Shown: positions 1 through 49,532 of the stretch, one piece after another
How the letters are laid out: every line of letters begins with the position of its first letter
Numbering within the stretch: the stretch's first letter is position 1
NCBI GenBank assembly: GCA_038886535.1
Contig: JAVZXS010000005.1
Location: 1-49,532 of the forward strand
From: Candidatus Micrarchaeia archaeon
Lineage (GTDB): Archaea > Micrarchaeota > Micrarchaeia > CABMEP01
DNA length: 49,532 nucleotides
Reading direction: 5' to 3'
Notes under the pieces: generated by a model
The model's database searches: none
What the model was told of the DNA's origin: nothing
Seen by the model: only the letters and a program-made list of their open reading frames with translations
Position numbers and translations under genes: made by a program

Positions 1-1
1 T

Positions 2-2236
2 CCTTCAGGAACAGGATTTTCTGAAACATGTACGGACAATGATGGAAATGGAATCTGTGATGAAGCGTATGAACTCGCAACAAATAACATAGATTTCTTA
101 CCATTGGCAGTATACACCGCTCCTTCTGACACCACACCTCCATCAGTTCAAATCCTTTCACCATCAAATAACACATGGCATAAATCAGAAGTCAATGTAA
201 CATTATTAGCTACAGATGATACATCAACACAGATATCATGTAAAGTATATCTAAACAACAATAATGTAGAAAACCTAACATTATTAAATAATTCTCCATT
301 AACAATATTTAGATCATTACCAAATGGTAAAAATTATGTCTATCTTAACTGCAGTGATCAGGCAGGAAATTCAATTATATCAAACCTAATTACAATATAC
401 TTTGACAATGAAAATCCAACTATTTCATCCTTCACACTCTCTTCAACAGTTGTTTATGTAGGTGACACAATAACATACAACTGTACAGCATCTGACAATT
501 CAGAATCCTATGAAGGATCTGTTAATACGGTTGTAACAGGAATTGATACATCATCGGCAGGAACAAAAACAGCAAGATGTACCGCAACAGATACTGCAGG
601 AAATTCAATATATGAAGAAAGAACATACACTGTTAATCAAATAATTCTTCCGCCATCTGGTGGCGGCGGTGGAGGATGTTCACCAGTATGGCAATGCAGT
701 GAATGGACTGAATGTTCAAAAGAAGGAATAAGAACAAGAACATGTATTGACATAAACAACTGTGGTACAACAACAGGTAAGCCTCCAGAAACAGCAGCAT
801 GCATATATGCATGCATGCCTGATTGGAGATGTTCAGCATGGTCAGAATGTTCACCATCAGGAATACAAATAAGAACATGCATAGATAATAATAATTGCAG
901 TCTACTTCCTCCATCCACATCTAGATTCTGCTTATACATACCTAAAGAATTAACAGCAAATTCAGATCAAACAGATCTTAATACCATTTCAACAATCCAA
1001 TCAAACTTTGTTAACCTATTCCAATCATTAGAAGATAAGGACTATAATAAAGTAGAATCTTTCTTCTCATCTGCAATCGATCAAACAAACTTCCTATTAA
1101 GAACATCACCAACTACAAACAATCTAAATATCTCACAAACAGTTATAAACAACGGATTACAGTTATCAGACTCTTTAATGCAGGAAGGTCAATTCTCTTC
1201 TTCTTCAAATATTCTTTCAAACATCTCTTTCACAATCCCATTCTTATCACAGATTGATGCATCTTATGCAAACAAACTAACCAATTTATTGCTTCAAAAG
1301 TCCAGTTTATTCTTCTCAGCAAACAAGCCTGATGAATTAATTTCCTTCATTAATTCATTAATTCAATCACTAAAACAATCATTCCAATCACAATTCAAAT
1401 TAATTGATGAACTACAAAGAAGCAGATTAGATCCTGATTCATTATTAAGATTAAATGAATTAGGAACATCTGTTCAAAGCATGTCATCTGCTCTCTCTGA
1501 TTTAGACGACGCATCAGAAATAATCCTTCAAGCATCAACAGAAACTAATAATGAAAAGAAATTCCAACTTTCATCTCAATCATTGAACCTTATCCAGCAA
1601 TCAATGCTTAAATTCCCTGAAATAAACAGAATCCTATCTTATTCAGTTGAACAAGATCCTTCTGAAATCACATATCAATCAATCATTTCAAATATTCCAG
1701 AAGATGAAAGGCAAAGATTAGAAGAAATGAAGAATTCAACTGATTCAGAAAAGCTGACAGTTATGAAATCAGTATTCAGCTATTCATTAAAGAATGAAGA
1801 ATATACAGATAAAGAAACAAACATTACAATCATTAAGCTTTCAGTTATCTCTCCATCCCAATTAGACAACTTAACAATATACGAATACATACCTAAAGGA
1901 ATCTCTATATCAGACATTCAATCTCCATACAACTTCACAATACTTAATGAAGATCCAATAATACAATTCAACTTAGGATCAGCTGCATTAGGTGAAACAA
2001 AATCAGTAATCTACACAATCAATAAGAAACTTCCATCCTACTCTTCCCAATCCTATTCAATCGGATTAATACATACAGGAATTCCTTACCTACCAACTCC
2101 AGAAGAAATAGTATTCTCAGATTCAACACACAACATAAGAGTAATAGCAGCAATCCTAATAACATTATTTATCTTATTAGAATTCTATCTTACAAAGAAA
2201 TCAACTCTTCCTAGATTTAAGTTATTCAAATATTAA
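2..2236 (+). CDS. Large cell-surface protein, 5'-truncated by the window edge: NosD/CASH-type tail motif, Ig-like domains, two Cys/Trp-rich TSP1-like repeats, helical region, C-terminal TM anchor
   Basis: The frame is open from base 2 (PSGTGFSETCTDNDGNGICDEAYELATNNIDFLPLA..., the D.DGNGICD...N.D..PL motif that follows archaeal beta-helix domains). DTTPP/DNENP Ig-like starts, a Gly linker, WxCSxWxECS..G...RTC twice, and a hydrophobic C-terminus IAAILITLFILLEFYL followed by basic residues. Confidence 0.8.
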   Translation, partial: PSGTGFSETCTDNDGNGICDEAYELATNNIDFLPLAVYTAPSDTTPPSVQILSPSNNTWHKSEVNVTLLATDDTSTQISCKVYLNNNNVENLTLLNNSPLTIFRSLPNGKNYVYLNCSDQAGNSIISNLITIYFDNENPTISSFTLSSTVVYVGDTITYNCTASDNSESYEGSVNTVVTGIDTSSAGTKTARCTATDTAGNSIYEERTYTVNQIILPPSGGGGGGCSPVWQCSEWTECSKEGIRTRTCIDINNCGTTTGKPPETAACIYACMPDWRCSAWSECSPSGIQIRTCIDNNNCSLLPPSTSRFCLYIPKELTANSDQTDLNTISTIQSNFVNLFQSLEDKDYNKVESFFSSAIDQTNFLLRTSPTTNNLNISQTVINNGLQLSDSLMQEGQFSSSSNILSNISFTIPFLSQIDASYANKLTNLLLQKSSLFFSANKPDELISFINSLIQSLKQSFQSQFKLIDELQRSRLDPDSLLRLNELGTSVQSMSSALSDLDDASEIILQASTETNNEKKFQLSSQSLNLIQQSMLKFPEINRILSYSVEQDPSEITYQSIISNIPEDERQRLEEMKNSTDSEKLTVMKSVFSYSLKNEEYTDKETNITIIKLSVISPSQLDNLTIYEYIPKGISISDIQSPYNFTILNEDPIIQFNLGSAALGETKSVIYTINKKLPSYSSQSYSIGLIHTGIPYLPTPEEIVFSDSTHNIRVIAAILITLFILLEFYLTKKSTLPRFKLFKY
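677..931 (+). repeat. Two tandem Cys-rich TSP1-like coding repeats inside the surface protein
   Basis: CSPVWQCSEWTECSKEGIRTRTCIDINNC versus CMPDWRCSAWSECSPSGIQIRTCIDNNNC; similarity is also visible in DNA (gaatgttca...ggaata...aagaacatg). Confidence 0.75.
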
Positions 2237-2260
2237 TAAAATCAATCAAGAGGTGAAAAA

Positions 2261-2623
2261 ATGAATGAAGCATTGCAGAAAATAGGACCATGGGCCTTTA
2301 TCTTAGGAATGGTGGCTGCAATTATACTTGGATTATTCCCAAAGGCAATAGGAGGATTAAGTGTAAATCTTGCTGTATTAGGAATACTAGGTATAATTGT
2401 AGGAATTGCAAACGTAACTGACAAAGAACTTGACAGATACGTATTAGCAAACATCGGATTCCTGATTGCAGCAGCAATGTTTGAATCTCTTTTAAGAGCA
2501 TTGCAGCTTGGAGACATAAGTGTTGCATTAGTTTCAATAACACAAAATATAGTCTTCTTTGTAGCTCCAGGCCTTGCAGTTGTCTGCTTAAGAGAAATCT
2601 TTGAAGTTGCAAGAGAAGTTTAA
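2261..2623 (+). CDS. Small 4-TM membrane protein, unknown function
   Basis: SD gaggtga at 2249-2255, four hydrophobic segments, followed by a T-tract. Confidence 0.8.
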   Translation: MNEALQKIGPWAFILGMVAAIILGLFPKAIGGLSVNLAVLGILGIIVGIANVTDKELDRYVLANIGFLIAAAMFESLLRALQLGDISVALVSITQNIVFFVAPGLAVVCLREIFEVAREV

Positions 2624-2660
2624 TTTTTTTCTTATTTTTTCTTTATTTTTCTTTTATTTT
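2624..2660 (+). terminator. Archaeal-type oligo-T terminator
   Basis: tttttttcttatttttttctttatttttcttttatttt directly after the stop codon. Confidence 0.55.
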
Positions 2661-2663
2661 ACC

Positions 2664-2677
2664 GAAAACTATATAAA
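2664..2677 (+). promoter_or_regulatory. BRE/TATA promoter of the 2730 ORF
   Basis: gaaaactatataaa, with SD aggaggg before ATG 2730. Confidence 0.5.
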
Positions 2678-2729
2678 CAACTTAAGTGTCTATTTTATGT
2701 TAAACTAGTTTATTATTAGGAGGGCTATT

Positions 2730-3587
2730 ATGGAAGGTTTTAGTAGAATTATTAAACATAATTTTGCAGGTTCTATTGCAAAAATAAATAAAAAAGATGA
2801 TCACAATATAATGAAAAATAAAGAGACCAATGTGGAAAAGAAAGACTATAATTTGTTAGCAAAACTAGAGGAACTCATTGAAAATAAGAATTATGCAGGA
2901 ATTGTATATTTGGTTGAAAAATCATGTGAAGGTAAAAATGCAGTTAAAGATCCAACTTTTTATTATAAGGCACTAAGAACTATAATGAAACAACACCCTC
3001 CAGAAAGATATTATCTTTCTGTTGAATCTATTGCACAAAGTGCAGCAATTGCATGTGTAACCGATGGAAGAATTTATGAAGAAGCAATCGATTACCTTCT
3101 TACGCAAAGAGATTTAGAATTATCTCCATTTCCAGTAATACAACCACAAAATATAGAGAGCGCTTGTAGGCTGTTGGCAAGCATTGCAATCTCAAATGAA
3201 AGAATGGAATGTGGAAAAATAGAGGCAGCCGCTGCTTTTAAACTAGCATTAGAAAGAGTTAAAACTTCAATCATTGCAAATGAAAAAAGAGTGGAAGAAA
3301 AACCAAATAGAATGGTTGAAATACTCGAACAGGCATTTTCAGCTAAATTAGATCCAGAAGTTTGCAGAGATATGTATGAAGAAGTATATATTTATATAAA
3401 ATCTAATGAAAAATTATCTGATGAATACAAAGTAAAAACATTAGCAGAAATAACATCAAAAGCAATAAAGACACCTGGAGTTTCCCATACAAAACTATTT
3501 ATTGATGCAATAGCATATCTAAAAGAAAAGAACGCAGGAAATCTTGCAAGAAGCATAGCAATTCTTTTAGATATAAACAAGAAATAA
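2730..3587 (+). CDS. Hypothetical helical protein (ORFan)
   Basis: 285-aa ORF with its own promoter, SD and downstream T-tract; no motif recognised. Confidence 0.7.
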   Translation: MEGFSRIIKHNFAGSIAKINKKDDHNIMKNKETNVEKKDYNLLAKLEELIENKNYAGIVYLVEKSCEGKNAVKDPTFYYKALRTIMKQHPPERYYLSVESIAQSAAIACVTDGRIYEEAIDYLLTQRDLELSPFPVIQPQNIESACRLLASIAISNERMECGKIEAAAAFKLALERVKTSIIANEKRVEEKPNRMVEILEQAFSAKLDPEVCRDMYEEVYIYIKSNEKLSDEYKVKTLAEITSKAIKTPGVSHTKLFIDAIAYLKEKNAGNLARSIAILLDINKK

Positions 3588-3657
3588 TTATTCATTCTTT
3601 TTTTCTATTTTTAGCACATATTTATTAACTTTTATTTACAATTAATTTTGGTTATTT

Positions 3658-4377
3658 ATGCGTAGTACTCATCTTAAATTAGAGGGAGTTTTAATTGGAG
3701 GGGTTGATGAAGCAGGACGAGGTGCAGTTTTAGGTCCACTAGTGCTTTGTGTAGCAATAACTGAAAAGAATAGGGAGCAGTTTCTGCGTTCAATAGGGGT
3801 TAAGGATTCTAAATTGCTTTCACCTGAAAGAAGAACAGAATTAGCAGAAAAAATTAAAGAAAGCTGTCATCTTCACATACAAAAAGTAACTGCAAAGCAA
3901 ATAAATGAACAAATGAGAAAAGGAATAAGTCTAAATGAGATCGAGGCGATATTAGTTTCAAATGCACTCAAGGAGATAGAACCCGAGATAGCTGAAAGGA
4001 TAGAAAAGATATACGTAGACGCCCCAGATCCAGATGCGATAAGATTTACTCACAGAATAAAGTCATATCTTCCAATTGATTTAGCAGTTGCTTCTAAGTT
4101 GCATTCTTCGCACAAAGCAGATGTAAAATACCCGATATGCAGTGCTGCATCAATAATTGCCAAAGTTACTAGAGAGGAAGAGATTGAGAAGATAAAGAAA
4201 GAAATAGGTTGCGATTTTGGTACAGGATACCCCCATGACGACCTCGCGATAAACTGTATAAAACAGAACATAGACAATCCTGTTTTGCTAAAATATCTAA
4301 GAACAGAATGGTCAACATCAAAAAGACTGATCGCAGAATCAAAATTTAAAACAAAGCAAGTTAAATTAGATATTTAA
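3658..4377 (+). CDS. rnhB: Ribonuclease HII
   Basis: GVDEAGRGAVLGPL, VKDSKLL, KAD..YP..SAASIIAKV.R, GTGYP.D motifs. Confidence 0.96.
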   Translation: MRSTHLKLEGVLIGGVDEAGRGAVLGPLVLCVAITEKNREQFLRSIGVKDSKLLSPERRTELAEKIKESCHLHIQKVTAKQINEQMRKGISLNEIEAILVSNALKEIEPEIAERIEKIYVDAPDPDAIRFTHRIKSYLPIDLAVASKLHSSHKADVKYPICSAASIIAKVTREEEIEKIKKEIGCDFGTGYPHDDLAINCIKQNIDNPVLLKYLRTEWSTSKRLIAESKFKTKQVKLDI

Positions 4378-4388
4378 TTTGTGGTTTT

Positions 4389-5360
4389 ATGTATGCAATT
4401 GAAGTTAAAAATTTAGTAAAGAGATTCGGGAAAATAACAGCAGTTGACAAGATTTCATTAAGGATAAAAGAAGGAGAGATATTTGGACTTTTAGGGCCAA
4501 ATGGAGCAGGTAAGACCACAACAATAAGCATGCTTTCTACACTCATAAGACCAACTTCAGGTATAGCAAAGGTTGCAGGTTTTGATGTTTGCAAAAATCC
4601 CCTTGAAGTAAGGAAAAATATAGGTATAGTCTTTCAAGAGCCAAGCGTTGATGATCTCCTAACAGGAAGAGAAAATCTTGAACTACACGCAATGCTTTAT
4701 GGAATGGATAAAAGTCTGGCTAAAGAAAGAATAGAAGAGATGCTTGATCTTGTTGATTTGACTGAAAGAGCGGATAGTATTGTAAGGACTTATTCTGGAG
4801 GAATGAGAAGAAGGCTTGAGATAGCAAGAGGACTTCTTCATACTCCTAAGATATTGTTTTTAGATGAGCCAACTTTAGGTCTTGATCCTGCAAGCAGAAG
4901 AGCGATTTGGGGCTATATCGAAAAAATAACAAAAGAAAAAAGAATCACCACAATCCTAACAACACATTATCTAGAGGAAGCAGATTCGCTTTGCGATAAA
5001 ATAGCAATAATTGATAAAGGAAAGATAGTTATTGAAGGAACGAGTGATGAGCTAAAGGGGTCGATTGGTGAGGACATAATAAGAATAAAAGGAAGTCCGA
5101 ATCTAAATAATGTTACAAAAATGAAATTCATAAAGAAGATTTCAAAAAATCATGATGGATATGTTGAGTTTGTAGTAGACAATGCGGCAAAGAACCTGCA
5201 GAAATTATTAGCAAAGGTTGGAGATGTTGATTCAGTTGAGGTTAGAAGAGTCTCACTTGATGATGTTTTTCTCCATTATACGGGGCATTACATACATGAG
5301 GAATCAGGCAACGATTCAATAATGAATAGAATAGCTACATACAGAACTTCCACCAGGTAG
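4389..5360 (+). CDS. ABC transporter ATP-binding subunit (DrrA/NodI-like)
   Basis: Walker A GPNGAGKTT, signature YSGGMRRRLE, Walker B LFLDEPT, H-loop TTHY. Confidence 0.93.
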   Translation: MYAIEVKNLVKRFGKITAVDKISLRIKEGEIFGLLGPNGAGKTTTISMLSTLIRPTSGIAKVAGFDVCKNPLEVRKNIGIVFQEPSVDDLLTGRENLELHAMLYGMDKSLAKERIEEMLDLVDLTERADSIVRTYSGGMRRRLEIARGLLHTPKILFLDEPTLGLDPASRRAIWGYIEKITKEKRITTILTTHYLEEADSLCDKIAIIDKGKIVIEGTSDELKGSIGEDIIRIKGSPNLNNVTKMKFIKKISKNHDGYVEFVVDNAAKNLQKLLAKVGDVDSVEVRRVSLDDVFLHYTGHYIHEESGNDSIMNRIATYRTSTR

Positions 5361-5405
5361 AATAAAGCATATAGTAGAATAAACATACAAATATAAAGTG
5401 ATTTT

Positions 5406-6161
5406 ATGGAATGGAAAGGGATTTATGCAATTTGGCTCAGAGAGGTCAAGGTTTACTTTAGAGAAAAGGAAAGAGTGATTGCATCATTCATCTCCCCACT
5501 GTTATGGCTCTTTATTTTTGGAGGGGGCATCAGCGGTTCAATAAGCGCAGGTGGCGATTATCAAAAGTTCATTTTTCCAGGCATACTTACAATGTCAATA
5601 TTGTTTTCATCTATATTCTTTGGAGTTTATATAATATGGGATAGGAAGCTTGACTTTCTCAAAGAAGTTTTGGTCGCTCCAGTCTCAAGATCTACTGTGT
5701 TTTTCGGAAAATTGCTTGGAGGAATGACAGACTCAATGATACAAGGTTTGATTCTTCTTATTTTGGGTTATCTGCTTATAGTCAACTTTCCGATAATCAA
5801 TTTCTTGCCAGTGTTATTTATAATGTTGTTAATTACATGGTCAATGGTATCTTTAGGGCTTATAATTGGATCAAACATGTCAACACAGGAAGGATTTGGA
5901 TTGGTACAGAACTTTGTTATCTGGCCTCTTTTCTTTTTCAGCGGTGCTCTTTTCGATGTAAGCTCTTCAAATCTCCCAGATTTCATAAAGAACCTATCTC
6001 AGATTGATCCATTGACATATGGGGTGGATGCATTAAGAACAGTAATACTAGGCTACGGTGCTTTCCCATTGTATTTAGACATTGGAGTCTTGATTTTGAT
6101 GGGATTAATTTGTTCTTGGATAGGAATAATAAGCTTTGGAAAAATGCAGCAAATAAAATAA
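5406..6161 (+). CDS. ABC-2 type permease (DrrB-like)
   Basis: Six TM segments, DRKLDFLKEVLVAPVSR, PLFFFSGALF, DPLTYGVDALR; follows the ATPase gene. Confidence 0.92.
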   Translation: MEWKGIYAIWLREVKVYFREKERVIASFISPLLWLFIFGGGISGSISAGGDYQKFIFPGILTMSILFSSIFFGVYIIWDRKLDFLKEVLVAPVSRSTVFFGKLLGGMTDSMIQGLILLILGYLLIVNFPIINFLPVLFIMLLITWSMVSLGLIIGSNMSTQEGFGLVQNFVIWPLFFFSGALFDVSSSNLPDFIKNLSQIDPLTYGVDALRTVILGYGAFPLYLDIGVLILMGLICSWIGIISFGKMQQIK

Positions 6162-6212
6162 AAAATTTAGCAAATAATGAAATAAAAATGCACCAAATCA
6201 ATAATGTTTGTT

Positions 6213-8027
6213 TTAATCAAATGCTGATTTTTGCATGTTATAAAATTTCGCATATTTGCCTTTCATTTTCATAAGTTCAGCATGGTTTCCAGATTCGATG
6301 ATTTTACCTCTTTCAATCAAAAATATTTTATCAGCCATTTTTACTGTCGAGAATCTGTGTGATATCAATATAGTTGTTTTTGATTTAGTTAACTCTTTAA
6401 ATTTCTGAAAAAGCAAATATTCGCTTTTTGCGTCCATAGAAGCTGTCGGTTCGTCCAAGCATAGTATTTGTGCATTTCTATAAAACGCTCTTGCTAGAGA
6501 AATCTTCTGCCACTGTCCGACTGATATCTCAGTACCTTCTTTTTTCAATGTTTTTCCTAGATGTGTCTTATATTTTTTAGGCAGATATTTTACAAAATCC
6601 CAAGCTCCAGATTTTTCTGCTGCTTCATGTATCTCTCTGGACCTAATGCCTCTTTCTACATCTCCATACCAGATATTTTCTTCTACAGTTGCTTCATATC
6701 TTTTGAAATCTTGAAATATTACACCCATATTTTTGTATAAGTCATCTTTGCTAAATTCTTTTATATTTATTCCATCTATCAATATCTCACCAGAATTGAC
6801 ATCATACATTCTTAAGAGTAGTTTCACAATCGTTGTTTTTCCAGCACCATTTTCTCCAACAAGCGCGATATTTTCTCCCGCTTTAATAAACAGGTTAAAA
6901 TTCTCTAACACAGGCTTCTTTGAACCCGGATAATAAAAGGTTACATTTTTGAATTCTATTCCGTGCTTTAATTTTTTTGGAAATGGTTTTGGCTTTTTTG
7001 GTTCCTTTATCAGGTTTTTAAGTTCCATAAGTTTCAACATTGGTGTCAAATAAGACGCTTCATAATCTAAAGTGTATATCTGTTCCACTAGTGAGCCCGC
7101 ATATCCAATCATTTGAAAAACCAAAGACCAATAAAATGTAAATTGACCTATTGTTATCTTTCCATTTAAATATTCATTTATTACTATCCAAGCAGCCAAA
7201 GCCGTAAATATAGCCTCTATAACATTTATTAGCATAAAATTTCTAAATTCATTTTTAGCAAGATTTAGTTGCTTAGCATAATTCTTCATAAGCAATTTTC
7301 TGTATTTATTCATAAAGTATTCTTTCAATTTAAACAACTTTATTTCCATTATTGTAGTAATGTCGCGCGTAAGTAGATGATTATAGTAACTGGCTTTTCT
7401 ATTTATTGGAGATGTAGAACTGTATGCTCCCCATTGTAATTTTGAAGTTTCTATTCCTATCAAAAGAATCGGTAAAGTAGATAATAATATTAATACGGCA
7501 GTAATCCAATTAAAATTTAATAGTAATATCAAAATCAATACTGTATTTACAAATTGGATAAGTAAAGATGAAGATTCAAACATAAAATTTGGAATCTGCC
7601 ATAAGCTGTTTTTTGCTTTTTGCAATACTTCATGATATTGGGGGTTTTCAAAGTATGCTGCATCCAAAGAAGATATCTTTTCCATTAATGTGCTTGAGGT
7701 ATATAGTTCTATTTTTTGGCTATAAAGCTTGATCATTATCCTTCTTAGATTTTGCAATAGTTTTTGTACTATTCTTAGGACCATATATACAATTAAAAAG
7801 CCAGTTATTCCTATTGTTATTCCATTCATTATTGAGAAATCTTTTCCAGAAATTATAGTATCAATTATAATTTGAAATACATATGGCAAGATTATTCCAA
7901 TAAAGCCAGAAAATAAAATTAGAAGCAGAAGGATCATTGTCATTTTTTTGTCTGCGTTGAATGCAAAATTAAATGCCAAACATGCTGCCCTTATTTTCTC
8001 CCTTATTGACGGATTTCTAATTCGCAT
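6213..8027 (-). CDS. Fused ABC exporter (TMD + NBD, ABCB-like)
   Basis: N-terminal TM domain; GENGAGKTT, variant signature ISVGQWQK, LCLDEPTA, ISHRFST. Confidence 0.92.
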   Translation of the reverse strand: MRIRNPSIREKIRAACLAFNFAFNADKKMTMILLLLILFSGFIGIILPYVFQIIIDTIISGKDFSIMNGITIGITGFLIVYMVLRIVQKLLQNLRRIMIKLYSQKIELYTSSTLMEKISSLDAAYFENPQYHEVLQKAKNSLWQIPNFMFESSSLLIQFVNTVLILILLLNFNWITAVLILLSTLPILLIGIETSKLQWGAYSSTSPINRKASYYNHLLTRDITTIMEIKLFKLKEYFMNKYRKLLMKNYAKQLNLAKNEFRNFMLINVIEAIFTALAAWIVINEYLNGKITIGQFTFYWSLVFQMIGYAGSLVEQIYTLDYEASYLTPMLKLMELKNLIKEPKKPKPFPKKLKHGIEFKNVTFYYPGSKKPVLENFNLFIKAGENIALVGENGAGKTTIVKLLLRMYDVNSGEILIDGINIKEFSKDDLYKNMGVIFQDFKRYEATVEENIWYGDVERGIRSREIHEAAEKSGAWDFVKYLPKKYKTHLGKTLKKEGTEISVGQWQKISLARAFYRNAQILCLDEPTASMDAKSEYLLFQKFKELTKSKTTILISHRFSTVKMADKIFLIERGKIIESGNHAELMKMKGKYAKFYNMQKSAFD

Positions 8028-8071
8028 AATTAATATTAAATAAAAATAATTAAAATCTTATTATTTTGTTA

Positions 8072-8725
8072 CTATTTTTTTACTAAAAAGGTTATGTTCT
8101 CATCAAACCTTCCGCTGGATTTCTTTATCTTAAATCCATTCGTTTGAATCAATTTTTTCAACTCTCCATAGCTGAAAAGGTAGTAGTATCTATTATATTC
8201 CTTTTCAATTCCTTTTTCTTTTTTCTTCCATGGAACAAGTGTTTCTTTTCCAGAAAACCAGAATCCAATTCTCTTAAATGAATATTTATTCCATACACTA
8301 ATTATCATTTCTCCATTTTCTTTTAGCACTCTTTTCATTTCCTTTATTGCTTTTAGCTGTTCTTCTTTAGGAAGGTGATGAAAAGAAGCGATTGAAATAA
8401 TATAGTCAAAACTTTCATCTGGGAAAGGAAGTTCTGTCATATCTCCAACTTTAAGTCTTCTTTTAACATTGATGTTCTTTCTTGTGAAATTTTCAATCGC
8501 CATTTTTATCATTTCTTTGCTGAAGTCAATCCCGTACCAGTCAAATCCTTTCTCTGCAAAATGAAGAAGATTTCTTCCGCTGCCGCAGCCAATGTCAAGT
8601 AATTTTCCAGGCTTCCATTCTTTAGAGAACTCAATTACATCTCTCCTTACTTGATTTCTCCATCCGCTCCAGCCACTAGCTATAGAGTTCCATACATTTA
8701 TTTGCTCTTTTTTATTATATCTCAT
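8072..8725 (-). CDS. Class I SAM methyltransferase, Trm9/ALKBH8-like (candidate tRNA cm5U34 methyltransferase)
   Basis: LLDIGCGSGRN motif I; ISIASFHHL, ISVW, LVPW and RYYYLFSYGEL resemble the Trm9/ALKBH8 motifs SIAVIHH, VPW and RYYH.F..GEL. Confidence 0.8.
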   Translation of the reverse strand: MRYNKKEQINVWNSIASGWSGWRNQVRRDVIEFSKEWKPGKLLDIGCGSGRNLLHFAEKGFDWYGIDFSKEMIKMAIENFTRKNINVKRRLKVGDMTELPFPDESFDYIISIASFHHLPKEEQLKAIKEMKRVLKENGEMIISVWNKYSFKRIGFWFSGKETLVPWKKKEKGIEKEYNRYYYLFSYGELKKLIQTNGFKIKKSSGRFDENITFLVKK

Positions 8726-8729
8726 TTAA

Positions 8730-9158
8730 TCACTTTATTTTCCATACCATATAGACAGCATCTTCACCATCAGGATAAACGCCCTTAAATATTTCAATCT
8801 CCTTAAATCCTAACTTTTTATAAAAATTAATAGCATCATTTCCAGCCCTGACATGCAAAGAAATCTCTTCTAATTCAAACTTTTTTATAAGGTATTTTAT
8901 TAGACTTTTAGCTACTCCCTTTTTTCTTTTTTCTTTCTTTACAGCAATTGATCTGATATATCCTTTTTTCGGTTCAATCATTTGTAGAATAATATAACCG
9001 ATAATTTTTCCATTCTCTTTAGCAACTAAAAAACTATCTTTACATGTTTCAAAAAATTTCATAAATTCCTCTTTGTCCCAACTATCTTTTTCGAATGATT
9101 CTTTTTCAATTTTAATTATTTCGTCTATATCTTCCCATTTAAAAATTTGTATTTCCAT
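8730..9158 (-). CDS. RimI/Ard1-like GNAT N-acetyltransferase
   Basis: IEKESF..W, SIAV...KRKKGVA, LHVR..N.AINFYKKLGF, YPDGEDA..M. Confidence 0.9.
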   Translation of the reverse strand: MEIQIFKWEDIDEIIKIEKESFEKDSWDKEEFMKFFETCKDSFLVAKENGKIIGYIILQMIEPKKGYIRSIAVKKEKRKKGVAKSLIKYLIKKFELEEISLHVRAGNDAINFYKKLGFKEIEIFKGVYPDGEDAVYMVWKIK

Positions 9159-9208
9159 AATAAAATTAAAAACATAATTTTTAAATAGTTTATTTTATAA
9201 ATTAAAAC

Positions 9209-9919
9209 ATGAATGAATTGGCCCGTTCGAAAAATAGAATAGTAGCTGGAGTAATAGGTGGTTTTGCAGAGTGGCTAAACATTAATCCAACAGTTTTAAG
9301 AATTGTATCATTAGTAACTGCACTTCTTTTTATGATTGTTGGATTTTTTTATTATCATCTATTCGGTGCAGCAGCTGTATTGCTGACTTTAATATTTATG
9401 TATTTTCTTTTAGCAATAATATTACCAGAAAGAAGTAATCTCAAGATGGAAAACAAATTGGAAAATAAAACAGTAACTAACAAGGCTGAAAAGAAAAAAC
9501 GTAATTATGTCGGTATAGTAAGAAGAGGATTTGCATTTATAATAGATCTAATACTATTTAGTTTGTTGGTGCTTATTGCAGGAATATTATTTTTAGGCTC
9601 TAGAGGAGCATATGATATTGTTTTTTTCATTTTATTGGAATTTATACTTTTTATGGTAGTATTTTTTGTTCCTACATTGAAATCAGGCCAGACTCTAGGT
9701 AAATATATATTAAGTATTAAGATAGTTGATAGAAATGGAAAATTGCCTAAGGCTGAAAAACTATTTTTAAGGGAGTTTGTAAAGTCATTAATTTTATTTT
9801 TATCAGACTATTTATTTTTGATACCTCTTATTTTAAGTGCATTTCTTATATGGTATGATAAGAATAATCAAAGTTTGCACGATAAAGCAGCAGATACTTA
9901 TATAATTTCAGCTAAATAA
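9209..9919 (+). CDS. PspC-domain / RDD-family fusion membrane protein
   Basis: N-terminal LARSKNRIVAGVIGGFAEWLNINPTVLR (PspC); C-terminal RRGFAFIID...GQTLGK...LR...QSLHDKAADT (RDD). Confidence 0.85.
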   Translation: MNELARSKNRIVAGVIGGFAEWLNINPTVLRIVSLVTALLFMIVGFFYYHLFGAAAVLLTLIFMYFLLAIILPERSNLKMENKLENKTVTNKAEKKKRNYVGIVRRGFAFIIDLILFSLLVLIAGILFLGSRGAYDIVFFILLEFILFMVVFFVPTLKSGQTLGKYILSIKIVDRNGKLPKAEKLFLREFVKSLILFLSDYLFLIPLILSAFLIWYDKNNQSLHDKAADTYIISAK

Positions 9920-9964
9920 TTATCGTATCTTAATTTTTATATATTTTAATAACTTTAATGTTTT

Positions 9965-11368
9965 ATGCCAACAAAGCCAACACGTACAATGAGCGGAGTA
10001 ACTCCAATAGCAGTGGTGACAGAACCAAGGCCATGTCCACACGGCACCTGTGTTTATTGTCCAACTCTTGGTGTTCCACAATCATATACTCCTCTTAGTC
10101 CAGCAATTATGCGTGCAAAAGAACTAAATTATGATCCTTATAAGCAGGTTTTAGCTAGAATGAAATCTTTTGAGGTAATGGGTCATCCTACTGAAAAGAT
10201 AGAGTTAATTGTAATGGGGGGAACATTTACTGCTTATCCGGTTGATTATCAATATTGGTTTATCAAAAGATGCTTTGATGCAATGAACGGGATTGAAGCA
10301 AGAGATTTAGAAGAGGCAAAGAAGATTAATGAAAAAGCAAAGCACAGATGCGTTGCTTTGTGTATAGAAACAAGACCTGATTATTGTAAAGAGGAAGATG
10401 TTAAAAGAATGCTTGAGCTAGGTGCAACAAGATGTGAGATAGGAGTCCAGCTTCCAGACGATCATGTGTATAAATTAACTAAAAGGGGACATACAGTTAA
10501 AGATGTGGTTGATGCAACAAAAAGATTAAAGGATGCTGGATTCAAGGTAGGTTATCATCTTATGCCTGGATTGCCTGGTTCAACCATTGAAAATGATCTT
10601 AAAAGATTTAATGAAATATTCTACGATGAAAGATTTATGCCAGATCAGTTGAAGATATATCCAACGCAAGTGATGAAAGGGAGTGAACTTGAGTTATGGT
10701 ATAAAGAAGGAAAGTATAAGGCTTATTCGGATGATGAGATTCTTTATTTGCTTAAGGAAATAAAGCTCATGGTTCCTAAATGGGTAAGAATAATGAGAGT
10801 GATGAGGGAAATCCCACCTTCTTTCATAACAAACGGAACAAGGAAAATAGATATGCGCAATCTTGTTTATGATGAATTAAAAAAGGAAGGAAAGACATGT
10901 AAATGCATACGTTGTAGAGAGATAGGGTTTTCAATAGTTAAAGGAAAGATAAGCCGAGAGGAAGTGCAAAAAATAAGTTCAGATGATTTATATCTTATTG
11001 TTGACAAGTATCGTGCATCGGGAGGCCAGGAATATTTTATATCTTATGAGTATAAAGATTTCTTATTTGGATTGTGCAGATTAAGGATTATAGATGGTAA
11101 TAAAGATTTTGCATTTATAAGAGAATTGCACGTTTACGGCCCAGAATTAAGGATAAAGAGTCCAACTGAATCTACAAGCACTAAAAAGGCAATTCCAGTA
11201 CAGCATTCCGGCCTTGGGAGAAAATTGATGCAAAAAGCAGAGCAAATTGCAAAGGAAAACGGAATAAAGAAATTATTGGTAATCAGCGGGGTAGGGGTAA
11301 GAGAGTATTATAGAAAATTAGGCTACGAACTTGAAGGTCCATATATGGCAAAAGTATTGACAGAATAA
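9965..11368 (+). CDS. elp3: Elp3 tRNA U34 carboxymethyltransferase (radical SAM + KAT), short form
   Basis: RTMSGV, CPHGTCVYCP, MGGTF, IETRPD, PDQLKIYP, IRELHVYG, QHSGLGRKLM, VISGVGVREYYRKLGY. Confidence 0.96.
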   Translation: MPTKPTRTMSGVTPIAVVTEPRPCPHGTCVYCPTLGVPQSYTPLSPAIMRAKELNYDPYKQVLARMKSFEVMGHPTEKIELIVMGGTFTAYPVDYQYWFIKRCFDAMNGIEARDLEEAKKINEKAKHRCVALCIETRPDYCKEEDVKRMLELGATRCEIGVQLPDDHVYKLTKRGHTVKDVVDATKRLKDAGFKVGYHLMPGLPGSTIENDLKRFNEIFYDERFMPDQLKIYPTQVMKGSELELWYKEGKYKAYSDDEILYLLKEIKLMVPKWVRIMRVMREIPPSFITNGTRKIDMRNLVYDELKKEGKTCKCIRCREIGFSIVKGKISREEVQKISSDDLYLIVDKYRASGGQEYFISYEYKDFLFGLCRLRIIDGNKDFAFIRELHVYGPELRIKSPTESTSTKKAIPVQHSGLGRKLMQKAEQIAKENGIKKLLVISGVGVREYYRKLGYELEGPYMAKVLTE

Positions 11369-11397
11369 AAAACCAATAAAAGCAAATAATTTGATTA

Positions 11398-11541
11398 TTA
11401 TGGACCTTCAAATCCTGAAGGTGTTTTGTAAGGTATTCCGTTCTCCTTGCAGTGCTTGCATCTTACTATCTTTTCACCTTCTGGACTTTCAAATTCAGTG
11501 TAATTCTTTGCTTGTTTTCCACAGCTAATGCATATTTTCAT
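11398..11541 (-). CDS. Small Zn-ribbon protein of the DUF1610/COG2888 (HVO_2753-like) family, 47 aa; absent from the ORF track
   Basis: Hand translation: MKICISCGKQAKNYTEFESPEGEKIVRCKHCKENGIPYKTPSGFEGP*. It has the family-typical C-terminal GFEGP, SD aggtga upstream, and lies next to EF-1beta. Confidence 0.85.
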   Translation of the reverse strand: MKICISCGKQAKNYTEFESPEGEKIVRCKHCKENGIPYKTPSGFEGP

Positions 11542-11690
11542 AAATTCACCTTTAAAAATGATCTATAAAAATAGACCTTAATGAAATAATATAGTGGATT
11601 ATGTTTTTATAGCTTTCTCTAAGAATTTAATTCTCTAAAGTTAGATATTAATATTTAAATTTTTTTTCTATAAATAAATATTGTGATATC

Positions 11691-11936
11691 ATGGGAGACG
11701 TAATGGTAACAGCAAAAATTTATTCACATGATCCATCTAAATTTGAATCGATAAAGGCAGAGATAGCAAAGATAGGTAGACTTGCAGATTCAAGAATAGA
11801 GGATGTTGGATTTGGAGTTAAGGCTCTTAAGGTTCTTTTTATCGTGCCAGATAATTTAGGTGGAGACATGGAAGAAAAGCTAAATTCAATCGAAGGAGTT
11901 AGCCAGGCCCAGATAGAAGAGGTTAATCTTGTTTGA
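11691..11936 (+). CDS. ef1b: Archaeal translation elongation factor 1-beta
   Basis: MGDV.V..KI, EDVGFGVKAL, EEKL..IEGVSQ; 81 aa; adjacent to the DUF1610 gene. Confidence 0.92.
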   Translation: MGDVMVTAKIYSHDPSKFESIKAEIAKIGRLADSRIEDVGFGVKALKVLFIVPDNLGGDMEEKLNSIEGVSQAQIEEVNLV

Positions 11937-11964
11937 GTCTGGCAAAAAAATTGAGGTTGTTTTA

Positions 11965-12333
11965 ATGAAAAAAGTTAAAAAAGAAATAATCGCCTCTAAG
12001 GAAAAAGTGGAAAAAATAGAGGCAGGTTTGAAGACGAAGTTCATATCCTATCTGATGCTGATTCTTGCTTCTTCTATATTCTTATGGTTTACAATGTTCA
12101 GCGATTTTGCGCTGATAGCATGGATTTTAATAGCTATAATTGGCGGTTATATCATACTAAACTACGACCTTTTCGTATCTAAAGCATTGGTTGTTTTATC
12201 CGCTTTCGTAATGGAGTATATAGTGCTAAGCAGTTTTTCGAATCTTTTAATATGGGGATCGCCAGGTAATATACTTCTTATCACATTCATAGTTCTTGAC
12301 CTGGTTCTGATCTATGCATTATCAAAACTATAA
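11965..12333 (+). CDS. Hypothetical 4-TM membrane protein
   Basis: Basic N-terminus then four hydrophobic segments; ATG 11965 is preceded by gaggttg. Confidence 0.7.
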   Translation: MKKVKKEIIASKEKVEKIEAGLKTKFISYLMLILASSIFLWFTMFSDFALIAWILIAIIGGYIILNYDLFVSKALVVLSAFVMEYIVLSSFSNLLIWGSPGNILLITFIVLDLVLIYALSKL

Positions 12334-12389
12334 TTTTTTAACTGTTTATTTTTATTATCTAATTTTATTGTAATTTAGTTTTTATCTGT

Positions 12390-12587
12390 TTATTGTGCAA
12401 GCCTAATGTCGTCAGCAGTGATTGTTTTTCTTCCTGCGTGTCTTGCAAGTTTTGCAGCCTTTGAAGCAATCTCCATTCCTTTCTGCTCAAGTATGACTGC
12501 TAGTGCTTCAGCCGCTTCTCTGCTTACTCTATTCCCACCTGCTGCTCTTATAATTCTTTCAACAGATGCTACAGACAAATTTCCCAT
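12390..12587 (-). CDS. Archaeal histone (HMf family)
   Basis: L..A.VERII..AG..RVS..A, A...ARHAGRKTI...DI; SD aggtga. Confidence 0.95.
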   Translation of the reverse strand: MGNLSVASVERIIRAAGGNRVSREAAEALAVILEQKGMEIASKAAKLARHAGRKTITADDIRLAQ

Positions 12588-12599
12588 CAAATCACCTTT

Positions 12600-13070
12600 C
12601 TACATTAATCTAGACAGTATGTTAATTATCATATCTTGATATCCGATAATTCCAGTTATTATCGAAACAATAGCAAAAACTGCAGCAGCTGTTGCTATTC
12701 TGCAATGCAATTTCATTTTTCCGCCTGGTTTTATTAGTATTGGTAATAGCGAGAGAATCAATGCTAAAAAGCCAGCTATATAATGTATATTTCTTATATC
12801 TGCATTTAGTGAGATGACAAATCCATATTGCCAGGAGAAATACAGGCTTGCCAATCCGGTGATTGCCATTATGTATGCTATTTCTTTGTGGAATTTTTTC
12901 TGCTTCATTCTGAACTGTATTGCCAGATATACAATTAATATAGATGAAACAAGTGAGGTTAAAATGTGCCATAAAGCAATGGTCTGTCTTTTCCCCAACT
13001 GATTGTCAGGTCTGTAAGCAAATAGATTAAAAAGAATTAGAACCAATATAAACAAAGGTTTGATATTCAT
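12600..13070 (-). CDS. Membrane protein with four His-bearing TM helices (possibly cytochrome b561-like)
   Basis: WHILTS, FHKEIA, IHYIAG and LHCRIA each open a TM helix; SD aggtga overlaps the mscS stop codon. Confidence 0.6.
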   Translation of the reverse strand: MNIKPLFILVLILFNLFAYRPDNQLGKRQTIALWHILTSLVSSILIVYLAIQFRMKQKKFHKEIAYIMAITGLASLYFSWQYGFVISLNADIRNIHYIAGFLALILSLLPILIKPGGKMKLHCRIATAAAVFAIVSIITGIIGYQDMIINILSRLM

Positions 13071-13079
13071 ATTTTCACC

Positions 13080-14153
13080 TTATTTTTTAATATAAACAGT
13101 TCTTGTTGGATATGCCATTTGTATTCCTTCTTTCTTAAATCTCTTCAATATTTCAATATTTATTTCATTTTGTACTTTTGCATATACATTGTAATCATTT
13201 GATGAAATTGTGTAAAGTACTTCGTACATCAATGCAGAGTCACCAAAGCTTTTGAAGAAAACTCTTTCAACCTTTGCTATTTGTTTTCCTTCGTATTTTT
13301 TATTTTCGATTATTTCTTTTATAATTTTAGGAATTTTTTCTAGTTTGCTTGGAGGCGTTTCGTAAGTCACACCTAACGTAAAGGTTATTCTCCTAAAATT
13401 CATTCGTTTGTAATTGTGTATAATTGAATCAACAAGCAATCTATTTGAGACAATTATTTCATCTCCTTCAACAGATTCTATTCTTGTTGTTTTTAGACCG
13501 ATCTTCTTTATAGTTCCTTTTTCATTTCCGACTACGATATAATCTCCTTTCTTGAAAGGCTTGTCAAAATAAATAGAGAATGAAGCAAAAATATCTGCCA
13601 GTATATTTTGAAGTGCGAATGCAATTGCAATACCTCCAATACCTAAACCAGCTATCAATGCAGTTATATCAAAACCAAGGTTAGATAGGAATAATAGAAT
13701 TGCAATGAACCATATTATGTACTTTACCACATCTCTCATCAGGTGAAGTTGTGAGAAGTCTGTTTCATGATATCTTTTCGTTTGCTCCAGTTCTATTTTT
13801 GCAAATAGATGCTCTATTATTTTGTGTGAGAATTTAACAACATAATATGCGACAGTTATAAGCAAAGAATAGTAAAGCAAGGTATGTATTATAGGTGGCA
13901 GAACTAAAAATGTTGTACTTACATATATAGAAAGCACGATATAGAAGAAAATATTGATACTATTTACATACTCTATCATCTTATCATCAAAGGTTGTTTT
14001 CGTTCTCTTTGTTATCTCTTTTAGTTGTACAAGAACTATTTTTTTTATTACAAATATGACTAGCCACGTAAGTAGAAAAATTCCCATTGCAATTAAATAG
14101 TCAAATACCGTATTTCCAAAGATATTAAGTTTTAGTATCTCGTCGTATGTCAT
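13080..14153 (-). CDS. mscS: Small-conductance mechanosensitive channel
   Basis: LIAGLGIGGIAIAFALQNIL.D.FAS..I.FDKPF..GD, IGLKTTRI, GI..AYP. Start placed at ATG 14153 because the track's upstream extension overlaps a tRNA. Confidence 0.93.
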   Translation of the reverse strand: MTYDEILKLNIFGNTVFDYLIAMGIFLLTWLVIFVIKKIVLVQLKEITKRTKTTFDDKMIEYVNSINIFFYIVLSIYVSTTFLVLPPIIHTLLYYSLLITVAYYVVKFSHKIIEHLFAKIELEQTKRYHETDFSQLHLMRDVVKYIIWFIAILLFLSNLGFDITALIAGLGIGGIAIAFALQNILADIFASFSIYFDKPFKKGDYIVVGNEKGTIKKIGLKTTRIESVEGDEIIVSNRLLVDSIIHNYKRMNFRRITFTLGVTYETPPSKLEKIPKIIKEIIENKKYEGKQIAKVERVFFKSFGDSALMYEVLYTISSNDYNVYAKVQNEINIEILKRFKKEGIQMAYPTRTVYIKK

Positions 14154-14168
14154 TTTATCTACCCTTAG

Positions 14169-14254
14169 TGCAGGGGGTGGGATTTGAACCCACGTAGCCA
14201 CTACGGCACCAACCCCTGAAGCTGGCGCATTTGACCTGGCTCTGCCACCCCTGC
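14169..14254 (-). tRNA. tRNA-Leu(CAG), intronless, long variable arm, CCA not encoded
   Basis: Reverse complement GCAGGGG...CCAGC-TTCAGGG-GTTGG...GTGGG-TTCAAAT-CCCAC-CCCCTGC-A; acceptor, anticodon and T stems all pair. Confidence 0.95.
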
Positions 14255-14388
14255 AGTTGATTAATCTAAGTAATCGAAGTCGAATAGTGAAACATATATG
14301 CAATTTTAAGTTTAAAATATTATCATTGTCTGGATAAAAGCCGTGTCATTATTTTAGGTGTTTTAAACATCTTTTTTCGCTAGAAAAT

Positions 14389-14407
14389 GAAACATTTATA
14401 TATAAAA
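14389..14407 (+). promoter_or_regulatory. BRE/TATA promoter, probably giving a leaderless mRNA for the PolB-like gene
   Basis: gaaacatttatatataaaa, with the TATA box about 25 nt before ATG 14424. Confidence 0.55.
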
Positions 14408-14423
14408 ATAATGTCAAAATATC

Positions 14424-17400
14424 ATGCATAATAACGATTTGAAAGAGAATAATCATATTATTAGAAATCAATCAATAGATTCGCAAGAGGATGATTCGTT
14501 TTGGAATGATACTCCTTTAGATGAAGAACCTTCTTTCGAGGCAAAGCATAATGAGCTTCATTTATTTTCAGAAGAAGAGGAGAAGAAAAAGATTCAGCCT
14601 TTCTGGTTTGTTAGCTATGTTGGTTTTGAGGAGTACGAGTCAAAAAGGAATCGTCTGATTATGAATTTAAGAAGATGGTCTTTGTCCTCTCCTGAAACTG
14701 TTACTGTTTATATTAATCATCCGATTACTATTTCAACAAGTCCTTTTTATGATTACGATTCGTTATATACTTATCTTGAGAAATTGAACAAATCCATGGA
14801 TAAGACATACAAGATTACATGTTATCTCTCTTATGCAGATAGAGATAAAAAAACAGAATTAGAAAAAAAATTTCCTGATTTTGAATTTGTTATTGACAAT
14901 ATCAAATCATCAGTTGTTAATGCAACGGTCCCATGCGAAAAAAGGACATTGGATAATTTTGAAAAGCTAGGCTTCCAAACAAAAAACATTAACAAGTCGA
15001 TAAGGAGACAGTTGGGCTGGATGTATAAAAAAGTAAAAATTTCAAGCGAACTAGAATACATCTTTTCTAAGATTAAGGAGCTTAATGAATTAGATTCTAT
15101 TTTGATTGAAAAGATCTCTAAATTTTATGGAAAAGATTCAAAACACTATGATAAAATCTTGGTTGCAAAGATAACTAGAGCAGTCAATGATTTTCGGCAT
15201 TTTTATTTAGAGGGCAATAAGATTTCAGATTTCTTAACAGAGAATAGCGGAATATTAAGGGGTAAGCACCCTATCGTATATAGAATTTTTAATTCAAATG
15301 AAAGTTTTGCGAGAGAATTAGAAGAAATTGGAATTAAATTCGGAAGCCTTAGGTTCTCTCTTGATCTTGCTGCAAAATCTTTGAATAACCAGAATTCAGT
15401 AATTTACAATTGGGATAACGAGCAATATGAATTAGTGTTGCAACCTAAAAGCGAACTAAATCCATATGTGAAAGGAGGGACAGAACCCGAAGGAATGCTT
15501 TTGACAGATGAAAGAATTCCATATGTTTGTTGGAAGTCGCTTTCAACATGTTTCATAGACATTGAGAAACCAATGTGGAAGACAGAAGAGGAAAGAAAGA
15601 TAATGCAGGAAATTTCAGAGCTGCAAGCAGAGCTTGCAAATAAGAATTCAACTAGAGATCCATCTGAGATAAACGAAAAAATTCAGGAATTGAGTAAGAA
15701 AATGGTAATGAAAACAAATCAGTCTGGAGATGTGAACCTACTTGAGGACAGGTATAAAGAGCAGATTTCTAGAGTAATGATACATCTAAGAAAAGAAGAC
15801 GGTTCTATGAAACGATTTTATTTCAAGCTCAGAAATACTGCAATCAATGATGAAATAAAAGAGATAAATGGATTCACAGTCCTTTACTTTGACACAGAAT
15901 ATGAATTACTTAATGCAGTGATCAAATTCATCAAGCAGGAAAAACCTTACAGAATTGTAGGCCATGTTATACCTTACGATCTTTCAGAATTAAGAGACAG
16001 CGCAAGAAAGAATAAAACTGAACGTTTCGAAATAGCAGTAAAGAAAAAGGAACCAAGGCTTTGGAGACGTGATTTTTACCAGAAGATATCTCTTGCAGCG
16101 CAGGAAATACTTGATACACATCGTTTGGCTTCTGTTTGGTTCCCATATCTTAAGATGAAACCATTTGATCTTTCGCATAAGCTTGCAGATGTTGCAAATT
16201 TCATATATTTGCAGAAAAAGCGAATGTGCATTAAAACAGTAATGGATACAGAATTTCACAAAATAGCAACGCATAATGAACTTAAAGAATTAGAGATAAT
16301 GGCAATAAATGGAAACAAGGATGCAGAATACAAACTCGACTTTTACTCTACTCACGATATCGATCCATTGATAGAGATATTCGATTTTGAGCCTACACTT
16401 AAGCTTTTGTATAAGGCAGCGGCGATGGCACCCCATGTTCCAATAACAGATGTAGCATTTTCTCCAACTTCAATGAACGAAATATTTCATCTTCGTGAAT
16501 GGAAGGTCCGCCATACTCAGTTGCATTACGGCTACAAACAAAAAAAGAGAGAGGATGAAAGGCAGATTTTCAAAAAGAGACTTAACGAATACATGAAAAG
16601 GCAGTTGATGGATGAGGGAATACCTCAAATAAAGCCGGGATTATATTATGATGCATATATGACATACATTCCATTAGAACTTATGTTGTCATCAACTTTC
16701 TTTCCTTCTCAACCAGAATGGAGTTCATATTTCAAATCATTACATTATGATCCTATAATAAAGATAGCCGAACTTCAATATCCAAAATATTTCATGAGGC
16801 AGAATATACATGTTGACTACTACTTATACAGGAGAGAAATGGACATTTACAGAGAAATTTTGAGGCTACTTAATATATCTAAAGACGAGGCAACGAACCT
16901 GATGCAGAAGTACTATGTAGCTGTTGCAAAGGCAGACGGTACGGCAATTGGAACTCGAAGTAAAAAAGAGTTCGTCAAGCAATCTTTAGTTAGACAGTAT
17001 TATGCTACCTATGAAACTGTTAAGGATAAGTTTAGATCATTTTATATATCATTAAAAACAAAAGACAAAAAGGCAAGCAGAAAGATAAAGAATCACATAA
17101 GAAAAGGAAGCACAAGAAGAGAAGATAATCAGCTTACGTTTAATTTCGTTAATTTCTTTGAAAAAGAAAATAGCGACATAATAAAGCTCTATAACCTTCC
17201 AAGCGATTTAGAGTCCACTTTAGAAGAATCGTCAAAAGAGAAATTGGATAGATTCAAATCACAATTTGAACGTCTTATGAAGATAAATGATAAGATTGTT
17301 TCAATATTAGCCAAGTCTGAATACTCAGATATTACTGATAGGATATCAGCAGAGAATATGGTATTTTTATTCAACCAGTATATGCGTGCAATGCATTACA

Positions 17401-17684
17401 AAGATATGTTCAATGCAGTATATCAGATAAATCCAGAAGGCAAATTCTCTTTCAGAACTTTGATAGACAATGCATATAAAACAATAGGCGAATGGATAAA
17501 AGGTAAAAATTTATATGTTATAGGTGCAAAAGGCGATTACCTTTTCATTAAAGATAAAGATGGAAAAGACATAGATTTCACCGATTCTCCACTAATCCCA
17601 ATAAGGAAATTCGATAAGCTTGATTTGATTGGAGATGAGGAAGATACAGATACATTTTTAGAAGAATTAGAAAATTACGATTAA
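14424..17684 (+). CDS. Divergent family-B DNA polymerase homologue: DEDDy exonuclease acidic residues intact, polymerase site inactivated, no thumb
   Basis: ExoI FIDIEKP, ExoII EYELL..VIKFIKQEKP..IVGHVIPYDL, ExoIII YSTHD. Motif A region KPGLYYDAYMTYIP (Asp to Tyr), motif B KDMFNAVY, motif C VIGAKGDYLFI. The protein ends about 45 aa after motif C. Confidence 0.75.
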   Translation: MHNNDLKENNHIIRNQSIDSQEDDSFWNDTPLDEEPSFEAKHNELHLFSEEEEKKKIQPFWFVSYVGFEEYESKRNRLIMNLRRWSLSSPETVTVYINHPITISTSPFYDYDSLYTYLEKLNKSMDKTYKITCYLSYADRDKKTELEKKFPDFEFVIDNIKSSVVNATVPCEKRTLDNFEKLGFQTKNINKSIRRQLGWMYKKVKISSELEYIFSKIKELNELDSILIEKISKFYGKDSKHYDKILVAKITRAVNDFRHFYLEGNKISDFLTENSGILRGKHPIVYRIFNSNESFARELEEIGIKFGSLRFSLDLAAKSLNNQNSVIYNWDNEQYELVLQPKSELNPYVKGGTEPEGMLLTDERIPYVCWKSLSTCFIDIEKPMWKTEEERKIMQEISELQAELANKNSTRDPSEINEKIQELSKKMVMKTNQSGDVNLLEDRYKEQISRVMIHLRKEDGSMKRFYFKLRNTAINDEIKEINGFTVLYFDTEYELLNAVIKFIKQEKPYRIVGHVIPYDLSELRDSARKNKTERFEIAVKKKEPRLWRRDFYQKISLAAQEILDTHRLASVWFPYLKMKPFDLSHKLADVANFIYLQKKRMCIKTVMDTEFHKIATHNELKELEIMAINGNKDAEYKLDFYSTHDIDPLIEIFDFEPTLKLLYKAAAMAPHVPITDVAFSPTSMNEIFHLREWKVRHTQLHYGYKQKKREDERQIFKKRLNEYMKRQLMDEGIPQIKPGLYYDAYMTYIPLELMLSSTFFPSQPEWSSYFKSLHYDPIIKIAELQYPKYFMRQNIHVDYYLYRREMDIYREILRLLNISKDEATNLMQKYYVAVAKADGTAIGTRSKKEFVKQSLVRQYYATYETVKDKFRSFYISLKTKDKKASRKIKNHIRKGSTRREDNQLTFNFVNFFEKENSDIIKLYNLPSDLESTLEESSKEKLDRFKSQFERLMKINDKIVSILAKSEYSDITDRISAENMVFLFNQYMRAMHYKDMFNAVYQINPEGKFSFRTLIDNAYKTIGEWIKGKNLYVIGAKGDYLFIKDKDGKDIDFTDSPLIPIRKFDKLDLIGDEEDTDTFLEELENYD

Positions 17685-17716
17685 GCTTTTAGATGGAATT
17701 CATTAATATCTACATA

Positions 17717-17789
17717 TGGGGCCGTCGAGATTTGAACTCGAATCACCAGCTCCCGAAGCTGGCAGCGTACCAGGTTAGCCCACGGCCCC
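17717..17789 (-). tRNA. tRNA-Pro(CGG), intronless, CCA not encoded
   Basis: Reverse complement GGGGCCG...CCAGC-TTCGGGA-GCTGG...TCGAG-TTCAAAT-CTCGA-CGGCCCC-A. Confidence 0.95.
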
Positions 17790-17886
17790 TTAGGATCGAA
17801 TACTTCTTTATCTATTATCGCTGTCAAATATTTAAACCTATATCAATTACAGCAGTTCTTTTAAATTTATATTCGCATATCTTTTT

Positions 17887-19758
17887 ATGTCAATTATAAG
17901 TTCGGTTAAGCATGAAATAGCTCAAAGCCTTCTAGATGCAATAATTAAGATGAAATATGAGTCAACGCTAGAGGAGTGCAAAAACTCAATAATTCCAGCA
18001 AAACCTGAATTTGGAGACCTGTCTACAAACATATGTTTTATCCTTGCTAAGAAGTATTCTAAAAATCCTGCAGAATTAGCACAAGAAATCACAAAGAAGA
18101 TGAAATGCAGCAAGAAACTAGTTAAGGAGGTTAAGGCAATAGGTCCTTATATCAACTTTATTTTTAGCGATTCATTTATTCTTTCTGTGTTTGCAGATGT
18201 TTTAGAGAAGAAGGAAAACTACGGAAAGGGTGAAAACAAAGGAAAGAAAGCGATTGTGGAATACCCTTCAGTTAATCCAAACAAGCCATGGCATATAGGC
18301 CATCTAAGAAATGCACTACTGGGTAATTCAATATCAAACATACTTGAATTCAATGGATATGTTGTAGAGAGAGAAAACTTCATAAATGACTTAGGTTTAC
18401 AAGTGGCACAAAGTATATGGGGTTATCTTACATTGCCTAGAACAGAAGAGCAAGAAAAGGAGAAATTTGATCTCTTGATTGGAAAGCAGTATGTAGAAAT
18501 AAGCAAAGATCCAGAAAAGATAGAAATGGAAGTGAGAAGATTAATGAAAAAACTTGACGAAAGGGACCCAGTATATTCAAAAACAGCAAGAAACATATGT
18601 GAAAGGGTAGTTAGAGCACAGCTCGAAACCGCATTCAACTATGAGATCTATGAGGATGTTTTACTTTGGGAAAGTGATTTAATTGGGTTCAAGCTTTATA
18701 ATTCTATATTTTCAAAAATGCTAAAGTCAGGTATATTTGTAAAGGAGACAGAGGGCGAAAAGAAAGGATGTATTGTAGTAAAACTCGACGAATCTGAATT
18801 CCCGTCATTGAAGTCTGATGAAAAGGTCATAGTGAGATCTGATGGCGTCCCAACATATACTGCAAAAGATATTGCACTCGCGTTATGGAAATTTGGCCTT
18901 GCAGAAGGGAATATGAAATACAGCGTTTTTGAAAAGCAGCCGAATAAGAAATCTCTTTATTCTACAGATATTAATGGTAGGGTTGTAAAAGGATTTGGAA
19001 AAGGGGATATTGTTGTGAACATAATAGGGGTAGAACAAACCTATCTTCAGGATTTAATTCGATATGTTCTTAGAAAGATGGGATATGAAGCACAGGCTAA
19101 TAACTACATACATGTTGCATATGAACATGTGACCTTGCCAGAGGCAGCATTCAGTGGCAGAGAGGGAACATGGCTTGGCTATTCAGCAGATGATCTTTTT
19201 GCAGAAGGAATGAAAAGATCTATCGCAGAAATAGAGAAACGGATTGAAAAATCAGGAATAAATGAAAAAGAAAAGGAAAAAATTGCAAGACAAATCGTAA
19301 ACGCAGCAATTAAATTCTCATTCCTCAGAATCTCTCCAAACAAGAGATTTACATTCGAGTGGGATAAGGCAATAAGCTTTGAGGGAGATACTGGGCCATA
19401 TCTGCAATATGCAGGTGTAAGGGCTAAGAGAATAATTGAAAAGTCAAATGTAAAACCTTCAATCAAACCTTCATATGCGAAAAACTATTCATTAAACGAT
19501 AGCGAAAGGCAGCTTGCGAAAATAATTCTTGAATTCGAGTCTGTCGTAGAAAAAGCAGCCTCCAGCTACCAGCCAAATATAATCGCAGAATACTCACTTA
19601 GGCTTGCAGACGCATTCAGCAAATTCTACGAATCAACTCCAGTTCTTAAATCAAGCGAAGAAGAGCAGAAGATAAGATTAGGTATGACACAGGCAACTTT
19701 ATATGTTCTTTCTTCTTCTTTGGCTTTGTTAGGAATCTCTATTCCTGAGAAGATGTAA
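17887..19758 (+). CDS. argS: Arginine--tRNA ligase
   Basis: EYPSVNPNKPWHIGHLRN, RSDG.PTY..KDIA, FEGDTGPYLQYA, FYE..PVL, C-terminal IPEKM. Confidence 0.97.
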   Translation: MSIISSVKHEIAQSLLDAIIKMKYESTLEECKNSIIPAKPEFGDLSTNICFILAKKYSKNPAELAQEITKKMKCSKKLVKEVKAIGPYINFIFSDSFILSVFADVLEKKENYGKGENKGKKAIVEYPSVNPNKPWHIGHLRNALLGNSISNILEFNGYVVERENFINDLGLQVAQSIWGYLTLPRTEEQEKEKFDLLIGKQYVEISKDPEKIEMEVRRLMKKLDERDPVYSKTARNICERVVRAQLETAFNYEIYEDVLLWESDLIGFKLYNSIFSKMLKSGIFVKETEGEKKGCIVVKLDESEFPSLKSDEKVIVRSDGVPTYTAKDIALALWKFGLAEGNMKYSVFEKQPNKKSLYSTDINGRVVKGFGKGDIVVNIIGVEQTYLQDLIRYVLRKMGYEAQANNYIHVAYEHVTLPEAAFSGREGTWLGYSADDLFAEGMKRSIAEIEKRIEKSGINEKEKEKIARQIVNAAIKFSFLRISPNKRFTFEWDKAISFEGDTGPYLQYAGVRAKRIIEKSNVKPSIKPSYAKNYSLNDSERQLAKIILEFESVVEKAASSYQPNIIAEYSLRLADAFSKFYESTPVLKSSEEEQKIRLGMTQATLYVLSSSLALLGISIPEKM

Positions 19759-19861
19759 AAGCAACATCTCTCAAATTAATATAAAAAGAGATCAACATAC
19801 AACATACAAAGGAAAGGTTTATAAATAAGCTATGCGTGGTTCTATTACAAATGTTATTTAA

Positions 19862-20095
19862 ATGGCACGCGAATCATTCTGCAATTCTGACAAACATTCG
19901 GTGCCATTAAATGGTGATCGATTGACAAAATGGAGTAAAAAATGGGAGGATAAATCTGAAAGAACGCTCGGAAAAGGAAATAAAGGAATTTGGCTGAAGA
20001 TGCTTTCTGAGAGAGATAAAGAGCTAAAAAGATTTTTATTAACAAGAAGAATACCAATATCTGACAATCAAAGAATAGATAAGGAAACGATATAG
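19862..20095 (+). CDS. Small hypothetical protein
   Basis: 77-aa ORF between a BRE/TATA (gaaaggtttataaa, 19812-19825) and a T-tract. Confidence 0.45.
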   Translation: MARESFCNSDKHSVPLNGDRLTKWSKKWEDKSERTLGKGNKGIWLKMLSERDKELKRFLLTRRIPISDNQRIDKETI

Positions 20096-20207
20096 ATTTT
20101 ATTTTTATTTTAATATATTTCTCTAATTTGAATTAACTTATTTTTTATTTTATACTAAGCTATTCATAGTTTTTTATTTTTTTCCATATAATTTGTTTTG
20201 TGATTAT

Positions 20208-21260
20208 ATGGTAAAATTATCTGAAGATACAAAAAATGATAAAATAGACATAATGCAGATTTTAAAGAGAGAGGGGGAAAAGATACAGAAAGACACTATT
20301 GCTTATTTAGAAAAAGAACCAGAATCAAAGTTAAAAGAGATGATGCTTGATTACCCGTTGAGAGGAGGAAAGCATTTGCGCTCTGTTCTTGCGCTTGAAA
20401 CTTGCAAGGCTTTTAATGGCGATCCTAAGAAGATGAAAAATATATCTATAGCGCTTGAACTTTTCCAGCATTGGATTCTTATACATGATGACATTGAAGA
20501 TTATTCGGAAGAGAGAAGAGGAAAACCTGCTCTTCATCATTTGTATGGAATGCCTTTGGCAAATAACACTGGAGATGCTTTGCACATAAAGATGTGGGAT
20601 GTTCTTCTTCAGAATAGAAAGCTCCTTGGAGATGCACTTACTTTTAAGGTAATGGATGAATTCATAAAGATGATGGATAGGTGCGTCAAAGGGCAGTCTA
20701 TGGAGCTTGAATGGGTCCATGAAAAGAGATGGGATATAAGCGAAGAAGATTATTATATTATGTGCAAAGGAAAAACTACCGGTTATACATTCATAACTCC
20801 GTTTAGGTTGGGTGCAATAGTCGCAGGGGTCAAGGAATCAAAACTAAAGCCATTTTATGATATCGGTGACGATATTGGATTGGCTTTCCAGATAGAGGAC
20901 GATATACTCAATCTTGTTGGAGAGAAAGAAAAATATGGAAAAGAAATAGCTGGAGATATATACGAAGGTAAAAGAACTTTAATGCTTATACATCTTATGA
21001 AAAACGCATCCAAGGATGAGAAGAAAAGAATAGTTGAAATAATGAATAAGGAAAGAAATGAAAAAACAGAGCAAGAGGTTAATTATATACTTTCGCTGAT
21101 GAAAAAATATGGAAGCATTGATTATGCAAAGGAAAAGGCAATATTCTTTGCAAAAAGAGCAAAAAAGAATTTTGACAAGCAATACAAATTCATGAAAGAC
21201 AGCGAATCAAAGAAGTTTATAGAAGCTTTATTTGACTTCGTAATAAACAGAGAGATGTAA
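20208..21260 (+). CDS. idsA: Short-chain polyprenyl diphosphate synthase (GGPP synthase-like)
   Basis: GGKHLR, LIHDDIED..EERRGKP, GQSMEL, KT..Y, AFQIEDDILN, GK....DI.EGK.T. Confidence 0.9.
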   Translation: MVKLSEDTKNDKIDIMQILKREGEKIQKDTIAYLEKEPESKLKEMMLDYPLRGGKHLRSVLALETCKAFNGDPKKMKNISIALELFQHWILIHDDIEDYSEERRGKPALHHLYGMPLANNTGDALHIKMWDVLLQNRKLLGDALTFKVMDEFIKMMDRCVKGQSMELEWVHEKRWDISEEDYYIMCKGKTTGYTFITPFRLGAIVAGVKESKLKPFYDIGDDIGLAFQIEDDILNLVGEKEKYGKEIAGDIYEGKRTLMLIHLMKNASKDEKKRIVEIMNKERNEKTEQEVNYILSLMKKYGSIDYAKEKAIFFAKRAKKNFDKQYKFMKDSESKKFIEALFDFVINREM

Positions 21261-21364
21261 TAACAACTCGTTTATGTATCAATCTCTGTTATATATCTCT
21301 GTTTATTTTTCGATTTGATCTTTATTATTGTATTTTATTGTTTTTATTATTTGTCGTTGATAGC

Positions 21365-21703
21365 TCATTTAAAAAGTTCTTCTGTCTTTGTTTTTCCTTC
21401 TTTTATTCTGGAAATTACTCTTTTTCTTGTCTCTTCGACTGACCTTATTAATTCATTAACATTACCAACAAGAGAGATTGGCAGATCCAGTATTTTTCTT
21501 TGCCACTCTATATTTCTTAGTGTCCTTATATGGATGTCAAAAAGAATGTTTTCTATCTTTTCTCTTTCACTAGGAAGCAAATAAGTTAATCTGTCCATTG
21601 ACTTTCGGATCTCTTCTATCCTGTCAAATTCAGTGTTTAAGTTTACGAATTTTTCAAGCTCTTTTTTCCTATCAAAATTTGGAAATTTATTCTTCATTTT
21701 CAT
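21365..21703 (-). CDS. Hypothetical helical protein
   Basis: 112-aa charged ORF with SD aggtga upstream. Confidence 0.65.
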   Translation of the reverse strand: MKMKNKFPNFDRKKELEKFVNLNTEFDRIEEIRKSMDRLTYLLPSEREKIENILFDIHIRTLRNIEWQRKILDLPISLVGNVNELIRSVEETRKRVISRIKEGKTKTEELFK

Positions 21704-21841
21704 TCTTTCACCTAATTATTATATTTTAATCTGTAATGTATCGATTAAGATGTTAATAAAAGAAGCACGTTTAATGTATTTATATTTTTCTATTTTTTAA
21801 GAATGATATTTAATTTGAAATTATATATTTGGAATCAATCG

Positions 21842-23125
21842 TTATATCTGGACTGTTTCTCCTATGTCTGGAGCTATTGCATCATAGCCATTTTCTTTCA
21901 GCTCAGAAGCAAATCCTTCGCAATCATCTCCATGCACGCATATTATTTTTTCAGGCTCGATTGTTTCTATGAATTTAAATAATTCGTTTCTGCCAGCATG
22001 CGCACTTAATGGCTCATAGAAAACATTTAGATTTATCGGTACTTCTTTTGTTTTTCCTTCTTCTCTTCTTGGTTTTATCTTTATCATCTGCTTATTCTGA
22101 AGCAGCCATCCTCCAGTTCCTTCGACACAATAACCAGTAAATATTACTGAGGAATCTATGTCCTCTTTCTTTTTCATCTCATTCAAAGCAAGCAAATAGC
22201 TTATTGCAGGACCCCCTTCAAGCATACCAGATGTTGCTATTATGATCGATGGTTCCTTAAGCACTTCATTTTTGTTTTTTCCTACTGGCTTTAGATTTTC
22301 AAGAGCATTCTTTAATTTACCTGGGTTTTTGACATATCTCGGGTAGTTCATAGTTATCTCAGATGCTGTTTTTCCCATTCCGTCGATGAATATAGGTGCA
22401 TTTATCTGATAATCAGCCAATACCATCGCAAGCTCCTGCGTTCTTCCGACTGCGAATGTGGGGAATAGAACATTGCCACCATCATGTAATGTCTTTTTAA
22501 CTATGTTTATTATCTTTCTTTCAGTTTCTTTTCTTGGAGGATGGTATCTTTTTGCATATGTGCTTTCTATAATAAGTGCATTGAATTTTCCTTCTGGAAT
22601 TGTTGCTCCCGAAAGAAGTCTTGTTTCATCTAGTTTGAAGTCGCTTGTATAAAATAATCTTTTTCTTTCAGTTTTTATCTCCATCATTGCGCTTCCGGGA
22701 ATGTGGCCTGCATCATAGTAAGTGAATTTAACACTGCCGATTGAGTGTTCCATTCCATATGGAACTCCGACTGTTTTGTTAAATGTGCCGTCTATATCGT
22801 TTCTTTCATATGGAAGCTGCGGATCTATCTTCTTAGCATCCTTTATCAAAAGGTCTGCCAATCCTTGTGTAGGAATTGTCATGAAAAACGGAGTATTGTA
22901 TCTCCGATAGAGTTCAGGAGAGAATCCAGAATGGTCAAGATGCGCATGTCCTATCAATGCAGCATCAACTTTGACATTAATATCAAGTTTTGGAAATCCT
23001 GTAACTTCCATATCCTGGTCTTTAACCTTTATTCCTGCATCTAATGCAATCTTCTTTCCCTCTGTCTCTACAAGCATCATGGATCTTCCAACTTCTCTTC
23101 CAGCTCCAAGAATATGTATCTTCAA
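21842..23125 (-). CDS. Beta-CASP metallo-beta-lactamase ribonuclease (aCPSF2-like, no KH domains)
   Basis: LGAGREVGRS, HAHLDH, AGHIPGS, SDF, IESTY, FAVGRTQE, TSGMLEGG, LSAHAG, VHGD. Confidence 0.93.
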   Translation of the reverse strand: MKIHILGAGREVGRSMMLVETEGKKIALDAGIKVKDQDMEVTGFPKLDINVKVDAALIGHAHLDHSGFSPELYRRYNTPFFMTIPTQGLADLLIKDAKKIDPQLPYERNDIDGTFNKTVGVPYGMEHSIGSVKFTYYDAGHIPGSAMMEIKTERKRLFYTSDFKLDETRLLSGATIPEGKFNALIIESTYAKRYHPPRKETERKIINIVKKTLHDGGNVLFPTFAVGRTQELAMVLADYQINAPIFIDGMGKTASEITMNYPRYVKNPGKLKNALENLKPVGKNKNEVLKEPSIIIATSGMLEGGPAISYLLALNEMKKKEDIDSSVIFTGYCVEGTGGWLLQNKQMIKIKPRREEGKTKEVPINLNVFYEPLSAHAGRNELFKFIETIEPEKIICVHGDDCEGFASELKENGYDAIAPDIGETVQI

Positions 23126-23276
23126 TTACTCACTTCCATTTCAATTCATAAATCTATTGTTGGATATGAAATAATAACATATTCCATTAAATAGAATTTA
23201 AGAGTAGATTTTTTAAATCATTAGATACAAGTTTTATTAGACAAATAAATATAAAATAATTTAAGAGTGGATAAAT

Positions 23277-24005
23277 ATGGAGATGCCAAAAGATCTAACA
23301 ATACTTGATTTGGTTGTGCTTGAGAAAATTGAGAAAGATTCTCTTATGGAGAGCTTTAGTGGTAAGCTCTATTCCTCTTTCTTTGATACTGCTTCCATTC
23401 TAGGAACTTTGCAGGTAAAGCAGCTTGTTTCAATATCCTCTGCAATAGGAAGAAGTATAGTGAACAGAAGTGAGCTAGGGGAGAAAGTTCTTATGTATGC
23501 AGAGGAAAAGGCAATGGAACCATTAGATGGACTGGATCATGTGATATTGAAATCTATAGCATCAGGAAATAAGGTTTTTGAGGATGTGAAAAACGATTTA
23601 AACATAAGGAGTGATGATCTTGCAGTCCATCTCTATAAGGTAATAAAGCAAGGATATGCAGATTATGAAATAAGAGCTGGAAAATTGACTCTGAATATAA
23701 CAGAAAAAGGATTCAAGCTTACTGGTTATGTTCCAAAGAAACAACCACCTAAGGCTGAGGAGAAACCCGTTCAACAAACAAGGCAGGTAGAGGTAAAGCC
23801 AACAAAACAGCTTGATATAAAATCTGTTCTATCATCTGTAGATGCAACACCTGTTGAAAGCGAAGAAGGGGTTAAGTTAAGTACGATGGATAAATTCTTA
23901 GGTAAGCTTAGTTTCTTCATAGGTAAATATGCTCCATTCATAATAATTGCAATTTTGATAATAGTGCTTGCTGCACTGTATATAAGCGGATATATATCGA
24001 TATAA
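23277..24005 (+). CDS. Hypothetical protein: two tandem winged-helix-like units, linker, C-terminal TM anchor
   Basis: LTILDLVVLEKI...SELG and LDGLDHVILKSI...HLYKVIKQGYA...ITEKG units; P/K-rich linker; hydrophobic C-terminus. Confidence 0.6.
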   Translation: MEMPKDLTILDLVVLEKIEKDSLMESFSGKLYSSFFDTASILGTLQVKQLVSISSAIGRSIVNRSELGEKVLMYAEEKAMEPLDGLDHVILKSIASGNKVFEDVKNDLNIRSDDLAVHLYKVIKQGYADYEIRAGKLTLNITEKGFKLTGYVPKKQPPKAEEKPVQQTRQVEVKPTKQLDIKSVLSSVDATPVESEEGVKLSTMDKFLGKLSFFIGKYAPFIIIAILIIVLAALYISGYISI

Positions 24006-24008
24006 ATC

Positions 24009-24665
24009 ATGTTATTAGATTTAATCAGTAAAAAGATAATTATGAAACAATTTGATCTATTGTCAAAATATGGGATTCCTTTTGTGGAGTATGCAATAGC
24101 AAAAAGTCCAGAAGAGGCACAAAGAATAGCTGACAGCATAGGCTATCCTGTTGCAATGAAGATAGCCTCTTCTCAACCTTTACACAAAACAGAGATAGGG
24201 GGAGTTAGGTTGAACATACCTCCAGACGCTGTGCAACAAACTTTTACAGATATATTAAGAAGTTCTGTTTCTGCAGGAATTGAGTTTGAAGGAGTAATTA
24301 TTCAACAGATGGCAGCACCCGGTATAGAAATGTTAGTAGGATTGAAGCAGGATCCCACATTTGGTCCGGTTATATTAGTTGGTGCGGGTGGGATATATGC
24401 TGAGATAATGAGGGATGTATCTATAAGGGTGTGTCCTGTTGAAATTGACGACGTGAAGGAGATGCTTTCTGAACTCAAGTCTTATCCTATATTCAATGCA
24501 AGAGGAAAGGAATACGACGTTGATTCTTTGATTGATGTAATAATGAAGGTGAATTCAATAGCACTTACAGAAAGAATAAAAGAATTGGATCTTAATCCAG
24601 TTATAGTGCACTCAAAAGATAGGGGCGGCGGGTGTGAAGTAGTGGATGTCAGAATAGTTGAGTGA
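24009..24665 (+). CDS. acdB: ADP-forming acetate--CoA ligase beta subunit (ATP-grasp)
   Basis: IGYPVAMKI.S...HKTEIGGV, DPTFGPVI.VG.GG, ELDLNPV, VVDVRI. Confidence 0.92.
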   Translation: MLLDLISKKIIMKQFDLLSKYGIPFVEYAIAKSPEEAQRIADSIGYPVAMKIASSQPLHKTEIGGVRLNIPPDAVQQTFTDILRSSVSAGIEFEGVIIQQMAAPGIEMLVGLKQDPTFGPVILVGAGGIYAEIMRDVSIRVCPVEIDDVKEMLSELKSYPIFNARGKEYDVDSLIDVIMKVNSIALTERIKELDLNPVIVHSKDRGGGCEVVDVRIVE

Positions 24666-24669
24666 TATC

Positions 24670-26043
24670 ATGAGATTTGACCTTAGGAAAATGTTTGAGC
24701 CCGAATCAATAGCAGTGATAGGTGCATCGAAAGAGCCAAACAAGATAGGTCATGTAATACTAAAGAATCTTGTAGAAGGGGGTTTCTCAGGCCCAGTTTA
24801 TCCTGTAAATCCTTCCGCTGATGTAATTCTTTATCAACATGCTTTTGCATCTGTCAAAGACATTCCTAGCCCTGTTGATCTTGCAATAATTGTTGTTCCA
24901 CAGAAAGCAGTTCTTAAAGTCCTTGATGAATGCGGACAGAAAGGAATAAAGAATGTTGTGATAATAACGAGTGGGTTTGCAGAGGTTGGAAATGTCGAAG
25001 ATGAAAAAAGAGTAAAAGAGATAGCGGAAAGATATAAGATGGCAGTGATAGGAGTAAACTGCATGGGATTTATTAATCCTTATTCAAGAGTGGATTCTGT
25101 TTTTAATCCAGTGTATAAATTAGGAAGGCCAAAGGCAGGTGAAATCGCATTCATAAGCCAGAGCGGAGCGGTCGGTGCTGCAGTAATGGACTTGGCTGCA
25201 AAAATGGGTGTTGGAATCTCTTTGTTTGTTTCGTATGGAAATGCTACAGTAATTGATGAAACAGATCTTATTGAATATTTAAATGAAGACAAAAGAACTA
25301 AAGTAATTGCAATGTACATAGAGGCTGTAAAGGATGGAAGAAGGTTCTTAGAGGTGGCAAAGAAAGTGACAAAAAGAAAGCCAATCATACTTATAAAAGC
25401 TGGAAAGACGCAAGCAGGTGTTAAGGCTGCTGCTTCACACACAGCTTCATTGGCTGGAGATTATGCAGTTTATTCAGCTGCATTTAGACAGGCAGGAATA
25501 ATAGAGGTAGAATCATTGACTGATTTGTTTGATTTTTCAAAAATATTCCTTCAACCATTTCCTAAAGGAAAGAGAGTTGGGATAATAACAAACGGAGGAG
25601 GAATAGGTGTTCTTACCTCTGATCAAATCATTTTAAACGGCTTGAATATGGCTGAATTGAGTATAGAAACAAAGGCCAGACTTCGTGAGTCAATGCCAAT
25701 GCATGTTAACATATCGAATCCTCTTGATCTCGCAGGCGATGCAGATGTCGCAAGATTTAGAATAGCGCTTGAAGAAATGTTCAACGATAAAAATGTAGAC
25801 ATGTTAGTGCTCACTCCTTTGATGCAGACAGCAAGCCTAGATGGCAGCATAATAGATCTGATAATTTCTTATTCTCAAAAGATGGAAAAACCAATGGTGG
25901 TTGTTACAATTGGGGGAGATTATACAGAACAAATGAGAGTGCTCTTAGAGAATGGAGGGGTGCCAACATACACCTCATCTTATGTCGCAGCTAAAGCACT
26001 TTCAAAATTGGCATGGTATTCTACCAAATATTCTAAAATTTGA
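24670..26043 (+). CDS. acdA: ADP-forming acetate--CoA ligase alpha subunit
   Basis: P.SIAVIGAS, G.NCMG, ISQSGA, SYGN, AAASHTASLAG (phospho-His), TNGGG.G, NPLDL.GDA. Confidence 0.94.
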   Translation: MRFDLRKMFEPESIAVIGASKEPNKIGHVILKNLVEGGFSGPVYPVNPSADVILYQHAFASVKDIPSPVDLAIIVVPQKAVLKVLDECGQKGIKNVVIITSGFAEVGNVEDEKRVKEIAERYKMAVIGVNCMGFINPYSRVDSVFNPVYKLGRPKAGEIAFISQSGAVGAAVMDLAAKMGVGISLFVSYGNATVIDETDLIEYLNEDKRTKVIAMYIEAVKDGRRFLEVAKKVTKRKPIILIKAGKTQAGVKAAASHTASLAGDYAVYSAAFRQAGIIEVESLTDLFDFSKIFLQPFPKGKRVGIITNGGGIGVLTSDQIILNGLNMAELSIETKARLRESMPMHVNISNPLDLAGDADVARFRIALEEMFNDKNVDMLVLTPLMQTASLDGSIIDLIISYSQKMEKPMVVVTIGGDYTEQMRVLLENGGVPTYTSSYVAAKALSKLAWYSTKYSKI

Positions 26044-26102
26044 TTTGTAATATCTATTCGTTCTATTTATTTTCTACCTATTTTCTTTTTATTTCTATTA
26101 TT

Positions 26103-27314
26103 TTATTTGCTCTGCTTCTTTTTTATCATCTCTTCCAGAACTAGTCCTATATTATCTTCGTCTTGGAGCATGCTCATAAGGAATTCAACATCAATATCTT
26201 TTGCGCTTGTGTTTTGAAGTCTTTCTTTTATTGATTGTATTCCAATCTCTCTTATAGACATCTTTTGCTTGTACATGTTTCTTAATGTCTCAAGCTTTTC
26301 CTTTAATCCCTGCTCATCCATTTCATTGTCTATCTGAAGTATGCATTTATCTTCGTATTCTGAATATATATCTTGAAGGCTTAAGTTTTCTCTTTTTATT
26401 CCTTGTTTCAGAGTTCCAGATACAACCACTCTGATTATTGGAATTTCATCTTTTCCTTTGATTTCTTTCCCTTTTTGTAAAAGTTCGTCAATCTTATTTC
26501 TTATTCCGTCATTTACATCTTTAAGATCAGCATTCTTGAATTCTATTTCTCCATAAAGGAATTTCCTGCTTTTTATGTCAACAAATTTGATTTCATTTGT
26601 ATTTGTATCAAGAATCACATATGCCCTAGGTTCCTCTTCTTCCTTCTTTAGCTGAGTTATTACTGTGCTTCCAGGAATAAGCAATTTTTTTCCGTTTTTC
26701 TCCATCACTACTCTTTTATGTATGTGGCCACATAAATAAAGATTAAATCCATCTGGTAGCTCATCTAAAGAGATCCCTTCAGCCATAGGTATGACTTCCT
26801 TAATTGTTTGATGTAGCATTAGTATGTTGTATGCCCCAGCTATAGGCTTGAAATTTAGTTGCTTTATAGTTTCTTTTATTGAATCCTCTGTGGTTCCCCC
26901 TATTCCATGGATTGCAATTTTTTCTACACTTCCATCTTTGTTTCTTTTCTCAAAAACCACAGTTCTGTCGCTTACATTAGTTATAATCCCAGCTCTTTCA
27001 AGCAGTTCAACAGGATTAACCATTCCTTTCGATCTTCTGTCATGTGTCCCATGTATTGCCACTACTGGAATAAGACCTTCTTTATTTTCGATTCCCTTTT
27101 CTTTCCAATCTATTTTTTTCCCATAAGAAAAGATTTCCATTGCCTTTGCAATAACTTCAAATTTAGGTGTCTTTGTATCGAATATATCTCCAGCTATCAA
27201 AACGATGTCTGAATTGTTGCATGCTTCTCTAAATGCTTCTTCTGCTTGTTCTATTGAATCTTCATAGAATCTGGGATATCCGATATGTGTATCAGAAAGA
27301 ATTCCCACTTTCAT
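26103..27314 (-). CDS. mre11: DNA double-strand break repair nuclease Mre11
   Basis: SDTHIG, AGDIFD, HGTHD, MLHQ, CGHIH, PGS, plus a capping domain. Confidence 0.88.
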   Translation of the reverse strand: MKVGILSDTHIGYPRFYEDSIEQAEEAFREACNNSDIVLIAGDIFDTKTPKFEVIAKAMEIFSYGKKIDWKEKGIENKEGLIPVVAIHGTHDRRSKGMVNPVELLERAGIITNVSDRTVVFEKRNKDGSVEKIAIHGIGGTTEDSIKETIKQLNFKPIAGAYNILMLHQTIKEVIPMAEGISLDELPDGFNLYLCGHIHKRVVMEKNGKKLLIPGSTVITQLKKEEEEPRAYVILDTNTNEIKFVDIKSRKFLYGEIEFKNADLKDVNDGIRNKIDELLQKGKEIKGKDEIPIIRVVVSGTLKQGIKRENLSLQDIYSEYEDKCILQIDNEMDEQGLKEKLETLRNMYKQKMSIREIGIQSIKERLQNTSAKDIDVEFLMSMLQDEDNIGLVLEEMIKKKQSK

Positions 27315-27433
27315 AACTTTTCACTTTTATATTTTAAGATGTGAATATATCTTTAAAACATATTTATAATTATTTCTGTCTAATAATTATCTGGATTGAA
27401 TGCGTTGATTCGGATAGCAATAGGTGGATCTGA

Positions 27434-28261
27434 ATGGCCTTGCAAAAGAAAAAAAAGAAAACAAAAATGCAAAAAATCACCAAGAAAAAAGATTCCATTA
27501 AGAAAAAAACAAATAAGAAAAAATCTCGAATCACAAGCATAAAAAGAATTATGAAGACAAATCCTGCGAAAAAAATTTTCTTAACATCTGGAAGCAAGTC
27601 GCTTGACAGATTGCTTGGAAAAGGAATTGTTGAAGGCACATCAGTATTGATACTTGGAGCACCTCATTCTGGTAAGAAGCCAATCTTAATGAAGATGGTT
27701 AAGGACAATTGTTGTGAGTATGGTATCTCACCAATAATCATACTTACTGATTTAGGTGTTAGCAACTGGATTGCAATGGCTGAAAAAAACAATTGGAGCT
27801 GTAATAAAAAAATATGCAACATATTCTACATAGATAGTTATTCTCAGCAATTCAATGTTTGTTCTGCATCTCAAAATGTAAAGTGTCTTGAAGTTCCGTT
27901 TACATTAAGTTCTCTTTCCATATCCGTTTCTGAATATATAGATAAAATAAAAAAGGAAGGAAAGAAACCATTGGTTGTTCTTCATTCAATATCAACTTTG
28001 ATAGAAACATTTGGCACAAATGAGGTGTTTTCATTTTTGCGATTCTTTTTAGGCAAATTAAGAAATGAAGGAGTCACAATCGTTTCTACAATGCAGCTTG
28101 GCGTACATGGGGAGAATCTAGAGACAGCAATTTCTTCTCTAAACGAATGTGTGATAAAATTAAAAGACAACAAGTTAAACGCTTCAGGATATCTTACTAT
28201 AAGAGATAATAATTGGCATACTTATAAATTTGTAAAGAATCAATTGGTTCTAATCGATTAA
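27434..28261 (+). CDS. RAD55/KaiC-like RecA-fold protein with degenerate ATPase motifs and a Lys-rich N-tail
   Basis: SGSKSLDRLLGKGI..GTSVLILGAPHSGKKP, YIDSYS, VVLHSISTL. Confidence 0.75.
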   Translation: MALQKKKKKTKMQKITKKKDSIKKKTNKKKSRITSIKRIMKTNPAKKIFLTSGSKSLDRLLGKGIVEGTSVLILGAPHSGKKPILMKMVKDNCCEYGISPIIILTDLGVSNWIAMAEKNNWSCNKKICNIFYIDSYSQQFNVCSASQNVKCLEVPFTLSSLSISVSEYIDKIKKEGKKPLVVLHSISTLIETFGTNEVFSFLRFFLGKLRNEGVTIVSTMQLGVHGENLETAISSLNECVIKLKDNKLNASGYLTIRDNNWHTYKFVKNQLVLID

Positions 28262-28267
28262 GGTGTT

Positions 28268-29494
28268 ATGATGATTAATCAACCTCCAAGAGGAATGAGA
28301 GATTTTTATCCGATCGAGGCCAGCATGCGAAGAAGGATTGTTTCAACAATTGAAAATGTTTACATGTCTTACGGCTTTGATCCATATGACACACCTGCAT
28401 TGGAATATCTTGAAGTTCTTGGAAGAAAATCAGGAGAGGAAGTAAAGAAGCAGATATATCAGATAGATGACATGGGGCTAAGGTTTGATTTTACAGTAGG
28501 TCTCGCAAGGTTTATATCAAACACCTCTCTTCCAAAACCTATAAAGGTGTTTAGGTCTGGTCCTGTCTGGCGAAGAGATGAACCACAGAAGGGAAGATTT
28601 AGGGAGTTTTGGCAGTCAGATATAGACATCATAGGCTCAAGCAGTATGAAATGTGAAGCAGAGCTTATAGCATGTGCAAATGATGCATTAATTACACTCG
28701 GTTTCAAAGATGTTAAGTTCAAGTTGAATAATAGAGAGTGCCTGTTTGACATGATGGAAAAGGCAGGAGTGGAAAAAACATTAGTACCTGCAGCAATAAG
28801 AATACTTGACAAGCTTGACAAGAAGGGAGAGGGAGGTGTGAAAACAGAAATGATTGAGGCAGGAATATCAGAAGAATCAATAAAGCTAATATTTAAGTCA
28901 ATCATCTCTAAAAAGAAGGAGTTTGTAGGAAGCGATAAGCTTGCGGAAATAGTTGAAATTGCAAAGGAGTACGGAGTTGATAATATAGAGGTTGACTACT
29001 CCCTCGCTAGAGGGCTTGATTATTATACAGGCCCGATATTTGAAATTAAATCGGGGCCACAGCAACTTAGTATAGGTGGAGGGGGAAGATACGATGAGCT
29101 TTTGGGTCTTTATGGCTCTTCCTCACCTGCAGTAGGTATTTCATTAGGGATAGATAGGATTGCTGAGATAATAAAAGAGAGAGAAGGCATGAAAACAGAT
29201 TCTCCATTTTCACAGGCTGATGTTTATATTGCAAACATAAAGGATGAAACATACAAATACTCAATAAAGGTTGCATCCATAATGAGAAAAGCAGGATTAA
29301 AGGTTTCACTGAATATTACAGAGAGAGACCTCAGGAAGCAATTAGAATATGCAAATTCAATGAAATTCAAATATATTGCAATAATTGGATTGAAGGAAGC
29401 TGAACTCCAGAGGGTGACGCTTAGGAATCTGCAATCAGGAGAAGAAAAACAGCTTCCGATAAAAGATGCAATTGCGATAATAAAGGAAATGTAA
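28268..29494 (+). CDS. hisS: Histidine--tRNA ligase
   Basis: PRGMRDF, LRFDFT, WRRDEPQKGRFREFWQ.D, LARGLDYYTG, GGGRYD. Confidence 0.97.
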   Translation: MMINQPPRGMRDFYPIEASMRRRIVSTIENVYMSYGFDPYDTPALEYLEVLGRKSGEEVKKQIYQIDDMGLRFDFTVGLARFISNTSLPKPIKVFRSGPVWRRDEPQKGRFREFWQSDIDIIGSSSMKCEAELIACANDALITLGFKDVKFKLNNRECLFDMMEKAGVEKTLVPAAIRILDKLDKKGEGGVKTEMIEAGISEESIKLIFKSIISKKKEFVGSDKLAEIVEIAKEYGVDNIEVDYSLARGLDYYTGPIFEIKSGPQQLSIGGGGRYDELLGLYGSSSPAVGISLGIDRIAEIIKEREGMKTDSPFSQADVYIANIKDETYKYSIKVASIMRKAGLKVSLNITERDLRKQLEYANSMKFKYIAIIGLKEAELQRVTLRNLQSGEEKQLPIKDAIAIIKEM

Positions 29495-29604
29495 ATATGT
29501 TATTAAATATAGGTGAGTAAAACAAGATTATTATATCTTGACAAATAATATCTTAATAATAGTGTTAGTAATTAAAACATTAAACAAGGATATAAGGTGT
29601 TGTA

Positions 29605-30120
29605 ATGTCAAATGAGAAGAAAGAGATAAAAAATATAAAAGAATTAACAGAAAAAACAATAGAAGAGGGTGGTGTGCTTTCTACTTTGTACTTTGATGCA
29701 ATAGGAAAAGACAAAGAAAAGATTGAGCAGCTCCTTGTTGAATTGGTGGAAAGGCTGAATTCAGAAAAGGATGTTGTTTACTGCGTAGGAAATATCGAGA
29801 GGGCAATACCTCTTGAAGGTGGAGACTTCTCAGCCGCAGCAAAGGTAACGATTCTTACAAAGAACTTTCCAGCTCTTGCAAGGATATGTGACAATTATGG
29901 TCCAATAGGAGTGGAGATAATAAAGCCGCATGAAATTGTAATAAAGCAAAATGAGGCACAGGCGTTAATATTAGATCATGTTCATACAATTTCAAACCTT
30001 CTAAAGGAGATTGTTGAAAGAACAATGACTCCTGAGGAGAGAAAGAAGCTTGCAAAGATATTGGATGCAAGGGCTGAAAGAGGAAAGGAAATTTTGCAAA
30101 AAGGAGAAAAGAAAGAGTAA
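29605..30120 (+). CDS. Hypothetical alpha/beta protein
   Basis: 171 aa, SD aggtg, YGP..VEI..P segment; function unknown. Confidence 0.7.
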   Translation: MSNEKKEIKNIKELTEKTIEEGGVLSTLYFDAIGKDKEKIEQLLVELVERLNSEKDVVYCVGNIERAIPLEGGDFSAAAKVTILTKNFPALARICDNYGPIGVEIIKPHEIVIKQNEAQALILDHVHTISNLLKEIVERTMTPEERKKLAKILDARAERGKEILQKGEKKE

Positions 30121-30169
30121 TCTACAGATATTTTATATTTAAAAATGCTATTAATAAAAGGTGAAAAAG

Positions 30170-30862
30170 ATGGCAATTAAAGCAGGAATTGCCCCATTTG
30201 GAATAGAAGGATTGGACCATATGCTAGGTGGGGGATTACCTAAAGGCAGCGTAGTTCTTGTATCAGGTGGTACAGGTTCTGGTAAGTCTATTCTTGCAGC
30301 ACAATTTCTTTATAAAGGAATAACTGATTACAAAGAAAGCGGATTTTATATCTCTTTTGACGAGAGAAAGAGATCAATGTACAGGAACCTTGCAAAATTT
30401 GGATGGAATTTTTCAGCTTATGAGGCTCAGAAGAAATTTATATTCATCGAATATCCAATCCATGAGGCTAAGGAATTCCTTTCTCAGGAAAACACTCTGT
30501 TCAATCTTATAGTTGAGCTCGAGATAGAACGGCTTGTAATAGATCCAATCACTCCGTTGACAATGCTCTATGAAGATAGACAAAAGAAAAGACAAGAAAT
30601 GATGAAATTGATCGATACATTGAGAAGCTGGGGTACAACTACTCTCTTAATTTCAGAGCTAAAATCAGGAACTGAAGATATTGGAATAGAGCCCCTTTGT
30701 GATGGAGTAATAAAGCTTACCGATATTCATAATAAAGGATATACGATCAAAACTCTTGAAGTAGTAAAAATGAGAGGCAGCGATATCGTAAAGAAGCCAG
30801 TTCCATACAAGATTGACAAGGACGGAATAAAAGTATATCCAAACCAGTATCTTTATCTCTAG
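30170..30862 (+). CDS. Single-domain KaiC/RAD55-family ATPase
   Basis: GIEGLD.MLGGGLP, GGTGSGKS, YISFDE, RLVIDP, LEVVKMRGS; SD aggtga before ATG 30170. Confidence 0.9.
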   Translation: MAIKAGIAPFGIEGLDHMLGGGLPKGSVVLVSGGTGSGKSILAAQFLYKGITDYKESGFYISFDERKRSMYRNLAKFGWNFSAYEAQKKFIFIEYPIHEAKEFLSQENTLFNLIVELEIERLVIDPITPLTMLYEDRQKKRQEMMKLIDTLRSWGTTTLLISELKSGTEDIGIEPLCDGVIKLTDIHNKGYTIKTLEVVKMRGSDIVKKPVPYKIDKDGIKVYPNQYLYL

Positions 30863-30877
30863 ATCGTTAGTGATTAT

Positions 30878-31963
30878 ATGCAGCATATTGATCCATTTGA
30901 CGTTTCGGATGAAGAAATAAACTATCAGAAGCTTATAGAGGAATTTGGAACACAACCTATTTCAGCAATCAAAAAACTTCCAAACTATAAGGCATTTAGG
31001 AGAGGCTTTGTATTTTCTCACAGAGATTTCGATAAATTTCTATCTGCAATAGAGAAAGGAAACAAAGCATCGATAATAACTGGAGTTAATGCCTCTGGTT
31101 CACTTCACCTTGGGCATAAATGGACAATGGATCTAGTAGTTGCATTGCAAAAAGAGTATAATCTTCCAGTTCTTCTTACGATTTCTGATGATGAGGCATA
31201 TGTAACAGGAAAGGTAAAAGACCAGAAAGAATCGCTTGAAAATGCAAAATTGATATCCGCTCAATTGTTGGCATTGGGTTTTGATCCTAAAAAGACAAGG
31301 ATTTTGATTCATCAGCAGTATACTAAAATTTATAATCTTGCAATAAAGCTATCAAGACATTGTACTATGAATGAGATAAAGGCAATATATGGATTTGATA
31401 TGTCAAAGAACCCGGGCCAATGGTTTTACCCGGTTGTTCAAGCTGCAGATATTCTACTTCCACAAGAGCTTGAGGGTCCGCATCATGTTCTCGTTCCAAT
31501 TGCAATAGATCAAGATCCTCATCTTAGGCTTGCAAGAGACATCGCTGATAGGGTAGGTTATATCAAGCCAGCAACAGTTCATATGCGCTTCCTTAGAGGT
31601 TTGAAAGGTGGAAGTAAGATGTCAAAGAGTAAACCTGGAAGTGCGATTTTCTTGGATGAGGATCCGAAAAAAGCAGCAAAGCTTTGCATGCAGGCGTTGA
31701 CCGGCGGCCAGCCAACTGTGGAAGAGCAAAGAAAATATGGCGGAGATCCCGAGAAGTCAGTAGTTATTGAATACTTAGGCGCGCATTTCATTGAGAGCGA
31801 TTCTGAATTCCAAAAACTCAAGGATGACTATAGGGCAGGAAAAATACTAGACGGAGAGACAAAGCAACTTCTTGCATCTCATGTAGAGAAATATTTGAAT
31901 GAATTTCAGCCAAAGGTAAAGAAGTATCTAGAGAATATTGATGATTATCTAATGAAAGACTAA
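30878..31963 (+). CDS. trpS: Tryptophan--tRNA ligase (archaeal type)
   Basis: SHRDFD, LHLGH, Q.ADIL, IDQDPH.R..RD, KMSKS, ALTGG. Confidence 0.96.
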   Translation: MQHIDPFDVSDEEINYQKLIEEFGTQPISAIKKLPNYKAFRRGFVFSHRDFDKFLSAIEKGNKASIITGVNASGSLHLGHKWTMDLVVALQKEYNLPVLLTISDDEAYVTGKVKDQKESLENAKLISAQLLALGFDPKKTRILIHQQYTKIYNLAIKLSRHCTMNEIKAIYGFDMSKNPGQWFYPVVQAADILLPQELEGPHHVLVPIAIDQDPHLRLARDIADRVGYIKPATVHMRFLRGLKGGSKMSKSKPGSAIFLDEDPKKAAKLCMQALTGGQPTVEEQRKYGGDPEKSVVIEYLGAHFIESDSEFQKLKDDYRAGKILDGETKQLLASHVEKYLNEFQPKVKKYLENIDDYLMKD

Positions 31964-32042
31964 CTCCATACTACAATTCATACAACTTTAAAATAATATT
32001 ATTAAGATCAACTAGATCAAATCAAGCTAATGAGGTGAGGAT

Positions 32043-32522
32043 TTGTTAACAATGAACATATGGGTTTTTCTTCTCTTTACAGCAATAGGTATATGGGGCA
32101 CTGTTTATTATCTTGTAAAAGATAAGACTCCAAAATTAAAATTAAAGGAATTGAATTCGCGTGCAATCAAATTGGGAATTTTCCTTTTGGTGTTTGATTT
32201 TATATTTGAAAATCTTGGCCTTTTATTAGGATATTGGTATACCTCTGGAAGCATTTTGCAGTTAGGGGCAGTTCCAATAGAAGTTATGGGAATTGCATTT
32301 TGTGCAGGCTTTACCTATGCGGTTCTGTTTCCAAGAAAATTTGATACCAAATTAGGTTTCTTTAGTAGCGTATGGATTGCAGCAGCAGGAACAGCAATAG
32401 AAGCAATCTTAGTTAGCCAGGGAGTACTCACATACACCGGAGGATGGACGTCTCTTCATGCATTTGTATCATATTTTGCTGCATTCATGATAATGCACAA
32501 AGTAAACTCAATCCTATACTAA
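32043..32522 (+). CDS. Integral membrane protein with two E...G.W/L.Y repeats
   Basis: FENLGLLLGYWY and IEAILVSQGVLTY; SD gaggtgagg. Confidence 0.7.
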   Translation: MLTMNIWVFLLFTAIGIWGTVYYLVKDKTPKLKLKELNSRAIKLGIFLLVFDFIFENLGLLLGYWYTSGSILQLGAVPIEVMGIAFCAGFTYAVLFPRKFDTKLGFFSSVWIAAAGTAIEAILVSQGVLTYTGGWTSLHAFVSYFAAFMIMHKVNSILY

Positions 32523-32610
32523 ATAGATTATTTATTTTATCTTTTTATTTTTTGTTTATCTCTCTATTTTTTGGCTTTAAATTAGTTCAATCTATTTAAT
32601 CTGTTTAATC

Positions 32611-32919
32611 TTACTCTAGATATATCTCCTCTTGTTCTATCTTTATTTTGTATACTTTAACTGGACTTTTTGCAGGACCGCTCATTGGTTGACCTGTTTC
32701 TAAATCAAAAACAGCTCCATGCCAAGGGCATTGCACATAAGGTTTCCCTTCCTCTATTATCGTTCTCCCTTTACAAAGAGGTCCTTTCATATGGGTGCAT
32801 TCGGCATCAGTCGCATATATTTTTCCAGAGATATTATAGACAGCGATTTTCCTTCCATCAACTTCAAAAACCTTGCATCCATTTTCAGGGATTTCATTTA
32901 ACTTTGCAATTTTTTTCAT
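32611..32919 (-). CDS. Rieske-type [2Fe-2S] ferredoxin
   Basis: CTH...L and CPWHGAVFDL.TG....PA. Confidence 0.93.
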   Translation of the reverse strand: MKKIAKLNEIPENGCKVFEVDGRKIAVYNISGKIYATDAECTHMKGPLCKGRTIIEEGKPYVQCPWHGAVFDLETGQPMSGPAKSPVKVYKIKIEQEEIYLE

Positions 32920-33008
32920 TCTCTCACTTTATAAAATATTTTGAAATTACACAATTTGAGATATATTTTTTGATAAATATTATTAATCTTGTTGCATATT
33001 AAATAAGT

Positions 33009-34163
33009 ATGGACGAAACTAAATTCATTGAAGAGGGAAAAGCAAAGATTACAGTAACAGACTCTGTTTTTTATAATCCACACATGAGATTTAACAGAGA
33101 CATTTCTTCTCTAGTGGTAGGTGGATTAGCAACTGAATTGTCAAAAAACAAAGGAATGCCGTTAAGAATATGCGATGGAATGGCAGCATCAGGGATAAGA
33201 GGAATCAGATATGCAATAGAAAATGAAAATATTGAGCACATTACATTTGTTGATGGAGATCCGGTTGCATGCGACATAATCTCTAAAAATATAGAATTAA
33301 ATATGTTAAAAGAGAGGTCAATTTCTACGAATGTCGTGAATGATGATATAAACCATCATCTATATAGGGGAGGAATGAAATATAATTTCATTGAGTTGGA
33401 TCCCTTCGGTTCGCCAGTGCCTTTCATAAGGGCTGCACTTCTAAATCTTAGGGCTTCGAAAAAAGGTTATCTTTCAGTCACAGCTACAGATACTGCAGTT
33501 TTGTGCGGCGCCCATCCTAGGGCATGCATAATCAATTATGGTTCAAAGCCTATGCAAAGTTCCATATGTCATGAGGTGGGATTAAGGATATTGATAGGAA
33601 ATATAGTCAAAACTGCAGCCCCCCTTCATTTAGGAATCAAGCCATTATTTTCTCTTTCCAAAAGGCATTATATGAAAGCAATCCTCAGAATTGAAAAGTC
33701 AGCAAAATCAGCTTATGATTCAATGCTTCAGCTAGGCTTTGTTTCGCTATGTCAAAAATGTGGCGACATCAGGACTTTTGATAGGCCAAACATTGATAAA
33801 AAATGCGAGCTTTGCGGTTCAAATCTTGACTGGGCTGGCGATCTTTGGCTTGGGCAAATATATGATGCGGAACTGATTGAGAGAATGATCATTCTGAACA
33901 GAGAAAGAAGCTATGAAAGCAAGAAGGAGATAGACTCTATTCTTAATCTGATGAAAGCAGAGAGCAAAATGCCGCCATTTTATTTTGATCTGCATGCCAT
34001 TGCTGACAAATATGATATTCCTTCTCCAAAGTTTGAGGATGTGTTTAATGCACTTAAATCAAAGGGCTTTTCTGTTTCAAGGACTCATTTCAATGTGACT
34101 GCTATAAAGACAAATGCAAATATAAAAGACGTACTTGAAGCGATGAATGTAAAAATACAATAA
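33009..34163 (+). CDS. trm1: tRNA (guanine26-N2)-dimethyltransferase
   Basis: VFYNP.M..NRD, ASGIRGIR, LDPFGSP, VTATD...LCG, E.GLRIL, Zn finger CQKC/CELC, SRTHF. Confidence 0.96.
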   Translation: MDETKFIEEGKAKITVTDSVFYNPHMRFNRDISSLVVGGLATELSKNKGMPLRICDGMAASGIRGIRYAIENENIEHITFVDGDPVACDIISKNIELNMLKERSISTNVVNDDINHHLYRGGMKYNFIELDPFGSPVPFIRAALLNLRASKKGYLSVTATDTAVLCGAHPRACIINYGSKPMQSSICHEVGLRILIGNIVKTAAPLHLGIKPLFSLSKRHYMKAILRIEKSAKSAYDSMLQLGFVSLCQKCGDIRTFDRPNIDKKCELCGSNLDWAGDLWLGQIYDAELIERMIILNRERSYESKKEIDSILNLMKAESKMPPFYFDLHAIADKYDIPSPKFEDVFNALKSKGFSVSRTHFNVTAIKTNANIKDVLEAMNVKIQ

Positions 34164-34192
34164 AATAAAAAATAGAAATGAAGAAAATTAAA

Positions 34193-34633
34193 TTATAAAT
34201 TAAAGGATTTTATTATGTCTCTGAGTTCCTTCGCTCTTTCAATTATCTCGCTTGTTTTTCTTGCCATGTTTGTATAACATTCAGCATATACTGTTTCTAT
34301 CACTTTTCTTGCAATCTGGCTATCAGGATATGCAGTATCTATTATGTTTATTATTCTTCCAGTATCAGTTGTTGAAGCAATCTCTTTGGAAATAGCATTT
34401 ATCCTTGCTTCAGTGTTAGCCTTTTCAACAGCCTTTAATATTGCGCATACCTTGTCTGATGTCTTTTTCATTTTTCTATATTCCTTCATCAGCTGTTCAA
34501 ATCCTTTTTTATCTCCTTTTTCAAGAAGCTTCCAGCCTTTTCGTGTGGGTTTTTCGTTTTTCTTATAGTAGTACTGCTCGACCACTGATTTAAGATATTC
34601 ATTTTTACCTATTGTTTTTTCTATTATTTTCAT
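34193..34633 (-). CDS. Hypothetical helical protein
   Basis: 146-aa ORF downstream of tfb, SD ggtga. Confidence 0.65.
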   Translation of the reverse strand: MKIIEKTIGKNEYLKSVVEQYYYKKNEKPTRKGWKLLEKGDKKGFEQLMKEYRKMKKTSDKVCAILKAVEKANTEARINAISKEIASTTDTGRIINIIDTAYPDSQIARKVIETVYAECYTNMARKTSEIIERAKELRDIIKSFNL

Positions 34634-34668
34634 GTTTTCACCATTACATTTATATTATTTTGACAATT

Positions 34669-35577
34669 TTAGAGATCCACATCTATTTTGAGCTCATCCT
34701 TGAGTTCTCTGTATCTGTTTCTGATAGTGACTTCTGTAACACCAGCAACCTCAGCAACTTCCTTCTGTGTTCGTCTTTCTCCAATCATTGCAGAAGCAAT
34801 ATATACTGCAGCTGCAGCCACTCCAGTTGGACCTCTTCCAGAGACAAGACCTTTGCTCATTGCCTTTTGCAATAATTTTATTGCAAGCTCCTGCACCTTT
34901 CCACTGAGCTTTAATGCAGTGACGAATCTTGATATGTATTCTCTTGGGTCTGTGAGTGGGACTTTCATGCCAAGTTCGTGCATTATGAACCTGTAGGTTC
35001 TTCCTATCTCCTTCTTTTCAACTCCTGCAATTTCTGCTATCTCATCAAGCGTTCTTGGAATTCCATAATCTCTACAAACTGCATATACTACTGCAGCGAC
35101 CACACTTTCAATGAGTCTTCCCCTTATCAATCCCTTTTCAACTGCCTTTCTGTAAAGTAAAGCAGCTGCTTCTTGGATAGATTCTGAAAGTCCTAAATAT
35201 GAGGATATTCTTGCAAGCTCGCTTAAAGCGATTTGAAGGTTTCTTTCCATCGAAGATGAGACAGAAGCTCTCTTGTGCCACTTTCTCATTCTATAAAATT
35301 GTGCCTGCTTCTTGGAGCTGATCTTTACTCCTCTAATGTCTCTATTGTACTGATCAATATCAGTTACCAATCCTTTGTTTGGCCTTGTCAGCTTCAATGG
35401 AGCACCGCTTCTTGCTCTTTTCTCCAGCTGCTCGCTGTCAAAGGCTCTCCACTCTGGGCCTGAATCAAACATATTTTCGGATATAACAAATCCACATTCT
35501 CCACAGACTACTTCGCCTCGCTCATAGTCTCTAATAAGTTTTGTGCTACCACATTCTGGGCATTTTTCTTTAACCAT
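34669..35577 (-). CDS. tfb: Transcription initiation factor IIB
   Basis: CPECG...CGECG Zn ribbon, GPEWRAF B-reader, two cyclin repeats, VTEVTIRNRY. Confidence 0.98.
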   Translation of the reverse strand: MVKEKCPECGSTKLIRDYERGEVVCGECGFVISENMFDSGPEWRAFDSEQLEKRARSGAPLKLTRPNKGLVTDIDQYNRDIRGVKISSKKQAQFYRMRKWHKRASVSSSMERNLQIALSELARISSYLGLSESIQEAAALLYRKAVEKGLIRGRLIESVVAAVVYAVCRDYGIPRTLDEIAEIAGVEKKEIGRTYRFIMHELGMKVPLTDPREYISRFVTALKLSGKVQELAIKLLQKAMSKGLVSGRGPTGVAAAAVYIASAMIGERRTQKEVAEVAGVTEVTIRNRYRELKDELKIDVDL

Positions 35578-35607
35578 TTATACACCTCTAGAATTATAGA
35601 AAGGCCA

Positions 35608-35644
35608 CAAGTAAATCAAAATCTTTAAAAGATTTGATCACTTG
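35608..35644 (-). promoter_or_regulatory. Inverted repeat / hairpin in the tfb leader
   Basis: Minus-strand RNA CAAGUG-AUCAAA-UCUU-uua-AAGA-u-UUUGAU-u-UACUUG, lying between a BRE/TATA (gaaagatttataaa, about 35731-35744) and the SD gaggtg. Confidence 0.5.
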
Positions 35645-35843
35645 GAGCAAAAAGAATAAATTTTTTAGATCACCGTCTATGCAAAACACTTAGATTTATA
35701 TTATTAGTGCTTATAATGAAGCAGTTAAGATTTATAAATCTTTCTATTAGGCTATTCATTTATAATATTTTATCGCGATATATTGAATAATATTATTTTT
35801 GTAAGTAATCTTAATTATTCTGTTTAATTGTTCTGGTGGGATC

Positions 35844-36929
35844 ATGAAAATCAAAGAAGGAAAAATTTACATTTATTATGCATTCGACATTGCAAGTGAG
35901 ATTCATCTTGAGAAGTTAGAAAAGGTATTAGGAAAAAGACCGGTTGAATCACAGATCCAGTATACAAAGCTTACTCCGAGATATGTAAAATATAGTCAGC
36001 CTCCCTATCTCATAACTATAGGAGAAAAACAATTAGAGATCTCTCCAAATAATAAACTAGCTTTTAAAGTCACAGTTAAATTGTATGATTTCGGAGTGGT
36101 AAGTTTAAGATTCTCACTTCCATTTTCTGGTTCTTTTGATGAACTGGAAAAATTAAGTAGTGCTCTTGTAGACAACGAAGTGATAGAAAAAGAAGCAATC
36201 AAACAAATAGAGAGAATAAAGAAAGAATTAGGTGAAGCATTAGTAAAACCATTAGAAAAATTTGAATATGAGGATTATATAATATTCGTTGTAAAAGAAT
36301 TTGAGAAAAAAATCAATGTTAATGACATTGTAAGTCAATACAGTGGGAAGATAGCTTCTGTATTAAGAGCTGAAACAGAAAATTTAAGTGAAATACAAAT
36401 AAAAGATACGCTTAAAACATCTGTTTCTTACTTTGAAGATGATATAGTATTTGTTGACTGGAATGCTGCTTTTATAATCGATCCTAGAGATTCTCTAGAT
36501 ACATTAGAGGTTTTAGAATATGCAAACATAGAACTTCTTGAGCTTAGAACTTATGATAATATATTAGATAAGGAGATAGATTTAGCTTATGATAAATTAA
36601 CACCATCTAAACTTGAATGGACAATAATAGCTATCGATCCATTTTCTAAGACATTAAATAGATTAGAAGAGGTAAAGCTTGATGTAACCCAGGTTATCGA
36701 AAAAGTAGAAAATGCACTTAAACTGGTTGGTGATCCATATCTTGCCAAGGTTTATAATGCAGCTTCAACCTCATTTAAACTTGAAAGCTGGAAAAAGAGC
36801 GTAGAAGAAAAACTTGACATTATAGAAAGCTTCTACAATACGATTGTAAATAGGATTCAAACTGTCAGAATGGTTATACTTGAAACCTTGATAGTTATTT
36901 TCTTTTTAATTGAGATACTTAGATATTGA
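35844..36929 (+). CDS. Hypothetical protein, possibly RMD1/DUF155-like, with C-terminal TM
   Basis: YYAFD, LYDFGVV, LE.AN..LLELR.YD, GDPYLA.VY, LE.LIV pattern. Confidence 0.6.
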   Translation: MKIKEGKIYIYYAFDIASEIHLEKLEKVLGKRPVESQIQYTKLTPRYVKYSQPPYLITIGEKQLEISPNNKLAFKVTVKLYDFGVVSLRFSLPFSGSFDELEKLSSALVDNEVIEKEAIKQIERIKKELGEALVKPLEKFEYEDYIIFVVKEFEKKINVNDIVSQYSGKIASVLRAETENLSEIQIKDTLKTSVSYFEDDIVFVDWNAAFIIDPRDSLDTLEVLEYANIELLELRTYDNILDKEIDLAYDKLTPSKLEWTIIAIDPFSKTLNRLEEVKLDVTQVIEKVENALKLVGDPYLAKVYNAASTSFKLESWKKSVEEKLDIIESFYNTIVNRIQTVRMVILETLIVIFFLIEILRY

Positions 36930-37682
36930 TTAATGTTCGAATATACTACCTACAAACATAATAAGTAGAATACCTATAAGTAGTACTGCAAGTTGTATCG
37001 CAGATTCTTTCTTGTTTGTGGTTATCTGCAATTCAGGTATTAAATCTGCAGCTGCAATATATATAAAGTGTCCTGCAGCTAATGGAAGGAGAAATGCAGT
37101 AATGCTTTGAAATGATACATCAAGAATCAGTATTACCATTGCTCCGATCATTGCAGTTAGTGCAGTAAGAAAATTAAATGCAAGTGCAGTCCATTTGTTT
37201 AAACCACTGTATAGAAGAATTCCAAAATCACCTATCTCCTGCGGAATTTCGTGCATCATAATTGCAATTGTTGTTACTATTCCTAAGGATGGGTCTGTCA
37301 GATAAGCAACTGCAATAACCATCCCATCAATTATATTATGTACTCCGTCCCCGATTATATTTAAATAAGGAAGGGCTTTCTTTCTTTCTCTATGTTTACA
37401 TTGTTTATTGTGACAATGATGCCATAAAATAAATTTTTCTAGTACGAAAAATAAAAGAAATCCTACAAGCACAAGAATCATTGCGGTTTTTGTTTCCATT
37501 ATTTCAAATGATTCAGGTATCAAATCCAAGAATGCTGCTCCAAGCAACGTTCCAGCAGCCAAGCTTATAAGAATTGAAAGGCTTTTTTCTACTGTTTCTT
37601 CTTTAAAATAAAGTGTAAATATTCCGATCAGTGACATTAGACTTACAATTAATACAGAAATAAGAACTTCAAACACGACCAT
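36930..37682 (-). CDS. ZIP-family divalent metal transporter
   Basis: AAGTLLG.AFLDLIPE, His-rich loop WHHCH, DGVHNIIDG, HEIPQEIGDF, FIYIA..DLIPEL. Confidence 0.94.
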   Translation of the reverse strand: MVVFEVLISVLIVSLMSLIGIFTLYFKEETVEKSLSILISLAAGTLLGAAFLDLIPESFEIMETKTAMILVLVGFLLFFVLEKFILWHHCHNKQCKHRERKKALPYLNIIGDGVHNIIDGMVIAVAYLTDPSLGIVTTIAIMMHEIPQEIGDFGILLYSGLNKWTALAFNFLTALTAMIGAMVILILDVSFQSITAFLLPLAAGHFIYIAAADLIPELQITTNKKESAIQLAVLLIGILLIMFVGSIFEH

Positions 37683-37740
37683 AGATAAATCTGCAAAATT
37701 AGATTTATAAATCTTAAAAGGTATGGATAATTAAGGTGGG

Positions 37741-38085
37741 ATGTTGGCATTAAGTTCACAGAAGTTTGGCAGAACAGAAAAAGAGGAGAAAAAAATGAAT
37801 GCACTTTTTAACAGATTAAATGAAAAAGAGAAGAAGCTGCTAGATGATTTGTCAAAGAAGTCTAAGCTGCCAAAAGAAGAAATCGCTGAATTTCTTTTCT
37901 ACAACAGCGCAACTCAGTATGCAATAGATAGGCTGAAGGACCAGAGACCTCAGCATTCACTAATCTTAGAAGAAATTTCACAAAGAATTTCAGAATTAGG
38001 TGACTATAGAGAAATAAAAGAAGAATATCTTTCACTTGTTGAAAAGATAAGAAATCCAGAGAATTGTAAAGAGTTAATAGGATAA
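37741..38085 (+). CDS. Hypothetical protein
   Basis: 114-aa ORF with upstream tttataaa TATA and SD aggtgg. Confidence 0.6.
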   Translation: MLALSSQKFGRTEKEEKKMNALFNRLNEKEKKLLDDLSKKSKLPKEEIAEFLFYNSATQYAIDRLKDQRPQHSLILEEISQRISELGDYREIKEEYLSLVEKIRNPENCKELIG

Positions 38086-38210
38086 AATCCTTTTAGAGTT
38101 CTGCTTAACAGCTTCTAAAAATCCTACAAAGAGAACTTTAATGAGAAAGAAGATTTCTACAAAGCCTCTATAAAGAAATATTTATATATATCTTTTGCAT
38201 TAAATTTTAC

Positions 38211-39671
38211 ATGAAAGAAAATAAGTATTATGAACCAAATAAAAATTTGTTTTCAAAATCTAATCAAAGTAAAAATTCTTCTATTATTTGGAGTTCTCTT
38301 TTTTTATCAGCTTCTTTAATCTTTTCTTCTCCAAGAATTGGTAATGCAGATTATGATAAAGCAGGTTTTTGTCCTAAAGGAAGCAGATTGTATTTATTTT
38401 CGCTGCAGTCTGGTGAGACATGCAAAGGTGAAAAATTCGGTAAAGACCTTTGCTCAGAATGCAGGACCAAAGATGGAAGAGTGCTGAACACATCTATTGA
38501 AATCATGCAAAAAAAGGTTGAAAAGGGAATCAATTCATCTAATTCTAAGGAAGGAAAGAGATACACATCAAAAGAAGTGAAGATAATAAAGGAAACGTTA
38601 AGAAGATGGAATAAAGAAGAGCTTGAGAATCTGATCAAAAAGCTAAATGGAAATCTGAATGATGAAGAACGAACAATATTCAGAGGAGCGCTTGAGCACT
38701 GGCCAGACATAAAATATCATGCAATGAGACTTGGTATAGATCCAAGAATTGCATACTTAGTTGCAGTTGCAGAATCCAGATTTGTACAAAAGATAGGAAA
38801 GTCAGGCGAATTATCTCCAATGCAAGTAATGCCGGATACAATGGCATTGATGTTCAATAAGTATGGAAGAAGTGATGAGTACATAAATAAATTGATAAAT
38901 GAACAAAAAGACTGGAGGAAAGATACAACTGCTCAGATAATACTTGCGCTTTATTATCTAAGAGACGGAATAAGTACTGTAGCCCCAACGGATGTAAAAA
39001 TTGAGCGCCTTAAAGCAGAAGATCTCCTTATGATTTATCACTTTTATAATCGTGGCCATAACAAATATATTGTAAATAATTGGTGGCAAGGTGACAACTT
39101 TGCAACTTGTGTAAGCAAGTATCTCAGACTTTATCCAGAAATTGAAAAATTTATAGATGATTTTATACGTGTAAATAAAGAATCAGAATCAATAATCAGC
39201 AAGACATGGAATTCTTATTTTAACATTCAGAATAAAAAGAAAAAGGACCAACAGATGAAAGAAGTCAAAAAAGAAGAGAAAGTAAAGAACGAAGCTAAAA
39301 CAACCAATAAAAAAGAAATTAAGAAAGAAGAAAATGTCAAAAAAGAAACGAAGGATTCTGCTGTGATTACGAATAGTGGTGTAGTTACAAATAATAAGCC
39401 AAAGAGTGAAGACATCTTTAAATCAAGCTCCATTGCGAAAATAGTTCCAAGATCCAGTACATCAAGTATAAAATCTCAACAAAAAACAAAGGAAGAGGAT
39501 AAAAAGCAGCAAATTATGCGACACCCACATAAGAAACAAACTGATTCAGATTCAAAGAAAAAGGATGAAATGAAAAGCGAAATTGAAAAGTATAATGAAG
39601 AACTTGAGAGAATACGAAGTGTACTAAAAGAACTGAAAGAAAGACTAAATAATGATAATAAAAGCAACTAA
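38211..39671 (+). CDS. Exported SLT-family (lysozyme-like) lytic transglycosylase domain protein
   Basis: Signal-like IIWSSLFLSASLIFS..NA; four-Cys N-domain; LGIDPR.AYLVAVAESRF (catalytic ES), SPMQVMPDT (GLMQ.MP.T-like), FYNRG (YN.G); charged low-complexity C-tail. Confidence 0.75.
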   Translation: MKENKYYEPNKNLFSKSNQSKNSSIIWSSLFLSASLIFSSPRIGNADYDKAGFCPKGSRLYLFSLQSGETCKGEKFGKDLCSECRTKDGRVLNTSIEIMQKKVEKGINSSNSKEGKRYTSKEVKIIKETLRRWNKEELENLIKKLNGNLNDEERTIFRGALEHWPDIKYHAMRLGIDPRIAYLVAVAESRFVQKIGKSGELSPMQVMPDTMALMFNKYGRSDEYINKLINEQKDWRKDTTAQIILALYYLRDGISTVAPTDVKIERLKAEDLLMIYHFYNRGHNKYIVNNWWQGDNFATCVSKYLRLYPEIEKFIDDFIRVNKESESIISKTWNSYFNIQNKKKKDQQMKEVKKEEKVKNEAKTTNKKEIKKEENVKKETKDSAVITNSGVVTNNKPKSEDIFKSSSIAKIVPRSSTSSIKSQQKTKEEDKKQQIMRHPHKKQTDSDSKKKDEMKSEIEKYNEELERIRSVLKELKERLNNDNKSN

Positions 39672-39725
39672 ATAAAAATCAATCGAATTTAGCTGAAAAG
39701 ATTAAATCAGATTTTGGTGAAAATA

Positions 39726-40565
39726 TCAATTAATAGCTATCCATATTAAATAATGATCAGACATGTCTAAAGTTATATCCTTTTCAATCCCGTAGTTCAG
39801 AAATCTTTCAAACACGGCTGTGTTTATGATTATTCTGTCATACGCACAATCGCTTTTACCAACTGTAGTGTCTTCATCATCTTTTATTACCCAAATCCAA
39901 TCTCTGAAATCTTTTTGTGAAACGTTATAAAATGAACAATCTGCATTAAGATCTCCCATAACTATTACTGGATAGCTTACGTTTCCAATTAATTGTTGTA
40001 AATTTCTTATTTCATTGGGTGCGTCAGAAGGCTTTGCATGAAGGACATAAACGATAACCCAATTATCCTCTTCTAATTGGTTTTTAGCCGTTATATTTAG
40101 GGCCAATGGCGGTCTCTCCCATCTATTTTGAATATCTGGATTGAAATCCCATATATTGTTAATTATAATTTTGCTTTTGTTATAAATAACTCCATACTCC
40201 TCTTTTATATTAGTTCTCCCGGCTCTGCTGCTTGTAAAGCATAAGAACCCTTCTAATTTTTCACAAAGTCTCGCAAATGCGCTTCCATCCTCATCCCTTA
40301 TTTCCTGAATGAAAATAAGGTCATAACTGGATATCTTAGCTGCGTATTTATGCAAAAGAGTTTGGTTTTCAGCCTTTGAGTCTCCAAAGACCTGGAGATT
40401 CCAAGCTGCAATCCTAATACTGCTGTTTTCTCCGACAATTAAATCTGTATCAAGATTTGTTTTAGCTTTATCAGCAATATTTTGAAAAGAAATGGCTAAC
40501 AATAGCAGCAATATTATGATCAGAAAAATAAAACGAAGATTAATATGCAAGGGCGGTCTTTCCAT
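39726..40565 (-). CDS. Membrane-anchored DNase I-like endonuclease (EEP family)
   Basis: N-terminal TM; AAWNLQVFG, IQEIRD, KEEY, LHAKP, MGDLNADC, CAYDRI, SDHY. Confidence 0.9.
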   Translation of the reverse strand: MERPPLHINLRFIFLIIILLLLLAISFQNIADKAKTNLDTDLIVGENSSIRIAAWNLQVFGDSKAENQTLLHKYAAKISSYDLIFIQEIRDEDGSAFARLCEKLEGFLCFTSSRAGRTNIKEEYGVIYNKSKIIINNIWDFNPDIQNRWERPPLALNITAKNQLEEDNWVIVYVLHAKPSDAPNEIRNLQQLIGNVSYPVIVMGDLNADCSFYNVSQKDFRDWIWVIKDDEDTTVGKSDCAYDRIIINTAVFERFLNYGIEKDITLDMSDHYLIWIAIN

Positions 40566-40607
40566 AAGTATGTCTATTCAAAAAAATTAAAAAAAGTGTA
40601 TTGTTTG

Positions 40608-41747
40608 TTATTTCGGAAGACTAATTTTTACAGTGGTTCCATTTCCTTCCTTTGAGTCTATTGTTATTTTACCACCATGCATTTCGATTATCCTTTTCGC
40701 ATTAGTTAAGCCGAATCCATTTCCATTGATAAGATCAGTTGTTGCCATGTCTTTGTTTGAGAGGACCTTTCTTTTAACATCTTCATTGAAGCCTTCCCCG
40801 TCATCTGAAATGCTTACATATATCTCTTTTTCGCCTTCCGCAAGTTCTATGTGCACTTCTTGATTAGAATATTTTAGTGCATTCAACACTATGTTTTCTA
40901 TTGCTCTTTTTATTTTGTCTTCATCTCCTTCTATTACTAAATTCTCATCGCCAGAAATAGATATTTTCTTGTTGGTTCTTTCTGCGTATAATTTATGTAA
41001 TTCAAAAATATGCTGAATTTGTTTTGAAAGATTGAATTTATTTCTATTTATTTTAATAGCATCGTGTAAGAGTTTGTTATTTAACAATATCTCCTCTATC
41101 ATTCGTGAAAGATCCATTGCGGAATTATAAACTAGATTGAGAATTTGACGTTTATCATCGCTAAGGTCATCATATTCAAGAAGAACCTCTATTCCTGACT
41201 TGACCCCAGTCAAAGGATTTTTCATATCATGGACAGTTCTTGCAAGGGATTTGCTGTATTCTTGATCAGATTTCTTCTTTTCACTCAAAAGTTCATTTAA
41301 ATGCTTCATATATTCCGTAGTTTGTTCATTTATTATCTGCTTTTGCTTTTCTATCATTTCTTTTTGCAATATTATGGTTTGTTGCATATCAGTTATTTTT
41401 TCTTTTAATTTAACAATCTCTCTCTTCAATTCGTTTATTGTATTATCTTTGAAAAGAAGTTCTACATTCATTTCCATTTGATAAGAAATGAATTCTTTCT
41501 TCAATCTTTCAATCTTCATTCTAGTTGCTTCTTCCTTTCTTGCTATATCTTCTTTTAATCTTTCAATTTCTTCTTTTGTGATAATGTCTTCTGTCTTAAC
41601 AGTATTTGAAAATATTTTACTATCACTTTTTCTTCTTAAAAATGGAATGCTTTGCTGTTCCACCTCTTTTACATCAACTTTATTTATTGGGGAAGGTATT
41701 TTTTGTAGTAATAATGATTTATATTTTGCATTCATAATGGTCGCCAA
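40608..41747 (-). CDS. Cytoplasmic histidine kinase (HisKA + HATPase) with a coiled-coil N-terminus and no sensor or TM
   Basis: HDMKNPLT H-box, NIVLNALKYS N-box, ISDDGEG G1, GNGFGL G2, HGGKI...S..GNGT. Confidence 0.9.
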   Translation of the reverse strand: MATIMNAKYKSLLLQKIPSPINKVDVKEVEQQSIPFLRRKSDSKIFSNTVKTEDIITKEEIERLKEDIARKEEATRMKIERLKKEFISYQMEMNVELLFKDNTINELKREIVKLKEKITDMQQTIILQKEMIEKQKQIINEQTTEYMKHLNELLSEKKKSDQEYSKSLARTVHDMKNPLTGVKSGIEVLLEYDDLSDDKRQILNLVYNSAMDLSRMIEEILLNNKLLHDAIKINRNKFNLSKQIQHIFELHKLYAERTNKKISISGDENLVIEGDEDKIKRAIENIVLNALKYSNQEVHIELAEGEKEIYVSISDDGEGFNEDVKRKVLSNKDMATTDLINGNGFGLTNAKRIIEMHGGKITIDSKEGNGTTVKISLPK

Positions 41748-41777
41748 TTTATATTCGTAGTAAAGATTTAAAAATTA

Positions 41778-42002
41778 TTACTCTCTTCTATTTGTATCTA
41801 GTCTATTCGTTTTTCTTTTTCTTAATAGATATCCAATAATTGCCAATATAAATATTATTAAAACTATGAAGGTTGAATTTTCAGAAAAAAGCCATCTTGG
41901 ATCTGAGATAATTTGATTTAGTAAATACAGTAATGTACCTACTATTAATATCACTAAAGCAATTTTCCATAAGTGTTCAGTTTTCTTTGAATTCTTTTTC
42001 AT
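41778..42002 (-). CDS. Small 2-TM membrane protein
   Basis: Two hydrophobic helices with basic termini. Confidence 0.65.
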   Translation of the reverse strand: MKKNSKKTEHLWKIALVILIVGTLLYLLNQIISDPRWLFSENSTFIVLIIFILAIIGYLLRKRKTNRLDTNRRE

Positions 42003-42075
42003 AATTGATTAATGGCGGATAGATTAAAAAACATTATCATATTGAATATATTTAAAAAGTTAAGAGGGGAATTTG

Positions 42076-42183
42076 ATGTCGATTTCAGATCCAAAGCTTA
42101 AGAGGCTCCTAAGAATGAAAGGAAAGATTTTAGCATCTAGAAGAAGAGCAAGAATAAGAAAACTCAAAGAGAAAGATGAATAA
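42076..42183 (+). CDS. Small, highly basic 35-aa protein; absent from the ORF track
   Basis: MSISDPKLKRLLRMKGKILASRRRARIRKLKEKDE*; SD gagggga and an upstream atttaaa TATA-like box. Confidence 0.55.
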   Translation: MSISDPKLKRLLRMKGKILASRRRARIRKLKEKDE

Positions 42184-42241
42184 TTACTTGGGTTTAAGGA
42201 AAAGTATATATTTTTCATTGTGCTTTCTATTTTAGATTATT

Positions 42242-42913
42242 ATGCAAAATATGGTAGTATTTGATGTAGATGGAACTTTGGTAAATACCCTTCCGCATGT
42301 TTATAAAAGCTATTGTCTAGCATGCCAAAAATTTAAGCTAAAGGAACCGTCACTTGAAATATTAAGAAAAAATTATGATCAATCAAATAAATTTAGAAAT
42401 ACTGCGAAGGCTATCGGTGTTCCTTTAGATTTAGCTGATGAATTTAATTATTGGGTTTATGAATTCTTTAAAAAAGAAATAAGAAAAAATAAACCTGAGA
42501 TAATACCCAATGTAATAAACGTTCTTTATGCTCTTAAGGCAAAGGACATTGATTTGCGTATACTTAGCCTTGAATTATATGAAAATACCATTTATAAGTT
42601 AGGAGAGAAATTAGTAAATGATGTTTTTTCTCAAATAATAATTCCGCATAATGGAAAATTAGAAGCACTTAAACAACTAAAAAATACCTCCAATACTAAA
42701 ATAATATATGTAGGAGATTGTGTATCAGATGGTGAAGCAGCGATTTCTGCAGATATAGAATTTATTGGTCTTGCAACTCAATACAGCTTTAGCGAAGAAA
42801 AAAATATGATTGAATTTGCCAAGAGGAATATTGAAAAAGCAAAGGTTACACTTTCTCATTTCCATATCATATCTGTTTACGAAAAAATGACAGAGAATGA
42901 TATGTATGGATAA
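42242..42913 (+). CDS. HAD-superfamily phosphatase
   Basis: VVFDVDGTLV motif I, ILS motif II, K motif III, YVGD..SD..AA motif IV. Confidence 0.88.
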   Translation: MQNMVVFDVDGTLVNTLPHVYKSYCLACQKFKLKEPSLEILRKNYDQSNKFRNTAKAIGVPLDLADEFNYWVYEFFKKEIRKNKPEIIPNVINVLYALKAKDIDLRILSLELYENTIYKLGEKLVNDVFSQIIIPHNGKLEALKQLKNTSNTKIIYVGDCVSDGEAAISADIEFIGLATQYSFSEEKNMIEFAKRNIEKAKVTLSHFHIISVYEKMTENDMYG

Positions 42914-43367
42914 TGAAAGTAAGAAAATCGAAAGGAAACCAGATTATCTGCAAGATAAAATAGAGAGGTTTGATAGACTAGAAACTAATCCGTTAGTTGA
43001 AAACAGTATTAAATCACAGCAACATTCTGTTATAGTCATTATAGATCCGAATCCTGCAGATGATAACTTTTATGAAAGCTTTTTTCCAGGAAATAAATTC
43101 ATTAAATTAATTTCCCATAATGATGGAGTAAGGTATGCAAGTAAGGCGATGGAGGACAGAACTCTTTCCGCGATTATTGTTGATGACGCTATTGAAAATG
43201 GAATGGCTCCACTTTTAGTCTCTTTATTTAAAGCTTTGTCAAAAAAGACAAATTCAGAAATAAATATATTCTTAACCTATAGGGGAAATATAAACATAAG
43301 AAAATATTCGGTTAAGCCTGATGTAATATTAAATAAAGATAATGGGAATTTCGAAATTTTTTATTGA
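42906..43367 (+). CDS. Stand-alone receiver (REC)-like protein with a charged N-extension
   Basis: VIVIID...SAIIVDD..ENG...INIFLT...DVILNK follows the REC beta1/beta3-Asp/beta4-Thr/beta5-Lys order. Confidence 0.55.
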   Translation: MDNESKKIERKPDYLQDKIERFDRLETNPLVENSIKSQQHSVIVIIDPNPADDNFYESFFPGNKFIKLISHNDGVRYASKAMEDRTLSAIIVDDAIENGMAPLLVSLFKALSKKTNSEINIFLTYRGNINIRKYSVKPDVILNKDNGNFEIFY

Positions 43368-43467
43368 CTAATTCTATTTTTATTAGCAATAGAAATTCTA
43401 TTCATAAGCCCTTTTTAGCTAGTATACAAAGCAAAAGATTTATATATAACATATTTATTAGATTATT

Positions 43468-43719
43468 ATGGGAATTGAGAATTCCAAATGTAATGAAGAT
43501 AAGCTTAAGAGGCATAACGAATACATAATAGAGGAAATAAAGAAAACCAAGGAATTTCAAGTGTATTCTAGAATTAAATTAATTTATGAAGATCTAATAA
43601 AAAAAGCAGATGATAAAAAGAAGGAAATATACACACATCAATACAACATAGCTAGAAATATATTTACTAAGAGGATAGAAATCTATAATCAAAGATGGAA
43701 AAAAATAGGGGAGGAGTAG
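43468..43719 (+). CDS. Hypothetical protein
   Basis: 83 aa; BRE/TATA aaaagatttatatat about 25 nt upstream; first gene of a tightly packed four-gene run. Confidence 0.6.
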   Translation: MGIENSKCNEDKLKRHNEYIIEEIKKTKEFQVYSRIKLIYEDLIKKADDKKKEIYTHQYNIARNIFTKRIEIYNQRWKKIGEE

Positions 43720-44166
43720 ATGGATTTTATATCAAAATATAAGAATAATCCAGATCTCTTAATAAGAGAGAAGATGAAGAAGCTTTTATATCTAGAGAGT
43801 AAGATGTTGCCGGATATGGACAAAATTAAAACACCATCTCAATTCTTCAAGGAAGTTAAAAGATTTGATCAAAGGAGAGATGATCTTGGTATAAGTATTT
43901 TCAGAGATATAATCAGCCTAGATTTTGCAAAGATAATTACACAAAATACAAATTTAGAATTGAAAGATGCATTTAGAATGGTAAAGGGATGTATAGATAT
44001 GCCTATGGCAAGAAAGCTATTTGACAGAGAAGCGGTTAAAGTTAAAGATGCAGTTTTGTTCCAATTAAATAAGGAGACTAGGGAAGAAATAGCAGACTCA
44101 TTCATTAAACAGATAAAGTCTGGAAAAAAGAAATTGAAATTACCAAAGAGATTTTATAATGAATAA
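43720..44166 (+). CDS. Hypothetical protein
   Basis: Abuts the previous stop codon; SD ggggaggag. Confidence 0.65.
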   Translation: MDFISKYKNNPDLLIREKMKKLLYLESKMLPDMDKIKTPSQFFKEVKRFDQRRDDLGISIFRDIISLDFAKIITQNTNLELKDAFRMVKGCIDMPMARKLFDREAVKVKDAVLFQLNKETREEIADSFIKQIKSGKKKLKLPKRFYNE

Positions 44167-44177
44167 TTGGTGATAGT

Positions 44178-44756
44178 TTGTTTGACGATATAAAGAATAA
44201 CATTGGTTTTTTCAAATATCAAAAGTATAATGGTAAAATTTTTGATTATCCAATTGCTGAAATTATTGATAAAAAACATCATGGTGTTATATATTTTTCT
44301 AAGATAAGAGTTGATTTCATAGAGTTCAATTACAATAGAAATGAAATAAATTATTATTTAGAGCCAATCGAAATAAAGTATACGGATTTATATGATAATA
44401 AAACTCAATTAATATGGAGAAGAGTAAAAAAGAGAATAGAGAATATATACTTTTATAAAAAAGCTATCTTAAGTTGGATGGATAAAGAAAATATAGATTA
44501 CTATTCTGTTATAGATTATGGTCCTTTAAGCTTAATCTCTAGAGAAAAAACCCATATACTTAATTTTGAAGATACTAAAAATTATGTAGAAACATCAGAC
44601 TTAAATAAAAATGCAAAAGAATTCATATCATCTCATAATTCAGAGGAAGAGATTAAGGAAAGGATAAAACTAATCAAAAAATCATTGCCTAAAAATAAAG
44701 ATCAAATAACAAAATCGATTATGAAAGAGATAAGAAAATTAAAAACCCAAAATTGA
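44178..44756 (+). CDS. Hypothetical protein
   Basis: 192 aa; TTG start with SD ggtga. Confidence 0.6.
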   Translation: MFDDIKNNIGFFKYQKYNGKIFDYPIAEIIDKKHHGVIYFSKIRVDFIEFNYNRNEINYYLEPIEIKYTDLYDNKTQLIWRRVKKRIENIYFYKKAILSWMDKENIDYYSVIDYGPLSLISREKTHILNFEDTKNYVETSDLNKNAKEFISSHNSEEEIKERIKLIKKSLPKNKDQITKSIMKEIRKLKTQN

Positions 44757-44768
44757 ATCTCTAAGCCA

Positions 44769-45347
44769 ATGTTAAAAAGTGGTTCTGTGAAATTTAGTGA
44801 TATGTATAAAAAAAGAGATGAAAATAAATTTAAAGAAAAAAAATTTATTTTTAGAAAAGAATCAATCGACGATGGAATAGGCAAGATAAAAGACGACAGC
44901 AAATCGAAAGAAGATAAAACTACAATTGATAACAAAGCAAATCTAAAAAGAATACTTTTTATTTCACCTTCTTTGGCAGAGCGTATATGTATTTTAAAAA
45001 ATGCTTCAGAAATTAATGTTTCTTTTTATACCTGTTCACACATTAATGAATTAAACACTAATAGAAGTGATCTAAACTTAGTTTTTGACGCAATTATAAT
45101 AAGCGATGAAGCTCTCGAAAAAGTTGATATGTTATCCGCTTCGAATTATATACATCTTATTAAAGAAAAATATGGACGGATTAATATTAAACCTCCTAAA
45201 ATTGTGCTGTTAACTGATTTCAAGCAGCGTTTCGAAACAAAATGTTTGCATCTTAATATTGATTGCGTCCCTGATTTCCTCTACAAAAAGATATTCAAAC
45301 GAGAGAATATAGAACAGATAATAAAAAACCTTGAAGAATCAAAGTGA
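44769..45347 (+). CDS. Degenerate receiver (REC)-like protein with a Lys-rich N-extension
   Basis: RILFIS...FDAIIISD...KIVLLT...DFLYKKIFKRENIEQIIKNL. Confidence 0.45.
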   Translation: MLKSGSVKFSDMYKKRDENKFKEKKFIFRKESIDDGIGKIKDDSKSKEDKTTIDNKANLKRILFISPSLAERICILKNASEINVSFYTCSHINELNTNRSDLNLVFDAIIISDEALEKVDMLSASNYIHLIKEKYGRINIKPPKIVLLTDFKQRFETKCLHLNIDCVPDFLYKKIFKRENIEQIIKNLEESK

Positions 45348-45415
45348 TTTTGGAAGGTTTGATGCATGATAATTTTATATATTTATTGGCCGATAAATAG
45401 TAAAGGTGGTTTGGA

Positions 45416-46546
45416 ATGGGAAGACAATATCTGAATATTTGGAATGCCTTACTTGTTTTTATAATGTTGAATCTAGTATCTGCATTCACTTTTGCACAAG
45501 GCCAGATTTCTCCTGGATCTTCTGGAAATACAGATGTTACAGATAAGCCTATGGTTACAAAAGATACCGGAGTTTCAGAAGACTTTATGGAAGGAATAAT
45601 GTCTTCTAATGTATCTTCAAGCAAAACTAATGAAAATAGCGCATCTGAATTTAATATAGCAGAAGTAGATGATATTTATTCAACTATAAAGTATGCAAAT
45701 GAAACAAGGATAATGCAATGCATAGATGAAGAAACAAAGGCAGAGATAATTAATCTTTACTTAAAATACAGAAATGCAGTGCAAAATAAAAACAAGGAAA
45801 TGATTCCTTCATTAAGGGAGGAAGCCTTAACTCTAAGGGAAAGAGTAATGGAACAGGTTTCCGGATGCAAGACAAATACAGTTCAGATAAGGCAACAGGA
45901 GCTTAATCAAGAAATGAGGCAAGTGGTTTCTACCTATGTTGAGAGAATCCAGAACCTGTCATCAATTAATGACACTCAACTAAGAAATCAAATAAGAGAA
46001 CAGATAAAAGAGGAGACAATGATGCAGATCAAACAGATTGTTGCAGAAAGAAAAGAAATTAACGCCGCAGATGTTTTAACAATTGCAACTGCAATACATC
46101 TGAATAGATCTGTTGCTAAACTTGGAGATGAAGAAATAAATTCAACAAACATTTCAATTAAAGCAAGAATAAGAGATAGGGAAATGAACATAACAAGAAT
46201 ACAAGAAAGATTAAAGATAGTGGAAAAAGACGCTGAAGCTGAGATAGAACCAACTGCAAATGTTGTTATAACTGAAAATGGAACAATGATAAATGATAAG
46301 AACTTATCTATAACTCCTGCTGAAATAAAAGAAAGACTTCAAGAGAGAATCAAAAATTCAGTAATGAGCAAATTACAGATAAAGATTGAAAATAATAAAC
46401 TAATATACAGTGCAGATCTCAAAGAAAACAGAAAGATATTGGGAATTATTCCAGTTACAATGGAAACCAGGGCAAAGATAAATGTTGAAAATTTAGAAGC
46501 TTTAGAAATTGAAAGACCCTGGTGGGCATTTATTACAACTGAATAA
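45416..46546 (+). CDS. Secreted/surface hypothetical protein
   Basis: Signal peptide ending VSA; helical middle; C-terminal KILGIIPV...EIERPWWAF. Confidence 0.75.
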   Translation: MGRQYLNIWNALLVFIMLNLVSAFTFAQGQISPGSSGNTDVTDKPMVTKDTGVSEDFMEGIMSSNVSSSKTNENSASEFNIAEVDDIYSTIKYANETRIMQCIDEETKAEIINLYLKYRNAVQNKNKEMIPSLREEALTLRERVMEQVSGCKTNTVQIRQQELNQEMRQVVSTYVERIQNLSSINDTQLRNQIREQIKEETMMQIKQIVAERKEINAADVLTIATAIHLNRSVAKLGDEEINSTNISIKARIRDREMNITRIQERLKIVEKDAEAEIEPTANVVITENGTMINDKNLSITPAEIKERLQERIKNSVMSKLQIKIENNKLIYSADLKENRKILGIIPVTMETRAKINVENLEALEIERPWWAFITTE

Positions 46547-46590
46547 AGGTTTCTATTTTTATTTTCTATATATTTTTATTTCTATTTTTT

Positions 46591-46935
46591 CTATTTTCGT
46601 ATCTGCTTTTTAACAGGTTCTGTATCCTTTCTTTTTAGATACTCAATATTTTTCTTTACCTCTTTAGATAGGTTTATACGTTGGATCTGATCTAAGACAG
46701 GTATCCTTTCTGCAAGTGGTCTTTCAAATGCTTTAAAAGGCTGTACCTCTTTAATAGAAACCCCCAAACCTTTTTGCGTGGTCTTTATGGCCGGCATAGG
46801 AACTTTAATATGAGAAAATGATCTCATAGCACGAGGAACCATTCTGGCGAAATAACCCTTTGCCCCAAGAGCCAAATGGGAAAGCGCACTGCCTCTCCTA
46901 CCTCTGCTACCCCCACTTTCTCCCTTCCCCACCAA
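46591..46935 (-). CDS. Hypothetical basic protein; start uncertain because the 5' end overlaps repeat copy 1
   Basis: ORF convergent with the 45416 gene; the N-terminal GESGGSRGRRGS is read from the repeat. Confidence 0.35.
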   Translation of the reverse strand: MVGKGESGGSRGRRGSALSHLALGAKGYFARMVPRAMRSFSHIKVPMPAIKTTQKGLGVSIKEVQPFKAFERPLAERIPVLDQIQRINLSKEVKKNIEYLKRKDTEPVKKQIRK

Positions 46936-46972
46936 AACATGACTTCACTCCTCAACGAATCCACCACTCTTT
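46891..46972 (+). repeat. ~80-bp imperfect direct repeat, copy 1
   Basis: Matches 49301-49379 at 74 of 79 aligned positions plus a 3-nt indel (hand alignment). Confidence 0.92.
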
Positions 46973-46995
46973 TATGAACTGTTCTATTCTTGATC

Positions 46996-48261
46996 CTAAA
47001 TTTCTGTGCTTTGCCTTAACAAGAATTTAAAGGCTGGAATTACATCTACTGCCTTATCACCGATATTTTTCTTTTCTTCTGTATCTAAAGAAACAATATA
47101 ACCTCTCTTAACATTGAATTTTTCCATGAAAGTAGATATCCCTTCGAATTCAATTTTTCCATACTTCACTTCAATAGGAGTGGGTTGCTCATTTAATAGG
47201 ATAATGTCCACTTCATTTTTGTACGCATCTCGCCAAAAGAATTCAGCTCTAAGTTGATTTACAATCATCCATTCAAATACTTTTGATTGCGAAAGTTCAT
47301 CGTCACGGAAAAGTAAACTGGGAGAGATGATAGTAGGATAATATTTCTTTAGTTTTCTTTCCACTTTTCTTCTGCTTTGAGAGAAGTTATAGAGTTTCCT
47401 AATTAGAAATGAATCTTCGAGATATCTAAGATAGGAAGCCGTTGTATATCTTGAGATTTTCAAATTATTTGCAAACTCAGAAACTTCGGCAAGTTGTCCC
47501 GGTTCCTCCATGATTGTATTTAAAAGAGACGCGATAATAGATATGTCTTTTACTTTCATTAGGGAGGGTATATCTTTGTAAATTACTTTTTCTACGATGC
47601 TTTCAACAACGTATTTTTTAATGATCTCTTTATCCTTTATGCCTACTAGCTCAGGAAAACCATATGTTAAAGTAAATTCTTTAAACTGTTCTTTTAATTC
47701 TCTTTCATATAGTTCAACAGGTTCAAATTTCAATTGTTTAAAATTTAGAAATTCTTTGAATGAGAGGGGCTCTACCTTAAATTCAAATAATCTTCCTGCA
47801 AGGGTTTCTTTAGATTTCTTTTTTATAAACAGCGATTCAGAACCAGATATTATTATCTTTGCATTTTTTCCATATACATCATAAAATGCTTTTAACTGAT
47901 TTTCCCAATCATCTAACTTTTGTATTTCATCAAAAAGAAAAAGAAATTTACCATTTCTTAAGTTTTTTCCAAATAATTCTTCATATTCGCTAACAATCTT
48001 TTTAATTTCGATCGCTTTGAATTCATCAAAAGAGAAATAAAGAATGTTTTTAGGATCTAGCCCTTGGTTTATTGCATCTTCAGCAAGCTTAAAAAGTATG
48101 GTTGTTTTTCCAACTCTTCTAAGTCCGGTTAAAGCTATTATTTGCGGGAGAGGTATGAATTTCTGAATTTTTCTATAGACATCTCTCTCTTTAAAAGATA
48201 ATTTAAATTCGCCTTTCCACCAAGGGTTTAAATTTATCATTTCTTCTTTTATGTTTGGCAT
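46996..48261 (-). CDS. AAA+ ATPase with C-terminal DUF4143/PD-(D/E)xK-like domain (COG1373 type)
   Basis: NPWW, GLRRVGKTT, LFDEIQ, ISGS, ETLAGR, PLSFKEF, GFPE, FWRD....EVDI.....PIEVK. Confidence 0.9.
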   Translation of the reverse strand: MPNIKEEMINLNPWWKGEFKLSFKERDVYRKIQKFIPLPQIIALTGLRRVGKTTILFKLAEDAINQGLDPKNILYFSFDEFKAIEIKKIVSEYEELFGKNLRNGKFLFLFDEIQKLDDWENQLKAFYDVYGKNAKIIISGSESLFIKKKSKETLAGRLFEFKVEPLSFKEFLNFKQLKFEPVELYERELKEQFKEFTLTYGFPELVGIKDKEIIKKYVVESIVEKVIYKDIPSLMKVKDISIIASLLNTIMEEPGQLAEVSEFANNLKISRYTTASYLRYLEDSFLIRKLYNFSQSRRKVERKLKKYYPTIISPSLLFRDDELSQSKVFEWMIVNQLRAEFFWRDAYKNEVDIILLNEQPTPIEVKYGKIEFEGISTFMEKFNVKRGYIVSLDTEEKKNIGDKAVDVIPAFKFLLRQSTEI

Positions 48262-48406
48262 ATGCAATCAACCTATTTTCTATTATATGATAAATATAAT
48301 TAGCATAGATTATAAATGTTTCGATTTAGAAAATAAAAACTAGATTTCTTATCACGGGACTTCTCCAAAGCCAAGAAAAAGTTACCTTTAAATATCTAAA
48401 AAGCGA

Positions 48407-49213
48407 ATGATATTTATGACAGAAAGAGAGGAGAAGATAATAAAGAAAGGAGAAAAGAAGGAAGAAAAGAAGCCTTCCTTATGGCAGAGAATGAAAAAAC
48501 CATTAGCTGCAGGATTGCTTGGTGCTTCATTACTTTTCAGTCCTGCAAAGAGGGTGGATGCTCTTCCTATTCTTGCCACAGCACCCCCGCCTTATGCTGC
48601 TGCTGAAGTGGAAAACGATAAGCTATTGAAAGCAGGATGGAAGATCCTGCAAGAATATTCGGATGGAAAGTGTGGTAGTGAAGAAAAGTTACAAATTGCC
48701 AAAAAAATTTTCGAATCTGTCTACAAAAAGACAGGAAATCCAGTAGCTTTAGATTTAAAGGATGTTACAGATTATTATCTCGCTGTAGAGGACAGAACTT
48801 ATCATCAAACAAAAACAAGATTGTTAAATAGATTGAAATCAGTTGAAGAAAGATTAAAATCATATCCAGATGATATTCGTGCTTTCGATAAAAAACAAGA
48901 AACATTAAAGTCATTATTTGAGGCAGCATATAGTTTATACTTTGATAAAGAAATATATAGAGAATATCGAAAGAAAGATGAAATAGATCTTTATTACAAA
49001 GATGCAATTAAATTTGGAAAAGAATTGATTGAATTTGAAAAGGAATATTTAGAGAGTTTATTATCTAATTCAAAATTCAATGTGTATACTTCAAAAGGAT
49101 CGTTCGAAATTCCTAATACAGAAAGAAATGATGCTATAGAACACCTAAAAAAGGATCTCAAAGAAAACGAAAATATGTATGGGGAATTATTAAAAGAAAA
49201 ACGAAAGGATTAA
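48407..49213 (+). CDS. Hypothetical exported helical protein with a charged pre-signal extension
   Basis: EREEKIIKKGEKKEEKK precedes PLAAGLLGASLLFS..VDA; the start may be ATG 48416. Confidence 0.7.
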   Translation: MIFMTEREEKIIKKGEKKEEKKPSLWQRMKKPLAAGLLGASLLFSPAKRVDALPILATAPPPYAAAEVENDKLLKAGWKILQEYSDGKCGSEEKLQIAKKIFESVYKKTGNPVALDLKDVTDYYLAVEDRTYHQTKTRLLNRLKSVEERLKSYPDDIRAFDKKQETLKSLFEAAYSLYFDKEIYREYRKKDEIDLYYKDAIKFGKELIEFEKEYLESLLSNSKFNVYTSKGSFEIPNTERNDAIEHLKKDLKENENMYGELLKEKRKD

Positions 49214-49237
49214 AAATGTCCTTTAGAAAAGTGATTT

Positions 49238-49532
49238 ATGTCTGAAATAAGTAAAAGAGGCCTCAACCGCTACCTCCCAATACTTAATCATACTAAATCA
49301 GCCTCTCCTACCCCTATCCCCACTTTCTCCCTTCCCCACCAACACATGACTTCAGTCCTGAACGAATCCACCACTCTTTCTCATGAAGCAATGAAGGCAT
49401 ATGTTGAACATCTTGCATCCTTAATTGCACAGCTAGAAATGAAGGAAAAGGAAGAAAGGGAAAAGGAAAAAGAAACATCCGACACAGACTTGAAGGAACG
49501 AATAGAAGAAAAGGAAGAAATAAAAGAAAAAG
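49238..49532 (+). CDS. Hypothetical protein, 3'-truncated by the window edge; contains repeat copy 2
   Basis: Open frame MSEISKRGLNRYLPILNHTKSASPTPIPTFSLPHQHMTSVLNESTTLSHEAMKAY...EKEEREKEKE; gtga SD. Confidence 0.55.
   Translation, partial: MSEISKRGLNRYLPILNHTKSASPTPIPTFSLPHQHMTSVLNESTTLSHEAMKAYVEHLASLIAQLEMKEKEEREKEKETSDTDLKERIEEKEEIKEK
49301..49379 (+). repeat. ~80-bp imperfect direct repeat, copy 2
   Basis: gcctctcctacc...ccccactttctcccttccccaccaa.acatgacttca.tcct.aacgaatccaccactcttt shared with 46891-46972. Confidence 0.92.

Follow-up and report, generated by a model that had tools for sequence, protein, structure and literature searches.

The stretch of DNA analysed (the window) consists of 49,532 nucleotides of a contig from a Candidatus Micrarchaeia archaeon. 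It carries a large open reading frame, termed P0001, which extends from position 14424 to 17684 with the stop codon included and encodes 1086 amino acids. This frame and all features of it described below are on the plus strand, and the translation is unbroken, with no internal stops. The gene stands alone between two tRNA genes, as an earlier sequence-only reading of the DNA had claimed. Both are on the minus strand, tRNA-Leu(CAG) upstream (14168–14254) and tRNA-Pro(CGG) downstream (17717–17789), and the same order of tRNA, P0001-type gene and tRNA is present in five of five related loci. Nothing suggests that the flanking tRNAs are relevant to the function of P0001. The gene also appears to have its own TATA promoter, which had been proposed as well. 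A BRE/TATA-like box is present at 14389–14402 (plus strand) and has the consensus GAAA(C/T)NTTTA(T/A)ATA; its TTTATATA begins 29 nt upstream of the ATG. The box, a putative promoter read in the sequence, is kept at a fixed distance in 6/6 relatives amid divergent flanks, and its position would suit an mRNA with no leader or a very short one.

The order MscS, tRNA-Leu, gene, tRNA-Pro and ArgRS persists down to 54% identity, and the P0001-type gene diverges faster than its neighbours (54% identity vs. 67–79%). Its GC content resembles that of the surroundings, housekeeping genes adjoin it in the window, and inheritance of the locus is vertical. The gene is under purifying selection. Comparisons with three relatives give a whole-gene dN/dS of 0.11–0.12, with values of 0.05–0.07 for the exonuclease domain and 0.09–0.135 for the C-terminal half. 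With its frame intact and these ratios, the locus is not a decaying pseudogene, which agrees with the initial assessment.

A profile search yielded 85 relatives, and residue counts were made over 64 (49 of a thumbless group and 15 A5 relatives). The thumb-bearing relatives (A5, including the 814-aa P0097 of a sister genus) belong to the same superfamily as P0001, and the thumbless forms branch as a single clade from within the thumb-bearing ones. Divergence across the family is deep, at about 22% identity. Members are seen in Micrarchaeota and in one Pacearchaeota MAG, i.e. in two DPANN phyla; occurrence within Micrarchaeota is patchy, and full-length matches were found in only one genus among 401 genomes sampled. 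No description of the family was found in print, in keeping with the suggestion that it might be an undescribed one. The genome also encodes a normal 789-aa PolB (P0011) with the motifs DFRSLYPS and YSDTDS, which served as the reference for canonical archaeal PolB (PolB3 type), and it carries DP1, DP2 and PCNA. A separate intact replicative polymerase, whose presence was to be confirmed, is thus found both as canonical PolB and as PolD (DP1–DP2).

Residues 370–690 of P0001 (15531–16493) form a PolB-type DEDDy 3'-5' exonuclease domain. The Pfam model PF03104 matches with 27.2 bits (cut-off 23; E 3.2e-6), and hhalign aligns the domain with those of eight canonical Micrarchaeota PolBs at 97% (E 1.1e-10). 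For the exonuclease domain of the thumb-bearing relatives the corresponding match to canonical PolBs is 98.7% (E 2.6e-16). In 73 genomes the family profile also picks up canonical PolBs through their exonuclease domains, and PDB matches, which are marginal (E 0.013–0.043), are to PolBs only. The exonuclease motifs lie in the translation where the sequence-only reading had placed them: ExoI as D379-I-E381 (DIE, 15558–15566), ExoII as GHVIPYDL with the catalytic D519 (residues 513–520, 15960–15983) and ExoIII as Y641-STH-D645 (YSTHD, 16344–16358). Are these residues conserved in homologues, a check proposed together with the motifs? All five catalytic residues (D379, E381, D519, Y641 and D645) are invariant in 64/64 relatives, and the DxE of ExoI, the Asp of ExoII and the Yx3D of ExoIII are all present and conserved. 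Equally invariant (64/64) are an extra Asp, D564, in the LDT segment (16113–16115), whose counterpart in alignments with canonical PolBs is D274, invariant there, and a Lys between ExoII and ExoIII, K613 (16260–16262). At ExoII position 515 the usual Asn is present in 45 of the 64 relatives; Val is found there in P0001's clade and in 13/49 of the thumbless group. This Asn to Val change might mean weaker substrate binding.

The termini are acidic, as had been noted. The N-terminal leader (residues 1–58, 14424–14597) has a net charge of −10 and is weakly conserved; most of the distant relatives are without it and begin directly at the segment from residue 59. The C-terminal tail (residues 1062–1086, 17607–17681) has a net charge of −9. 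Residues 59–210 (14598–15053), aligned between the A2 and A5 profiles, constitute an N-terminal domain with the patterns FWFVS...NRLI... and FQTKN..K..RR. It is common to the whole superfamily, with W61, E69 and Q185 conserved, and to judge by its motif pattern it probably corresponds to the N-terminal domain of PolB. A lineage-variable region follows (residues 211–369, 15054–15530). In P0001, ExoI is preceded by 378 residues; the thumbless group has a median of 229 there, and P0011 has 154. Right after ExoI there is an insertion of about 55–65 amino acids (residues 383–445, 15570–15758), a characteristic of the thumbless group: the median distance between ExoI and the next strand is 68 residues in its members and 11 in the thumb-bearing forms, and P0011 has 18.

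In the polymerase half, the motif A remnant PGLYYDAYMTYIPLE (16635–16679) has Y748 at the catalytic-Asp position of DFxSLYPS. The segment PGLYYDAYMTYIP starts at residue 738 (16635), as originally quoted. From G739 to Y748 there are nine residues, as in GIYERIAVFD of the genome's own PolB, and the same register recurs in further alignments. The proposed replacement of the catalytic Asp by Tyr extends to the family: Tyr is present in 56/64 relatives, and Asp or Glu in none. An expanded region, presumed to represent fingers plus inserts, separates motifs A and C (16680–17516). It comprises 289 residues vs. 141 in the genome's own PolB and contains the conserved blocks LQYPKYF, DYYLYRRE and KDKFRSFY. 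Where is motif B? Both HMMER and hhalign show a preference, a non-significant one, for residues 853–861 (QSLVRQYYA, 16980–17006) as a candidate remnant. The initial candidate, KDMFNAVY at residues 993–1000 (17400–17423), also has a non-significant alignment, and calling it motif B is uncertain.

The motif C remnant is VIGAKGDYLFIK (17517–17552), where K1036-G1037-D1038 stands in place of D-T-D in a register taken from non-significant or indirect alignments. With that register, the change of DTD to KGD is as first described: the string VIGAKGDYLF represents residues 1032–1041, the position 17535 quoted for it is that of D1038, and the protein ends 45 amino acids later. Of the 49 thumbless-group members, 37 have Lys or Arg in place of the first Asp of motif C. 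The protein has no thumb, because 47 residues remain after the motif C Tyr column, whereas in the canonical PolB of this genome motif C is followed by about 224; this, too, had been recognized from the sequence. The stretch after motif C is 23–76 residues long in 49/49 of the thumbless group and 164–304 in 13/15 A5 relatives, and the A2 profile stops at A5 column 727 of 885. The polymerase model PF00136 is not detectable in P0001, even at E 10; it is found in none of 54 relatives and not in P0097, and the genome's own PolB matches it at E 1.5e-67. Three acidic residues of the C-terminal half are kept in the thumbless group, E752 (47/49), D798 (47/49) and D1038, the second motif C Asp (44/49). 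Their conservation is unexplained by a reading of P0001 as a dead polymerase.

Is the C-terminal half homologous to the PolB palm? The A2 and A5 profiles align by hhalign at 100% (E 2.2e-79 over 704 columns), and at 99.6% when the C-terminal halves alone are compared. The A5 C-terminal half in turn aligns with canonical PolB at 48.9% (E 1.7e-4; reversed control 0.3%), and the alignment is colinear through motif A, motif C and the thumb. This bridge to the canonical palm may lean on the thumb, which is absent in P0001. A direct hhalign comparison of the thumbless-group C-terminal half with the PolB palm gives 0.4%, i.e. no significant match. Homology to the palm, as read from the colinear motifs and the thumb-bearing intermediates, is supported only indirectly. 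The language-model clusters nearest to P0001 are all PolB families.

P0001 has its parts in the order seen in canonical PolB: the likely counterpart of the N-terminal domain, a demonstrably homologous exonuclease domain with the DEDDy motifs ExoI, II and III and the conserved Asp between them, and colinear remnants of motifs A and C. It differs in the Tyr of motif A, the KGD of motif C and the absence of a detectable PF00136, a thumb and a C-terminal PIP box; the genome's own PolB ends in QSSLSDWM, and a PIP-like motif was searched for in P0001 and is absent. Compared with that PolB, P0001 is longer by about 224 residues ahead of ExoI, by about 50 behind it and by about 150 in the interval from motif A to motif C. 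The thumb-bearing relatives have the same invariant exonuclease residues and the Tyr at motif A, but differ from P0001 in the longer sequence after motif C, in a C-terminal QxxLF-type motif (10/18 of A5 plus the P0097 clade) and in having no insert after ExoI.

PolB2/Dpo2 resembles P0001 in that it is an extra PolB paralogue beside active polymerases and has a single motif C Asp. Passages in Rogozin et al. (2008; PMC2527604) and Kazlauskas et al. (2020; PMC7544198) treat PolB2 as an 'inactivated' group, the latter with ExoI non-conserved and ExoIII missing, and a portion of Makarova et al. (2014; PMC4104785) links it to arCOG07300 and inactivated RadA genes. Assignment of P0001 to PolB2 was rejected, as all its exonuclease motifs are intact and invariant, unlike those of PolB2. 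RadA-like neighbours are found neither in the window nor among the 133 neighbour ORFs at 13 loci that constitute a survey of distant relatives; arCOG07300 has no Pfam model, so this result bears on the RadA part of the link. The same genome encodes, on contig C18, a 232-aa small stand-alone PolB-type exonuclease. Small exonucleases of this type (Pfam PF10108, DNA_pol_B_exo2; PHROG 403 'DNA polymerase exonuclease subunit') share with P0001 a DEDDy site without a polymerase site of their own. They consist of the exonuclease domain alone (about 200–320 amino acids) and are often viral, whereas P0001 is chromosomal and has kept, besides its entire N-terminal domain, about 400 conserved residues from a decayed polymerase half. 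Exaptation of inactivated PolB modules is described, in parts of the respective papers, for the C-terminal half of Pol epsilon (PMC2669801), poxvirus F12 (PMC4304020) and the helicase-fused PolB of Polinton-like elements (PMC5499653). As in P0001, polymerase catalysis is lost in these and the scaffold is still conserved. In Pol epsilon, however, the entire polymerase–exonuclease module is inactivated, according to a section of PMC7544198; in P0001 the exonuclease is the best-conserved part.

What might such a protein do? P0001 is probably a stand-alone DEDDy 3'-5' exonuclease that descended from a family B DNA polymerase and is carried on a dead polymerase scaffold. A PolB derivative with a conserved exonuclease had been the starting proposal, and invariant catalytic residues next to an undetectable PF00136 bear it out. 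As judged by sequence, P0001 most likely trims nucleic-acid ends rather than copying DNA, because the nuclease site is perfect and both the key synthesis residue and the thumb are absent. A scaffold made up of the N-terminal domain and of what survives of palm and fingers would hold the substrate nucleic acid, probably the 3' end of a DNA strand at a duplex junction; that this is DNA and not RNA is assumed from ancestry. The 3' end would be cut by two-metal hydrolysis at D379, E381, D519 and D645, where Y641 would position the attacking water, and there would be no DNA synthesis. In the cell it would likely trim 3' ends that are mispaired or damaged, or flaps, during replication or repair, and the gene would have a housekeeping role across various DPANN archaea, not one in defence. 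The dead palm might even still recognize a primer–template junction and hand the 3' end to the exonuclease, in which case P0001 would be a trans-acting extrinsic proofreader or mismatch-excision enzyme. This is a tentative idea and on balance an unlikely one. Neither MutS nor NucS/EndoMS was found in the genome, which is 88% complete and where one similar family search missed DP1.

Could P0001 still be a nucleotidyl transferase, whether a very divergent polymerase or an extender of the terminal or translesion kind, with a rewired active site in which D1038 of motif C acts and E752 or D798 replaces the motif A Asp? Each of these residues is present in at least 44/49 of the thumbless group, and the C-terminal half is under purifying selection. 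A single Asp in motif C can suffice for an active PolB, as passages in PMC7544198 indicate. PolB2/Dpo2 and primer-independent PolBs function in this way; PolB2, once deemed 'inactivated', was later reported as a translesion extender (PMC8764526, in part). But none of the 64 relatives has an acidic residue at the motif A position, D1038 is present in 0/15 and E752 in 4/15 of the A5 relatives, and the missing thumb, the undetectable PF00136 and the lack of a significant palm match make a surviving transferase improbable.

DEDDy nucleases include RNases, and P0001 might be an RNase D/Rrp6-like RNA 3'-5' exonuclease for tRNA or rRNA maturation or RNA turnover, with the polymerase relic binding RNA. 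Translation genes adjoin in two distant lineages, tRNA-Leu, tRNA-Pro and ArgRS here, and in the distant group the genes sit between aIF5B and S6e, with S6e directly adjoining in 6 of the 13 loci surveyed, aIF5B nearby in 8/13 and aIF2-gamma in 5/13. However, housekeeping clusters often include unrelated genes, and one relative (L058) is near Cdc6 and OapC. The domain is specifically of the PolB type, for which the known substrates are DNA 3' ends, and no sequence feature separates RNA from DNA. A role as an RNA exonuclease is improbable.

A mainly non-catalytic replisome scaffold or regulator, with the exonuclease site kept for binding and not for cutting, is very unlikely. Structural roles are known or proposed for inactivated PolB paralogues in parts of PMC2527604 and PMC7544198, with the C-terminal half of Pol epsilon and the role proposed for PolB2 in 2008 as precedents, and the large lineage-specific inserts and acidic tails could bind protein. 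Yet the known scaffold paralogues have lost exonuclease residues (passages in PMC7544198), whereas five residues invariant in 64/64 relatives at about 22% identity are a signature of catalysis. The sequence-only reading had suggested, besides repair and scavenging, a nuclease or nucleic-acid sensor in defence or host interference. For a defence or counter-defence nuclease, or a sensor directed against mobile elements or host DNA, the patchy distribution, the faster evolution and the tRNA genes on both sides would be suitable, but such a role is highly improbable and found no support, as PADLOC has no match for P0001 or its neighbours, a PHROG search with P0001 gave none, no integrase or defence genes are in the window neighbourhood, no relatives are in viral contigs or phage records, synteny is stable, GC content is like that of the surroundings, inheritance is vertical, and the distant relatives are embedded in a translation-gene cluster.

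If P0001 were an extrinsic proofreader, its family would constitute an unrecognized component of archaeal replication fidelity, with thumb-bearing, PIP-like-tailed forms and thumbless forms with inserts, and would serve archaea in which neither MutS nor NucS/EndoMS was found. Of the known inactivated PolB paralogues, such as PolB2 and the C-terminal half of Pol epsilon, those covered by passages in PMC7544198 have also lost the exonuclease or proved to be active polymerases. The P0001 family, which is chromosomal and housekeeping-like, shows the opposite pattern: the proofreading site is unchanging at about 22% identity, whereas the polymerase site has been lost, together with the thumb in one clade. 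A stand-alone or trans-acting exonuclease, if that is what P0001 is, would be one more component of DNA replication and repair in archaea and would represent a natural example of a polymerase converted to a dedicated nuclease.

P0001, the 1086-aa PolB relative, is encoded by an intact frame at 14424-17684 (+), read in the window between tRNA-Leu(CAG) at 14168-14254 (-) and tRNA-Pro(CGG) at 17717-17789 (-). Every string quoted in the sequence-only reading lies at its place in the protein: ExoI DIE at D379-E381, ExoII GHVIPYDL at 513-520, ExoIII YSTHD at 641-645, the motif A region PGLYYDAYMTYIP starting at residue 738, KDMFNAVY at 993-1000 and VIGAKGDYLF at 1032-1041. The protein does end 45 residues beyond the last of these, and its termini are acidic as described (net -10 over residues 1-58, net -9 over residues 1062-1086).

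How much of a DNA polymerase is present? The only Pfam match to P0001 is the PolB exonuclease domain, PF03104 (27.2 bits, cut-off 23, E 3.2e-6), and NCBIfam gives no match. When a profile built from eight close homologues was searched against 1.84 billion representatives, 85 proteins matched at E <= 1e-3, 45 of them at E <= 1e-30. Among them are 49 full-length proteins, 22-84% identical to P0001 and here termed A2; 15 more distant relatives, mostly thumb-bearing, form A5. Against eight canonical PolBs from Micrarchaeota genomes (A3), hhalign aligned A2 from ExoII to ExoIII (97%, E 1.1e-10) and A5 from ExoI to ExoIII (98.7%, E 2.6e-16). In the joint alignment of A2 and A5 the DEDDy set (D379, E381, D519, Y641, D645), together with D564 and K613, is unvarying in 64/64 sequences, which bears out the proposal of live-exonuclease motifs. 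The Asn position of ExoII is more variable, with Asn in 45/64; the exchange for Val with the Asp retained, also proposed earlier, is seen in P0001 and in 12 further proteins of the thumbless group. Judged by these alignments, the exonuclease site of the family is under absolute conservation. Sequence searches of solved structures gave no match for P0001 alone or for alignment A1; with A2 they gave PolBs only, as marginal matches.

The polymerase half is a different matter. The polymerase domain PF00136 was absent in Pfam scans of P0001, of P0097 (a thumb-bearing relative in the sister genus) and of all 54 relatives scanned from the 84 other profile matches. The family consensus GxYxNVxQxYxPLEEWL corresponds to GIYERIAVFDFRSLYPS of the genome's own canonical PolB, and since the Gly spacing is nine residues in both, Y748 falls on the position of the motif A catalytic Asp. 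Tyr occupies this position in 56/64 sequences and an acidic residue in none, in agreement with the replacement by Tyr originally read. The block xGDYLF aligns with the motif C sequence DTDSIF, the P0001 registers coming from non-significant or indirect alignments; the first Asp position is Lys or Arg in 37/49 thumbless proteins, and the second Asp (D1038) is found in 44/49 of them versus 0/15 in A5. Two segments of P0001 are candidates for motif B, residues 853-861, preferred by HMMER and hhalign, and residues 993-1000, chosen in the sequence-only reading; neither is significant. The claim that there is no thumb also stands: only 47 residues follow the motif C block in P0001 and 23-76 in 49/49 A2 proteins, versus 224 in the own PolB and 164-304 in 13/15 of A5. 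At the level of sequence P0001 has no recognisable polymerase site and no thumb. Residual transferase activity is an alternative but unlikely reading of this protein; the retention of D1038 and the lack of any acidic residue at the motif A position are the observations to be set beside it.

Descent from PolB can nonetheless be traced through the distant relatives. hhalign joins A2 with A5 (100%, E 2.2e-79, 704 columns), with A2 stopping at A5 column 727 of 885, and by this alignment the two are one superfamily. The C-terminal half of A2 scores 0.4% against that of canonical PolBs, the non-significant alignments placing motifs A and C in register, versus 99.6% (E 6.5e-25) against that of A5. 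The A5 half in turn aligns with the canonical half at 48.9% (E 1.7e-4; reversed control 0.3%) over 325 colinear columns that span motif A, motif C, the thumb helices and the YDxxYY block; the corresponding half of the P0097 clade scores 28% (E 6.2e-4; reversed 0.1%). The bridge from A5 to canonical enzymes may be carried partly by the thumb, which P0001 does not have. Language-model neighbours of whole P0001 are PolB families throughout (0.92-0.95), and residues 690-1086 by themselves point only weakly to viral PolB fragments (0.88-0.89). Together with the exonuclease alignments, these comparisons show that P0001 is descended from PolB; for its C-terminal half the link to the polymerase palm is indirect.

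P0001 is also considerably expanded, with 378 residues before ExoI versus 154 in the own PolB, 67 versus 18 between ExoI and the next strand, and 289 versus 141 between motifs A and C. Thumbless proteins typically carry the insert after ExoI (median 68 residues vs 11 in A5). Longer, fused forms of the family were not found, which is weak evidence. A quick IQ-TREE analysis (short search only), run on 72 rows and 354 columns spanning the exonuclease domain to motif A, groups all 49 thumbless proteins in a single clade (SH-aLRT 100) nested among thumb-bearing sequences, a topology consistent with one loss of the thumb. A C-terminal motif, Qx(1-3)[LMI]F (e.g. QGKLF, QLSLF, EQDTLF), ends 10/18 thumb-bearing relatives and 2/49 thumbless ones, or 5/49 by a looser pattern whose internal background is 1.7%; the pattern was picked post hoc. 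These tails resemble the PIP boxes that end canonical Micrarchaeota PolBs (NQKGLFQFD, KQSSLSDWM). Their distribution makes tethering to PCNA plausible for the thumb-bearing forms and leaves it unsupported for P0001, where the motif is absent.

Is the gene a decaying remnant? The sequence-only reading had argued that it is not, and the intact frame, the substitution pattern and the synteny agree. A word-indexed search with P0001 returned 10 proteins of 52-100% identity, the named ones from Micrarchaeota or Micrarchaeia, and the seven loci found by a genome scan all belong to Micrarchaeota MAGs. Measured against three relatives (loci L006, L007 and L008), Nei-Gojobori dN/dS is 0.11-0.12 overall; it is lowest in the exonuclease part (0.05-0.07), followed by the C-terminal part (0.09-0.135), and highest in the N-terminal part (0.17-0.27). 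For a fourth relative synonymous sites were saturated. All parts of P0001 are under purifying selection. Every relative examined, down to 54% identity, preserves the order MscS channel, tRNA-Leu, gene, tRNA-Pro, ArgRS; at the 54% locus the neighbouring proteins are 67-79% identical. The gene has a GC content of 0.33-0.34, the same as its surroundings. A box GAAA(C/T)NTTTA(T/A)ATA, whose TTTATATA begins 29 nt 5' of the ATG, is present in 6/6 relatives in a spacer that otherwise diverges. This upholds the suggestion that the gene has its own TATA promoter, and supports an archaeal BRE/TATA promoter with a putatively leaderless or near-leaderless mRNA. A second block, ATATATGCAATTTTAAGTT TAAAATATTA, lies at 14295-14322 between tRNA-Leu and the P0001 gene; its TAAAATATTA part is kept in 5/6 relatives and near-identical in the sixth (TAAATTATTA), and the block may act as promoter for tRNA-Leu on the minus strand.

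Among 401 genomes sampled from the phylum, full-length copies matching the A2 profile occur in 5/5 genomes of the window's genus (the window included) and in 0/396 others. A further 73 genomes match only through the exonuclease domain of canonical PolBs of about 800 aa; one unpublished genome in the sample, G197, is counted only among these. Confinement of the family to one genus is undercut by P0097, which the A2 profile missed: the profile overlooks very divergent members, and absence from other genomes is thus not established. The hyper-divergent P0097/P0098 (814/815 aa) is encoded on contig C52 of genome G391, of the sister genus, at L075:8679-11126 (-), in a matching place: ArgRS, MFS, tRNA-Pro, nitroreductase, ORF. 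P0097 has no Pfam match; profile alignments relate it to A2 (88%, E 2.9e-6) and to canonical PolBs (86%, E 4.9e-6, 510 columns from the exonuclease domain through the thumb). It carries an intact DEDDy set, Tyr at motif A, a near-canonical spacing of 134 residues between motifs A and C, and a thumb. Its small clade shares an invariant C-terminal EQxTLF. For P0097 itself a large database yielded only three relatives, and the rest of the phylum sample none. P0097 is a long basal branch in the exonuclease-to-motif-A tree and may be either an orthologue of the P0001 gene product or its replacement; G391 also encodes a canonical PolB. One distant A2 member carries the label Pacearchaeota.

Separate, intact polymerases, which the sequence-only reading had asked to see confirmed, are encoded in the genome (1.14 Mb, 88% complete): a 789-aa canonical PolB, which carries DFRSLYPS and YSDTDS and ends in QSSLSDWM, and DP1 with DP2. 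PCNA and Rad50 are also present. Could P0001 replace the PolD proofreading subunit DP1? This is ruled out, as DP1 lies just upstream of DP2 (C1:260142-261650, +; phmmer with two Micrarchaeota DP1 proteins, E 3e-93). PF04042 missed it here, matched 0/6 genomes of its family and matches only 159/401 Micrarchaeota genomes; given this low recovery and the phmmer match, DP1 is probably very divergent here rather than absent. NurA, NucS and MutS were not found by family searches, the type of search that missed DP1 here. In the PCNA gene (contig C2, L071:1474-2256, +), PF00705 homology and a typical N-terminus (IFEIVLDDAK...) start upstream of the first ATG/GTG/TTG of the frame, which suggests a non-standard start codon. 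The genome also encodes a stand-alone PolB-type exonuclease of 232 aa (contig C18, L004:1228-1926, +; PF03104 E 6e-7; PHROG 403 'DNA polymerase exonuclease subunit' E 9.8e-21), preceded by three small ORFs with no PHROG match; it may belong to a virus or another kind of mobile element.

The context of the P0001 gene is a housekeeping one. Its neighbours in the window are genes for an MscS channel, ArgRS, a histone, an Elp3-like enzyme, a polyprenyl synthase and a beta-CASP RNase. A metagenome scan with A4, a subgroup of about 830 aa, gave 41 loci, and the 13 with the longest flanks were annotated (133 neighbour ORFs). Of these 13, six have ribosomal protein S6e directly adjacent, eight have an aIF5B-type GTPase close by (a ninth has a fragment) and five have aIF2-gamma. 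A second unlikely alternative for P0001, an RNA exonuclease, has these translation-gene neighbours in its favour; against it stands one of the loci, on the 829-kb metagenome contig L058 (7083-13289), where a 962-aa relative lies 0.9 kb from Cdc6/Orc1 and 3 kb from the origin-associated gene OapC, next to a probable replication origin. A Cas4-like partner was rejected, as a PD-(D/E)XK nuclease gene is within 5 kb in only 3/13 loci, adjacent in none and missing from the window; PCNA is a neighbour in 0/13. A viral or mobile origin was likewise dismissed: viral contigs searched with the A2 and A4 profiles, phage records searched with tblastn, and PHROG were all empty.

A third, very unlikely alternative, that P0001 is a pure scaffold, would have to be reconciled with the unvarying DEDDy set. 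A fourth and equally unlikely one, a role in defence, met with no PADLOC or PHROG match for P0001 or the window neighbours. Full-text searches, with PMC7544198, PMC4104785, PMC12680538 and PMC2527604, yielded no published account of a PolB family that is thumbless and polymerase-dead with its exonuclease intact, allowing that supplements could list such sequences. We infer that P0001 is a stand-alone 3'-5' exonuclease whose decayed polymerase body would serve as a substrate-binding scaffold, and that it probably acts in replication or repair, with DNA 3' ends as its substrate.

Follow-up and report, generated by a model that had tools for sequence, protein, structure and literature searches.

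A strongly diverged, probably exported GH23/SLT lysozyme-like protein encoded by a Micrarchaeia archaeon

Enzyme domains of the SLT type are used by bacteria to cut their own cell wall. The family-1 lytic transglycosylases, among them Slt70, MltC and MltE from E. coli, Slt, MltF and MltD from P. aeruginosa and gp144 from phiKZ, have a common all-helical fold, and they also share a Glu-Ser pair that closes a helix, with the MQ and YN-G motifs coming after it in a common order.

Related domains are on record for DPANN archaea. Published reports describe SLT domains in giant extracellular proteins of Woese- and Pacearchaeota, of up to 3,000 aa (fam00969; PMC8204110), GH23 in Woesearchaeota (PMC9723730) and three Micrarchaeota genomes that encode a "lytic murein transglycosylase" (PMC5864196); the inference that such SLT proteins act on bacterial murein is already published for DPANN, including Micrarchaeota (2013–2024). 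Archaeal peptidoglycan hydrolases of other enzyme classes have been shown experimentally to kill bacteria (PMC12352652), and that work defines a modular peptidoglycan hydrolase as a catalytic plus a cell-wall-binding Pfam domain. All cultivated DPANN, cultivated Micrarchaeota included, are reported to grow on archaeal hosts.

The gene analyzed here lies in a stretch of 49,532 nt (the window), which corresponds to contig JAVZXS010000005.1 of a Candidatus Micrarchaeia archaeon. An earlier note had read an SLT-type gene in it, and the ORF (38211–39671, + strand), its motifs and segments and the promoter string are all in place; the CDS codes for 486 aa and ends with a TAA stop at 39669–39671. The motif AVAESRF occupies aa 184–190, with the predicted catalytic acid Glu188 (AVAE-S) encoded by a gaa codon at 38772–38774 (+), and the other two motifs, PMQVMPDT and FYNRG, begin at 38817 and 39042, respectively. 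Upstream of the gene (38172–38188, +) there is an A-rich stretch followed by the TATA box TTTATATA, at 38181–38188 and 30 nt 5′ of the ATG, the longer string gaaatatttatata extending over 38175–38188; this spacing suggests that the transcript may be leaderless or have a very short leader. There was no RNA run among the sequencing runs listed as carrying the sequence of the gene. The archaeal type that the earlier note assigned to this promoter is borne out by its position and spacing, which match those of neighboring genes, but not by the count of TATA octamers by itself, which is unremarkable: the window contains 12 copies against 8.15 expected, and at least 12 were found in 16 of 100 shuffles, so that the enrichment is not significant. 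TATA-like motifs of the window do cluster 20–30 nt 5′ of start codons, with 10 in that bin versus 1–3 in each of the others, and six genes (the SLT-like gene and five others) have one at 27–30 nt from the ATG.

The 486-aa product is a strongly diverged GH23/SLT lysozyme-like protein. Its catalytic domain (aa 101–325; 38511–39185, +), all-helical and of the GH23/SLT lysozyme-like type, matches the Pfam SLT profile (PF01464) over aa 170–285; the profile search proposed in the earlier note thus gave a score over the curated cut-off, if marginally (21.9 versus 21.3 bits, E 1.4e-4). A six-frame search of the genome with the SLT profile scored the gene at 24 bits, and 12 of the 28 members of its family matched SLT at E ≤ 0.01, the best at 1.8e-8. 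When the family profile was compared using hhalign with 12 SLTs of canonical type from the same class, the probability was 97.2% (E 4.4e-11), with Glu188 paired to the invariant ES glutamate of the canonical SLTs (E42-S43) and SPMQVMP paired to GLMQLMP. Residues Q60, Y106 and N107 are invariant in canonical SLTs; here, SPMQ (Q205) and YHFYNRG (Y276, Y279) follow in the same order, and the letters flanking the MQ-type and YN-G-type residues differ. Taken with the Pfam, hhalign and fold matches, the three ordered motifs and their ES glutamate, as first noticed from the sequence, belong to a real SLT/GH23 domain. Other searches with the 486-aa protein were negative: phmmer found no matches among PDB sequences at E ≤ 1, NCBIfam returned nothing meaningful, and the profile of a 15-sequence alignment retrieved no SLT from PDB sequences, with coiled-coil noise on the tail (E 0.87–7.7). 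Pfam showed SLT plus a sub-threshold DUF445 and no LysM, PG_binding, SPOR or other known wall-binding domain; surveys built on the modular definition of PMC12352652 would therefore omit this protein, which has an SLT domain without a wall-binding one.

Structural comparisons agree with this assignment. The AF2 model of the core (aa 52–328) has a pLDDT of 70–94, with a poorly modeled loop beside the active site (aa 192–200). The earlier note had asked whether Foldseek would find a lysozyme-like fold, and its top rows were indeed a GH23 chitinase, Slt, goose lysozymes, MltE and phiKZ gp144, with GH23 entries on top and probabilities of 0.94–0.99, though E was 0.056 or higher and no match was found at E ≤ 0.001. 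In VIA-align, ranks 1–11 were all lysozyme-like wall enzymes, and eight chains aligned over 132–161 residues with Z values of 8.1–9.3 (Tse3, 9.3; Slt, 9.3; MltF, 9.1; GH23 chitinase, 9.1; MltE, 8.8; Slt70, 8.4; MltC, 8.4; gp144, 8.1), a Z of 8–9 being only moderately above background for helical models. In the ESM Atlas, SLT clusters made up 22 of the 30 matches, with a best score of 0.94. The fold call rests on the uniform identity of the top Foldseek rows together with VIA-align and, as modeled, the protein has a lysozyme-like alpha-helical GH23 fold.

Glu188 is invariant in all 28 family sequences, as are G199 and Q205, with Y276 and Y279 nearly so. In the AF2 model the pair E188-S189 sits at the end of helix 178–189, the serine being replaced by T, N, D, A or G in relatives. 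No acidic residue C-terminal of Glu188 is invariant among the 28 sequences, and E200 is kept only among the closer 15. The core (aa 166–325) shows a dN/dS of 0.08–0.15, as compared to 0.65–1.08 for the K-rich segment that follows (aa 326–445), and by these values purifying selection on the catalytic core is strong. In one relative the gene is split over two frames, yet the frameshifted variant is also represented by an intact copy (P0004). Another match to the gene has internal stops. Alleles of the gene are mosaic, with a divergent one in L010. The protein might be imagined as a non-cutting binder or a relic that keeps the fold, for instance a glycan-binding adhesin, on account of its highly diverged sequence, the poorly modeled loop and these two disrupted copies; we find this very doubtful, because Glu188 and Q205 do not vary in the family, the core dN/dS is low and the frameshifted variant is also found intact.

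The N-terminus (aa 1–46; 38211–38348, +), examined by hydropathy and by alignment of 15 relatives, consists of a K/N/S-rich n-region (aa 1–23), a hydrophobic stretch (aa 24–40) and then PRIGNA|DYD, with small residues at −3/−1 before the putative cleavage site. The stretch at aa 24–40 is the sole hydrophobic segment in the protein, in keeping with the signal-like segment originally described; the region lacks a lipobox and has an AF2 pLDDT below 50. We predict that aa 1–46 either serve as a Sec signal peptide or anchor the protein in the membrane by its N-terminus, and that the protein is probably exported. Next is a small three-stranded beta module (aa 47–100; 38349–38510, +) with strands at aa 58–64, 74–76 and 80–86 in the AF2 model (pLDDT 66–81). 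It contains C54, C71, C81 and C84, the four cysteines of the small domain noticed earlier, which are nearly invariant among the 15 relatives. In distant family members C81 and C84 are missing together while C54 and C71 are retained, a joint loss that suggests that the module may contain two disulfides.

The protein ends in a long charged tail, also as originally described (aa 326–486, with 42 K+R and 28 D+E). Its first part, the K-rich segment (aa 326–445; 39186–39545, +), is of low complexity and predicted to be disordered, with pLDDT mostly below 50, and varies in length and sequence among strains, with indels between relatives and between hot-spring strains. Each of the 13 members whose tail has at least 20 aa carries a net charge of +6 to +14 after aa 325. 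In this AT-rich genome with a generally basic proteome, a K-rich tail does not stand out, and the pI of the remainder of the protein is near 9 as well; we considered the cationic tail as a specific sign of binding to bacterial envelopes and judged it weak, the remainder being equally basic. The last part (aa 446–486; 39546–39668, +) is an amphipathic helix of about four heptads (M454, I458, Y461, L465, I468, L472, L475, L479) with a 3–4 spacing in sequence; it is modeled as a helix at 447–485 (pLDDT 69–86), is kept at the C-terminus of most relatives and is predicted to form a coiled coil for oligomerization or docking. A match of aa 413–481 to phrog_1625 ("bacteriocin production or immunity", PHROGs, E 6.4e-4) was judged to be compositional or coiled-coil noise.

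The contig is archaeal (Micrarchaeia, DPANN; hot spring) and carries genes for TFB, Trm1, RNase HII, PolB and aminoacyl-tRNA synthetases; the SLT-like gene is 38 kb into its 49.5 kb, its GC content fits the genome and the tetranucleotide correlation of the contig with the genome is 0.993. The gene order ZIP, small ORF, SLT, nuclease and kinase recurs in relatives, with synteny to five other genomes of the genus, and ends outside it, where L009 shares the SLT gene alone. The upstream neighbor (37741–38085, +; 114 aa), which had no significant Pfam match, is conserved and adjoins the SLT gene in five relatives, including the L010 divergent allele (tblastn). The downstream neighbor (39726–40565, −; 279 aa) has an endonuclease/exonuclease/phosphatase fold (PF03372, E 7.3e-9) and a hydrophobic start, is syntenic with the SLT gene in L003, L005 and L006 and, from its sequence, is likely an N-terminally anchored surface or secreted nuclease; the two genes are convergent and do not, therefore, form a common operon. 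A functional tie between them was also considered and dropped, given this orientation and a pairing confined to the genus.

This context bears on two other explanations. The protein could be a VirB1-like accessory of a cell-contact or transfer machine, cutting a local hole in the wall of a partner for a conjugation-like apparatus; dedicated SLT enzymes are part of bacterial type IV systems, and the tail and coiled coil could dock on such a machine. None of the 47 ORFs in the window, however, matched a type IV secretion family, and the syntenic neighbors are genes for a ZIP transporter, a nuclease and a histidine kinase plus a small ORF, an arrangement that is gone outside the genus; we consider this a rather improbable role. 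The gene could also be of bacterial or phage origin and present in the bin through misassembly or contamination. The same bin does contain another SLT, of canonical type, whose short contig (C17) resembles a bacterial-type mobile element, which would favor this explanation; against it stand the position of the gene 38 kb deep among archaeal core genes, the synteny across the genus, named relatives that are all archaeal, the fitting GC content and tetranucleotides and the independent runs that bridge both borders, and we regard such an origin as extremely unlikely. Contigs from three more runs (two from another study, one from the same) cover 30 of 30 bins, and independent runs bridge both gene borders (e.g., records 17 and 13); the Logan contigs are short, and none of the records extends over the whole gene. 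A further run, X1, contributed short pieces only and does not bear on the question. The earlier note had called for read coverage; these run contigs, together with the core-gene contig, the synteny and the matching TATA spacing, indicate that the gene belongs to the archaeal genome. Misassembly is very unlikely because the contig is archaeal, the locus is syntenic in the genus, the TATA-to-ATG spacing is that of neighboring genes and the core is under purifying selection.

Orthologs with 90, 81, 77 and 62% identity come from organisms named Micrarchaeia or Micrarchaeota, and all named relatives are either these or "uncultured archaeon". The subfamily is small, with 20 cluster representatives among 1.84 billion proteins, none of them reached directly from bacterial SLTs. 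It occurs in seven of the eight genomes of its own family; the order has one other family, where the match is weak (E 3.9e-15), and there was none in 51 genomes from the other families of the class; PF01464 matches as such are found in 97 of 301 genomes of the same class.

Searches of the genome, 88% complete, did not find Mur_ligase_M, Transpeptidase (PBP) or FtsW/RodA (SEDS). Since no genes for peptidoglycan synthesis were found, the enzyme probably does not serve to remodel the archaeon's own wall and an outside substrate is likely; this would most plausibly be bacterial murein. AnmK, Amidase_2, Amidase_3, M23 and NlpC/P60 were not found in the genome either, and there is therefore no visible set of partner enzymes and no route for the use of anhydromuropeptides. 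Alternatively, the protein could be a GH23-fold glycanase acting on something other than murein, likely for reaching or attaching to an archaeal host, with chitin or chito-oligosaccharides, GlcNAc-containing host surface glycans (S-layer N-glycans, exopolysaccharide) and biofilm matrix as candidates. In Foldseek, the best match is the GH23 chitinase from Ralstonia (E 0.056, probability 0.99), which is also among those tied at the top of VIA-align (Z 9.1), the family is remote from mainstream SLTs, as its few cluster representatives illustrate, a murein-binding module is lacking and the known DPANN hosts are archaea. Nevertheless, the E-S, MQ and YN-G set is that of family-1 lytic transglycosylases, no invariant acidic residue follows Glu188 that could serve as the base of a GlcNAc-polymer hydrolase, and the structural neighbors are mostly murein enzymes; we thus consider a non-murein substrate unlikely, if less so than the explanations above.

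Our preferred reading, held with a confidence slightly better than even, is that this is a diverged GH23/SLT lysozyme-like enzyme, predicted to be exported, that acts outside the cell by cutting the glycan strands of bacterial peptidoglycan. The protein would cross the membrane via the Sec route and be released by cleavage behind GNA, or remain anchored. The four-Cys module, putatively stabilized by disulfides, and the helical domain would make up the substrate groove, where Glu188 would protonate the MurNAc-(1,4)-GlcNAc bond and the C6 hydroxyl of MurNAc, in place of an attacking water, would close a 1,6-anhydro ring, as in lytic transglycosylase chemistry; ring closure would be favored over hydrolysis because there is no second conserved carboxylate after Glu188. 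The cationic tail, long and flexible, and the coiled coil at its end may join several copies of the enzyme or dock it, either on the surface of the archaeon itself or on a bacterial envelope, which is anionic. Biologically, the enzyme could serve to breach bacterial walls or graze on them, for antagonism, predation or nutrient release. The earlier note went further and proposed antagonism or parasitism of bacteria rather than the usual archaeal host. That part goes beyond the evidence: cultivated DPANN are all reported to have archaeal hosts, and killing or grazing on bacteria is compatible with having one, so that the contrast overreaches.

A bolder version would have the Micrarchaeia lineage live or prey on bacteria, not archaea, with the enzyme as a dedicated wall-breaching tool on a cationic stalk, bundled by its coiled coil and working alongside a conjugation-like apparatus, and with the fast-evolving, recombining non-catalytic parts reflecting an arms race with bacterial envelopes. 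We see this as quite speculative and improbable; if true, a bacterial partner would be a first for a DPANN archaeon. The hosts of cultivated DPANN are reported to be archaeal, yet murein-cutting domains recur in DPANN genomes, and an attack on bacteria is directly testable. The 486-aa protein is a convenient test case, being small, with one catalytic domain, a clear E188Q control and a thermal habitat. If it is active on murein, a transglycosylase joins the short list of archaeal anti-bacterial weapons; if it is active on another glycan instead, this corrects an inference repeated in the literature without test.

Among known systems, the protein differs from the family-1 lytic transglycosylases in reading SPMQ for GLMQ and FYNRG for AYNAG, in having no sequence match in the PDB and in belonging to an archaeon in whose genome no murein-synthesis genes were found; it lacks a lipobox and superhelical or LysM modules, and adds the four-Cys beta module, a disordered K-rich segment of about 120 aa and a C-terminal coiled coil. 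The GH23 chitinase from Ralstonia sp. A-471 (PDB 3w6b–3w6f) and the goose-type lysozymes (1gbs, 153l) are among the best structural matches, with 14–16% identity. Both are hydrolases with a second acidic residue, two Asp in goose lysozyme, whereas the archaeal family has none that is invariant after Glu188. Tse3, the muramidase effector of type VI secretion in P. aeruginosa (PDB 4luq; VIA-align Z 9.3, 161 residues, rmsd 3.3), is a lysozyme-fold enzyme delivered against the walls of other cells; the archaeal protein is alike in fold only (9% identity), and no immunity or secretion-system genes were found near its gene among the 47 ORFs of the window. Specialized VirB1-type transglycosylases are encoded inside the gene cluster of their machine, and the archaeal gene, judged by the 47 ORFs of the window, is not so placed. 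With the DPANN SLT proteins in print it shares the domain, the superphylum, the predicted secretion and the proposed murein target, but it has 486 aa and another architecture; what is particular here is the small size of the subfamily, together with its four-Cys module, its mosaic alleles and a cationic tail that varies and is closed by a C-terminal coiled coil.

The ORF at 38211–39671 (+) codes, as read from the sequence, for a product of 486 aa that is a real but diverged SLT/GH23 protein. The three SLT motifs are found where an earlier note had placed them, with AVAESRF containing the codon for Glu188 (38772–38774), the predicted catalytic acid, followed by PMQVMPDT (from 38817) and FYNRG (from 39042), and the Pfam SLT model PF01464 matches aa 170–285 with 21.9 bits (cut-off 21.3). 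An exhaustive phmmer search against 1.84 billion cluster representatives retrieved only 20 proteins at E ≤ 0.001, and sequence searches of the PDB with the protein or with the profile of its subfamily gave no match. Among the 28 aligned members of this subfamily, 12 of which match Pfam SLT at E ≤ 0.01, residues E188, G199 and Q205 are invariant and W164, D177, G196, T210, Y276 and Y279 nearly so; in 12 canonical SLT domains encoded by genomes of the class to which the archaeon belongs, the invariant residues are E, S, G, Q, G, Y and N. A profile-profile comparison with canonical SLTs (probability 97.2%, E 4.4e-11, 91 columns) aligned Glu188 on their ES glutamate and SPMQVMP on GLMQLMP. In the AlphaFold model, confidence is high at aa 52–328 (block means mostly 70–94) and low at aa 1–51 and 328–451. 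The Foldseek comparison suggested in the earlier note supported the fold in that its top rows were all GH23 (probability 0.94–0.99), including a Ralstonia chitinase, Slt, goose-type lysozymes, MltE, MltF, MltC and phiKZ gp144, although none reached E ≤ 0.001. VIA-align against 48,161 chains retrieved Tse3, Slt, MltF, a GH23 chitinase, MltE, Slt70, MltC and gp144 (Z 8.1–9.3, 132–161 residues), and an ESM Atlas feature search was in agreement, with SLT clusters making up 22 of 30 matches.

The product starts with a predicted export signal or anchor (aa 1–46), lacking a lipobox and with a single hydrophobic stretch (aa 24–40) followed by PRIGNA/DYD. Next is a three-stranded module (aa 47–100) whose cysteines 54, 71, 81 and 84 are nearly invariant in 15 relatives; in distant members of the 28-sequence alignment C81 and C84 are lost together whereas C54 and C71 are retained, a pattern that would be more in keeping with two disulfides than with a zinc site. 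The predicted helical catalytic domain (aa 101–325) precedes a K-rich segment, disordered in the model (aa 326–445), and a C-terminal helix (aa 446–486) with clean 3–4 hydrophobic spacing along about four heptads. Lysine is abundant in the final 161 residues (42 K+R versus 28 D+E), in agreement with the charged tail initially described.

The gene is a recombination mosaic, the exchanged part being the tail and coiled-coil region (39130–39930). Identity to the closest genome is 94–99% in the flanks and over the first two-thirds of the gene from its 5′ end, except for one 200-nt bin over the Cys module (89%), and falls to 69–85% at 39330–39930; conversely, a more distant genome is 97–100% identical at 39130–39730 and 79–95% elsewhere. 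Pairwise dN/dS within the genus is 0.08–0.15 for the core versus 0.65–1.08 for the tail, and tail indels distinguish strains in hot-spring runs. An allele of only 25% identity occurs in the same genus beside the same neighbors (G004:C15:72–1079, −); it keeps the Glu and has one internal TGA within the profile match. In another relative (G003:C17:5604–6921) the gene is in two frames, split near aa 200, and the intact copy of this variant is protein P0004. Overall, the catalytic core is fixed, and the surface parts vary and are exchanged.

The gene is native to the archaeal genome. Its contig codes for TFB, Trm1, RNase HII, a PolB relative, an Elp3-like radical-SAM protein, KaiC/RadA-type ATPases and three aminoacyl-tRNA synthetases, has a GC content of around 0.32 throughout, and its tetranucleotide profile correlates at 0.993 with that of the 1.14-Mb bin (88% complete, 0.25% contamination). 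Five of the 14 close homologs carry an organism name, always Candidatus Micrarchaeia or Micrarchaeota, the other nine being metagenome proteins, and a lytic transglycosylase annotation is given to only one of the 14; one distant subfamily member is labeled "uncultured archaeon", and a pattern scan of species-representative genomes found six loci, each bearing Micrarchaeia, Micrarchaeota or uncultured archaeon in its title. Relatives within the genus share the order 361-aa ORF, ZIP transporter, 114-aa ORF, SLT, nuclease and histidine kinase, and related-strain contigs from hot-spring metagenome runs (two studies) together cover 30 of the 30 bins of a 6-kb stretch, bridging both gene borders. 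Misassembly or contamination is therefore very unlikely. At one related locus (G005:C6:1–4170) synteny is broken upstream of the SLT gene: the DNA on that side, at about 52% identity, bears no relation to the ZIP/small-ORF context, and the frame is open far upstream (709 aa).

Convergent with the SLT gene, and syntenic in three relatives, is a gene (39726–40565, −) whose DNase I-like (Exo_endo_phos) product has a hydrophobic anchor at its N-terminus and is likely a nuclease that is secreted or exposed at the surface, as would fit a reduced genome that scavenges nucleotides. The region of lowest GC in the window (42897–46546; 0.25–0.29) contains five ORFs of 148–376 aa, all lacking a Pfam match and the last with a signal-like N-terminus, and may represent an island that was acquired or is specific to the lineage. 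Two further ORFs likely code for surface proteins: a 5′-open ORF of 744 aa (2–2236, +), with 16 Cys, weak Ig-like matches and a hydrophobic anchor at the C-terminus in its internal reading of 710 aa, and a 268-aa ORF (48407–49213, +) whose K-rich n-region and hydrophobic segment have the same build as those of the SLT protein.

The promoter string gaaatatttatata is present at 38175–38188, and its assignment as archaeal is borne out by a TATA-like box 27–30 nt before the start codon of six genes in the window, including that for SLT (box to start at 9131–9158, 9180–9209, 9936–9965, 14395–14424, 37682–37711 and 38181–38211). TATA-like motifs accumulate 20–30 nt ahead of start codons (10 in that bin versus 1–3 in others); the octamer TTTATATA as such shows no enrichment in a window this rich in AT (12 copies versus 8.15 expected; 16 of 100 shuffles reached 12). 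The SLT gene is therefore driven, like its archaeal neighbors, by this type of signal, and the spacing suggests that transcripts of this organism are mostly leaderless.

The subfamily profile matched nine of 61 genomes, counting that of the window: all six other genomes of the genus, and a weak match in the sole genome of the second family of the order, with none in the 51 genomes from the other 18 sampled families of the class. Across the class, the Pfam SLT model matched 97 of 301 genomes (53 of the 169 of high quality) and 59 of 140 genera; this is a lower bound, since within the taxonomic family of the window genome it finds three of eight genomes versus seven of eight with the subfamily profile. 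It also matched eight of 14 named control genomes, all eight bacteria, and neither of two named archaeal controls, though a Mur ligase search picks both up. SLT domains are thus common in the class, with the protein studied here representing a small, lineage-restricted subfamily. A second, canonical SLT is present in the same bin (C17:38–562, −; 174 aa, with a signal peptide and 80 bits on PF01464). Inspection by eye of its neighbors in this contig of 11,253 bases shows a VRR-NUC-like ORF, an excisionase-like HTH, an XRE/ImmA-like pair and a sigma-like ORF, a set that resembles a mobile element of bacterial type or a phage; the second SLT may therefore not belong to the archaeon.

The earlier note had proposed a bacterial wall as substrate, and hence antagonism or parasitism; its observation is confirmed and its interpretation partly supported. 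Searches of the genome (88% complete) for Mur ligase, PBP transpeptidase and SEDS proteins found none, so there would be no own wall to remodel. AnmK, amidase, M23 and NlpC/P60 were likewise not found, and hence neither a route for muropeptide recycling nor a wider set of lytic enzymes is apparent. We lean slightly towards an enzyme that would be exported and cleave murein glycan strands of bacteria, putatively with lytic transglycosylase chemistry because the 28-sequence alignment has no second conserved carboxylate after Glu188. The main alternative, that it acts on a different GlcNAc-containing substrate, is rather unlikely; a GH23 chitinase is among the best structural matches, the protein has no wall-binding module, and the hosts reported for cultivated DPANN are archaea, all of which agree with such a substrate. 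A VirB1-like accessory role in a conjugation-like apparatus is a lead, with no local support in the window genes or their synteny.

Proteins of this kind have been reported previously in archaea. Pace- and Woesearchaeota have large extracellular murein-like transglycosylase proteins, for which sightings from 2013 and 2015 are cited (PMC8204110), and GH23 was found in Woesearchaeota, with predation on bacteria proposed (PMC9723730). Three Micrarchaeota genomes were described with a lytic murein transglycosylase and bacteria as the proposed target (PMC5864196), a point made again for three more DPANN genomes (PMC10936187). Killing of bacteria has been shown for archaeal peptidoglycan hydrolases of other classes (PMC12352652); the targets defined in that work combine a catalytic domain with a wall-binding Pfam domain, whereas the SLT protein has no such binding domain and falls outside that definition. 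The gene thus belongs to a known kind, and its architecture and evolutionary pattern are distinctive.
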